Below, piece by piece: positions 1-44,237 of a DNA stretch of 44,237 nucleotides. The position numbers were made by a program, and so were the translations under genes. Under the pieces are notes generated by a model. The model ran no database searches and was not told the DNA's origin. It was given only the letters and a program-made list of their open reading frames with translations. The stretch covers positions 1 to 44,237 of the IMG/VR virus record IMGVR_UViG_3300035670_000421; one strand, given 5' to 3'. How positions within the stretch are numbered: position 1 is the stretch's first letter; the number at the start of each line of letters is the position of its first letter. The DNA is from a virus. Taxonomy: Duplodnaviria > Caudoviricetes.

Positions 1-28
1 GACGAACTGCCAATCTTCAGGCGTCATG
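1..28 (+). repeat. 28-bp terminal overlap, identical to 44210-44237 (circular contig)
   Basis: GACGAACTGCCAATCTTCAGGCGTCATG at both ends; the minus-strand reading frame is continuous across the join (MTPEDWQFV). Confidence 0.95.
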
Positions 29-3000
29 TGTTCGCGCAGGATGTTATTCACTTGCGCCTCAGTCACCTGATAACCAGCCATGATCCGCTGCCTGTTGCCG
101 GCATTACCCCAGTTGAGGGCCAGCGACAACACGCCTTGCTTTGTCAGTACGCCAAAGGCTTTGGTTTTTGTCTCATACCGTTTTTTCATCAAGTCTACTT
201 TCCGGTATGGCTTGAACAAATCCAGCATGGACTTCAGGGCCTGCTGCTGCATTTCAGCCTCAGCATCAGCCGCCTTGTTCAATGGCAATACAAGGGCCTC
301 CCACAAGGGGCCAGAATCCTTGTACCCGTCAAGCTGCCTGACCAGTGATGGTATCTTGACCAGCTCGGCGCCAAACGCCCGCAGGGTGCGTTTCTTACGC
401 TCACCCGGAAGCTCAGTCTCGACATCCCGGCCCTTCAGATCCTTGTTATGCTCATGCAGCGACAGGACGGCCTCGGCCTTCCAGTCGGCAAATTCCATCT
501 TCTTGCCGTTGATGTCGATGGCAAGCCAGCGCTTGGCCTTGTGTTCGATATGCTTCATGGCATCAATGACACCACGCATTTCCTCAATCGTGATGTCCTT
601 GTAATGCCGATGGGAAGCTTGCTCGACAAGCCATGCAGGCAGGTCAATGCCAATACCTTGCTCTTCCTTGTCGGCAATCCATTCAGCCAGGCTCTTACGC
701 TTGTCGATAGCCTTCAGGCTGGTTGACCGCTTGAAGTCATACTGTTCCCGCAGGGCATCAATCTGCTCCAGGTAATCCCGGCCAGCCTTGCCGATCTTCT
801 GCCGCACGGCAACCTTGTCAAACTTGCGCTGGTACTCCACGCCCTTATCAGCATCATCACGAGCCTCAAGCGCTTCCCGGTACATGTAGTGGTTCATCAG
901 CTGCCGGCGCTTGTGAAGGGCGGCCTCATCAAACTTCTTGAGGGCTATCGCCTTGCCAGCCGCCTTGGCCTCACGAACCTCAGCGCTCAGGTAGTGGTTG
1001 GGGTTGATGTCGCGCAGGCGCTTCTTGCCGATAGCCATGCGGGCAGCTTGTTGCATCGCCTCACGGGGAGGCGTCCTGCCGAAAACGCTCTTGCCTTTTC
1101 GTTGCAGGTATTTCAATTCCAGCTCCATGACTTCAGCCCGCTTCTCGTTGTGGATGGCCGCATTGGCCTCATCAACAACAGACCCGTCATTGAGCATGTC
1201 GCCATACTTGTCCAGCATGGCCTGATCAGTCAGCTCTTCAATATGCTGTTTCCGGTTTGGCGCCTCCATCAGCGCCTGCACCATTTCCCTGCCATTGGCA
1301 AAGCCAAAATCAGGAGCCAGCAAGTCGGGATGGACGCCGCCGGTTTTCTGGTAGATGTACGGCCTCGGCAATGCCGACAGCACACCCTCGCCAAACATAT
1401 CAACCAGGGCTTCTTTGTTCAGGCGCTGGGGCTCAAATCCTTCCGGCAGGCTGCCATTCAAAAGCTCTTTGTGCTGCAAGTAATGGAGCGCCATGAAGCG
1501 GGGCTGCCTGTTAACCGAAGCCTCGACTTCTTTACGCATAACCTCGCGCTCGGCCTTCCACCAATCCTTACGCTGCCTGATGATTTCATTCATGACACGG
1601 GTGCGAAGCCGTGATTCATCTTCCATGATGGCGTCATTGGCTTTCTGGATATAGGCAGCCTTTTCCTCATCAGTCATGATGTCAGCATTGAGGATGTCGG
1701 TATTGATGGCATTGCGTTGACGCGCCTCGGCAATCTCTTCCTCGGTCGCAATCAGCCTATCCATCACCCCGCGCATTTCATCATTGAGAGTATTGTCAAG
1801 ACGAAGGCGCTTATAAATATGCTTGAGCCACGCAGAGAAACGCTCAAACACTCGCTGCAAAGCAAGGCTCGGCGCCTTGCCTTCCATGACATACGCTTCC
1901 CAGCCATCGGCAAATTTCTCATGGAATGCCCTCGCAATCGCGCTTTCAATCTTGTCACTTGTCATTTCAATGCCGCCGCGATCAGCCTGCCCTACAACCT
2001 GGTCATCCGTCACGCTTTCGATTTCAGCATCCGTCAGGCCATTCTGCATCTGGTCGCGCTTCAGCAGATTCCGGATATGCGCCGGATCAGATTTCATCCA
2101 CTCCATCGACTTGATGAAATCATCACGGATTTCCTGTGGGGCATCCGGCAGGCTGGCAAAGAACTTCATGTTCTGGAAGAAAATATGCCCGCCCTCATGC
2201 AGCAAGGATGATCTATCTGAAGCCTTGCCAAGCTTGACGATGGATGACTGGTAAGCCTTTGTGGCCAGCTGCACGCTGGCACGGGTGCCGGGTTGGAACA
2301 TCGGCAGGCCTTGCCCTGCCACCAGCTCGCGCATCTTGTCGGTAATGTCGAAGCCGGGTTGGCTCAATGAGCCAGGGTTTTCCGTGATCCACGCTTTTGC
2401 GTCATTTATCGTGTCAAATGGGCCGGAAAGTTTCTCTTTTGTGGATCTCTCAACAACATAGATTCCATCCCAATTGCGTGAATCATCGGCCTGCGTTACT
2501 ACCATCCTACTTCCAGCGAACTCATCGCCAATCGGTATGTCTACGGAGCCAACCTTCCCGCCCATCCCCTTGATAATCTTGTCTGCAGCCTTCGGCACGA
2601 TCTGGTTGTAAAAGGATTTCATGCCTTCGCCGCCGACTTTGAGGCCTTCGCCATCAATAGTCACAGCGCCTTTTCGCACATCGGTTTCCATTATCTTCTT
2701 GGCCATTTCCTTTCCAATAACATCGGAAAGATCCTTGCCAATCAGATCAGGATGCTTGTTTGCGGCATCAACAATTCCGTCATTTCCAACACCAAGATTT
2801 ACATGGCTATTATTGAAGTCTATGACCACGGCCCTGGACTCTTCGCCGGTTCTATTGTCAGTGCGGCGAGCAACCTCTATTGACCTGGCCTGCTTACTCA
2901 AATCATACCGATCAGCCTGCTGATCGCCAGTAGTCCACGCTACACGATCAAAGCCATTCTCTGCCGCATAGGTAATCATGCGCTTCAGCGACAGCGATAC

Positions 3001-6000
3001 CCAGGCATCGGTGCTGGTGACGAAGGGGGCGGAGGGAACTTGCCCGGCCAATATACCGCCGACACCAGTTGTGTCCTCATAATCAAGGCGATTCATATTT
3101 GGATCTTCTTCGGCTATATAGGCTTCAGCCTCTTTGCCGGTAGCGAACCTCGCAACCTCCACTCTTCTGTTGTTTTCGGTGGTGAAAACAACCACAGGCT
3201 TGCCTTTGCTCGCCTCGGCAAATCCTTCCTTCCTTCCCTTCTGCGCCCAATCACTCTGGATCTCTTCAATGAACAGGACGCGCTTGCCTTCTGCATCGGT
3301 ACGCTCGTTGAAGCGAACATGGGCGAGGATGTTGGGCTGGTCGAAGTGGCCGGACTTAAAGTTATTTTTCCCCTTTGCCGCCCTCTTAGTGTCGTTTGCT
3401 GATCGCTTCACAAAGTCGTCGGCATCTTCTTTTGTTTTTAGTCTGGCTATAGATAGATTGCCGTTTTTATAATAAACATGAAAGAACCCATTGGACTCAT
3501 CTATCCTGTAATCTTCCGGCGCAAGATAATCGCCATCCCGCTCAGGCAGCGTCAGCAAAAGCTCGCGGTAATTCTCGCCGCCAGGCAGGACATACTGGCC
3601 GAATTTTGTTTCTTCTGCTTTCTTACCATCTTCAGTATGCAGATCGGCCCACTCATCAACAAGTCTCTGCACATTTTCAGGAAGGTCATCGTAATCAATT
3701 GGGTCATCGTTTTCGTCAAGCAAGTAATTCTGGCCATCCATGTCATCTTCAAATCTATAACCAAGCTCACGCAACTCATTGGCAACATCGGAGCGCCGGC
3801 CCTCGTTATATCTTTGCTGGTAAGAATCACCGCCAAGCACAGTCTCTTCAACCTGCACCCCATTCTGATTCAGGTAATCAACAATCTGCTGCTTAGTGAC
3901 GGGCTTGCCCTGAAGCTTCAGGTAATCTTCAAGGCCGCTCCACTTGATTTCATCAGGCTTGACGCCTGGAGTCTTTTTGATAGCCGCCAGCATCTGGTCA
4001 GGAGAACCCTTCTCCTGCTTCAGGTCCATGGCAGCCTTTGTCAGGGCAGAATAAAAGCCAAGGGGGGATTTTTTGGGATTGGCAGACTGGAAAAACGCAG
4101 CGCCCTCCCTGCCGCCGGCATCATTTCCGGTGGCGCCAGTATCGCGCATCCACTTGATGCCAACCTTATCCTGGTTCAGCCATTCGCGCATACGCGCATG
4201 GGCATCGCCAAGGATCTTGCTTAAGTCTGTCTGTGGAAGCGCGCCACCATTGACGGTGAGTTTTGTTCTTAGCGTTTCCGCGCCGCCGGCCCCGGTAGCA
4301 ACTTCGGCCCATCCGTTTTTCTTGAATGACTGGAATGTAAGGCCGCCCTTGCTTGGGCCATCCATTGATGCAAGCGTTCCATCATTGAACATGGTGACAA
4401 GCAGCGCAGGCTCGGCAGTCAGCCCAGCCTCGATTTGCTCCTTACCAAAGTATTCGATGTTAAGCCTTGCCTCACTGTAGACATCATCAGGAGGCAGGAT
4501 TTCAGCCCTTACCCTGTAACCGGAGAATGGCCCCAAGGTCTCGTTATATTCAACCGACTGATCCGGCTTTCTTCCAAGCTTGTTGATCGACTGGTCGCTA
4601 AATCTCTTAATCGCTTTGATTCTTTCAGTTGTTGCTGAATAGACTCGTCTTTTCGATCCGCCTCCACCAGCCTCATCAGCTCCTTGCGATTCTCCTCCCT
4701 CAAGAAAATCGGATAAGAACTCGCGGGATTCACTTTCCGTGGTTTTCCGGTAGTCGGATCTGGATATGTCTGCACTGTCATTGCGATCACCTAAAATCTT
4801 TTGCCGCTGGGCTTTGGCATCTTCTGGGCTGATAATCCCGCTTGATTCAAAGAAGTCGATTTCTGCCAACTTCTCCTTATCCCTGCCGCTTATCCTGTCA
4901 CCAATTGATACCAACGATTCCAGTATACGCCCTGTTGAGTTTTCGTCAACATTGTTCGGCTGAAAAAGAATGTTCGGATTGCTTGCATCAAATGTGCCAA
5001 CATTGCCAGTTGCGGATTTGATTTGCTCAGGGCGGAAGGCGACAAAATTTCCCATTTCGTCAATGATGCCGTCATGGCCGCCACCCCTGGCGTCAGCAAT
5101 CATCTGATCAACTTCCGCCTTTTCTGTTAGCTCAGTCGTGAACACCCGCAACGGATTCCGGATCGACAAATACACCGGATATACTGCGGGAGCGGTTTCG
5201 GTAGAACTGCGCGACAGCCCGGAGGCGTAATCTTTGCTGCGAGAAAAATAGATGCCAGCACGGGCGGAATCATATGTGTTGCGCGTACCGCTTCGAGCCG
5301 GATCAAATTCAGAAAAACCGCCGTATGGTGTCCCATGATAAACCACCATCGGCTTGCCATCTTCATCGACAACCTTGCTATCGCCAAACCACTTTTTGAA
5401 GGCCTCGGTTTCGGTTTGATCGGTAGCCGGCTTGCCCTGCTCCAACGCCATCCTTACGGCCTCGGCATCCTGTTCAGTCGGATTGCCAGACAGGATGCGC
5501 TTCAGGGTGGCCCGGTCAATCGCCTTGGGATCAATGCCATTCTGGCCAAAGAATTCATCCAGCTCGGCAAATGATCGCTGCTTGGCGGCAAGCTCTTCAT
5601 TCATTTCTTTCATCGGGTAGATTGGCTTGCCCTGCAATTCGTCAGTCATGGCATTCAACAGGGTGTTGATAGACACCCGGCCATAGTCATCGAACTGGAC
5701 ATCACGGCCTTCAAAATAACCAGAAGAGCTGGCAATCTCTGCAAGATCATCAAGTGTTCTGCCATCTTCTCGAAGCGCGAGTTTTTGGTTTGATTTGCGC
5801 TGACCAATCTTGTCAATGTCAAGTCCGCGCAGCTCGCCTCTATCGTCACGAACACCAAGCCTGCGAACCATCTCAACTAGCGATTCTGCATTATTGTAAA
5901 TTTTCTTATCCGTGATTGGCTCGGCCTTTAAATACTCATTCAGGAACAGATCAAGCTCATCCACCGTCTTGCCCTGCAGGGTGAAGGGAACATCGCCCTC

Positions 6001-7839
6001 GATGCCAACAGGCCGCATCCTGAACATGTCCATCGCCGTGCGATTGCCGCCGTCAGCCTTGTTGAAGGTGTCGGCCATCGTCTGGTAGTGGGCAGCAAAG
6101 GCCTTGGCATCAGTCTCTATATCGCCCTCCCTGCCAATATACGAAGCATTGGCAGTCAGCTGGCCACGGATGTCCTCAAAGACTTCGCTGTAGGATTGTT
6201 CGCGGGTTACTCTCTCATTTGTGCCATCAGCAATTGTCTGGACATCTGTGGCCAGGCGCTCGGCAGCTTCCTCATCGGCAATCCTTGCAGATTCAACCGA
6301 CTCATCGCGGTTTCTCAGCTTGATATGATCTGCAAGCTGGTTGTGATAATCCGGCGCTATATCAGCAGCATAAACCTCTATCGGGACAATCACGCTGGTA
6401 TTCAGCGAAGATGCCTCCCGGTATTGCTGCCCAACACCAAGCCTCTCTGCCACTTGGGCAGCGCTTTCCTGATCTGACTGGAAAAGCTCATTGAACTTTT
6501 CAACAGGGATAAACACGCCCTCGATGTCCGACTTGTCTGCCATAGAGCGCAGGTAGGACCTGAACTTGTCAGGCGCACGCTCCCGCAATGTGGAGTTTTT
6601 TGACGCATCTATGATCGAGTCAATCTGTTCTTTGTTTTTGAGCGCTCTTTTTGTTTCTACGCCGCCAGCTACAGCGCCACCAGCAGCGCCGCCATAAATG
6701 CCACCAGCCACAGCGCCGGCAACGCCGCGCTCACCGGCCTGCATGGGATCAATCTCGGCTCCAGTGCCAACGCGCTCGCCAAGATACTCAATGACGCCTT
6801 CCTGGATGAATTCAGTAACGGCCTCTCGCTTGCCTGCCTTGGCGGCCTCCTTGGCAGCCCTTCCTATGATTTGCTTCAGCGCCTCCTTTCCTACATTCTC
6901 GACAGCATCCTTTCCGATTTTTGCAAGGCCTTCAGGAAAAACCCTCTCAAGTAGCGCAGACCCGGTTGCAAACGGAAGAGCCTCAAGCGTATCGGAAATG
7001 TCAGCTGCTTCTTTGCCTTTGTTCTTTGCCCTTTCATCGCCAATTTCATTGGAGAATGAAAGTATGTAGGCAGGCAGCGAAAATACGGCAGCAACCATGT
7101 CAGGGACGGAAGCTATGCCCTGCTCGGCAGCATAAGAAAATACCTCGCCAATACCGGAAGTCACGCCCTCTTGTGAAAATGACTCCTTGACGCTATCCCA
7201 TGTGTGCTGGGGAACCGCATCAATGACGCTGGATAGATCATGGAGAGCTGCGCCAGAATCCCTTGTGAAGTCAAAAGACTCGCCGCTATCCCGCATTTTT
7301 TTGAAATCATCGGGAGCAAGGTAGCGAGGCAGATAATTGTTTTCAGGATCAAAGACAAACCCGCCAAGCGGCATGGCGCTTTCCGCCGCGTTTCCAGCCT
7401 GATCGAGAAAATCAACAAAGTTGGCGCCAACAGTAACAGCCCGCTCGCCAAACCTTCTGGCAGCTGTGTTAAAGAATCCGCGTTCTGCAGCCTTCAGGTT
7501 TTCAATATCATCCCTTGCAAGCTTCGCCATATCGGGATCATTGGCAAGGCTGCCAGCAAGGTACGGACTTTCATCCAGTAGCTTGTCATAATCATTGGCC
7601 TCATACTCAGCCTTTGCCAAAGCTTCAGCCTGGTTCCTTTCAACAGTATCAGTCGGCAGGCCTGTGCGCTTGCTGATGTCGTAAACCTTGGCATACGAAT
7701 CAGGATTGACTCGCGCCGCAGAATTCATGCTCGACTTCAGCGCAACAGCTTTCTCATTCTTTTCGGCATCAAGAATGTCATCATACTCATTGCGATCATC
7801 GCCAGATTCATCAAGAAGGCTGTCATATTCATTGGTCAC
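1..7839 (-). CDS. Giant polyvalent internal virion/ejection protein, N-terminal 2613 codons (continues through the junction to 42656; ~3130 aa total)
   Basis: GTG at 7839 overlaps the upstream TGA; the ORF track shows no terminated ORF in this frame and it is in frame with 42656..44236. Motifs: N-terminal NPDSYAKV..TGLP..DDIENL (LPD22-like, from recall), WFGDSKVVD..YHGT..GIYFS..QIKSATGN (ART-PolyVal-like), IEEIQSDW domain, HEGGH + HEKFADGWEAY zincin-like motif; T7 gp16-like position. Confidence 0.9.
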   Translation of the reverse strand, partial: MTNEYDSLLDESGDDRNEYDDILDAEKNEKAVALKSSMNSAARVNPDSYAKVYDISKRTGLPTDTVERNQAEALAKAEYEANDYDKLLDESPYLAGSLANDPDMAKLARDDIENLKAAERGFFNTAARRFGERAVTVGANFVDFLDQAGNAAESAMPLGGFVFDPENNYLPRYLAPDDFKKMRDSGESFDFTRDSGAALHDLSSVIDAVPQHTWDSVKESFSQEGVTSGIGEVFSYAAEQGIASVPDMVAAVFSLPAYILSFSNEIGDERAKNKGKEAADISDTLEALPFATGSALLERVFPEGLAKIGKDAVENVGKEALKQIIGRAAKEAAKAGKREAVTEFIQEGVIEYLGERVGTGAEIDPMQAGERGVAGAVAGGIYGGAAGGAVAGGVETKRALKNKEQIDSIIDASKNSTLRERAPDKFRSYLRSMADKSDIEGVFIPVEKFNELFQSDQESAAQVAERLGVGQQYREASSLNTSVIVPIEVYAADIAPDYHNQLADHIKLRNRDESVESARIADEEAAERLATDVQTIADGTNERVTREQSYSEVFEDIRGQLTANASYIGREGDIETDAKAFAAHYQTMADTFNKADGGNRTAMDMFRMRPVGIEGDVPFTLQGKTVDELDLFLNEYLKAEPITDKKIYNNAESLVEMVRRLGVRDDRGELRGLDIDKIGQRKSNQKLALREDGRTLDDLAEIASSSGYFEGRDVQFDDYGRVSINTLLNAMTDELQGKPIYPMKEMNEELAAKQRSFAELDEFFGQNGIDPKAIDRATLKRILSGNPTEQDAEAVRMALEQGKPATDQTETEAFKKWFGDSKVVDEDGKPMVVYHGTPYGGFSEFDPARSGTRNTYDSARAGIYFSRSKDYASGLSRSSTETAPAVYPVYLSIRNPLRVFTTELTEKAEVDQMIADARGGGHDGIIDEMGNFVAFRPEQIKSATGNVGTFDASNPNILFQPNNVDENSTGRILESLVSIGDRISGRDKEKLAEIDFFESSGIISPEDAKAQRQKILGDRNDSADISRSDYRKTTESESREFLSDFLEGGESQGADEAGGGGSKRRVYSATTERIKAIKRFSDQSINKLGRKPDQSVEYNETLGPFSGYRVRAEILPPDDVYSEARLNIEYFGKEQIEAGLTAEPALLVTMFNDGTLASMDGPSKGGLTFQSFKKNGWAEVATGAGGAETLRTKLTVNGGALPQTDLSKILGDAHARMREWLNQDKVGIKWMRDTGATGNDAGGREGAAFFQSANPKKSPLGFYSALTKAAMDLKQEKGSPDQMLAAIKKTPGVKPDEIKWSGLEDYLKLQGKPVTKQQIVDYLNQNGVQVEETVLGGDSYQQRYNEGRRSDVANELRELGYRFEDDMDGQNYLLDENDDPIDYDDLPENVQRLVDEWADLHTEDGKKAEETKFGQYVLPGGENYRELLLTLPERDGDYLAPEDYRIDESNGFFHVYYKNGNLSIARLKTKEDADDFVKRSANDTKRAAKGKNNFKSGHFDQPNILAHVRFNERTDAEGKRVLFIEEIQSDWAQKGRKEGFAEASKGKPVVVFTTENNRRVEVARFATGKEAEAYIAEEDPNMNRLDYEDTTGVGGILAGQVPSAPFVTSTDAWVSLSLKRMITYAAENGFDRVAWTTGDQQADRYDLSKQARSIEVARRTDNRTGEESRAVVIDFNNSHVNLGVGNDGIVDAANKHPDLIGKDLSDVIGKEMAKKIMETDVRKGAVTIDGEGLKVGGEGMKSFYNQIVPKAADKIIKGMGGKVGSVDIPIGDEFAGSRMVVTQADDSRNWDGIYVVERSTKEKLSGPFDTINDAKAWITENPGSLSQPGFDITDKMRELVAGQGLPMFQPGTRASVQLATKAYQSSIVKLGKASDRSSLLHEGGHIFFQNMKFFASLPDAPQEIRDDFIKSMEWMKSDPAHIRNLLKRDQMQNGLTDAEIESVTDDQVVGQADRGGIEMTSDKIESAIARAFHEKFADGWEAYVMEGKAPSLALQRVFERFSAWLKHIYKRLRLDNTLNDEMRGVMDRLIATEEEIAEARQRNAINTDILNADIMTDEEKAAYIQKANDAIMEDESRLRTRVMNEIIRQRKDWWKAEREVMRKEVEASVNRQPRFMALHYLQHKELLNGSLPEGFEPQRLNKEALVDMFGEGVLSALPRPYIYQKTGGVHPDLLAPDFGFANGREMVQALMEAPNRKQHIEELTDQAMLDKYGDMLNDGSVVDEANAAIHNEKRAEVMELELKYLQRKGKSVFGRTPPREAMQQAARMAIGKKRLRDINPNHYLSAEVREAKAAGKAIALKKFDEAALHKRRQLMNHYMYREALEARDDADKGVEYQRKFDKVAVRQKIGKAGRDYLEQIDALREQYDFKRSTSLKAIDKRKSLAEWIADKEEQGIGIDLPAWLVEQASHRHYKDITIEEMRGVIDAMKHIEHKAKRWLAIDINGKKMEFADWKAEAVLSLHEHNKDLKGRDVETELPGERKKRTLRAFGAELVKIPSLVRQLDGYKDSGPLWEALVLPLNKAADAEAEMQQQALKSMLDLFKPYRKVDLMKKRYETKTKAFGVLTKQGVLSLALNWGNAGNRQRIMAGYQVTEAQVNNILREHMTPEDWQFV
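4509..4781 (-). CDS. Putative nested (overprinted) 90-aa helical protein in an alternative frame of the giant gene
   Basis: AGGTGAT SD at 4786-4792 well spaced from ATG 4781; charged amphipathic sequence LREENRKELMRLVEADRKDESIQQQLKESKRLRDL; host frame is low-complexity here (EGGESQGADEAGGGGS); promoter upstream. Confidence 0.6.
   Translation of the reverse strand: MTVQTYPDPTTGKPRKVNPASSYPIFLREENRKELMRLVEADRKDESIQQQLKESKRLRDLATSRSTSLEESRISRLNITRPWGHSPVTG
4922..4949 (-). promoter_or_regulatory. Intragenic sigma70-like promoter with overlapping 15-bp operator (4935-4949)
   Basis: TTGACG-16 nt-TATACT on minus strand; palindrome TTGAG-TTTTC-GTCAA covers the -35. Confidence 0.65.
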
Positions 7840-9503
7840 TGTCTTGTCACCTTTTTCAGATAAAGGTTAGAAATAGCCTCTTCAGTAGGCTCAATGCCCC
7901 GGCGCCGAAGCGTATCTTCAATTTTCTTGCGCTCAATCTCAGGAACCCTTGGCGCTTCATCCATGAAGAATGTTTCCCCGGATTCAACCTCAAACAATCG
8001 CTTGTCTGGATCGCGCAATATATTGCCCTTAACCTCACCGCTGATCATCATCTTGTCGATAATGGCATCAACCTCTTGAGGCTTGATTTTCCTGCCTTCA
8101 GCGTTTTCAAGTGCAGAAATATCATCCTGCAATTTACGCATGAACAGCTGGCCTTTGTCATCATCCACATCAACACCAATGTTTTTCAGGGCCTTCGATG
8201 CCTTGGAATCAATGGACTGGATATGGGTGAGTTGTGTCTTATCGCCGCTGGCAATAGATCGCTGAAGCTTGCCGAATTCCTGAAAATCAGACTGGTCAAG
8301 CTTGCCGACATAATCCATCAGCTCGATACGCTTGAACTCTTCCGGCTTGGTTGCCGCCATCCTGTTCAATTGATTCCATGTTGCAAGATCGGTTTTCCTT
8401 GCGCCAGACTTCATGGAAGCTTCAAGCTCTTTCAGGTTTTTCTGCTGGTCAAATGTCATATCATGCCAGCGATTCCTTGGGATTGAATCAACAGAGCCAC
8501 CATCCAGGACCATCTTGCCGGCCTCGTTGTAGGCCGCCTTGTTTATCTCGCCCTTGGCTGCATCATCCTCATCCCTGCGAATCTTGAGCCGGCGAATCGC
8601 CTCATCGGCCAGCTGGGTATCATCACCTGCAGCCTCGCGCACGGACTTGGTAAGCTCGTTGATCGGCACGCCGCTTTTGTAAATCTCATCGACCATGCGC
8701 CGGGATTTATTGTTGCGAACACCATCCTCAAGCTGGCCTTCAATCTTGTTCTTGACTTCAGGATCTTGGATGTACGCCTTGACGCCAGGCTTCTCGGCAT
8801 TGCCATTATAAAAATCATTGGCCCGCTCAAAGTCATTGCTGGCCATCATGCGATTGATGATGGTTTGGTAGGCGCCATCGTAGAACCCCTGCTTTTTGGC
8901 AGCCAGCTCTTCAGGCGTCATGTTTCGATCCATGCCATAGCTGATGATTTCAGCCTCGCCTTCCTTGAGCGCGATACGCATACGCTCTTCATCCATGTAG
9001 CTATTGGCTGCCCTCGCAGAAGCAACAGTCAATGTGGATTCATGGGTGGCATCTTCCCATGCCCGAAGCCCGCGACTTGCATGCCGATCAATATCAACAT
9101 CAAAATCAGCAAGATAAGAATCCATCCTGTCAATGGCTGCTTTTCGCTGATTTTCATTATCCAGCTCGGCAAGGGCGGCCTCTTTCAGCGCCTGCAATTG
9201 CTTCTTTGTATCGGCAGACCGATCAAACGCATCCTTGCCGGATGAATTCAAATAACCCTCTTTCGGGTCATTCATCAATGTATTGCCGTTGGTATAAAGC
9301 TTCTTGATGGCCTCTTTTGCCCTGCCGGTGTCAAGGTCATCCTGCCGCTTGGCTTGCTCCTCAGTTATCTTTTGGCCCAGCTCACTCAGCCCCTTTCCAA
9401 ACCCAGCACCAAAAGCTTCAGGGCTTGCCTGAACAGTGAACCTCGCGCCAGGCATGGGCGAATTCTGAACTCTGGCAAGGGCATAGGTTTCGACTTTTGG
9501 CAT
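7836..9503 (-). CDS. Internal virion/ejection protein (T7 gp15-like position)
   Basis: 555-aa alpha-helical protein between the small ejection protein and the giant protein. Confidence 0.7.
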   Translation of the reverse strand: MPKVETYALARVQNSPMPGARFTVQASPEAFGAGFGKGLSELGQKITEEQAKRQDDLDTGRAKEAIKKLYTNGNTLMNDPKEGYLNSSGKDAFDRSADTKKQLQALKEAALAELDNENQRKAAIDRMDSYLADFDVDIDRHASRGLRAWEDATHESTLTVASARAANSYMDEERMRIALKEGEAEIISYGMDRNMTPEELAAKKQGFYDGAYQTIINRMMASNDFERANDFYNGNAEKPGVKAYIQDPEVKNKIEGQLEDGVRNNKSRRMVDEIYKSGVPINELTKSVREAAGDDTQLADEAIRRLKIRRDEDDAAKGEINKAAYNEAGKMVLDGGSVDSIPRNRWHDMTFDQQKNLKELEASMKSGARKTDLATWNQLNRMAATKPEEFKRIELMDYVGKLDQSDFQEFGKLQRSIASGDKTQLTHIQSIDSKASKALKNIGVDVDDDKGQLFMRKLQDDISALENAEGRKIKPQEVDAIIDKMMISGEVKGNILRDPDKRLFEVESGETFFMDEAPRVPEIERKKIEDTLRRRGIEPTEEAISNLYLKKVTRQ

Positions 9504-9506
9504 CTA

Positions 9507-10013
9507 TCAGGCTCCAGCAAAACCCTTGGCGAATCCAACATACCCACCACCATTGGCTCCGCCCATCATGCCGCCGCCAACACTTGTGAGAGCGCTTGAG
9601 AACAAACCAAACCGGCCCTCCTGCCTTGTCAGCTTCGATTTCGCCTTGTAATTCATGGCATTCACTTTATGCCCCCATGCCTCACGATTCGCATTGGATC
9701 GGATTGTAAGGGCCTCCAGCTCGCCTGTGGCAGCCGTATCGGAAAGCATGTCAATGGCAGAACCCGAAGCCAGATCTACACCATTGGCAGCAAGGGCGGC
9801 AGATTGGGCGCCCTTCTCCTGCAGGATGCGCTGGCGATGCTGTTTCTCTTCGATGGTGCCGCGAGCGATGGCATCCTTGGAAAGACGGCCCTCAATCTTT
9901 GCGTTTTGATCAGCGACATCAGCGTTGTACATGGCCGACTGATATTGGCTGTACATGCCAACCGCTTGGCCGGCAGCCATCATTGTTACGCCAATAGTGA
10001 CGGGATCACACAT
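9507..10013 (-). CDS. Small internal virion/ejection protein (T7 gp14-like)
   Basis: MCDPVTI start, hydrophobic Gly/Ala-rich ends, AANGVDLASGS motif, synteny. Confidence 0.75.
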   Translation of the reverse strand: MCDPVTIGVTMMAAGQAVGMYSQYQSAMYNADVADQNAKIEGRLSKDAIARGTIEEKQHRQRILQEKGAQSAALAANGVDLASGSAIDMLSDTAATGELEALTIRSNANREAWGHKVNAMNYKAKSKLTRQEGRFGLFSSALTSVGGGMMGGANGGGYVGFAKGFAGA

Positions 10014-10486
10014 TACGCCGCCCTCCTCATTTCAAACCTGTGGAATGGCATCCTCAAAATGCCTGCCGGCTTGGCCTCTTCAATGCGAAAGCCCAGCCAT
10101 TTTAACCAGCGAATTGCCTTCGTGTTACGGGCATCCACATAGTTTACCAGTGAATCAAAATCAGCTGCCATATCATCCACATATTTCGCGCAGCCTCGCA
10201 AGAAAGTCACTTGATGCTTGTCCACCAAATCCGTGCCAAGCATCCACGGATAACCAACCCCGGAAAGACTGGTGCCGGGTGCCACACCAAAAATACAGGC
10301 AACCTCGCCATCAAACAGGGCGGCCCATGCCTTTGTGCTTCTCTCAAGCCCGCGCTCAAGCGCATCTTCAGGGGTTGAAAGGGATGCCGCATACATTTCA
10401 TCCCGATCAGCCTGGCGAACACGGGGCGCCATATGCTTCACATGAAACATACTTGCAGGTACCACCGTCACATTTTTAGCTGCCAA
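10013..10486 (-). CDS. T7 gp13-like GNAT-fold virion assembly protein
   Basis: LVNYVDARNTKAIRWLKWLGF motif; probable TTG start at 10486 after GGAGG. Confidence 0.75.
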   Translation of the reverse strand: MAAKNVTVVPASMFHVKHMAPRVRQADRDEMYAASLSTPEDALERGLERSTKAWAALFDGEVACIFGVAPGTSLSGVGYPWMLGTDLVDKHQVTFLRGCAKYVDDMAADFDSLVNYVDARNTKAIRWLKWLGFRIEEAKPAGILRMPFHRFEMRRAA

Positions 10487-13064
10487 TCGTAACCTCCGGG
10501 ACAATCGCCTGAACCGTCATCGGCAGGGGATCTTCTTGCCTGATGCAAACACGGCCATTGGTTTTCCAGCTGGATTCTACAGCAATACCCATTTCGCCGG
10601 TACGAGGCGCTATCGGATCAAGCGGGGTTTCGTATCCGGGATTGCGCTGCTTGAATTCCTTGAGTTTTGCAAACGATGGGCCGCACATCATGCCCCTCGT
10701 TTTCTGGACCTTCACAACCACTTCCGATACCGATTTCTTGCGCCCGAAGGATGAGCCCTCGTTGCTGCTGAAATCAATATCCAGCGTTTCCATGTCTGCC
10801 GTGTAGGGCAGGCCAATATGGATGCGGGAGCCGGGAGCCTTCAGGGTGACGGAGCCATCGGTTACAACTAGGTCACGCTCGACATTGCCTGTATTCAGCG
10901 CTGAAACCGTGCGGCCTTCAAGATGGTCAAGGCCGGTTACTGTCTGGATGCACACCCTCGCATAGCCGCCAGACTCATAAGCCGTCAGGCCCGTAGGGCT
11001 GACATAGCTGTTGCCGTATCTGTCCTTGAGTTTGAAGCTGTTGGCCGCTGAATCGGATACCGTGAACCGGACATTGTTCAGGTTTTCAAGGCTTGTCTCA
11101 CCATCGCCCGGCTCTTCAGCCACAATGTCAGACAAGTCTATCTGGTCGCCATCGGCATAGCCGTGGCCAGTGATGCCAATGGTGATGTCGCTCACTCCAA
11201 GGGTGATGCTTTCGATAGCCAATGCTGGATCATATGACAGCCCGCTATCCACAAAAAACGCATCACGAATATCAGCAAAATAACGAGTATGAAGGCGCTC
11301 AACATAGCGCTTCCAAGTGCCTCCAATTTTTCGTCTGATAATCGCATAGACCACATCTTCAGAGCCCTCCTTGATACAGCACACGCTCTCGAACTTGCCG
11401 GCGGTTGTGTGCCGCGTCCAGGCCCAGACTTGATGCTCCCGCTGGTATGTCAGGGACAGAAGCACCCCGTCATCCCGCACAGCCCAGATGATCGAATAAG
11501 GCTGCTGGGAATAGCACCACTCGACAATCTCATAACCCTCAAACAGGTGATTGGAGAGGATCGACAGGTCATTGCCGGCATAGCCATCGGCCTCCAGCGT
11601 ATAGCCCAAATCCCGGACGATTGAACCCCTTTCCTGCACAAACAGGATGGTATTGCCGACAATGATTGGCGGAACATCAGAACAGCCATAATAGGTTTGC
11701 GGCTTGATCTGGACGGTAGCCGGCGTCAGTACGCCATCCTCACCGCCTCGCATGATGAATTCGCCACCCGAAGTCAGGATGATCACATCATCCAGCGATA
11801 CGAAATGCCTGATCTGGTTTACCTGTGCCGAGGCAATAGTCATGCTGAACGCATCATCTGCCTTGGTAGGTTCGGAGGCATTCATGTTGGTGTAATTGCC
11901 GATCTGGGATGCCTGTATCAGCTGCGGGTTGTTGACGGTATTGCCGTACAGCAATCGCTGCTGGTGATACATCACGCAGCCAGGCTTATCGCTGGCACCA
12001 GAAAACGGAGTGGTGGCCGTGGTGGACGGCGATGTATCATCAAATGCCGGGTTGGTAATCCAGTCCCGGAATGTTGTGGCAGAGCCATCGGCAGAGCCCA
12101 CATAGCCAAACACGCTGCCAATACCGCCAGTCGCATTGCCGTCACTACGATAAATGTTGTACTTGCTGGCGCCAGAAACGGCAGCCCATGTCACCACGAT
12201 GTTGGTTGAACCCGTGGTGGTAGGCTTGTCCTTGCTGGCCAACGGGGTGCTTTCCTTGGCCAGGCTTTCCTCACCCGTTGATTCATCAACAGCCGTCACC
12301 CGGTAGGTGAAGTCAAAGGAGCCAGCCGTACCGCCTGAAGCGCTACAGGTTGCCGGCGCAGAAATGGATGGCGCATAAGTGATGCTGGTGAGGGACCATG
12401 AGGCATGGCCCGCCCTTGTCAGGTTCCTGGGATCATAGCCATTGCAAACAATCGTCATGGTATCTGCCGATTGCGTGTACTTGAGCATGGGCAGATCGGC
12501 TTCAACATAGGGCGTTGAAAGCGTATACACGCGAGCAAAGTTCCCGCCGCTCGTGTAGGCCAGCCCGGCAAAATCAATGGCCGTGCCATCAATATCCGTC
12601 AGGGTAAAGGTGTCAGTAGCCGCGCCGGCAACCTTGAAATACTTGCCATTCAGGATGGTGCTTAATGTGCCGACAATACCGGAAGCATAAACCCAATCGC
12701 CATTGCTCCAGCCGTGGCCGGTAATCTCGATGGTGTCCGTGGCGATAGTGACGCTGACGATGTTCTGGGCAGATTCAAGCACAAGCCCGCCATCCCGCCA
12801 CACGCGCATATACTGGTCGCCAAACTCCAGGGCATAGGTTTGCTCGACATTGAACTGGAAGGGAATCAGCCTTGCCCTATCGGCATCGACTTTGGTGCGA
12901 TACAGGAATTCAAAGCCGGCGCGATTGGATGCCCCGCCGTGGGCATGAACAAATACATTGAGCCCAGTCTTGAGCCCAACCATGTACTTTTGTAGATCGG
13001 TTCGGGCATAAACCGATGGAGCCAGCTCGCCACCCGTAAACGATAACTGCGGCATTACAGGCAT
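10476..13064 (-). CDS. Tail nozzle / tail tubular protein B
   Basis: 862 aa, N-terminal SFTGGELAP, beta-rich; follows the adaptor gene. Confidence 0.85.
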   Translation of the reverse strand: MPVMPQLSFTGGELAPSVYARTDLQKYMVGLKTGLNVFVHAHGGASNRAGFEFLYRTKVDADRARLIPFQFNVEQTYALEFGDQYMRVWRDGGLVLESAQNIVSVTIATDTIEITGHGWSNGDWVYASGIVGTLSTILNGKYFKVAGAATDTFTLTDIDGTAIDFAGLAYTSGGNFARVYTLSTPYVEADLPMLKYTQSADTMTIVCNGYDPRNLTRAGHASWSLTSITYAPSISAPATCSASGGTAGSFDFTYRVTAVDESTGEESLAKESTPLASKDKPTTTGSTNIVVTWAAVSGASKYNIYRSDGNATGGIGSVFGYVGSADGSATTFRDWITNPAFDDTSPSTTATTPFSGASDKPGCVMYHQQRLLYGNTVNNPQLIQASQIGNYTNMNASEPTKADDAFSMTIASAQVNQIRHFVSLDDVIILTSGGEFIMRGGEDGVLTPATVQIKPQTYYGCSDVPPIIVGNTILFVQERGSIVRDLGYTLEADGYAGNDLSILSNHLFEGYEIVEWCYSQQPYSIIWAVRDDGVLLSLTYQREHQVWAWTRHTTAGKFESVCCIKEGSEDVVYAIIRRKIGGTWKRYVERLHTRYFADIRDAFFVDSGLSYDPALAIESITLGVSDITIGITGHGYADGDQIDLSDIVAEEPGDGETSLENLNNVRFTVSDSAANSFKLKDRYGNSYVSPTGLTAYESGGYARVCIQTVTGLDHLEGRTVSALNTGNVERDLVVTDGSVTLKAPGSRIHIGLPYTADMETLDIDFSSNEGSSFGRKKSVSEVVVKVQKTRGMMCGPSFAKLKEFKQRNPGYETPLDPIAPRTGEMGIAVESSWKTNGRVCIRQEDPLPMTVQAIVPEVTIGS

Positions 13065-13067
13065 GGG

Positions 13068-13667
13068 TTATGCCCTCCACTTATCAACCGCATTCTCATT
13101 GGGAACATCAACCCGGCCTTCATTGCGGCTGATCGCCACAGCCTCATAAACGGATTGCCGGTACATATCCATCAGCTCGCGCTGGCGGGCTTTGTTCTCG
13201 CCGGCCACAGGCTTCAGGATCATGGCGGCCAAAAGGAATGACAGCGATATGATGAAGCCTTGATCGAATCGGTTGCAGTCCTCAATGTCTGCCGTGTAGC
13301 AGATTTCAGGCGCCTCATCATAATCAGTCCAGATGACCTGTGTGCCATCGGATACGCTGCCAATCTCAAATGCTATGGGAGGATCAGGCTGGCGGCCTTC
13401 AGCGCTCACAATATAGCGAACCTTCAGGCAATCGCTGGGGCGCTGGAACTGGTATGTCCAAAGAGTCGGGGCCGTGCCATAGGGTGTCAGGGCCTTGAAC
13501 CGGGTAGAGAATCCCCACGGATGAGCCCGCAGGATGGTATGGCGGCAATGGTCATACCAAAGTCGGCAGGCGACAGCCTCGGTGCTGTTTTCATTCAGCC
13601 CCTGGATGGTGCTTTCACCCCGTATGTGTGAAACCGCGAGTTTCCAGATTTCGACTTTGGATGTCAT
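13068..13667 (-). CDS. Tail adaptor / tail tubular protein A
   Basis: 199 aa, HPWGF and YQFQRPSDCLKV motifs; position before the nozzle gene. Confidence 0.8.
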   Translation of the reverse strand: MTSKVEIWKLAVSHIRGESTIQGLNENSTEAVACRLWYDHCRHTILRAHPWGFSTRFKALTPYGTAPTLWTYQFQRPSDCLKVRYIVSAEGRQPDPPIAFEIGSVSDGTQVIWTDYDEAPEICYTADIEDCNRFDQGFIISLSFLLAAMILKPVAGENKARQRELMDMYRQSVYEAVAISRNEGRVDVPNENAVDKWRA

Positions 13668-13676
13668 GGCCCGACC

Positions 13677-13925
13677 TTAACGAACTTTCGTTATCGAGCA
13701 CTTCGCATCGCCAGTCAAAACCACCTTCACACTAACGCCATCGCCAAGTGTCACAATAAACGCGCTTGACGCAGACTTGCTGGAATCGGGAATGTCGATA
13801 TAGGCGCCCCCGCTAACCTGCGGATCTTTGACCTGCAGCTTGGCTGTACCAGCACTCATTTCGTACTGGACCATGTGATCGCCACCAGGAAACCTAAACT
13901 CTTCACCATTGGTATACTCAGCCAT
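13677..13925 (-). CDS. Hypothetical small beta-rich virion protein
   Basis: 82-aa ORF with GGAGG upstream, inside the structural operon. Confidence 0.65.
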   Translation of the reverse strand: MAEYTNGEEFRFPGGDHMVQYEMSAGTAKLQVKDPQVSGGAYIDIPDSSKSASSAFIVTLGDGVSVKVVLTGDAKCSITKVR

Positions 13926-13947
13926 CGCCTCACCCTCCAGAAATTGA

Positions 13948-13967
13948 CAGGCCCCCGAAGGGGCCTG
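13948..13967 (-). terminator. Hairpin with UUCG loop (terminator or stabiliser) after the head genes
   Basis: CAGGCCCC-TTCG-GGGGCCTG on minus strand; weak U tract. Confidence 0.55.
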
Positions 13968-13973
13968 ACGGTT

Positions 13974-14435
13974 TTATCGCTTGCCAGATGCCGGAATGTA
14001 CTCGCGCATAAAGTCGCGGCTCAATTCAGGCCAGGCATTCTGCACTTCAGAGCGGGTCACTTCTTTTGGTTTGAAGCCACCCAGCCCTTCAATCGCTTCC
14101 ATCGCTGCATCGCCGCCCTTTGTCCAATGGGAAGCGTTTTCTGGATCAAGCTGCTCAAGAGCTGCACGAATGCGAGCCTCTTTGTTTTCAGCTGCCAGCG
14201 TATCTTCAGAATGACTGGTGCGCCGCTTTGGAACAGGCAGCTTTGCCGTGTCATCACTCAACACCTTCACCTGGCCAATCGGCTCAAGGTAACGGGGAAT
14301 CTTGTTCTCAGGGCCTTTGTAGATCGCCCGATTGCGGCCACGCTTATCAGGAGACAAGCGCCGCTTGTCCTCGCCAGGGTTGCCAAAATAACATTCCTGC
14401 AGTACACGACATTCAACTTCAATCACTCTTGACAT
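13974..14435 (-). CDS. Hypothetical phage protein (head region)
   Basis: ATG 14435 with GGAG; 153 aa; C-terminal LDPENASHWTKGG..VTRSEV segment. Confidence 0.65.
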   Translation of the reverse strand: MSRVIEVECRVLQECYFGNPGEDKRRLSPDKRGRNRAIYKGPENKIPRYLEPIGQVKVLSDDTAKLPVPKRRTSHSEDTLAAENKEARIRAALEQLDPENASHWTKGGDAAMEAIEGLGGFKPKEVTRSEVQNAWPELSRDFMREYIPASGKR

Positions 14436-14469
14436 AATCAAAACTCCACTCAGGTTGTATTCAGGCAAG

Positions 14470-14496
14470 GGGCCTGCCGGTTTCCCGGCAGAGCCC
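14470..14496 (-). terminator. GC-rich hairpin with GAAA loop after the cement gene
   Basis: CTGCCGG-GAAA-CCGGCAG; no strong U tract. Confidence 0.4.
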
Positions 14497-14523
14497 GCGC
14501 CCACCACTCAAAAACCTTCAGCC

Positions 14524-14922
14524 TTAGCTGTTGGTTTGTTGATCGTACACAATCGCTGCATGCACTTTACCGACAGTCGGGTTCGAGCCCGCTACAGTGT
14601 AGTACAAGCGCGAATAACGCTCAGCCATCTCGACCGGCACATACAGGCTGAACTTCGCGCCCAGCGTCAATGAGGCCAGTGCGATTGCGCCGGTATCATT
14701 CAAGCTGGCAGCCGAGCCAAACGAGTCTGCCGAGTCGGTTTGAAAACCGATGGTGAGCGATGTCAAAGCGTCAAAAGCCTCCGTGATCGTGATAGCGATA
14801 CAGATCGGGCCGCCTTTACCCAGCTGCGGGTCGGTTACGCGATGGTCAATGATGTTCGTTGACGCAGCGCTCGCCGTGATGGCCTGATCTTCGGAGTACA
14901 GATTCTCTTTGTCGATAATCAT
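14524..14922 (-). CDS. Capsid cement/decoration protein (Bbp16-like)
   Basis: MIIDKENLYSEDQAITASAASTNIID..RYSRLYYTV; directly after the capsid gene. Confidence 0.8.
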   Translation of the reverse strand: MIIDKENLYSEDQAITASAASTNIIDHRVTDPQLGKGGPICIAITITEAFDALTSLTIGFQTDSADSFGSAASLNDTGAIALASLTLGAKFSLYVPVEMAERYSRLYYTVAGSNPTVGKVHAAIVYDQQTNS

Positions 14923-14971
14923 GTCACATGTCTCCAATAAGTTAATGGGACGGACTCAAGCACACCCTCGC

Positions 14972-15976
14972 TTACGCGAAGGTGGCCAGAGATTCCGTGT
15001 TCAGGATCGCTTCACAGGTGCGAATGGGGATGCCCAGGAAGCGCGTCACAGGCTTGCCGTCAAAGTTTTCACTTGTCAGGTTCACATTGGTTTTATCCAA
15101 TGAGCGCTTGTGCAGGGCCTTGGCGACATCCTGGTTGCAGTAGATGGCCATGTTGCCCGCTTTGCGGTTCTTGATGCGGTAATACGCATCAATCAACTTG
15201 TCATCCACATTCACGGAGCCAGCACGCATCGCGCTTACATCAATGTTCGCAACGCGAGCCACTTGGCGCCAATCCTTCACAACCAGGCCAGCTTTCCACT
15301 GGTAGTGCGAGCGGTAGCCTTGGAACTTGCCACCATCTGCATCTTCCAGCGTCACTTCGCCCAAGTCCTTGTGCTGCAATCCAGCCTGTGAGCCTTTCGG
15401 GTAGGTCATGAAAACAGCGTTATCACCCCAACCGATGATCCACATGCTGGTATTGTCAGATCCCGTACCGCCGCCATCAACCACCTGATAGGTGGAAACA
15501 GTGCGAGTATTCGGGGTTGTCTGGCCAGCATCGAAGCGAGGCGTCAAACCCAGGAACTTCTCAGGGTCCGTGCCGGTATCACCATAAAACAGCGTATCCG
15601 CCATTTCCTGGTTCATCGCTTCAAGGAAGGCCGAATCTTCTGACAGACGGAAAGAGGCAGTATTGCCGTTCAAGTCTGCAAGATCCTTATCAACTTCAGC
15701 ATAAGCTTCCAGCATGCCGCAAGTGTCAGTCACTTGTGCGGTTTGTGATTTGCTGGGCTGTACGCCGTAGTTGAGCCTGCGCCATGTCACTGAGGGCAGA
15801 CCAGTGCGAACAGTCGTTTTGTGACCTGTTGGCAGGTTGCCTTCCATGAAAACGGCATCCATCAAGATTTCATTCGTTTCACTCAAAAGCTCAATGATGG
15901 CCGCGATCTTATGGTCGGGATCTTCCCGCTTCATCTTCTCGGCCAGTGTGAGCATGGTAGTACCAAGGGTAGCCAT
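14972..15976 (-). CDS. Major capsid protein (BPP-1/epsilon15 type)
   Basis: 334 aa; IIELLSETNEIL, TGHKTTVRTGLP, DWRQVARVANID, FLGIPIRTCEAILNTE. Confidence 0.9.
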   Translation of the reverse strand: MATLGTTMLTLAEKMKREDPDHKIAAIIELLSETNEILMDAVFMEGNLPTGHKTTVRTGLPSVTWRRLNYGVQPSKSQTAQVTDTCGMLEAYAEVDKDLADLNGNTASFRLSEDSAFLEAMNQEMADTLFYGDTGTDPEKFLGLTPRFDAGQTTPNTRTVSTYQVVDGGGTGSDNTSMWIIGWGDNAVFMTYPKGSQAGLQHKDLGEVTLEDADGGKFQGYRSHYQWKAGLVVKDWRQVARVANIDVSAMRAGSVNVDDKLIDAYYRIKNRKAGNMAIYCNQDVAKALHKRSLDKTNVNLTSENFDGKPVTRFLGIPIRTCEAILNTESLATFA

Positions 15977-15988
15977 AGCTATTCTCCT

Positions 15989-16738
15989 TTACGATTGTTG
16001 ATTGCCATAAAGCCTATCAGCTGCGGACTTCGGAGCGGGAGCGCCGCGAGCGCCACTACCCAATCCCGAAAGACTGTCCTCACTGATTGCTTTGCCAATT
16101 CGGAGCCCGAAACGAACAAGCTCAGGATGATTACCGATGCCGGTATCCTCCAACAGCTTGCCAAGCTCCGGCGTGCCAAACTTCACAAACGCAGACTGCG
16201 CGATCTTGACATTGGCCTCAAATTGCTGGCCATTAACGCCGCCGATCTCACTGTCCTTCGGTAATGAAGATTGCCACTGATCGACCTGGGCAATGTGGTT
16301 ATCAACAAGCGATTTCGATTGCTCCAGCATGCGTGATGAGTATAAATCGACCAGCTTTTGCGCTTGCTCTTGAGTCAGGTTCAACTCCTTAGCAACCGGC
16401 CTGAATGAATCAAGCAAGGCTGTATCGACTGCCATACCCTCGGGCATGCCTTCCGGCATCTTGAAATCAGCATAAGTTTCGGGAGCGCCAACAGCATCAG
16501 GCTTCTTGCCTTCGCCTTTGTCACCCTCGCCACCCTTGTTGCCAGGTTCGTTACCCTGTGCAGGAGCGCCCTTCGGATCAGCACCCGTCAGGACTGTTGA
16601 GCCCTGAGACTGTTGACCTTGTTGGCCAGCTGGTTGCCCAGCCGGTTGAGCTGGTTGCCCAGCCTGTGAACCCGCACCACTTCCGGCTTGCGGGTCCTGA
16701 GCGCCTTGGGGAGCGGCAGCAGTACCTTGGTCAGCCAT
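15989..16738 (-). CDS. Capsid scaffolding protein
   Basis: Gln/Gly/Pro-rich N-terminus, APETYADF, LNLTQEQAQKLVD, GNHPELVR; precedes the capsid gene. Confidence 0.8.
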   Translation of the reverse strand: MADQGTAAAPQGAQDPQAGSGAGSQAGQPAQPAGQPAGQQGQQSQGSTVLTGADPKGAPAQGNEPGNKGGEGDKGEGKKPDAVGAPETYADFKMPEGMPEGMAVDTALLDSFRPVAKELNLTQEQAQKLVDLYSSRMLEQSKSLVDNHIAQVDQWQSSLPKDSEIGGVNGQQFEANVKIAQSAFVKFGTPELGKLLEDTGIGNHPELVRFGLRIGKAISEDSLSGLGSGARGAPAPKSAADRLYGNQQS

Positions 16739-16746
16739 AAAACCTC

Positions 16747-17064
16747 CTACGATTCAGTTGAACACTCACGCGCCATCACTGTGTAAAGATCTGGACACAC
16801 ACGATGACAATCCAAAAACAGGTTTAAGGCACCAGCCCTTCGGCCCTCGTTGAGCGCCATCTTCAATGCAGACTGGTTGTAAGACAGGCGGAATATACCA
16901 CCTTCTGACAATTGTTTCCAAATAAACCGCCTTCCAACAGGCAATTTCATCAGCTCCAGCAAGTCGTTATCTTCAGTTTGCTGGCGGCTTTTGTTCTTTT
17001 GCTTGGCCCGGCCAACGCTTTCCGGATCGCCAGAATCAAAGCCCTCTTCAATATCATCCGTCAT
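16747..17064 (-). CDS. Conserved head-region protein (Bbp19-like)
   Basis: GRRFIW..ALNEGRR motif; between portal and scaffold. Confidence 0.7.
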   Translation of the reverse strand: MTDDIEEGFDSGDPESVGRAKQKNKSRQQTEDNDLLELMKLPVGRRFIWKQLSEGGIFRLSYNQSALKMALNEGRRAGALNLFLDCHRVCPDLYTVMARECSTES

Positions 17065-18785
17065 AATCCACTCACCTGCCTCATCACATCACCCAAAACA
17101 TTACCCTCTTCCGTGCTGGCGCCGCCCAAGTCCTTGGCCGCCTTGGCTATGCCCGGCATCATCGCGCTTTGCTGCATCTGTGCAGCTCGCTGTTCACGCG
17201 CTTGCTTGGAGGCCGCTGCATCTTCAGAGGCAATAATAATTTTCGGAGACACGCCACGCATTTCGCCAAGCATGTCCATGTATTCGTACACATCCACCTT
17301 GTCCATCGCGCCTTCAGACGCCAAGGCAAGGCCAGCTTTGACATACGCATCCATCGCCTCGATGCCGATAGATCGCTGGGCTTGGGCAAGGATGGATATG
17401 TATTCCACCTTCAGGTTGACATCAGCCAACTCAGGTGGAGGCGGGGGCAATGGCGGCTCACCGGGTTTCATGCCAGCCCAATAGGGCTCGCTCTCACGGA
17501 CCATCATGTTAAACACGCGATCAATCATGCCATCCAGGCTGGATTCCAATTGCTCAAGCACAGGGCCAAGCATCAGTAACTTCTCTTGCCGGCGCTCATC
17601 AATCTCGGTTGCTGTGATCTGCGCCCGGTCAAGCTCGCTGATCATCAAGAACAAATCCTTGTACAGGATGTCATTGATGCGGGCTTCAATCTCCCGGATG
17701 TCCTCACGCAATGCCTGTATGCCGGACGGATGCGGCATAAACAATGGCTCGATTTTCGTATCACCAGACACTGAATCGTAGAATGTAACCTCGCCCGGTA
17801 TCTGGCTCACGCGCCGATCCTGCAGCTGCGATGGCGCCTGCAAGGCAGGGCGAGTCATCTTGTCAATCAGCTCGCCCTTGCGCCGCTCTTCATGCTGCAG
17901 CTGCTTGTTGGCGCCAAGCGCCTCCATAACAGGACCACGCGCATAGATGTCATCCTCATTGAATGCCCAACGCAGGACAACAATGGGGAATTCCCGGAAG
18001 CCGGACTTCTTGAGGATGCCCGTGCAATTCTGCCCAACCTCATACCAGACAGAGCGGAACAGCATGTTCTGGTTATCAACCCGGCCAATCACCCGACTGT
18101 CATTGGGCTCGACAAGGTGAACCACCGTCACCCATGCGTCAGGGTTTGTCCTGAGCAAATCCTTGGTTGCGGCAGATAGAACCTCAAGCCCGAATTGCTG
18201 TTCCATGTTGCGAGCCGTCATCTGGAACTCGCGGTAGAAAGTATCAATCACGCCGCGATAGCTTTGGGCCAACCAGAACGAGCCAGGCGCATAGTTGTAG
18301 AACCGGCAAAGGGTTTCAGGATCTTCCATGACACACATGGCCGATGTCCCGAAATCCACTTCCTCTTCGTACAAGCGAGGCAAAGCCTGATACAGGTTTG
18401 ATCTGCGGAATACCGACAGGACGGATTGCTGCGCCTCACTCAGCCACATCTGCACAGCAGGCGAGCTATTGAGCCGGCGGTTCTCTGCAGCAAATCGGAG
18501 CCAAGGCCTTGCAGGACTGGTGACGCCGGCCATGAGGCCAGACACAAGCGCCCTGCGGGCAATGATGATGGTTTCGTTGATGATCTTCTGGTTGCGCTTG
18601 TCACCCTTGTTGCGCTGGTTCGGGTTGAACCGGCCACGCAATGGGTTTGTCCACTCGCTGATTTCTTTGTAGTGCTGGTCCCATCCAGCACTCATGCGCT
18701 CGTTTTTGAGCGCCTTCAGCCGCTGTTCGTAGCGCTTGCGCTCTTCAGCAGTAACTTTGTCCTTGCCAGCCTTATCGTCAGCCAT
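17061..18785 (-). CDS. Portal protein (head-tail connector)
   Basis: 574 aa; GVTSPARPW, ITATEIDERRQEKLLMLGPVLE, VEYISILAQAQ. Confidence 0.92.
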   Translation of the reverse strand: MADDKAGKDKVTAEERKRYEQRLKALKNERMSAGWDQHYKEISEWTNPLRGRFNPNQRNKGDKRNQKIINETIIIARRALVSGLMAGVTSPARPWLRFAAENRRLNSSPAVQMWLSEAQQSVLSVFRRSNLYQALPRLYEEEVDFGTSAMCVMEDPETLCRFYNYAPGSFWLAQSYRGVIDTFYREFQMTARNMEQQFGLEVLSAATKDLLRTNPDAWVTVVHLVEPNDSRVIGRVDNQNMLFRSVWYEVGQNCTGILKKSGFREFPIVVLRWAFNEDDIYARGPVMEALGANKQLQHEERRKGELIDKMTRPALQAPSQLQDRRVSQIPGEVTFYDSVSGDTKIEPLFMPHPSGIQALREDIREIEARINDILYKDLFLMISELDRAQITATEIDERRQEKLLMLGPVLEQLESSLDGMIDRVFNMMVRESEPYWAGMKPGEPPLPPPPPELADVNLKVEYISILAQAQRSIGIEAMDAYVKAGLALASEGAMDKVDVYEYMDMLGEMRGVSPKIIIASEDAAASKQAREQRAAQMQQSAMMPGIAKAAKDLGGASTEEGNVLGDVMRQVSGL

Positions 18786-18791
18786 CGGGTA

Positions 18792-18992
18792 TCAGTATCC
18801 GCCAAGGCTGGATGCGCCTGTACTTGCAGACGATTGAAGGCCGCCAGGGCCAGTCAGGATGGTTGATTGCCGGCCCATTGCTTTGCGCCTGCGATCTTTC
18901 TCCATTTCGCGCTGCCGTGAGACATTCTCATCGACATTGGTGGGCGGGGGCGGAGGAGGAGGCGGAGCCTTCGGGGCTGATGCTTTGCACAT
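18792..18992 (-). CDS. Small Pro-rich virion protein upstream of portal (T7 gp7.3-like position)
   Basis: 66 aa, poly-Pro, GRQSTILTG motif. Confidence 0.7.
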   Translation of the reverse strand: MCKASAPKAPPPPPPPPTNVDENVSRQREMEKDRRRKAMGRQSTILTGPGGLQSSASTGASSLGGY

Positions 18993-19055
18993 AAAACGAT
19001 TCCCTCATGTCTCAATTGGAACACGGCAATACGGCAATACGGGTAATCGGTGTGG

Positions 19056-19085
19056 AGTATATCGGTTGACAATTGGTCAATGCAA
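19056..19085 (-). promoter_or_regulatory. Putative structural-operon promoter with operator in the spacer (19066-19080)
   Basis: TTGCAT-18 nt-TATACT; TTGAC-AATTG-GTCAA palindrome. Confidence 0.6.
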
Positions 19086-19088
19086 TAG

Positions 19089-20642
19089 TCAGTCGAGGTT
19101 ATAGGGATCATATTCGACAACAGATTGATTGATGCCTGCGCTGTTCTTGGACTCGTAATCACCCAGCTGACCAACCGGATAGGCGAATGTCAGGGCCAAT
19201 GCATCTGCATCATCCGGGGATGCAAGGCCCCGCCTCTTCATGTCCTCTTTCTTCTCAAGCTGGATTTCATTGTGGACATTGAAGCCGTATTCCACACCAA
19301 TCAAGTCACCCACCAGCTCAGGCTCATCAGGGATTGAACCGCCGGCAAGCCAGTCACGCATCATGCCCCACATCTGCGCCCGCTTGTTGGCATACTTGCG
19401 ATCTGATGACTTGCCACCAAAATTCACCTCGATGATGTTATGCACGCGCAGCTGCCTGCAGCGATCAACCACACCACCACCTACGCCGCCACCATCAATG
19501 AACACAGCATCGCATCGCTTGCCAAAGGTATGAGGCGAGCCCTTGGCATGCTGGGCAACGATTGAAGCCAGCTGCATTGTGTCGATACCCCGGAACTTGA
19601 GCGCCTTGATTGTCCTTGCATCCCGGCCTCGCCTGAACCTGATCACGGACTGGTCATCACCAAACCGCGCAACATCCACGCCCATAATGAGCGGATCAGT
19701 CAGGATTGCCGAATGATCAGACTTGACTGCTTGTTGCACGATGTCGGCAGGGATGAACTGCAGGGAGCTGGCTGACGGGAATTCACCACGGACACGGACC
19801 TTGACGAAATCGCTATCCTCGCCATAGTCATCCACCCACTCCTGGATTTTCTTTTTGTTCGTGATCTTGACATTGCGACTGTCAATCTTCAGGCATTTCC
19901 AGCGATGGCGCAGCCGGTTGAAGCAGGCATGGAAGCGCCCGCTGTTCCTGGTCGGGTTGCCAAAGGCGAACCACATAGGCTCACCGTCAGTCAATCCACC
20001 CTCGGCAACCTCCCAGATCTTGTCAGGCACAGCTGACGCCTCATCGAACAGGTAGAACGGGGTTGAGTTTGCAGCGTGAAGGCCGGCAAAGGATTCGCTG
20101 TTCTCCTCACGGCATGTCTGGGCATCCACCCGCCAGGATTCTGGATAATCCTTTTGGTACAGGTTCATGTTGCCCTTGCCATTGTTGTAGTGGAACCAAT
20201 GGCCTGTGATGCACTTTTTCCACCACTTACCCAGCTCACCCCATGTTTTGGTTTTCAGCTGGTCGCTGGTGTTGGCCGTGACTACGCCTTTGCAATACGG
20301 CCTGGTGCTGGCAATCCACAGGATGAGCCATGCCGTGATAGTAGATTTTCCAATACCGTGGCCGGATGAAATGGCGATCTGGATGGGATCAACAGCCCGG
20401 ACGCCGTTGAACTTATGGCCTTTGACGGACTCGCCTATCTGGTCAAGCAATTCACAGGCCCATTGGTCCGGCCCGAATTCCCTGCCATAGCGCGACTTGT
20501 AGGGCTCTTCAAGCCTCACCAGCCTGATGGACTCATCGGCATCCCACTCAAAGGCATACATGACAAAGCCAAGGGGATCGGCATAGAACTTGCCCATGTC
20601 ATCGGCAAGCATTTCATCTGGGGTTAATGCCGCGGCCGTCAT
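19089..20642 (-). CDS. terL: Terminase large subunit
   Basis: Walker A SGHGIGKS, Walker B FDEAS, GNPT motif, RNase H-like GVDVARFGDD and SPDDADALALTF. Confidence 0.95.
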   Translation of the reverse strand: MTAAALTPDEMLADDMGKFYADPLGFVMYAFEWDADESIRLVRLEEPYKSRYGREFGPDQWACELLDQIGESVKGHKFNGVRAVDPIQIAISSGHGIGKSTITAWLILWIASTRPYCKGVVTANTSDQLKTKTWGELGKWWKKCITGHWFHYNNGKGNMNLYQKDYPESWRVDAQTCREENSESFAGLHAANSTPFYLFDEASAVPDKIWEVAEGGLTDGEPMWFAFGNPTRNSGRFHACFNRLRHRWKCLKIDSRNVKITNKKKIQEWVDDYGEDSDFVKVRVRGEFPSASSLQFIPADIVQQAVKSDHSAILTDPLIMGVDVARFGDDQSVIRFRRGRDARTIKALKFRGIDTMQLASIVAQHAKGSPHTFGKRCDAVFIDGGGVGGGVVDRCRQLRVHNIIEVNFGGKSSDRKYANKRAQMWGMMRDWLAGGSIPDEPELVGDLIGVEYGFNVHNEIQLEKKEDMKRRGLASPDDADALALTFAYPVGQLGDYESKNSAGINQSVVEYDPYNLD

Positions 20643-20749
20643 TACTTGCCCCAGCCAACAGGAACGAATGACGGGGTTGTTTCAACAACAGTCCTACCGC
20701 CCCACCAGAGTCGCATTGGCCTGTATTTGCCGCGCCTGATTTTTCTCAT
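20642..20749 (-). CDS. 35-aa cationic Trp-containing peptide between terS and terL
   Basis: MRKIRRGKYRPMRLWWGGRTVVETTPSFVPVGWGK; ATGA overlap with terS stop and TAATG overlap with terL start. Confidence 0.6.
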   Translation of the reverse strand: MRKIRRGKYRPMRLWWGGRTVVETTPSFVPVGWGK

Positions 20750-21240
20750 GCCTGCCCGCGAGCCTTGGTGATGCGATCAGCCAGTTGGATGGAGCCAGAA
20801 TGCTCAATGCGCTCTTTGAATGCCTGGACGCCAATATGCTTGCCAGCCAACTCAAGCGCCTTGGCAGCGCCATTGGCATTGAAAACATATAGCGGCCTAC
20901 CATCGTCAGAATGGATATGATTTCCCTTTTTGTCAGTGAAGGGCTCTATCTCCTGCATACAGCGCTCATGCAATTTGACCGCCTGCTTCAGCACCCAATC
21001 AGCATTGATCTCTGTACGCTCCTCGCGTTTAGCCATAGCCAAAGCCACAGCCTCCTTGATCTCAGGTTTTCTCAGGAGCTCTTCAGCAATCGAATAGGCG
21101 GTTTTCTTGCTGTAACCAGCCCGGATTGCCGCCTGAGTGCCATTCAAGTCGATCAGGTATTCCTTGACGAACAAGGCCTGCTTTGGCGTGAGCGGCTTTT
21201 TGGTGGCCTTGGAGGCCTCGGAGAGTTTTTCGAGTTTCAT
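20746..21240 (-). CDS. terS: Terminase small subunit
   Basis: LTPKQALFVKEYLIDLNGTQAAIRAGYSKKTA and KALELAGKHIG motifs; likely ATG at 21240. Confidence 0.92.
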   Translation of the reverse strand: MKLEKLSEASKATKKPLTPKQALFVKEYLIDLNGTQAAIRAGYSKKTAYSIAEELLRKPEIKEAVALAMAKREERTEINADWVLKQAVKLHERCMQEIEPFTDKKGNHIHSDDGRPLYVFNANGAAKALELAGKHIGVQAFKERIEHSGSIQLADRITKARGQA

Positions 21241-21242
21241 GA

Positions 21243-21276
21243 TTGACAATATATCAACACCCTACCCAGCCCGCAA
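21243..21276 (-). promoter_or_regulatory. Putative terS promoter with operator over the -10 (21243-21257)
   Basis: TTGCGG-17 nt-TATATT with TG extension; TTGAC-AATAT-ATCAA. Confidence 0.55.
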
Positions 21277-21585
21277 ATATTCCATGATCCTGCCAACAGT
21301 CTCAATGGCCTCGCCACTGGCCACCATGCCGCTTGAGCATTGGTATACCGACCAGCCAAGGGCCAATGCCTCACCCAGCTTGCGATAGTCATTCTCCAAG
21401 CCACGCCCTCGGGCATGGCGCCCTCGGGCATAGACTGCCCCGTTGATCTCAACAGCCAGCAGCATGTCAGGCCAGGCGAAATCGAATCGCCATTCCCGGC
21501 CCTCACAAAACACCAGCTCCCGGACTGGTACCGGAAAGCCTTGTGCCAGGCATTGGTTCAGGAACTGCTCTTCAGCGTTACTCAC
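21262..21585 (-). CDS. PD-(D/E)XK endonuclease (DUF559/Vsr-like)
   Basis: WRFDFAWP..AVEING..GRH..DYRK..ALALGW; probable GTG start at 21585. Confidence 0.8.
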   Translation of the reverse strand: MSNAEEQFLNQCLAQGFPVPVRELVFCEGREWRFDFAWPDMLLAVEINGAVYARGRHARGRGLENDYRKLGEALALGWSVYQCSSGMVASGEAIETVGRIMEYLRAG

Positions 21586-21661
21586 GCCTGTTGATCTCAA
21601 GGGCAACCAGGAAGCCCAAAATAAATCCCACGACAATGCCAACAAACACTGGATCACTCAT
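21578..21661 (-). CDS. 27-aa single-TM peptide
   Basis: MSDPVFVGIVVGFILGFLVALEINRRE; GGGGG RBS; fills the gap between neighbouring genes. Confidence 0.55.
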   Translation of the reverse strand: MSDPVFVGIVVGFILGFLVALEINRRE

Positions 21662-21678
21662 AATCAAACCCCCTGCCG

Positions 21679-22071
21679 TTAATTATAGCGGCTCATGGCC
21701 TCGTGCATTTTTGCAGTAATAACATAACAATCAGCATCACTGGTCCTTGAATCAACAATTATGCCATCACCCCTCAATCGCTTTAGGACCTCACTGGCCC
21801 TTTGCCTGGAGAATGTTTCGGCCTTGAGGGCTTGGGTGATGACCGTTTTTCTGAAGCATGGATTCATGAAGTTTGTTGCCGCAGTCATACTGGCCAGCCT
21901 TTCCAGGCATCTGTGGTGGTGGCTCCCGTTTCGCCTCAAGCTTGGCGTGACTGGCGGCTTCATTTCCCCGATCACCCTCACAACCGCTGCGGCAACCGAC
22001 CTATCATCAATGATCATCTTCAGGCTAACCCTCCCATTCACGACAGACATATCCTTGATTTCGATTTTCAT
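21679..22071 (-). CDS. Hypothetical protein with possible C-terminal winged helix
   Basis: ATG 22071 with GAGGGG; FSRQRASEVLKRLRGDGII segment. Confidence 0.55.
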   Translation of the reverse strand: MKIEIKDMSVVNGRVSLKMIIDDRSVAAAVVRVIGEMKPPVTPSLRRNGSHHHRCLERLASMTAATNFMNPCFRKTVITQALKAETFSRQRASEVLKRLRGDGIIVDSRTSDADCYVITAKMHEAMSRYN

Positions 22072-22127
22072 AAAACGCCCCTCGCTTGATTGGTTAAAAA
22101 CCACCCGATTAAACAGGCTGGTCCTAT

Positions 22128-22408
22128 TCCGTTTTGGGGGGTATTACATACCCCCCCCAAAAAAACGGACAAAGTTGGACAAACTGCCGGAAAAAGGCCG
22201 GAAAACGCCGGACAAAACCGGACAAATCCAACCACGAAATTATTGCAACCCATTGATTCCGTGATGTACACCCACCTGTAATTTTTTTTGACCACGAAAA
22301 CGGACACAGCAAACTCGTTTTCGGACAAATTTTTGAAAAAACGATGTAAGTCATTGATTTTCCACAACCCGAAATCGGACAGCCAAATAATATGGGTAAC
22401 GGACAGTT
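22128..22408. repeat. Putative replication origin: GGAC/AAAA-type iterons, two IHF consensus sites, G/C-tract hairpin
   Basis: GGAC/GGAA cores at 22167, 22177, 22189, 22200, 22210, 22220, 22302, 22323, 22377, 22401; WATCAANNNNTTR on minus strand at 22246-22258 and 22347-22359; non-coding, directly downstream of primase-helicase. Confidence 0.7.
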
Positions 22409-22436
22409 TTCTTGACTCTATGTTGCACGAGGCAGG

Positions 22437-24506
22437 TCATATTTTCCCCAAAATCCAGTAGTGGTGATTGCCCTCAATAGGCACCAGAACACCCATTTCA
22501 ACCAGCTTTTCCTTGACCTCATAGAAGGCCTGCCGGCGCGCCGCCTTACCCTCAAACCGCTCCTTGAATTCCTTTGTGCTGATCAGGATTTCACTGGCAT
22601 CGGGCTTGTTGCGCCGGATGGTATCGGCCATTTCAGCCACGATATTGATACCCGTCTGGACAGACTTTGACTTGCTGGTGATCAGTGTACTGACCATATC
22701 CTGGCTGATCTGTGGATCTTTCTCAGGCACCAGAACACAGCTCGTGACCTCTTCATCCCCAAACTGGCCGGCCATTGTCTCCAATCCCACTGGCGCCATC
22801 TTGAACACGATAGGCTTGAAGGGCTCATCATCTTTCATCTTGGTACAGGTAAGCCGGGTGTATTCGAGGCCGTGGGCATCGGGTGAACCAGTCTTTTCCA
22901 TTGCCATTTCGACATCCAGGGCGGCCCGCAGGGCGCTGGAGCCCCTTGCCCGATCTGTATTCTGCAGCCCGGTATGGTGAACCACGATGACGCTGGCATT
23001 GATGGTTTTCTGGATGTCGGTACAGGCATTGATGAATGCCGTCATGTCCTCAGTCTTGTTTTCATCGCCGGCGCCAAAATTCCGGTTCAGCGTATCTATC
23101 ACCACCATACTGACCCGCCCGACTTGCTCAACCAGCTGGATTGTCTGGTGCTTGAATTCAGCCAGCATGGCCTGTTCCAGCATCATAACTGGCCGGCTTG
23201 AGACATAAAAAGGAATCGAATCCAGATCCATGCCGTAATGGCGCGCCCAGGCTGCGCCCCGCTTGATAATCCCCCTCTTACCCTCCCCGCACACATACAC
23301 CACGGCACCCTGTTCAACCTCGCGCCCGTGCCAATCCTTGCCGGCAGCAATGGCCATGCCCATGTCGATGATGCCAAAGCTCTTGCCGTGACTGGATGGC
23401 CCATATAACACGCCAAAACAATCTTCTGGCATGTATCCACGGATCAGCCATCGGGTTGGCTCAATGCGCCCCAGCTCGCTGATTTTCGTAAGGGACAGGT
23501 GATTGCCATGAGTCCCGACATCCTCACCCAGCAACTGCCGCCGGACCTTATCAAGGCCCTCAGCTGCAGCCATGTCATTGAAGTCCGTGCCTTCGCTGCC
23601 CGCAAATTCCGGCGCCACCATACTGACGCCAAACTGCCCCTCGCAGGCCTTCTGGCCTGCCGTGATACCGGGGTTGCCCTCGGTTTTCCTATCGTTATCC
23701 GCGCACACCACCAGTTTGCAATGGTTGCCGGCCTGCCTGATCGCATCCACCACCGGCTTGAGGTTGCCGGCATTGAATGCCACCACCACTGACTTCCCTG
23801 TAACCTCATGGATGGTGGCCGCAGTCGCATAGCCTTCAGCGACATAGGTGGGCTCAGTGAAGGCAGATCCGATCAGATGGAAGCAGCCACGGGTTTCCCC
23901 GTTTTTCATGAATCGCTTATCGCCATTGGCCCAGATTTTCTGGAAGCTCCGGATGTCGCCATTGATATTCCGGACTGGCACCACCAGCGCATCCCCATCC
24001 TGCAGCAACCCATACGCCTTGACCTTTTTCCGATCCAGGTAGGGGTGCGCTACAGCATAGGGCAGCAACCGGATGGATGATTCAGCCTCGCCGGCAGCTG
24101 CATTGTGGCGCTCTTTTAGCTCGGCCTCGGCAGCCGCTTTCATTTCAATCACGCGCTGTTGGTAGGCCTTGAACTGATCCTGGCTCATGTCCTTTTCGGA
24201 CTTGGATGACCAGTATTGAGTGGAGCCATCCCGCCAGTCGCCAAACACGCCAGCTGCTATCCCGCTCGATACATCCACGCCGAAATAGCGGTACCAGCCA
24301 TTGAGTTTCCGGGTATCCCGCATGGGAACCCGCACGATCTTGCCCTCTATCACCCCGCCAGGAATGACCAAGCCCTGCGCCACCATCACATCATGGAAGG
24401 CAATTTCAGGGGGTGTTTCGTATTTCTGGGGATCGGGCCGTGTCGGCTCGACCAGTGACGCATCGAAAGGCGCGCCAAATAGCGCGCTGATATTCCCGGA
24501 ATCCAT
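22437..24506 (-). CDS. Primase-helicase (TOPRIM + RepA/AAA_25-type helicase)
   Basis: AEGYATAAT and CADND (TOPRIM); GPSSHGKS Walker A, VVIDTL, VVHHTG, RGSSAL. Confidence 0.9.
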   Translation of the reverse strand: MDSGNISALFGAPFDASLVEPTRPDPQKYETPPEIAFHDVMVAQGLVIPGGVIEGKIVRVPMRDTRKLNGWYRYFGVDVSSGIAAGVFGDWRDGSTQYWSSKSEKDMSQDQFKAYQQRVIEMKAAAEAELKERHNAAAGEAESSIRLLPYAVAHPYLDRKKVKAYGLLQDGDALVVPVRNINGDIRSFQKIWANGDKRFMKNGETRGCFHLIGSAFTEPTYVAEGYATAATIHEVTGKSVVVAFNAGNLKPVVDAIRQAGNHCKLVVCADNDRKTEGNPGITAGQKACEGQFGVSMVAPEFAGSEGTDFNDMAAAEGLDKVRRQLLGEDVGTHGNHLSLTKISELGRIEPTRWLIRGYMPEDCFGVLYGPSSHGKSFGIIDMGMAIAAGKDWHGREVEQGAVVYVCGEGKRGIIKRGAAWARHYGMDLDSIPFYVSSRPVMMLEQAMLAEFKHQTIQLVEQVGRVSMVVIDTLNRNFGAGDENKTEDMTAFINACTDIQKTINASVIVVHHTGLQNTDRARGSSALRAALDVEMAMEKTGSPDAHGLEYTRLTCTKMKDDEPFKPIVFKMAPVGLETMAGQFGDEEVTSCVLVPEKDPQISQDMVSTLITSKSKSVQTGINIVAEMADTIRRNKPDASEILISTKEFKERFEGKAARRQAFYEVKEKLVEMGVLVPIEGNHHYWILGKI

Positions 24507-24514
24507 GCAGCCCC

Positions 24515-24775
24515 CTACTTTTCAGCTGACAAATAGCGGGCTGGATTGAATATATCTGGCCTCAAATCATGAGGCTTGATGGCATACTGGTATGCTTCAC
24601 AAACCCCCTCAACTTTATCCGCCGGCACCTTGCCCCGGTAGAACCAGGCATAGACCGTTTTGATATTTTCCCCGGTTTTTGCGGCCAAGCCCGCAAAATC
24701 CCCCTCGGCCAGCACCAGAAGGCGCTTCATGGGATCACTATCAGGCCGCTGCATCACACTGAAAACTAAAGACAT
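24515..24775 (-). CDS. Cro/YdaS-like HTH regulator
   Basis: HTH with TVYAW, GKVPA and C-terminal LRPDIF; ATG 24775 after GAGGT; first gene of the leftward operon. Confidence 0.8.
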   Translation of the reverse strand: MSLVFSVMQRPDSDPMKRLLVLAEGDFAGLAAKTGENIKTVYAWFYRGKVPADKVEGVCEAYQYAIKPHDLRPDIFNPARYLSAEK

Positions 24776-24786
24776 TTTGATACCTC

Positions 24787-24857
24787 TTGAGATTTTTTCA
24801 ATTAGCTGTTGACAATTCTGCAAAACGGATTATGCTTGGCATCAAGTACGAAAGCAA
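24787..24857. promoter_or_regulatory. Divergent switch region: overlapping promoters and tandem operators
   Basis: Plus: TTGACA-16-TATGCT (24809-24836); minus: TTGCTT-17-CATAAT (24857-24829); operator-like sites 24787-24801, 24809-24823 and half-site 24831-24845 at 22-bp spacing. Confidence 0.7.
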
Positions 24858-24912
24858 GCACCTGAGTACGAATTGACGAGATTAACGAACGAACTGAAGT
24901 GAGGAAGTGACT

Positions 24913-25074
24913 ATGTTTAATGACTGGCGAACCATCAGAACGCTGGCGCCCCGCTGGCTCCCCAACACCATCACCCTCGGCATCTACCTGAATCACATTG
25001 ACCAGGAGATCAGGCCGAATGCCCCGATGGCCAAAGGCCGTCACCCACAGATGAAGTTGTGGGGTGGCAAATGA
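24913..25074 (+). CDS. Hypothetical early protein, 53 aa
   Basis: GAGGA RBS; first ORF after the rightward promoter; ATGA coupling to the next ORF. Confidence 0.6.
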   Translation: MFNDWRTIRTLAPRWLPNTITLGIYLNHIDQEIRPNAPMAKGRHPQMKLWGGK

Positions 25075-25226
25075 CTCCTAGCATCGTCATGAAAACCCGC
25101 AAACTCAAAAACTGGTGGATTGCCACCATCAAAGGCTGCCCCGTTGAATTCGCCTCGCAAATCAGCCGCGCTGATGCAAGGCGCATGGCAATGACGGCAG
25201 TTTATTTTTATCAAGCCAAACCATAA
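25071..25226 (+). CDS. Hypothetical early protein, 51 aa
   Basis: ATGA overlap; MTPSIVMKTRKLKNWWIATIKG.. Confidence 0.55.
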   Translation: MTPSIVMKTRKLKNWWIATIKGCPVEFASQISRADARRMAMTAVYFYQAKP

Positions 25227-25254
25227 CCAACCAACATCCCGTGGAGGGAACAGC

Positions 25255-25530
25255 ATGAACAGAGTCAAGTACATTCACCCGCGCAATGGCAAGCGCGAAG
25301 TCGTCAAGACCATGCAGGGCAACGATGACGCGCTGACGCAGCGCAGCCAGATGAAGAAGGTGAAGATCCCAAGTGTTCGCGGCATCCAGTATGTGCTGCC
25401 AGCAAATGCGCCCATGCGTCACCCTACTGTGGCGGAAGCCGACAAAGCCATGCACAAGAAAGGTTTTGTTCGCGTATCCAGCCTGACGAAATCACAGCGC
25501 AGCGCATTAAGGAGCACATCAAATGGTTAA
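25255..25530 (+). CDS. Hypothetical basic protein
   Basis: GGAGG RBS, 91 aa. Confidence 0.65.
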   Translation: MNRVKYIHPRNGKREVVKTMQGNDDALTQRSQMKKVKIPSVRGIQYVLPANAPMRHPTVAEADKAMHKKGFVRVSSLTKSQRSALRSTSNG

Positions 25531-25906
25531 ATCTGTTGAACAACTCGCCGCTGAATTACTGGCCGCCAAGGCTGAAGAGGCCGCCGCAAAGGATCGCCGC
25601 ATATCCGTTGAGGATGACCTGATCAAATTGCTGGATGTCCCTCAAGAGGGCAGCAAAACGCATAATGTCGATGGCTACAAAATCGTTGTCAAAGGCGTTA
25701 TCAACCGCAAGCTGGATGAAGAGAAGTGGGCAGAAGTCGCTGATCGAATTCCGGAAAACTTGCGGCCCGTCAAAACCAAACTGGTGCTGGATGAGACTGG
25801 CGTGAAGTGGTTGCAGAAGAACGATGCCGAGCATTATGCCATCGTTGCCGAAGCCATCACTTCCACCCCAGGCAAGACCAGCGTTTCTGTTGAAAGGAAG
25901 GAGTAA
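25523..25906 (+). CDS. Conserved phage recombination-module protein
   Basis: AAGGAG RBS, 127 aa, precedes the AAA ATPase. Confidence 0.7.
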   Translation: MVKSVEQLAAELLAAKAEEAAAKDRRISVEDDLIKLLDVPQEGSKTHNVDGYKIVVKGVINRKLDEEKWAEVADRIPENLRPVKTKLVLDETGVKWLQKNDAEHYAIVAEAITSTPGKTSVSVERKE

Positions 25907-25912
25907 TTGATT

Positions 25913-26683
25913 ATGGCAATTGATTTAAACAGCATTGGTAAAACCAAACACGCAGCCCCGCCCCGCATGGTGGTGCATGGTGCAGAGAAAGTCGGCAAGT
26001 CTACATTCTGTTCACAGGCGCCGGCCCCCATCTTCATCCAGACTGAGGACGGATTGACCGGCATTGATGCCGATGCCTTCCCCCTCGCCACCAGCTATCA
26101 GGATGTCGTTGACGCACTGACGGCCTTGTGTGGAGAGCATGCCTACAAAACCGTTGTCATTGATTCTGCCGACTGGCTGGAAAAGCTGATCTTTGCAGAA
26201 GTCTGCCAGCGCGAAGGCGTGAGCAGCATCGAGAAGGCAGCTGGTGGTTATGGCAAGGGATACCTGGAAGCGCTGAACCTGTGGCGTGAGATCCTTTCCG
26301 CCCTGAACTACCTGAACAAAGAGAAAGGCATGACGATCATCTTCATCTGCCACTCGAAAGTCATGACATTCAATGACCCGACTGTTGAGCCGTATGATGT
26401 CTGGAAATTGAAACTGCATTCACCCAAGTCCGGCAATGGTTCTTGCGAACTGTTGATGGAGTGGGCTGATGTGATTGCCTTTGCCGAAAAGGAAAAGGTG
26501 ATCAGAAATGTTGGGGAGAAGTCGAGCGAGAAGAAAATCAATCGCGCAACTGACCTCAAAAACCGCTGGCTGCACCTGGAGGGAAGCCCTGCCTTCATGG
26601 CCGGGAATCGCTACAGCCTGCCAGCAAAAGTCGCCTTGTCATGGGATGCCTTTGAACAGGCATTCTCGGCAAAGCAATCCTGA
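25913..26683 (+). CDS. AAA_24 / Sak4-like ATPase
   Basis: GAEKVGKST Walker A, TVVIDSADWLE Walker B, GYGKGY, EWAD. Confidence 0.88.
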   Translation: MAIDLNSIGKTKHAAPPRMVVHGAEKVGKSTFCSQAPAPIFIQTEDGLTGIDADAFPLATSYQDVVDALTALCGEHAYKTVVIDSADWLEKLIFAEVCQREGVSSIEKAAGGYGKGYLEALNLWREILSALNYLNKEKGMTIIFICHSKVMTFNDPTVEPYDVWKLKLHSPKSGNGSCELLMEWADVIAFAEKEKVIRNVGEKSSEKKINRATDLKNRWLHLEGSPAFMAGNRYSLPAKVALSWDAFEQAFSAKQS

Positions 26684-26717
26684 AACCAAGTACGCACGAG
26701 CGTAAGGAAATATCATC

Positions 26718-27251
26718 ATGGCAACAATCAACTTCAATGCAAACGATGTCGAACCACAAAAGAACTACGACCCGATCCCGCCCAACAAGTACCTGTGCAT
26801 GATCACTGACGCACAGGTTGGCTCGAACAGCAAGAACACTGGCACGCTGCTCAAGCTGACATGGGAAGTGATCGAAGATGGCCCCTACAAAGGCGCCTAC
26901 ATTTTCGACAACCTCAATGTCCAGCACCAGAACCAGAAGGCACAGGAGATCGCCCAGCGCCAGCTGTCAGCTATCTGTCATGCCACTGGCCAGCTGATGC
27001 TGACTGACACCGACCAGCTGCTGAACAAGACAGCCATTGTGAAGGTGGACATTGAGCAAAGCGAAGGCTATTCGCCCAAGAACATCACCAAGGGCTATGA
27101 GGCTTATGGTGATGAGGCTGCACCTGCACCTGCAGCGAAGCTCAATCCAAGGCCTGCAGCCCGCACGGTATCGCCGGGATTCGCTGGAACGGCAGCACCC
27201 GCACAGGCTGCCGCTACTGCTGCCAAGGCTGCGCCGCCCTGGAAGAAGTAA
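26718..27251 (+). CDS. DUF669-type single-stranded DNA-binding protein
   Basis: YDPIPPNKY..IFDNLN..AQRQLSAICHATG, Ala/Pro tail ending PPWKK; follows Sak4-like gene. Confidence 0.8.
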   Translation: MATINFNANDVEPQKNYDPIPPNKYLCMITDAQVGSNSKNTGTLLKLTWEVIEDGPYKGAYIFDNLNVQHQNQKAQEIAQRQLSAICHATGQLMLTDTDQLLNKTAIVKVDIEQSEGYSPKNITKGYEAYGDEAAPAPAAKLNPRPAARTVSPGFAGTAAPAQAAATAAKAAPPWKK

Positions 27252-27258
27252 AAAGTTT

Positions 27259-27305
27259 GGGAGCGGGCCTATTCCTTCCCCCTTTCAGGCCCGCTCCCCT
27301 TTTTT
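27259..27305 (+). terminator. Intrinsic terminator
   Basis: 12-bp perfect stem GGGAGCGGGCCT/AGGCCCGCTCCC, 16-nt loop, then T6. Confidence 0.75.
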
Positions 27306-27329
27306 AACTGACGAATTGAGATTATCGAA

Positions 27330-28421
27330 ATGGCCAAACTTGAATTCACAGCCACCCAGCCAGGCAGCGATCCCACGCTGAAGGCAATTGATGAAGCCGT
27401 GCAGGCAAAGGCAAATGCTGAAGAGCCCCGCCCTTACCTTGGCATGTCCGGCATCGGGCATCCCTGCCTTCGCAAGAGCTGGTATGACTTCCACTGGTGT
27501 TCGCCAAAGAAACTAAAGGCAGAAACACAGTACAAATTTGATGACGGCAATGCAGGCGAGGCATTGATGGCCGCCCGCCTTCGCATGGTCAAAGGCATTG
27601 AACTGCAAACCCACGACTGGGATGGCATGCAATTTGGATTTGCCGACATCCACGGCCATTTCAAAGGCCACCTTGATGGCGCCATTAAAGGCTTGTTACA
27701 GGCCCCGAAAACCCCGCATGTCTGGGAACACAAACAGGTTGAGGATGCCAAGCAAGCCAAGCTTGAAAAGCTGGTGGCGCAAAACGAGAAAGAGGCATTG
27801 AAGCAATGGGATATTATTTATTACGCCCAAGCCATCCTGTACATGTTTTATTCTGAATTGACCCGGCATTACCTCACCTGTTCATCACCGGGAGGCCGCC
27901 GGACCATTTCAGTCAGGACAGACGCCAGCAAGAAAGCCGCTGAAACCCTGATCAAAAAAGCCGAGCATATTATTGCCAGCGATGTTCCCGTTGATCGCAT
28001 GACCAATGACCCGGCGCATTTTATGTGCAAATCATTTTGTGATCATGCCGACCTATGCCACCTGACAGCTGCACCGAAAGTGAATTGCCGGACTTGCGCG
28101 CATAGCTCGCCAGTGATGGAAGGCGAAGCTGGCGACTGGTACTGCAAGGTTCATGGCGACAAGATCCCCACAGACTTCCAGCGCACGGGTTGTGACCGAC
28201 ATATCTATAACCCGGCCTTGCTGGTGAACATTGGCGAGCCACAAAAGGGCAGCGATGAACAGGTTGAGTACATCAACAAAACCAATGGCAAGCCATTTGC
28301 CAATGGCATTGACGGATACTCAAGCCATGAGATCCATGCAGCCGATGACAAGCGAGTGATCGGCGCAGATGAGGTTGAGGCAATCAAAAAACATTTTCCT
28401 GGTAGCAGGGTTGTGGGATGA
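27330..28421 (+). CDS. Cas4/RecB-like PD-(D/E)XK exonuclease with Cys clusters
   Basis: YLGMSGIGHPC, GHLDG, WEHK, YYAQAILYM, CKSFC..C and NCRTC. Confidence 0.82.
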   Translation: MAKLEFTATQPGSDPTLKAIDEAVQAKANAEEPRPYLGMSGIGHPCLRKSWYDFHWCSPKKLKAETQYKFDDGNAGEALMAARLRMVKGIELQTHDWDGMQFGFADIHGHFKGHLDGAIKGLLQAPKTPHVWEHKQVEDAKQAKLEKLVAQNEKEALKQWDIIYYAQAILYMFYSELTRHYLTCSSPGGRRTISVRTDASKKAAETLIKKAEHIIASDVPVDRMTNDPAHFMCKSFCDHADLCHLTAAPKVNCRTCAHSSPVMEGEAGDWYCKVHGDKIPTDFQRTGCDRHIYNPALLVNIGEPQKGSDEQVEYINKTNGKPFANGIDGYSSHEIHAADDKRVIGADEVEAIKKHFPGSRVVG

Positions 28422-28425
28422 GATT

Positions 28426-29001
28426 ATGAAAGAAAGACCAATACTTTTTTCAGCGCCAATGGTTCGCGCCATTCGTGAAGGCCGCAAGACGATGACGCGC
28501 AGGGTTGTAAAGGGACGCGCTCTCGACTGGCTGGATGAGGTTGGCTTCACTCCTGATTTTGTGGCGAGTAAAGACAATGCCATGTGCCCCTACGGCAAGC
28601 CCGGCGACAGGCTGTGGGTGCGGGAGACTTGGCAAGGCCCTCTTTACGACGAACCACTCACCGATGAAGACGACATCTACACGCCGGCGTTTTGCGTGTA
28701 CAAGGCAGATGGGGTGCCAAAGCCTGAGTTCATTAACTCTGATGATGAAATGGTTTGCCGGTGGCGCCCATCCATCCACATGCCTCGCTGGGCATCGCGC
28801 ATTACGCTGGAAATTGTGAGCGTGCGCGTGGAGAGGCTGCGCGACATAAGCATGGACGATGTGTTTGCCGAGGGCTGCATGCTCTCCACCAGCAAGGACG
28901 AACCCCGCGACTTCCAGAACCTTTGGGAATCCATCAGCGGCGCTGGCTCGTGGGCGGCGAATCCGTGGGTGTGGGTTGTGGAATTCAAAAGAGCTGATTG
29001 A
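28426..29001 (+). CDS. ASCH/PUA-like phage protein
   Basis: ERPILFSAPMVRAIREGRKTMTRR, CPYGKPGDRLWVRETW, WRPSIHMPRWASRI, NPWVWVVEF. Confidence 0.75.
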   Translation: MKERPILFSAPMVRAIREGRKTMTRRVVKGRALDWLDEVGFTPDFVASKDNAMCPYGKPGDRLWVRETWQGPLYDEPLTDEDDIYTPAFCVYKADGVPKPEFINSDDEMVCRWRPSIHMPRWASRITLEIVSVRVERLRDISMDDVFAEGCMLSTSKDEPRDFQNLWESISGAGSWAANPWVWVVEFKRAD

Positions 29002-29003
29002 TT

Positions 29004-30587
29004 ATGGACTTACGCTGGTACCAACGCGAAGCAGTAGACGCCATCTACTCATACTTCCAATTTAATGATGGCAACCCGCTGGTGAGCGCCGCCACCGGCT
29101 CAGGCAAGTCTGTGATGATTGGCGGGTTTATATCTGAAGTCATCCAGCAATGGCCGGATCAGCGCTTTGTGGTACTCGCGCACATCAAGGAATTGCTGGA
29201 GCAAAATGCCGACAAGCTTTACAGCATGAACCCATCCATTGATATGGGGTTTTATTCCGCCGGCCTTGGCCAGCGTGACCTGCACAACTCAGTTGTGTTC
29301 GCCGGCATCCAATCCATTTACAAGCGGGCCTTTGACCTTGGCCACGCGGACATCATCATTGTTGATGAATGCCATTTGATCAATGCCGAATCAGACGGCA
29401 TGTACAAACAATTCCTCACAAACATGAGGCTGGTAAATCCCCAGATGAAAGTCTGTGGGTTTACGGCCACGCCATACCGGATGAAAACCGGCTTGTTGAC
29501 TGAAGGCGAGAATGCCATCTTCAGCCAGGTGATCTACCAGACTGACATCCTGCGCCTCATGGATGAAAGTTATCTATCACGCCTTGTTACCCGCCCCGGC
29601 AATCGTGTCATTGATACCAGTGATTGCCGGATGCAGGGAGGCGAATTCAAGGAGGAAGATACCGACAAGGCCGCTCGCGCTGACGGCCTCATGCAGGCAG
29701 CCGTCAGCGAGATCATTGCCATCGGGCTGGAAGAGAATCGCCGCAGCTGGCTGATCTTCTGCCCATCCGTGGATTATGCCTATGAGGTTTGTGATCTGGT
29801 GCGCGAGCAAGGCATTGCCGCTGAAGCGATCAGCCACAAAACCAGTGATGCGGATCGCGCCCGACATCTTGCGGATTTCAAGGCAGGCAAGCTTCGCTGC
29901 TTGATCAACAAGGATGTATTGACCACAGGCATTGATGTTCCCGGCATTGACCTGATTGCCATGCTGCGCCCCACCCAATCGCCCGGCCTGTACAGCCAGA
30001 TCGTTGGCCGTGGCTTGCGGATTGCTCCCGGCAAAATCAACTGCCGGGTGTTGGATTACGCCGGCAACATCCTGAGACACGGCCCGATTGACAGCATCAA
30101 GGTTGGCAAGAAAGGACCGAAGAAACCGGGTGAGGCGCCCGTCAAAACTTGCGACCAGTGTGGCGAGTATGTCCATGCAAGCCTGCGCCAATGCCCGCAT
30201 TGCCTGTTCGCTTTCCCGGTTAATGAAGGCGCCAAGCACGAAGAGCGAGCCAGCGATGCCGCCATTACATCGGATCAGTTTGAGCCTGAAACCCATGAAG
30301 TCACCAGATGGGAATGGTATCGCCATAGCAAACCCGGCAAGCCTGATAGCGTCAGGGTTGAATACCTTTGCGGCATAACGATCTTCAAGCAATGGCTTTG
30401 CTTTGACCACACCGGCAGGCCGCGAGCCAATGCAGTACGGTATTTTAATTTCCTGACAGGCGAGAATTATGCCCCGCCATCTACTACCATAGCGCTTGAA
30501 TACTTCAATACCGAGCGCCCGCAACCACCCAAATCCATCACCATCAAACCAGGGAAATTCCCGGAGGTAATCAGTGTCACAACATGA
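29004..30587 (+). CDS. SF2 helicase (RadD/YejH-like) with Zn finger
   Basis: ATGSGKS, DECH, TATP, LTTGIDVP, QIVGRGLR, CDQC..CPHC. Confidence 0.92.
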   Translation: MDLRWYQREAVDAIYSYFQFNDGNPLVSAATGSGKSVMIGGFISEVIQQWPDQRFVVLAHIKELLEQNADKLYSMNPSIDMGFYSAGLGQRDLHNSVVFAGIQSIYKRAFDLGHADIIIVDECHLINAESDGMYKQFLTNMRLVNPQMKVCGFTATPYRMKTGLLTEGENAIFSQVIYQTDILRLMDESYLSRLVTRPGNRVIDTSDCRMQGGEFKEEDTDKAARADGLMQAAVSEIIAIGLEENRRSWLIFCPSVDYAYEVCDLVREQGIAAEAISHKTSDADRARHLADFKAGKLRCLINKDVLTTGIDVPGIDLIAMLRPTQSPGLYSQIVGRGLRIAPGKINCRVLDYAGNILRHGPIDSIKVGKKGPKKPGEAPVKTCDQCGEYVHASLRQCPHCLFAFPVNEGAKHEERASDAAITSDQFEPETHEVTRWEWYRHSKPGKPDSVRVEYLCGITIFKQWLCFDHTGRPRANAVRYFNFLTGENYAPPSTTIALEYFNTERPQPPKSITIKPGKFPEVISVTT

Positions 30588-30804
30588 AACCGAGTATGAG
30601 CTTGTCCATGCGCCAGATTTTGAACGCCTTATGCTGATGCGAATTGTCGGCATGGCAGACCAGATAAAGCGCCAGCATGGCATCAAGTGTTTTGAATGCG
30701 AGCATTACAATCTATCTGGCCATTGCCGCAAATGGGATTCCATCGTGCCGGTTGCAAACCGGGTTGATGGTTGTGATGAGTGGTCCGACTTTGTACCGTT
30801 TTGA
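30574..30804 (+). CDS. Small Cys-rich protein
   Basis: CFECEH..C..C, ends DFVPF; GGAGG RBS before GTG. Confidence 0.65.
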   Translation: MSQHETEYELVHAPDFERLMLMRIVGMADQIKRQHGIKCFECEHYNLSGHCRKWDSIVPVANRVDGCDEWSDFVPF

Positions 30805-30814
30805 GGGTTGATTT

Positions 30815-31201
30815 ATGAGTGAGCATACGAGAGAGCCGTTTTTTAACGGCACACTGGAAAGCGCAAAGGAAGTTTGGCCAGATCAGTATGATCCAATGAT
30901 TCACGGAAGCGCAGCCGCCAAACAGGGCGCAGCAGCAGACTTTGAAACAACGCAGCAACGCATCACCGAGCTTGAGCAAAAGCTTAAAGAGCGCGACAAG
31001 TGGGAGCTTGCTGATGAAATTACCTACTCTCGCAAGATAGCCGACCTAGAGCGCCAGCTTGCCGAGGCGAATAGCCGTAACAAGGATATGGTGGAGGCCT
31101 TGCGCCCATTTGCGCGAATGCACTGCAATGACGCTATTTGTGATTGCCATAATTGCACGGCGCATAGATTGATAGCCAAGCGTGAAGGGAGGGCGACATG
31201 A
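30815..31201 (+). CDS. Hypothetical coiled-coil protein
   Basis: GAGGG RBS, 128 aa, C-terminal CDCHNC. Confidence 0.65.
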   Translation: MSEHTREPFFNGTLESAKEVWPDQYDPMIHGSAAAKQGAAADFETTQQRITELEQKLKERDKWELADEITYSRKIADLERQLAEANSRNKDMVEALRPFARMHCNDAICDCHNCTAHRLIAKREGRAT

Positions 31202-31287
31202 GAGCATTTTTAGAGATCGCCCTTTGGGCTGTTTGGCTGCTCGGTGTAATTGGTTTTTTGAGCATTTTGGTGGAGGTGCCGTTATGA
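31198..31287 (+). CDS. 29-aa single-TM peptide
   Basis: MRAFLEIALWAVWLLGVIGFLSILVEVPL; ATGA overlaps at both ends. Confidence 0.6.
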   Translation: MRAFLEIALWAVWLLGVIGFLSILVEVPL

Positions 31288-31631
31288 GCGGGTACTGGCT
31301 TATTGAGCGCAATCAACTACACGGAGAACCTGTCGCAAGATGGTTTTCAAAGCGCGTACACGCTGCGGGCGGAAGTCGTGACCTGTGGGTACAGGATGTT
31401 TCTCGGGCGGAAAGATTTAAAACAAAAGAAGATGCGGAGGAATCAATCGCGCTCAGATTCTCAAATGACGACAGGTATCCGGTGCTGCCAATTGCTACAG
31501 ACCACATTGATGTCGTAATGCTGTACCAGTGCGAGAAATGCTTCTGCTTTTTTGGTGACGTTGAGAGCGCATTGAATTGCCACATAAGCGCTGCGATTTG
31601 TCACGACAACAAGTTGGAGGTTAAGGCATGA
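31284..31631 (+). CDS. Hypothetical protein with C-terminal Zn-finger-like motif
   Basis: ATG 31284 after GGAGG; YQCEKC..CH. Confidence 0.6.
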   Translation: MSGYWLIERNQLHGEPVARWFSKRVHAAGGSRDLWVQDVSRAERFKTKEDAEESIALRFSNDDRYPVLPIATDHIDVVMLYQCEKCFCFFGDVESALNCHISAAICHDNKLEVKA

Positions 31632-32017
31632 GCAAGAATAGAGCGGAGCGCGAAGAAAGGCGTCGAGCCAAATACATCCACGCATTAGACAGATTTATCG
31701 AGTTTTTCTCTTGTTTGCGCGAAGCAGAAACGCGCATCACCGAGCTTGAGCTTGAATTAAAACGCTCCGATGAGGCCGCGATAACACTACATGAAATCAT
31801 AAACAAAAGGCGAAGCAGGATAGATAGGCTTGAGCGCGAGGCCGAAATGTTCAAAGCTGGATTACAGGCTGCGGATGACAAGCTGATTGAATTGCAAGCG
31901 CAATTGCAAGCCAGCCAGCAGCGGGAGGGGGAGTTGCGGGATGCAATGTCATCATCGTTAAATGTTCATTGTTCAAAGCTTTGCGTTGATGCCATACATG
32001 GGCGGGAGGGTGTATGA
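31628..32017 (+). CDS. Hypothetical coiled-coil protein
   Basis: ATGA coupling, GGAGG RBS, 129 aa. Confidence 0.65.
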   Translation: MSKNRAEREERRRAKYIHALDRFIEFFSCLREAETRITELELELKRSDEAAITLHEIINKRRSRIDRLEREAEMFKAGLQAADDKLIELQAQLQASQQREGELRDAMSSSLNVHCSKLCVDAIHGREGV

Positions 32018-32178
32018 GCAAGCAAGGCTTATTTTTTGGCTCTATTTGGCTTTTTATAATTGCAGCATTCTGTAAACATAACGGGTTAACAGATGCCGCG
32101 ATTGTATTTGCTACCGTGTCTTTACAATCAAGCCTGATTGCGGCGGCAATAAATCAAGGGCGGGAGGGTGGGAAATGA
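32014..32178 (+). CDS. 54-aa AT-rich hydrophobic (1-2 TM) protein
   Basis: MSKQGLFFGSIWLFIIAAFC..; ATGA overlaps at both ends; bounded by 13-bp direct repeats. Confidence 0.6.
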   Translation: MSKQGLFFGSIWLFIIAAFCKHNGLTDAAIVFATVSLQSSLIAAAINQGREGGK

Positions 32179-32384
32179 AATGCCCCAAATGCAACTGCCC
32201 ATCCAGGGTAATTGATTCGCGCATTCAGGCAGACTGGATTCGCCGCCGCAGAAGATGCAGCCAGAAGGCATGCAACTTCAGGTTCACCACCAAGGAGATT
32301 ATTGACGGCCTGAAGGATCGCCCCATTGATATGCAATTCGGCAGGGCCGCCAAAACTTCAGGCTTCCAGCCGGCGCATCACTAG
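32175..32384 (+). CDS. NrdR-N-like zinc ribbon protein
   Basis: MKCPKC..SRVIDSR..IRRRRRC..CNFRFTT; no ATP-cone. Confidence 0.8.
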   Translation: MKCPKCNCPSRVIDSRIQADWIRRRRRCSQKACNFRFTTKEIIDGLKDRPIDMQFGRAAKTSGFQPAHH

Positions 32385-32399
32385 TTTATATATTGTCAA
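32385..32399. promoter_or_regulatory. Operator-like site upstream of the repressor
   Basis: TTTAT-ATATT-GTCAA (one mismatch to consensus). Confidence 0.55.
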
Positions 32400-32426
32400 C
32401 ACGACCACCCAAGGAAGGGGAAACGA

Positions 32427-32999
32427 GTGGCGATTGATGGCGAATGGATGCGCCAGCAGCTGAAGGAAAAGGGAAAGAGCCAGGCTGATCTGGCCCGCTT
32501 CCTGAAGGTGGAGCCGGCCATCATCACACGCATCCTGCAGGGCAGGCGCCGGCTTCAGCTGGATGACTGCCGGCAGATCGCCCGCTTCCTTGGGATGCCG
32601 GTTGATGATGTCCTTCGCCATGCCGGCATGAAGCTCAGGCAGGTGACGGCATCCGGCAAGGCGATGGTGCCGATCATCGGCAGGGCTGATGCCAATGGGC
32701 AAGTCAGGCTTTTGTCTGGCGATGCAACCACCAGCATGGATCTGCCGGGTGATGCCGTGGCGATCAGGCTGGATGAGCCCGAAGGCTGGACGGCATTTGC
32801 CACTAGTGATCGCAGCCCGCCCGATATGATGATCCGCCGGATGGTGATGGCTGCCGCCGAGGATGGTGGATGGTGGATAGGTGAACTCAGGCGAGGCCAC
32901 GAGCCCGGCCTGTTCGACCTGAAGCCACTGGCAGGCCGGATGATTGAAGGCCTTGCCATTGCCTATTGCCAGGCAATCGTATGGATTAGACCCGCCTAA
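32427..32999 (+). CDS. XRE-family CI-like repressor with degenerate S24-like C-terminal domain
   Basis: HTH KSQADLARFLKVEPAIITRILQGRRRL; VPIIG linker; no GDSM-type catalytic Ser motif. Confidence 0.78.
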   Translation: MAIDGEWMRQQLKEKGKSQADLARFLKVEPAIITRILQGRRRLQLDDCRQIARFLGMPVDDVLRHAGMKLRQVTASGKAMVPIIGRADANGQVRLLSGDATTSMDLPGDAVAIRLDEPEGWTAFATSDRSPPDMMIRRMVMAAAEDGGWWIGELRRGHEPGLFDLKPLAGRMIEGLAIAYCQAIVWIRPA

Positions 33000-33026
33000 A
33001 TAAGCATACCGGCAAGTCATTCCTTA

Positions 33027-33060
33027 TTGCTTTTTGGTTAATGAGTTGATATTTTGTCAA
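33027..33060 (+). promoter_or_regulatory. Promoter of the MTase-xis operon with operator (33046-33060)
   Basis: TTGCTT-17-TATTTT with TG extension; TTGAT-ATTTT-GTCAA. Confidence 0.6.
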
Positions 33061-33084
33061 TGAGTGGTAGCGAGGTAATAGCGC

Positions 33085-34047
33085 TTGAACATTATAGAGT
33101 TTGGCGATTGCAGGGAAACCATGCGCCGATGGGCAGCCGAAGGCGTGAAGGCGAAGATGTGCGTCACCAGCCCGCCCTACTTTGGCTTACGTGATTACGG
33201 GCACCCATGCCAGATCGGGCTGGAGCAAACGCCGGAGGAATACATTGCCGCGATGGTCGAGGTGTTCCGCTGCGTGCGTGATGTGCTGGCCGATGACGGG
33301 ACGCTGTGGCTGAACATCGGAGATAGCTATGCGAGCGGCGGGAGAAAGACACGCGACCCAGGCCAATCAAAAATACACGCGGCTTTTGAAGGCGACGCTT
33401 TCAAGAACGGGAAACTCCGGCCGAAAGACCCCGAAGGAATCAAGCCAAAAGACCTGATCGGCATTCCATGGATGCTGGCCTTCGCCCTTCGCGCCGATGG
33501 TTGGTATCTGCGGCAGGACATTATCTGGCACAAGCCGAACCCGATGCCTGAGAGCGTGCGCGACCGCTGCACCAAGGCGCATGAGTACATCTTCCTGTTG
33601 TCTAAGTCGGAGCGGTACTACTTCGACAGCGAAGCGATTGCCGAGCCGCTGGCATCGGCCAGCATTGCCAGGTTGTCACAGCCAAGACTGGCCCGACAGG
33701 AAGGCAGCGCCAGAGTGCCCGGAAAGACGAACGGGAACATGAAGGCGGTTGGCAGAGGCGACACGCGCAATAAGCGCAGCGTCTGGACGATCACAACCAA
33801 GCCATACAAGGGCGCTCACTTCGCCACCTTCCCGCCCGACCTGATCGCGCCGTGCATCCAGGCAGGATCTCGAGGAAACGATATCGTCCTTGATCCCTTC
33901 ATGGGCAGCGGAACAACGGCGGCCACCGCGCTATCCCTGGGCAGGCGGTACCTCGGGTGCGAGCTAAATACGGAATATGCAGGACTTCAATCAGAAAGAC
34001 TAGATAAGCAGATAAAGCTGGATAGTCAGCTTTGCCTGATAAATTGA
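33085..34047 (+). CDS. Orphan DNA methyltransferase (N4-C/N6-A, beta class)
   Basis: TSPPY motif IV precedes DPFMGSGTT motif I; HFATFP. Confidence 0.92.
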   Translation: MNIIEFGDCRETMRRWAAEGVKAKMCVTSPPYFGLRDYGHPCQIGLEQTPEEYIAAMVEVFRCVRDVLADDGTLWLNIGDSYASGGRKTRDPGQSKIHAAFEGDAFKNGKLRPKDPEGIKPKDLIGIPWMLAFALRADGWYLRQDIIWHKPNPMPESVRDRCTKAHEYIFLLSKSERYYFDSEAIAEPLASASIARLSQPRLARQEGSARVPGKTNGNMKAVGRGDTRNKRSVWTITTKPYKGAHFATFPPDLIAPCIQAGSRGNDIVLDPFMGSGTTAATALSLGRRYLGCELNTEYAGLQSERLDKQIKLDSQLCLIN

Positions 34048-34057
34048 GGAAATATCA

Positions 34058-34276
34058 ATGACAACTCACCTGACCTCATCCCAACTGGCCAAGCGCTGGG
34101 GCATGTCCAGCCAGACCTTGAGCAATTGGAGAAACGAAGGGAAAGGCCCCCGCTATCGCAAGATGGGAGGCCTGAAATCCCGCGTCATCTACCCGCTGGA
34201 GTATGTCGAGGCATGGGAGAAAGAGCATGAGTATGCCAGCACCAGCCACGAAGCTGAGGCCACTGGAAAGAAGTGA
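34058..34276 (+). CDS. xis: Excisionase-like winged-HTH protein
   Basis: LTSSQLAKRWGMSSQTLSNWRNEGKGPRY..RVIY; near attP. Confidence 0.72.
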   Translation: MTTHLTSSQLAKRWGMSSQTLSNWRNEGKGPRYRKMGGLKSRVIYPLEYVEAWEKEHEYASTSHEAEATGKK

Positions 34277-34511
34277 AAGGCCGGCAGTCTGCAGGCCGCT
34301 TTATCTTGCCATGCTCAAGAGCCCAGGAGGCCGATGGCAAGTCGGCCCAGTCAGTCATGATGTCGATGAGCTGAAGCGAAAGCTGGCCGACTTCATTGGC
34401 ATCGACCAGCTGGCCATCTATGAGCTTTCGGGATTGCCTTGCTGAATCGAATAGAAAATCCCTTCGGTTTTTGGTACGGGATGGAACCCGCAAACAACAA
34501 ACAAGGGAATC

Positions 34512-34868
34512 ATGCCGCCAATCATTGGGTACATGACAGGCCCTACCGGACAGGTAGACCTGTCAAACTGGAAGGCCATCGTAAGAGCCATAACCATAGA
34601 CCCATCCAACCTGGTTGCGATCAGCAACCTGTATGACTGGTGCAGCAGCCAAAGCCTTGTGTTCTTTTCCCCAGACCAGAAGCTTCCTCCCGAAGTATCC
34701 AAAAGGCGATCCGTGAATTTCCTTGAGGATGGCCGGGTGATGATCGGCAGGCCTATCCCGAACCCGTCAGGCGGGTTTGATATTGTCTACTGCAAGCGAG
34801 CCATCGCCGCCCGCAATGTCGCCATATCCCACAGCAGCCCGCTGGTGATGACCCTCTTCCAGCCGTGA
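34512..34868 (+). CDS. Hypothetical protein adjacent to attP
   Basis: AAGGGA RBS, 118 aa. Confidence 0.6.
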   Translation: MPPIIGYMTGPTGQVDLSNWKAIVRAITIDPSNLVAISNLYDWCSSQSLVFFSPDQKLPPEVSKRRSVNFLEDGRVMIGRPIPNPSGGFDIVYCKRAIAARNVAISHSSPLVMTLFQP

Positions 34869-34930
34869 CCAGTATGTGACCAGCGAATTCCAGCGCCCGC
34901 CAGTGAAGTCAGCCAAGCTATTGATTTCAC

Positions 34931-34982
34931 TGGTGGGCGCAGCAGGACTCGAACCTGCGACCCGCTGATTAAGAGTCAGCTG
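34931..34982 (-). tRNA. 3' part of tRNA-Lys(CTT) forming the attP core; not a full tRNA
   Basis: GCTGA-CTCTTAA-TCAGC anticodon arm, GGTTCGAGTCC T arm, ends GCGCCCACCA; D arm and 5' acceptor strand absent. Confidence 0.88.
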
Positions 34983-35031
34983 TTCCGTGCATACCGGCAA
35001 ATACCGATTATCAACTAAGTGTATAAAGTTG

Positions 35032-35060
35032 TTGCATTATCAGCATCCGGGTGGTACCTT
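35032..35060 (+). promoter_or_regulatory. Putative promoter of the cargo-int operon
   Basis: TTGCAT-17-TACCTT with TG extension; no 15-bp operator seen. Confidence 0.5.
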
Positions 35061-35190
35061 TTTCCCCCATCACATACCGGCTCCCTGTGACCAGTGTGTG
35101 ACCAGTGTGGTGAATGTGGGCTATCCACGGCATAGTCGGGCTAGGCACCGGCCACCACGCTGAACATTAACCGTTTGAGGATTTTGTTTT

Positions 35191-35364
35191 ATGAAAGTGA
35201 TTATCAATGTGCCAGTCGTTGTTGATTGTGACATCCGATCTGTGCCGCAAAGTGAAGAATCAGTTTTCAATGTCGATCATACCGACTTCGCTGAACTGAC
35301 CAACATCCAGATGCCAGCCAAGCTTACGATTGCTGCATCCAACATCACCATCGTTGGGGAGTAA
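35191..35364 (+). CDS. Hypothetical 57-aa protein
   Basis: GAGGA RBS; [15 protein letters not shown]..; ends 5 nt before the cold-shock gene. Confidence 0.6.
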
Positions 35365-35369
35365 TCATC

Positions 35370-35576
35370 ATGGCAGTTGAAGGCGTAGTTAAGTTTTTCA
35401 ATGACGAGAAGGGTTTTGGTTTTATCGTGCCAGATGATGGCGGCCCTGATGTTTTCGTCCACCACACCGGCATCCAGATGGATGGCCGCCGCACCCTCAC
35501 CGATGGCCAGCGCGTCAAGTTTGATCGCGAGTCCGGCAATCGTGGGCCGCAAGCCAAGAGTGTTATCCCGCTTTAA
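35370..35576 (+). CDS. csp: Cold-shock protein (CspA family)
   Basis: RNP1 KGFGFI, RNP2 VFVHH, GPQA; 68 aa. Confidence 0.95.
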
Positions 35577-35594
35577 CTGAATTGGAGTACCGCA

Positions 35595-35927
35595 ATGAAC
35601 GATGTTACCACACCAAAAATGACGCCAGAAATGGCGCAGATCGAAACCCTCACCAACAAACTCGCGCAAGCCTACAATGCTGTGCGCAAGCTGAGTGAGT
35701 CCAATGACCAGCTCACACAAGGCCTGCACACCGGCTTTGCGATGGCGGCCATGCAGGGCGCGCTGTCAAACAGCGAGGGCGCCACGAGCAAAGAAAGTAT
35801 TGCCTCTTTCTCATTCGACATGGCAGACGCCATGATGGCAGAGTTTGCCAAGCGCAATGCCCCGCCTCAAGAAACCGCCGAAACGATCCAGGCAGCACAG
35901 GATTTCATCAAGCCTGAAGAGCATTAA
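35595..35927 (+). CDS. Hypothetical phage protein
   Basis: FAMAAMQG..MADAMMAE pattern typical of small phage proteins; GGAG RBS. Confidence 0.65.
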   Translation: MNDVTTPKMTPEMAQIETLTNKLAQAYNAVRKLSESNDQLTQGLHTGFAMAAMQGALSNSEGATSKESIASFSFDMADAMMAEFAKRNAPPQETAETIQAAQDFIKPEEH

Positions 35928-35930
35928 GCC

Positions 35931-36581
35931 GTGCGCGTTGCCATCGTAATCCCGTCAGGGGATATGGTTCATGCCGACTTTGCAATGTGCCTCACGAGGT
36001 TGGTGGCTGTTTCTCGCATGAAAAACGAGATAGCCATCATCAATGCCAAATCAAGCATGGTGCAAAGGGGCAGATGGTCCGGCGTCAAGCAGGCGCTTTC
36101 AATCAATGCCGACAAGATCCTGTTCATCGACAGTGACCAAACCTTCCCAGCAGATGGATTGATTCGACTGCTTAATCATTGCCTGCCAATTGTTGGCGCC
36201 ACCTGCCTAACCCGCAGGCCGCCACATGAATTCACGGCAAGGGGATTCGATGGCCGGCGCATGGACTTCACCAAAAAGCAGGGGCTGTTTGAGGTTGCCA
36301 GCAATGGTATGCCCTTCTGCCTGATTGATGCCGCCGTATTCAAAAGCCTCCCGGAGCCCTGGTTCAATGCCGAGTTTGATGGCATTGCCTGGGTATCGGA
36401 AGATGAATACTTTTGTGCTGAGGCCAGAAAAGCCGGATTCAAAATATGGGTTGATGCCGATCTATCAAAGCAAGTCGGCCACCTTGGAGTGAAGGAGTTT
36501 GTCTGTGAACCAGAGTACAATTCAGAAGGCTATGCCGGGCAGCGTGCTGAAGGACAACCAGGTAAAGGGCCTTCAGCTTAG
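35931..36581 (+). CDS. GT-A fold glycosyltransferase (GT2-like)
   Basis: VAIVIPS, ILFIDSD (DxD), SEDEYFC, GFKIWVD..VGH. Confidence 0.85.
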   Translation: MRVAIVIPSGDMVHADFAMCLTRLVAVSRMKNEIAIINAKSSMVQRGRWSGVKQALSINADKILFIDSDQTFPADGLIRLLNHCLPIVGATCLTRRPPHEFTARGFDGRRMDFTKKQGLFEVASNGMPFCLIDAAVFKSLPEPWFNAEFDGIAWVSEDEYFCAEARKAGFKIWVDADLSKQVGHLGVKEFVCEPEYNSEGYAGQRAEGQPGKGPSA

Positions 36582-37611
36582 AACTTTTAACGGAGGCAAA
36601 TACTGGTATGTCTACTATCGAATCAATGGACAGCAGCGAAAACCAAAGATCGGCCAATGGCCAACCCTCACGCTTTCGCAGGCTCGTGATGCTGCTAGAC
36701 AGATGCTTGCCAAAGTCGCCCAAGGCCAAGATCCATCCAAAGATAGAGTTGGAATTCGTCAGGCTCCAACGGTCAAAGACCTCGCTGATAGATACATGCG
36801 AGAACACGGCAACCAGAAAAAGGATTGCCGTAACGATGAGGGACGATGGCGAATCCACATCCTCCCAGCTATCGGTAACTATCGACTCCAGCAGGTTACT
36901 CGACAGGATATTATTTGGCTGGTTGATCGCATCGGCATACATAGCCAAGTCAATCGAAACCGTGTGCTTGCGATGCTATCAAAAGCTTTCAATCTTGCGA
37001 AAGCCTGGGGCTGGTACGAAGGCGACAACCCATGCCGGCAAATAAAGAAATCGCCAGAGATCGCACGAAAGCCATACTTGAACAGCTCCCAGCTGACTTC
37101 GCTAATACAATGCTTGAAGTTTCGCAAGAAGCGATGGCCTTCGGTAGTAGCTTTGTTTCAATTGATTATCATGACGGGATCAAGATTAAACGAACTGCAA
37201 ACAGCGAAGTGGTGCTACCTCCAGGAAGGAGCGCTGCACTTGCCAGACTCAAAGACAGGGGAAAAAAAGATTTACCTATCACCAGAAGCGCTGGCCATCA
37301 TCAACAGCCAGCCAAGGATTAACGAATATATCTTCCCCGGCCTCCACGGCAAAGGCCATTTATGCAACCCGTACAAGGCTTGGAATGAAATAAGGCAGGC
37401 GGCAGGCCTTCCGTGGCTACGCATTCATGATCTTCGACACAACTACGCGGCAATTGCTTTGAGCGCAGGGCTTGAACTTTCGCAGATAGGCGAGCTGCTA
37501 GGCCACCGATCCACGCAAACAACAAAACGATACGCATCGCTAAAGGATGATGCGGCCCGCCATGCGGCAGAGAGGATTTCAAAAGCGATTACCGGCTTTG
37601 CTGGACTTTGA
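36505..37611 (+). CDS. int: Tyrosine integrase with N-terminal arm-binding domain
   Basis: Catalytic R (GSRLNE), K (SKTG), HDLRH, LGH, Y (KRYA); likely GTG 36505 after AAGGAG. Confidence 0.95.
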   Translation: MNQSTIQKAMPGSVLKDNQVKGLQLRTFNGGKYWYVYYRINGQQRKPKIGQWPTLTLSQARDAARQMLAKVAQGQDPSKDRVGIRQAPTVKDLADRYMREHGNQKKDCRNDEGRWRIHILPAIGNYRLQQVTRQDIIWLVDRIGIHSQVNRNRVLAMLSKAFNLAKAWGWYEGDNPCRQIKKSPEIARKPYLNSSQLTSLIQCLKFRKKRWPSVVALFQLIIMTGSRLNELQTAKWCYLQEGALHLPDSKTGEKKIYLSPEALAIINSQPRINEYIFPGLHGKGHLCNPYKAWNEIRQAAGLPWLRIHDLRHNYAAIALSAGLELSQIGELLGHRSTQTTKRYASLKDDAARHAAERISKAITGFAGL

Positions 37612-38488
37612 TGTAATCAGCATCCAGTGAACGAGTTGCCGTGGTGCGGCTCATGACTGCCAGTACAGGAGTCAGGGCAACGCTCGCCGTGACCGCATCC
37701 TCTACCGTTGATCCTACCTGCGTGCCATTGATATAGCATGACAGGGCGCCGGCAGCGCTGACTTCAACCCGAATCACCTGATAGGTGTCCTGGGCTGGAG
37801 CAATGGCCGCAGATTCAAAGGTGGTTTGTGTTCCGTTTTTGGTACCGATCAGGCCCCACATATCGGTTGCCATCGCGGTATCGAACATCAAGCCGCAGGC
37901 ATCCGTGGCATTGTCAGTAACCGTATCGGCAGATGCCGCAGAGTGGATCGGGAATTCAGCCGTGCCGGCATCATCAGTGAAGCCGACAAACACGGCAACA
38001 TCAGTGATGGCGCTCAGTTTGACGCGAGCCTGCATCATGAGGCCGCCCTGGCTTGCCTTCCAATTCAGGCCTTGTGTCAGGACTGACGCATCAACAGCAT
38101 CATCGCCGCCGCCCACATCACCAGAAGTCAGGCGAACCATGCCGCCAACGCCGGCAGATATAGCGGGGGCAACAGCCTGGGGATCTGTGCCGGCAGCGCC
38201 AGCCCATTCATCAGCCAGGACATCACCAAGAAAATCATCGAACAGGACGCACTGATCGCCAGCGCCGCCAACCGCCATCCTGCGCCAGCGATTGCCGGAC
38301 GCATCAGTGATCAGGTCGTTGTTGTCAGCCGTGCCGCTTGAGTTTGGATCAAGCGCATACCATGACGAGAGATCAGTCAGGTACACGAAGATAGGGCGCT
38401 TGCGATTGGATGCGCCCGGCGCACCACCAGAAATCAGCCTCGCTGAAGTGGTGGAAACTGCCACATCAGAATCTTGAACCGATGCCAT
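37589..38488 (-). CDS. Probable virion protein with beta-sandwich/lectin-like region
   Basis: 299 aa Ala/Thr/Asp-rich; YALDPNSSGTADN..GNRWRR, FDDFLG, CYINGTQV. Confidence 0.55.
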   Translation of the reverse strand: MASVQDSDVAVSTTSARLISGGAPGASNRKRPIFVYLTDLSSWYALDPNSSGTADNNDLITDASGNRWRRMAVGGAGDQCVLFDDFLGDVLADEWAGAAGTDPQAVAPAISAGVGGMVRLTSGDVGGGDDAVDASVLTQGLNWKASQGGLMMQARVKLSAITDVAVFVGFTDDAGTAEFPIHSAASADTVTDNATDACGLMFDTAMATDMWGLIGTKNGTQTTFESAAIAPAQDTYQVIRVEVSAAGALSCYINGTQVGSTVEDAVTASVALTPVLAVMSRTTATRSLDADYIKVQQSR

Positions 38489-38496
38489 AAAACCTC

Positions 38497-38919
38497 CTAG
38501 CCTATTAACAGATTGATTTCAGCCTCGCGCCGAAGCACAAGGCCCGGCAATCGTTTACCACCACCATTCACCCACTTACGCAATTCTATAGCAGCCCCGC
38601 CCCAATCCCCTGCATTGATCCGCTTTCGCAGGGTTGAATGCTTTAGCCGACCCACCCCAAGGTTATAGGTGAAGTCGGCAATGGCGCACAGTTTATCACC
38701 TTCCAGCTCAGGACACAGCGACAGCGCCGCCTTGGCAAACTTCTCGGCATCCATCGCCATACGCCGATCTGCATACTCCTGAGTCCAAGGTCTGCCCGGA
38801 AAGACATCAGGCCCTGTGCTACCCCAGCCACAAGTCAGGACTCCCGCCGGGCAGTAATATGGCATCAGGTGACATCCCTCGAACCTCTTGATGAGGATGT
38901 AAAGGGCGGCCAGATCCAT
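38497..38919 (-). CDS. Endolysin, GH24 lysozyme
   Basis: E-x8-C-x5-T catalytic pattern (FEGCHLMPYYCPAGVLT), YNLG, LPGLVLRREAE. Confidence 0.93.
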   Translation of the reverse strand: MDLAALYILIKRFEGCHLMPYYCPAGVLTCGWGSTGPDVFPGRPWTQEYADRRMAMDAEKFAKAALSLCPELEGDKLCAIADFTYNLGVGRLKHSTLRKRINAGDWGGAAIELRKWVNGGGKRLPGLVLRREAEINLLIG

Positions 38920-39383
38920 TACTTCCTGCCTTTGGCCAGCTCGCGGGAGGCGAAGAAAAAGCCAATAGCAACAGCAATCAATTCCTTATCCCACTCCGAA
39001 AGCATCCAGCCTTGCTGGTCAAGCGCCATCACCCACAACAGCACGGCAATGGTGGCAACCAATGGCCTGATAATCCCATTCCACGCATCCACCCAGCCGA
39101 TGCCGGTAGGCTTGTTGGCATTACGCATGGCCTCGACAAAGGCCGATGCCTCAAGCTTTTGCACATCGGCATCAGCCTGAACCTGGATTTCCTTGACGCC
39201 AAGATCAGACTGCAATCTCAGGCGCTCGCAATCATTGGTATGGCGCTGGCTATCCAGCTTGGCCTGCAGCTCAAGGGCAGCCATTTCGTTTTTGTGATCC
39301 TGCCGCTTGTTCAAATACTCGGCAACCCAGGACCAGACAAGCCGGAAGGCAGAACCGCCAAGAAAGGAAAGCAATGCGCTCAT
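38919..39383 (-). CDS. Holin-like membrane protein
   Basis: N-terminal hydrophobic helix, IRPLVATIAVLLWV and IAVAIGFFFASR segments; coupled to the lysozyme gene. Confidence 0.6.
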   Translation of the reverse strand: MSALLSFLGGSAFRLVWSWVAEYLNKRQDHKNEMAALELQAKLDSQRHTNDCERLRLQSDLGVKEIQVQADADVQKLEASAFVEAMRNANKPTGIGWVDAWNGIIRPLVATIAVLLWVMALDQQGWMLSEWDKELIAVAIGFFFASRELAKGRK

Positions 39384-39727
39384 CTGAACATCTCCTTGAT
39401 AATAGCCCACAGGGCTGTGAACACCAGCGATACTCCGCCAGCAAAACCAACAACTTTCGTATTGAATGACTTGAGATTTCCAACATCTTTCTGGACAGAC
39501 TCAAGCTCAGTCTGCATAGTTGCATGGCGCTTGTCGTTTTGTTTTATGGCATCGCCCTGGCCCTTTGCCAGCTCGGCAATGGCAGACTCAATGCGGGACA
39601 GGGATTTTGTTTGCTCGCGAGACTCTTCAAACAGGGTGCGAATCTGGTTGGCAGAAGCTTCAGCCTTGGCCTTGAGGGCGCCTATGTCCTCATACAATGC
39701 GCCTTGCTGGAAAAATTCATTGGCCAT
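39380..39727 (-). CDS. Coiled-coil protein with C-terminal TM (lysis-region protein)
   Basis: 115 aa; VVGFAGGVSLVFTALWAII. Confidence 0.55.
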   Translation of the reverse strand: MANEFFQQGALYEDIGALKAKAEASANQIRTLFEESREQTKSLSRIESAIAELAKGQGDAIKQNDKRHATMQTELESVQKDVGNLKSFNTKVVGFAGGVSLVFTALWAIIKEMFR

Positions 39728-39736
39728 ACTCCCTCC

Positions 39737-40876
39737 TTAAATATACGGAACCTGAGCCGCAGTTGCCTCGACACTGTAAATCCTCAAATTCGACATCGTG
39801 AAATACGAATTACCCTGCTCGCCAAATACAAGATTGCCGCCAGTTGAGCCGGCGCCAGCTGTATTGCTATCAATCAGAACCCCATCGACATACAGCTTGA
39901 ATGTAGTCCCTGAGCATGTAATGACCACCCGATAGCCAACACCCTCCTGGATTAAGCCGGCAGATGATATTGCGCTAATGCCGGCGCCATACTCAATTTC
40001 AATGGTGCCATCGTCATACACATACAGGGATCTTTTCGGGGTTTCAGAAACGCCCTCAAAAATAACGGCAGTCTGGTGCATGTGGTTCATCATCAAATCA
40101 AATGCGATAGTGTGTGCAACATGAGGATCGGGCATGTTGGCATTCAGGATCGAAAGCTTGTCGAGAGTCCTTTGGACTGACGCATCGGTTGTGATAATCG
40201 TGGTGCCGCAATGGACGGAATCATGAGCCTGCGGGAAACAGAAATACATCGTGTCGCCATTGGTTTGTGTTGCGCCATCGCCAGTTACAACAAAAAGCGC
40301 GAATGGCGTGCCAGATATATCGAATCGCAAAAACTGCCACTCGCCGCCGGCATCGCATACAGCGGTAGCAAATCCGATTGGACTCAGCCCGCCATCAACA
40401 ACTGCAACTGACACATTCTGTTGGCTTCCCGCACGAACCCAACACCCGGCAGATAACTCTGATCCGCCTAGCAATGTGTATGCCGCGCTATCAGGATTGC
40501 CGACAGTAAACTTGATCGCTTGTGTTACGCCGTCAGGCCCAAGCGTGCCATCATTGGCAACCGCGCCGCCATTGCTGGCAGACCATTGAGCTACATCGCC
40601 AAGCGCCGTATTGGTAGCCGTTGGCTCGATTGTCAGGCCGCCAGAAGAAAACCCGCCGGCATTGATGGCGACTTCGGTAAGCTCGGTTTCACCATCAGGC
40701 ACAACCCACTTTTTGGTTGATCGCGTAAAGGTCGGATTGGTACCAACCAAAGCATTGATGGATTGCGTCAATGGCGCATCCAGAACCAGGCTGGCCAGTA
40801 ATGGATTTCTGACGCCCATCATGTTTCCAATGACAGGCCTTACCGGACTCCTGATTGGGGAGCGAAGCAGGGTCAT
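39737..40876 (-). CDS. Tail-associated / receptor-binding protein with LamG-like C-terminus
   Basis: TFTRST..GLTIEPTATN, TFKLYVDG, SNLRIY. Confidence 0.65.
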   Translation of the reverse strand: MTLLRSPIRSPVRPVIGNMMGVRNPLLASLVLDAPLTQSINALVGTNPTFTRSTKKWVVPDGETELTEVAINAGGFSSGGLTIEPTATNTALGDVAQWSASNGGAVANDGTLGPDGVTQAIKFTVGNPDSAAYTLLGGSELSAGCWVRAGSQQNVSVAVVDGGLSPIGFATAVCDAGGEWQFLRFDISGTPFALFVVTGDGATQTNGDTMYFCFPQAHDSVHCGTTIITTDASVQRTLDKLSILNANMPDPHVAHTIAFDLMMNHMHQTAVIFEGVSETPKRSLYVYDDGTIEIEYGAGISAISSAGLIQEGVGYRVVITCSGTTFKLYVDGVLIDSNTAGAGSTGGNLVFGEQGNSYFTMSNLRIYSVEATAAQVPYI

Positions 40877-42600
40877 GCGTCAGGGTTTCCGTAGTAGTAG
40901 AGTGTGGCCGTGCCGGCATCGAATGTATTTGCGCCAGACGGTAGAAGCTTCAGCCTTGTCAGGGTTCCGCCAAGAACGCACTTGCCATAGGCGGAAATGC
41001 TGCCTCCAGTTACGTTATCGGTTCTGCCAGCCATCACCGTGATGTTCCATGTATTGCCAGTCAGCTTCTCCAACTCTATCTTGCCGGCATAAGATGCCGC
41101 CGCAGTCCCAAAGATGCACACAAGCGCATGAGATAAGGCAGCCCATAAATTACTTCCGGAATCATTCTGCCTGCAGTTGCCAATATAGTCGCCTGCAGAT
41201 GTCATGTACGCGCCAGAGTGGCCAAGCTGCATACCAAGATCATCTGTGCCGGATAAAGAAACATCATTGAATGGAATGACCATTCTTGTGATATTGGATG
41301 GAAGGCCGGTCCACTCGGCGCTGGATGAAAGTGTTTTTTCGCCAGCATTCACCCACTTCATATTTGTTTCTTCTTGCGCGACAGCGGAGGCATTGCCGGT
41401 TATTTGTTTGCCGGCGCCAATCTTGATGGCCGTGTACGGGAGTCGAGCAGTTGTCTTGCCGTCATACAGACGATGAATATCACTCAGGACATACAGGCAG
41501 TCATCCGTGTAGTCGAATTGCAGAACCAGCAAATCGCCGGCCTTGATGGCCGCCGTGCTTGGGTTTGTGGCATCCAGATGCTTGATGGATTTTGCAGCCA
41601 ATCCATTTGGCGCAAATGTCAGGGTGCCGGTTGTGTGAGCTGTTGTAACCCTGAACAGGAAGATGGCGCCATCGGCAGCCGCATTCCAGGCAGTCAATGG
41701 CGACTTGTCGCCAACCAGTGCAGCCGTGTAGGCGCCAGATAAGTAGGCGCTTTCCTCATACAGCCCGATAATTTGCGTGACCTGTGACTTCAGGTAATAG
41801 TCTGTGTCGTGATCGTGGGCCGGGTACTCGCCAAGCTGGCGAACATACCCCGTGGTAATCACCCACCAATCAAGGCCGATCAACGGAACGCTGCCAAGGG
41901 TGACTGTTTCGGAGCCGGGAGTCAGGTCAATCGTGAAGCCATCAGTTGGCTCCTTCAGGACGCCATCCACAACCACCATGTAGGCATTCACATCGCTGGG
42001 GTAATTTGTCCCGCCGCTTATGTCGAGATCAGCCGACACGCCATCAGTTGTGCCGTGCCATTTATTGAGAACGGTATACAGCTGGCCATCGGCAACCGCA
42101 GCAACAATTGATTCAAGCGAGCCCAGGTTTACGGCATCGCCGGCATTCTGTGGATTCGCCACATTCTCAAGCCGGTAGTTATCGCAATCCAGCGCACCCG
42201 TATCAGTATCTGATTCAACAGGAGCCGTCTGCAATTGCTGGATAAGCATGAAGGCATGATCCAGCGCATCCTCAATGGTTTCCGGGTAGAAGTCGCCCTG
42301 GTTGCGAAGATCGGTTTCTTGCAGGAGCGATGGACGCCTGACGGCAATCAGGGTTTCATCAGATGCCAGTGTCGAAAAGGCGCTTGAGCCAAGCGGGAAT
42401 TCAATATCGCCGCCAGCTTCATCACCCATGCCGGTAACGCTGTAATCGGTATCAAGCTCAAGCAGAGTTTCAACATTGCTGGCATCACGATGGTAAACCA
42501 CCAGGTCCGTGTCGTTGAGGATTTTGAAGTCATAAGTGAAGGTGGTGGCAACACCGTTGCCAGCCCATAGCTTGCGATCCAAGGTACTCTGGACTGTCAT
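40873..42600 (-). CDS. Tail fibre protein (T7 gp17-like N-terminal anchor)
   Basis: GNGVATTFTYDFKI..DYSVTG..QETDLRNQGDFYPETIEDALD. Confidence 0.85.
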   Translation of the reverse strand: MTVQSTLDRKLWAGNGVATTFTYDFKILNDTDLVVYHRDASNVETLLELDTDYSVTGMGDEAGGDIEFPLGSSAFSTLASDETLIAVRRPSLLQETDLRNQGDFYPETIEDALDHAFMLIQQLQTAPVESDTDTGALDCDNYRLENVANPQNAGDAVNLGSLESIVAAVADGQLYTVLNKWHGTTDGVSADLDISGGTNYPSDVNAYMVVVDGVLKEPTDGFTIDLTPGSETVTLGSVPLIGLDWWVITTGYVRQLGEYPAHDHDTDYYLKSQVTQIIGLYEESAYLSGAYTAALVGDKSPLTAWNAAADGAIFLFRVTTAHTTGTLTFAPNGLAAKSIKHLDATNPSTAAIKAGDLLVLQFDYTDDCLYVLSDIHRLYDGKTTARLPYTAIKIGAGKQITGNASAVAQEETNMKWVNAGEKTLSSSAEWTGLPSNITRMVIPFNDVSLSGTDDLGMQLGHSGAYMTSAGDYIGNCRQNDSGSNLWAALSHALVCIFGTAAASYAGKIELEKLTGNTWNITVMAGRTDNVTGGSISAYGKCVLGGTLTRLKLLPSGANTFDAGTATLYYYGNPDA

Positions 42601-42644
42601 ACGGATGCCCTCAAAAGTTGGTCAATAATACATCATCCGGCCTG

Positions 42645-42659
42645 TTGATAAAATATCAA
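42645..42659. promoter_or_regulatory. Operator-like site upstream of the tail fibre gene
   Basis: TTGAT-AAAAT-ATCAA overlapping the giant gene's stop codon. Confidence 0.6.
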
Positions 42660-44237
42660 CGGCCTTCCCGCGCATAGCCCGGCAAAGCCATCCCGGCAGG
42701 GTTTTCAAGCTCGCCGTTGTAATAACGATACATGCCCTCGGCAGTCACATTCAGCTGGCCCGATGGGTAGTGGAACACGATGCCGCCCACATTGTTCAGG
42801 GACTTGAGCAGGGCTGCATCAGCCTCGCCCTGTGCGGCCTGTTTGCCCAGCTTGCCAACCTCGCCAAACAGGCGAAGCCCGCCAGGACCCGAATAATCAA
42901 ATGTCGATGTAGCAGCTCCCACCATTTCCCGAAGGTAGGGGATGGTGCCTGCCGCATAATTCAGGTTGCTGGCCAGTATCCACTTGATGAAATCCTCTTC
43001 ATCATCATCCATGTCTGGCGCCCGGCCAAGCAGGATGTCTGCCAGCAAGGCTGGGATGGTATACAGCAAGGCCATATCCACCACCAGGTTGCCAACACTC
43101 GCCGGGCTCTTGAAATTGGTTTTGCCGATGGATTCCCGCGTCAGTTGGTAGGTGGTGCTGAAGTAGCTGTAGAACGAAGTGAACAGCTTTTTCATGGCCG
43201 AACCCGTCTGGACGCCGGCAAGATCCTTCAGCTGGCCACCAGACTGTGAATCAATCACGGCCTGATCCGCCAAGGCAATCGCCCGCTCTTCAGTGTGGCC
43301 TTCAGACTGGGCCTTGGCATAGGCGCCAAGCCATGTCGGTACATCCACCATCATCTGCATTTTCGTGATGAACAGGAAGTAGGCGTTATTGATGTCCATG
43401 TCAGTAGCCGACAGGATGGCCTTCCTCACACCATTCTGGATTTCCAGCTGGTTGCGGATTTCATTGATTTCCCGGTTCATGGTGGTGGCGCGATTCGCCA
43501 TAAACTTGGACTTGGAATGGACTTCAGCCAAGGCGCTATTTGCGCCCGCTGGACGCGATAGCATTTCACCAATACCTTTGGCCACCCACTTAGGCCCAAC
43601 CCTCACAACAGACTGGGTGAAGCCCAATGGCTGCACCAGCGCAGTTGACAGCTTGAAGCCCATCGCTGCAATGGAGGCGCCAGCCCTGATATGGGCCAGC
43701 ATCTGGTCAATGCCCTTGGTGGGCGCAACATCACCAGCCGCCACCCGGACCACCCATTGCTGCATTTCCCGGAATTGCTCCACCCCGACCTTGCGAGTCA
43801 GGATGTCCTGCATTTCCTTGTCATTGATAATCCGATGGACATTCTGTGTGGCTTCCCGGTGAGTGATGTCATGGATGCTCTCATTGACATGCCGGAACAG
43901 TACGCCCAAATCCAGCGCCACCTTGTAGCTCGCGCTCGCAAGCCGCTCTTCAGTACGGCCCTGAGCCGTTTTGGCAGCCGATGACTTGCCGACCAGCAAA
44001 CGCTTGGCCTGGTCCTCAAGGCTGTACTCATACGATTGGGCATTCAAATCCCGGTTGGATGCAAGCGGGTAATAGCCACCCTTCGCCACTTCCACGCCAT
44101 CAATGATGACCGGCATAGCCTCGACTTTGGGAGGCACGAGCCCCTTTGTACGCTTGTCCAGATCAGCCGTTGGCTCCCAGTATTGATTGATGAAATCCCA
44201 TGCGCCCTGGACGAACTGCCAATCTTCAGGCGTCATG
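42656..44237 (-). CDS. C-terminal portion of the giant polyvalent ejection protein (joins 1..7839)
   Basis: In frame across the 28-bp overlap; helical region with GGYYP and FYSYF motifs and hydrophobic segments. Confidence 0.88.
   Translation of the reverse strand, partial: MTPEDWQFVQGAWDFINQYWEPTADLDKRTKGLVPPKVEAMPVIIDGVEVAKGGYYPLASNRDLNAQSYEYSLEDQAKRLLVGKSSAAKTAQGRTEERLASASYKVALDLGVLFRHVNESIHDITHREATQNVHRIINDKEMQDILTRKVGVEQFREMQQWVVRVAAGDVAPTKGIDQMLAHIRAGASIAAMGFKLSTALVQPLGFTQSVVRVGPKWVAKGIGEMLSRPAGANSALAEVHSKSKFMANRATTMNREINEIRNQLEIQNGVRKAILSATDMDINNAYFLFITKMQMMVDVPTWLGAYAKAQSEGHTEERAIALADQAVIDSQSGGQLKDLAGVQTGSAMKKLFTSFYSYFSTTYQLTRESIGKTNFKSPASVGNLVVDMALLYTIPALLADILLGRAPDMDDDEEDFIKWILASNLNYAAGTIPYLREMVGAATSTFDYSGPGGLRLFGEVGKLGKQAAQGEADAALLKSLNNVGGIVFHYPSGQLNVTAEGMYRYYNGELENPAGMALPGYAREGR

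Follow-up and report, generated by a model that had tools for sequence, protein, structure and literature searches.

In the Rpn family, as laid out in the passages on its gene structure (Zhong et al. 2023, PMC10400941), an internal promoter and start yield a small, variable protein that inhibits the large one. The spanin genes Rz and Rz1 of phage lambda are embedded genes, nested on the same strand, whose products are partners (PMC5295617 and PMC6139136). In MuF polymorphic toxins of temperate phages, the relevant section of PMC5576092 proposes that a small ORF without a recognized domain acts against self-intoxication. The polyvalent proteins form a fourth comparison: the sections of PMC5512222 that concern us treat their GNATs as predicted protein-modifying effectors that, in gammaproteobacterial phages, often neighbour an ADP-ribosyltransferase (ART), and a polyvalent protein is needed for fitness in phage PTXU04, according to the portion of PMC11879866 that reports it. 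In the main text of PMC5512222 the word "overlap" is absent and "nested" is used only of a hairpin, and the passages on these proteins describe no out-of-frame genes. Our literature search, which covered few subscription papers, returned no relevant account of polyvalent or ejection proteins whose genes enclose another gene, nested or out of frame. Here we describe a stretch inside a giant phage virion-protein gene that, as judged from comparative sequence data, is a real and previously unnamed two-frame cassette.

The nested gene and its signals in this phage

The window (the whole stretch of DNA analysed, 44,237 nucleotides) corresponds to a virus record that is complete at 44.2 kb and has a terminal repeat of 28 nt. 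Gene annotation describes a temperate podophage, with an integrase, a head-tail connector, a GP7 capsid protein, a nozzle and internal virion proteins. From 7839 the giant gene extends down to 1 and continues, via the 28-nt repeat, into 44236-42656, for a total of about 3130 codons. Its neighbours are annotated as internal virion proteins, and it follows the internal virion and nozzle genes and precedes a tail gene, a place in the late virion set that agrees with that of polyvalent proteins. Because it carries LPD22 and ART-PolyVal, we count it as a polyvalent protein in the sense in which the consulted sections of Iyer et al. 2017 (PMC5512222) use the term. Window sequence 3900-5089 is matched without differences by contigs of sequencing run X1, and pieces of it also occur in runs X2 and X4; the three runs belong to one study, possibly the source sample. 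The features discussed below are collected in Table 1. The two FQ boundaries said in the original prediction to flank the module are both present.

Table 1. Positions of the features discussed, in window coordinates (strand: -, minus; +, plus;., not stranded).
Feature	Position	Strand	Basis or remark
Giant polyvalent internal-virion protein gene (host frame)	1..7839	-	LPD22 and ART-PolyVal; phrog_9880 on both pieces
ART-PolyVal ADP-ribosyltransferase domain (aa 825-950)	4990..5367	-	PF18760, E 5e-22
Upstream FQ module boundary, ends ART block	4960..4965	-	FQ/FS ends recur in homologues
Promoter-like site of sigma70 type, TTGACG-16-TATACT; transcription start expected near 4915	4922..4949	-	Best score among 34 giant-gene background windows
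Palindrome TTGA-N7-TCAA covering the -35, a likely operator for the phage repressor	4935..4949	.	10 copies vs 1.1 expected
Predicted 11-bp hairpin in the 135-nt leader	4849..4876	-	z -3.56, 0/200 shuffles as good (folding window picked after the fold was seen)
Shine-Dalgarno sequence AGGTGATC	4785..4792	-	-8.1 kcal/mol, top 1.3% of 157 same-frame ATG/GTG
Nested +1-frame gene, 90 aa, diverged "SYP" family member, predicted mostly helical	4509..4781	-	ATG 4781, TAA 4511-4509
Invariant nested-frame motif S-Y-P-x-x-x-R	4698..4718	-	16/16 loci; host frame here FLSDFLE
Unnamed host-frame domain of about 170 aa, weakly GNAT-like fold	4087..4647	-	21-sequence alignment, 24 invariant columns
Downstream FQ boundary, ends module	about 4092-4087	-	Sequence
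Near-palindromic operator site (32385), score 17.8, upstream of HTH repressor gene 32427-32999	32385..32999	+	Operator matrix

The Shine-Dalgarno (SD) sequence, the ATG and the 90-aa ORF in another frame are where they had been predicted, with the translation as quoted. A length of 90 codons is no evidence in itself, since the giant gene has five stop-free +1 runs of at least that length. Of the 14 alternative-frame ORFs of the giant gene, none but the nested ORF, scored on its last 55 codons, has a protein-like composition. Its predicted product is basic (17 K/R, 12 D/E), with helices predicted at residues 25-64 and 69-80, and its AlphaFold2 model has one long and one short helix without a compact core (pTM 0.33). 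We obtained no Pfam or PHROG match for this protein and, with the 90-aa protein as sole query, no relative in viral contigs or among 5.8 billion proteins of near length. Leads from the ESM Atlas to integrase arm domains appeared only below 0.9 and were rejected.

Upstream of the nested ORF, the minus strand carries a -35 element at 4949-4944 and a -10 element at 4927-4922, over a part of the host frame that reads VDENSTGRIL; the presence here of a promoter-like site with the palindrome over its -35 had been predicted and is confirmed. The site matches the consensus at 10 of 12 positions and is the best of four sigma70-like sites in 1-8000. Shuffling that sequence yields 5.6 weaker sites. The sigma70 matrix and the anti-SD motif used to rank SDs and promoter-like sites, and in the screens for nested ORFs, are approximations. 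The pattern TTGAC-N15-19-TAnnnT occurs only twice in the genome, at the nested site and at 24809. The predicted identity of layout between these two holds in that both combine a promoter with a palindrome, but at the second the full palindrome occupies 24787-24801, 7 nt ahead of the -35 instead of over it. In the leader, the predicted hairpin masks an AAGGAG that has no start codon, while fold prediction leaves the real SD largely open.

The palindrome has 10 copies in the genome against 1.10 expected, a count reached in 0 of 100 shuffles. We scored sites with a matrix trained on seven other copies: the one at 4935 ranks eighth genome-wide with a score of 17.4, which exceeds that of one training site and is far above the best background site (11.0). 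Of the other strong sites, one lies where promoters diverge (24787), and the rest precede genes for the methylase, the excisionase, the small terminase and head and tail proteins, so that the palindrome is over-represented at promoters and gene starts in the manner of a phage operator. The HTH repressor encoded at 32427-32999 is, by inference from the sequence, a candidate binder, and the product of 24515-24775 is a second candidate. Because the palindrome also precedes late-gene starts, it marks a lytic regulon, early and late, and the notion that it is a specifically early signal does not stand. Operator control of the nested promoter is plausible in this phage, but the operator matrix found no palindrome upstream of the nested ORF in any of 15 relatives, and we rejected the operator as a conserved feature of the cassette. 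As far as the relatives tested go, such control would be particular to this phage.

The host-frame domain that follows overlaps the nested gene with its first helix and strand. Its AlphaFold2 model has a pLDDT of 85. A VIA structural search with the model gave a best Z of 5.8, to Elp3 (rmsd 4.0 over 98 residues), which is under the tool's caution line of Z 8; 34 of the top 50 rows were acetyl- or acyltransferases, including the toxins TacT3 and AtaT. Foldseek returned no match at E 0.001, and no Pfam LPD or GNAT model matched the domain. GNATs carry an acetyl-CoA motif A, Q/R-x-x-G-x-G/A, before a long helix, and this motif is absent from the 21-sequence alignment of the domain. Its invariant residues are concentrated in D-x-H-A-R and W-x-R-x-T-G-A-x-G, as would suit an enzyme or a site for ligand binding. 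Taken together, the model comparisons give a GNAT-like signal that is consistent but weak. Searches of the module or domain against GenBank phages and plasmids, PDB sequences, Pfam and the Atlas gave no match. As none of the searches run matched it to a Pfam, PHROG or PDB sequence, the domain appears to represent a new family, though it could sit among the GNAT families in the supplements of PMC5512222.

Relatives, selection on the nested frame and exchange between giants

Searching with the host-frame domain found one protein, and iterated profiles then gave 15 distinct DNA loci on viral, metagenome and genome contigs, with protein-only relatives besides; together with the window this makes 16 loci. 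Duplicates were removed (L022, which equals the window, L027, L028, L029, L031, L032, L033, L037, L044, L046-L053, L056, L061, L062 and L064); L001-L021 matched essentially the ART part only. Loci in which the small gene is an orphan were counted once each (L054/L058/L063, L055/L059/L065 and L057/L060). The family is rare, at 16 distinct loci and three orphans. Named hosts of the relatives are Lysobacteraceae and other Gammaproteobacteria, and the domains of the 16 loci are 42-84% identical.

Both frames are kept in 16/16 distinct loci; the domain was never seen without the nested ORF. At one of them, L026, the nested frame runs on into the domain frame through a frameshift that follows the motif and may be an assembly error. 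Each of the 16 encodes S-Y-P-x-x-x-R in its +1 frame, downstream of an ATG or GTG, and where measured the motif lies about 220-270 nt before the G-x-E-Q anchor of the domain. The SD falls within the best 5% of background in nine of the 16, a figure somewhat flattered by taking the best of several starts per locus, and is weak in two (L039, L040). By the approximate sigma70 matrix, the promoter-like site is within the best 10% of background in 9/16 loci and the best 20% in 13/16. It stands at a fixed distance within subgroups (e.g., 41 nt in four loci) and is poor in L040. The comparison of homologues called for in the original prediction therefore came out in its favour: both frames persist throughout, and most loci keep an SD and a promoter-like site.

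We next consider whether the peptide itself is under selection. The serine codon of the motif is TCN in 11 loci and AGY in 5, and the host frame over the motif drifts (FLS, IVS, QLP, KLP or ELP). This combination suggests that it is the peptide, and not the DNA, that selection acts on, and on the strength of the serine alternation we rejected conservation at the DNA or RNA level. Across 15 loci (L026 excluded), four-fold sites of the host frame are identical in 56% of cases (642/1140) in the overlap versus 35% (1383/3904) downstream (p 4e-4). The synonymous share of changed nested codons is 68/204, compared with 53/596 in the same frame downstream, in eight pairs that share members and so are not independent. 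The nested frame stays open for 49-73 codons past the motif in all 15 loci tested, where open +1 runs of this kind would arise by chance at 5-63% of positions, depending on the locus. The small protein diverges faster than the domain (30% versus 55% identity). Since ORF length is not special, the case for the nested gene rests on such comparative data, and these indicate that it is real at the family level and under purifying selection. Translational coupling to an in-frame restart was also considered and rejected, as no conserved host-frame start was seen by eye at the nested stop.

The copy in the window is an outlier, with 14-28% identity to other family members. Compared with two relatives, it does not show an excess of synonymous changes (4/30 and 5/34 in the nested frame versus 10/75 and 9/74). 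Its divergence, together with how common long +1 runs are in the giant gene, would suit a silent by-product or decaying relic in this phage, ORF, SD and promoter alike. We consider this quite improbable, since the window combines the invariant motif, an open frame, a top-ranked SD, a promoter and an operator, and since selection is family-wide, with open +1 runs at every locus tested. The status of the window copy is thus taken from its kept motif, open frame, composition and strong signals.

The cassette sits in giants of at least five types (LPD22, LPD38, LPD39, LPD37 and LPD5/LPD1); the homologous giants carry LPD1, LPD5, LPD22, LPD37, LPD38, LPD39, RadC and PBECR5. Finding the same domains in at least five kinds of giant protein leads us to regard the FQ/FS-bounded unit as a mobile cassette, and because different giant types share it, any cognate partner of the small protein must lie inside it. 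The predicted self-contained cassette of nested gene and unknown domain is borne out by this sharing among unrelated giants and by the joint retention of both frames. The predicted link to the ART domain is not. Among 15 homologous host stretches fetched (about 4 kb on each side), ART-PolyVal is present in two, both times downstream, and in none of the 15 does it lie directly upstream of the cassette; we therefore place the ART outside the cassette, as a neighbour. That the small protein neutralises the ART just upstream would fit the adjacency of the two in the window and the presence of an ART in L039, L042, P0007 and the giant of one bacterial genome (G163), but with 13 of 15 stretches lacking it we rejected the ART as partner and give the idea very little credence.

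We also screened for other nested ORFs. A crude screen scored 18/196 alternative ORFs positive in 204 kb of giants versus 1/30 in 23.7 kb of other genes. Without the eight SYP-family ORFs, this leaves 10 per 204 kb versus 1 per 23.7 kb, which is no general enrichment in giants. One candidate, L001:386, was rejected as an ordinary upstream gene overlapping the start of a giant.

Possible roles of the small protein

Searches of bacterial genomes gave matches in 5 of 400 genomes in one family and 2 of 400 in one class, with three partial matches; genomes G077 and G648 were excluded from scoring. In three genomes the small gene is present and the domain or its host frame is damaged. G163 has an intact giant of 2870 codons that keeps the small gene, but its copy of the domain ends at model position 64, with a further +1-frame ORF behind it. 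G194 retains the small gene and a promoter-like site next to a truncated integrase; a stop interrupts the host frame in the overlap, and only the part of the domain up to model position 52 is left. The small gene of G497, of 92 codons, is intact, while its host frame is stopped twice within the overlap and many times in the surrounding sequence; this orphan adjoins type I restriction genes, and its promoter is poor. The dependence therefore runs one way: the small gene occurs without an intact domain, and the domain never occurs without the small gene. One-way dependence is typical of orphan immunity genes and is established for polymorphic toxins, and on this basis the three orphans fit an antidote.

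We propose, tentatively and with somewhat less than even confidence, that the stretch is a mobile two-frame cassette whose small protein is an inhibitor (antidote) of the adjoining domain, under repressor control. A toxin-immunity logic is suggested by three features: one-way dependence, faster divergence of the small protein, and a private promoter. The partner would probably be the downstream, weakly GNAT-like domain and not the ART. In this scheme, host sigma70 polymerase would read the internal promoter upon DNA entry or upon release of the repressor from the operator, and the nested protein would be translated from its own ATG. The antidote would then be on hand before the giant protein, which is made late, and would block the adjoining domain, shielding the producing cell and possibly also restraining the copy that the virion injects. 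A bacterium that has captured only the small gene would be protected when a phage brings in the effector. If a lysogen represses the nested gene, the copy in this phage would give no superinfection protection. We note that co-occurrence is no proof of partnership, as the overlap itself ties the two frames together, and that the domain, with its weak GNAT likeness and its missing motif A, is at most putatively toxic. Co-folding of the small protein with the domain scored 0.62, 0.04 and 0.01, with a median under the mark, and was counted neither for nor against.

The small protein could instead be real but independent, acting on a host target or on rival phages (modulation, counter-defence or exclusion) and hitchhiking on the domain, its gene overprinted on a floppy linker and its co-travel owed to the overlap and to recombination at FQ/FS boundaries. 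This is the main alternative and has some weight, though on balance we doubt it. The three genomes with an intact small gene and a cut domain or broken host frame suit it equally well. Unrelated small ORFs occur in the linkers of other giants, one of them matching the stand-alone phrog_16759 (E 3e-17), and the near-consensus promoter with an operator resembles acr-aca control as presented in part of PMC13551039. However, the small gene was never found in a context unrelated to the domain: all five viral pattern matches (one spacing only), and all five among 400 genomes of the family Lysobacteraceae, sit on the domain or its stump. Furthermore, the domain has not lost the small gene at any of the 16 loci, and a counter-defence gene is less expected to persist on bacterial chromosomes. 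Even if the small protein were independent, it would represent a new, selected and unannotated small-protein family.

A partner in the folding, processing or packaging of the giant virion protein, possibly carried in the capsid, would be in keeping with the basic and helical character of the small protein, with the match of a nested ORF in another giant (L018) to virion structural proteins at their N-termini (phrog_22033, phrog_25121), and with Rz1 nested in Rz, a structural partner (PMC5295617). We regard this role as unlikely: the small gene is retained where the giant frame is dead (G194, G497), and it tracks one mobile domain rather than a type of giant protein.

Beyond this locus, the antidote reading allows a broader proposal, which we offer as a doubtful but possible generalisation: giant polyvalent proteins would be strings of swappable effector cassettes, each able to bring its cognate antidote as an out-of-frame gene that has a promoter of its own and lies in a supposed linker, the SYP/GNAT-like pair being one that has come into a repressor regulon, and antidotes would be captured by bacteria as orphan immunity to the effectors that phages inject. 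Polyvalent proteins are widespread, and if this is true, a hidden cognate inhibitor per cassette would explain the tolerance and timing of packed effectors. A class of small phage genes would then be escaping the gene callers, and the small orphan ORFs of bacterial islands could be antidotes taken from phages.

Comparison with described systems

Among toxin-antitoxin modules, the locus resembles type II systems with a GNAT toxin (TacT, AtaT) in having a small gene upstream of a domain, here of weakly GNAT-like fold, and a promoter-like site with a palindrome. GNAT type II antitoxins have an RHH fold and an autoregulatory operator. Here, by contrast, the small protein is modelled as two helices without an RHH fold, the domain lacks motif A and lies inside a protein of 3000 aa, and the operator is genome-wide rather than autoregulatory.

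With MuF toxins, as the section on them presents the system, the shared traits are a virion-associated multidomain protein, a variable effector domain and a small domain-less ORF. The MuF toxin is C-terminal with a separate immunity ORF downstream, whereas the present domain is internal, with the small gene nested upstream, out of frame at its start. A MuF domain has no match in the giant protein of the window, which falls outside that system.

Rz1 is read in the +1 frame relative to Rz; its product is a lipoprotein subunit of the lysis machinery, expressed from the late transcript that also carries Rz. Unlike Rz/Rz1, the present cassette has its own promoter-like site and operator, a predicted soluble helical product, and mobility from giant to giant.

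The likeness to Rpn, as drawn in the passages on that family, is a gene within a gene with an internal promoter and start; blocking of the large protein is shown for Rpn and proposed here. In those passages RpnS is in frame, is the C-terminus of RpnL, and belongs to a bacterial defence nuclease. The small gene described here differs in being in the +1 frame and of unrelated sequence, in lying ahead of its presumed target with an overlap at the target's start, and in belonging to a phage virion protein. With the polyvalent proteins, finally, to judge from the sections of PMC5512222 that describe them, the locus shares LPD22, ART-PolyVal, virion-gene neighbours and a modular arrangement of domains.

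The putative operator and the nested gene's leader

Copies of the palindrome TTGA-N7-TCAA, the putative phage repressor operator, mark the starts of the head, small terminase, tail, methylase and excisionase genes. Because these genes have it in common, a single regulator may act directly on lytic genes of both the early and the late class. With a score of 17.8 from a matrix trained on seven sites, a near-palindromic operator site sits directly 5' of an HTH gene, whose 190-aa product has a C-terminal domain besides the HTH; the position of this site suggests that the gene encodes an autoregulated repressor. A Cro-like gene lies distant from it. A tRNA-like 3' segment, tRNA-Lys by eye, is flanked by the excisionase region on one side and the integrase on the other; it is likely attP.

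The leader of the nested gene contains a predicted 11-bp hairpin (z -3.6) that would mask a strong AAGGAG without a start codon, and this hairpin could possibly serve as an attenuator or stabiliser. Within the nested ORF, a second in-frame ATG has an AAGGAG 3 nt 5' of it, a spacing that is probably too short; a start there would yield a 55-aa form without the conserved motif.

Coordinates of features in the window and in loci with giant-gene relatives (L-numbers)
Feature	Location
Palindrome copies	window 19066, 21243, 42645, 33046, 34044, 28309
Operator site and HTH gene	window 32385-32999
Cro-like gene	window 24515-24775
tRNA-like segment	window about 34930-34985
Leader hairpin	window 4849-4876
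Second ATG	window 4676
Remnant, 688 codons	L035:3560-5623
Remnant, 603 codons	L036:3341-5149
Frameshifted copy	L026 about 4000
Replaced domain (G163)	L058 (-) about 7730-8020
Additional small ORFs (G497)	L060 about 7550-8162
49-aa nested ORF	L018:2099-2245
Candidate linker ORFs	L003:2765, L004/L007:2234, L012:803, L014:161, L015:2459, L020:2018, L024:2904, L043:5229, L002:5399

Remnant, fused and orphan cassettes

Two short chromosomal giant-gene remnants keep the entire cassette (SYP gene and adjoining GNAT-like domain), with both frames intact. At L026 a frameshift brings the nested frame and the domain 3' of it into one continuous reading frame, reflecting either an assembly error or real conversion into one protein. 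In the bacterial genome G163, the GNAT-like domain gives way after 64 residues to a different segment. This segment holds a further ORF in the +1 frame, about 85 codons long, and the host-frame sequence leading into it is similar to the lead-in of the L043 candidate. In a second genome, G497, two more small intact ORFs lie 5' of the orphan SYP gene, all within the decayed remains of a giant gene, flanked by a HARE-HTH gene on one side and type I restriction genes on the other; the two ORFs are possibly part of a captured array of nested genes.

Nested frames in other giant genes

Another giant gene (L018) contains a 49-aa +1-frame ORF that matches phrog_16759 (E 3e-17) and also the N-terminal ends of virion proteins; by eye, the host frame has a GNAT-like stretch 3' of this ORF. 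Linkers of further giants hold candidate protein-like +1-frame ORFs, several of them immediately 5' of ART-like domains, and the one in L003 carries a K-Y-P-M-H motif that recalls the SYP family.
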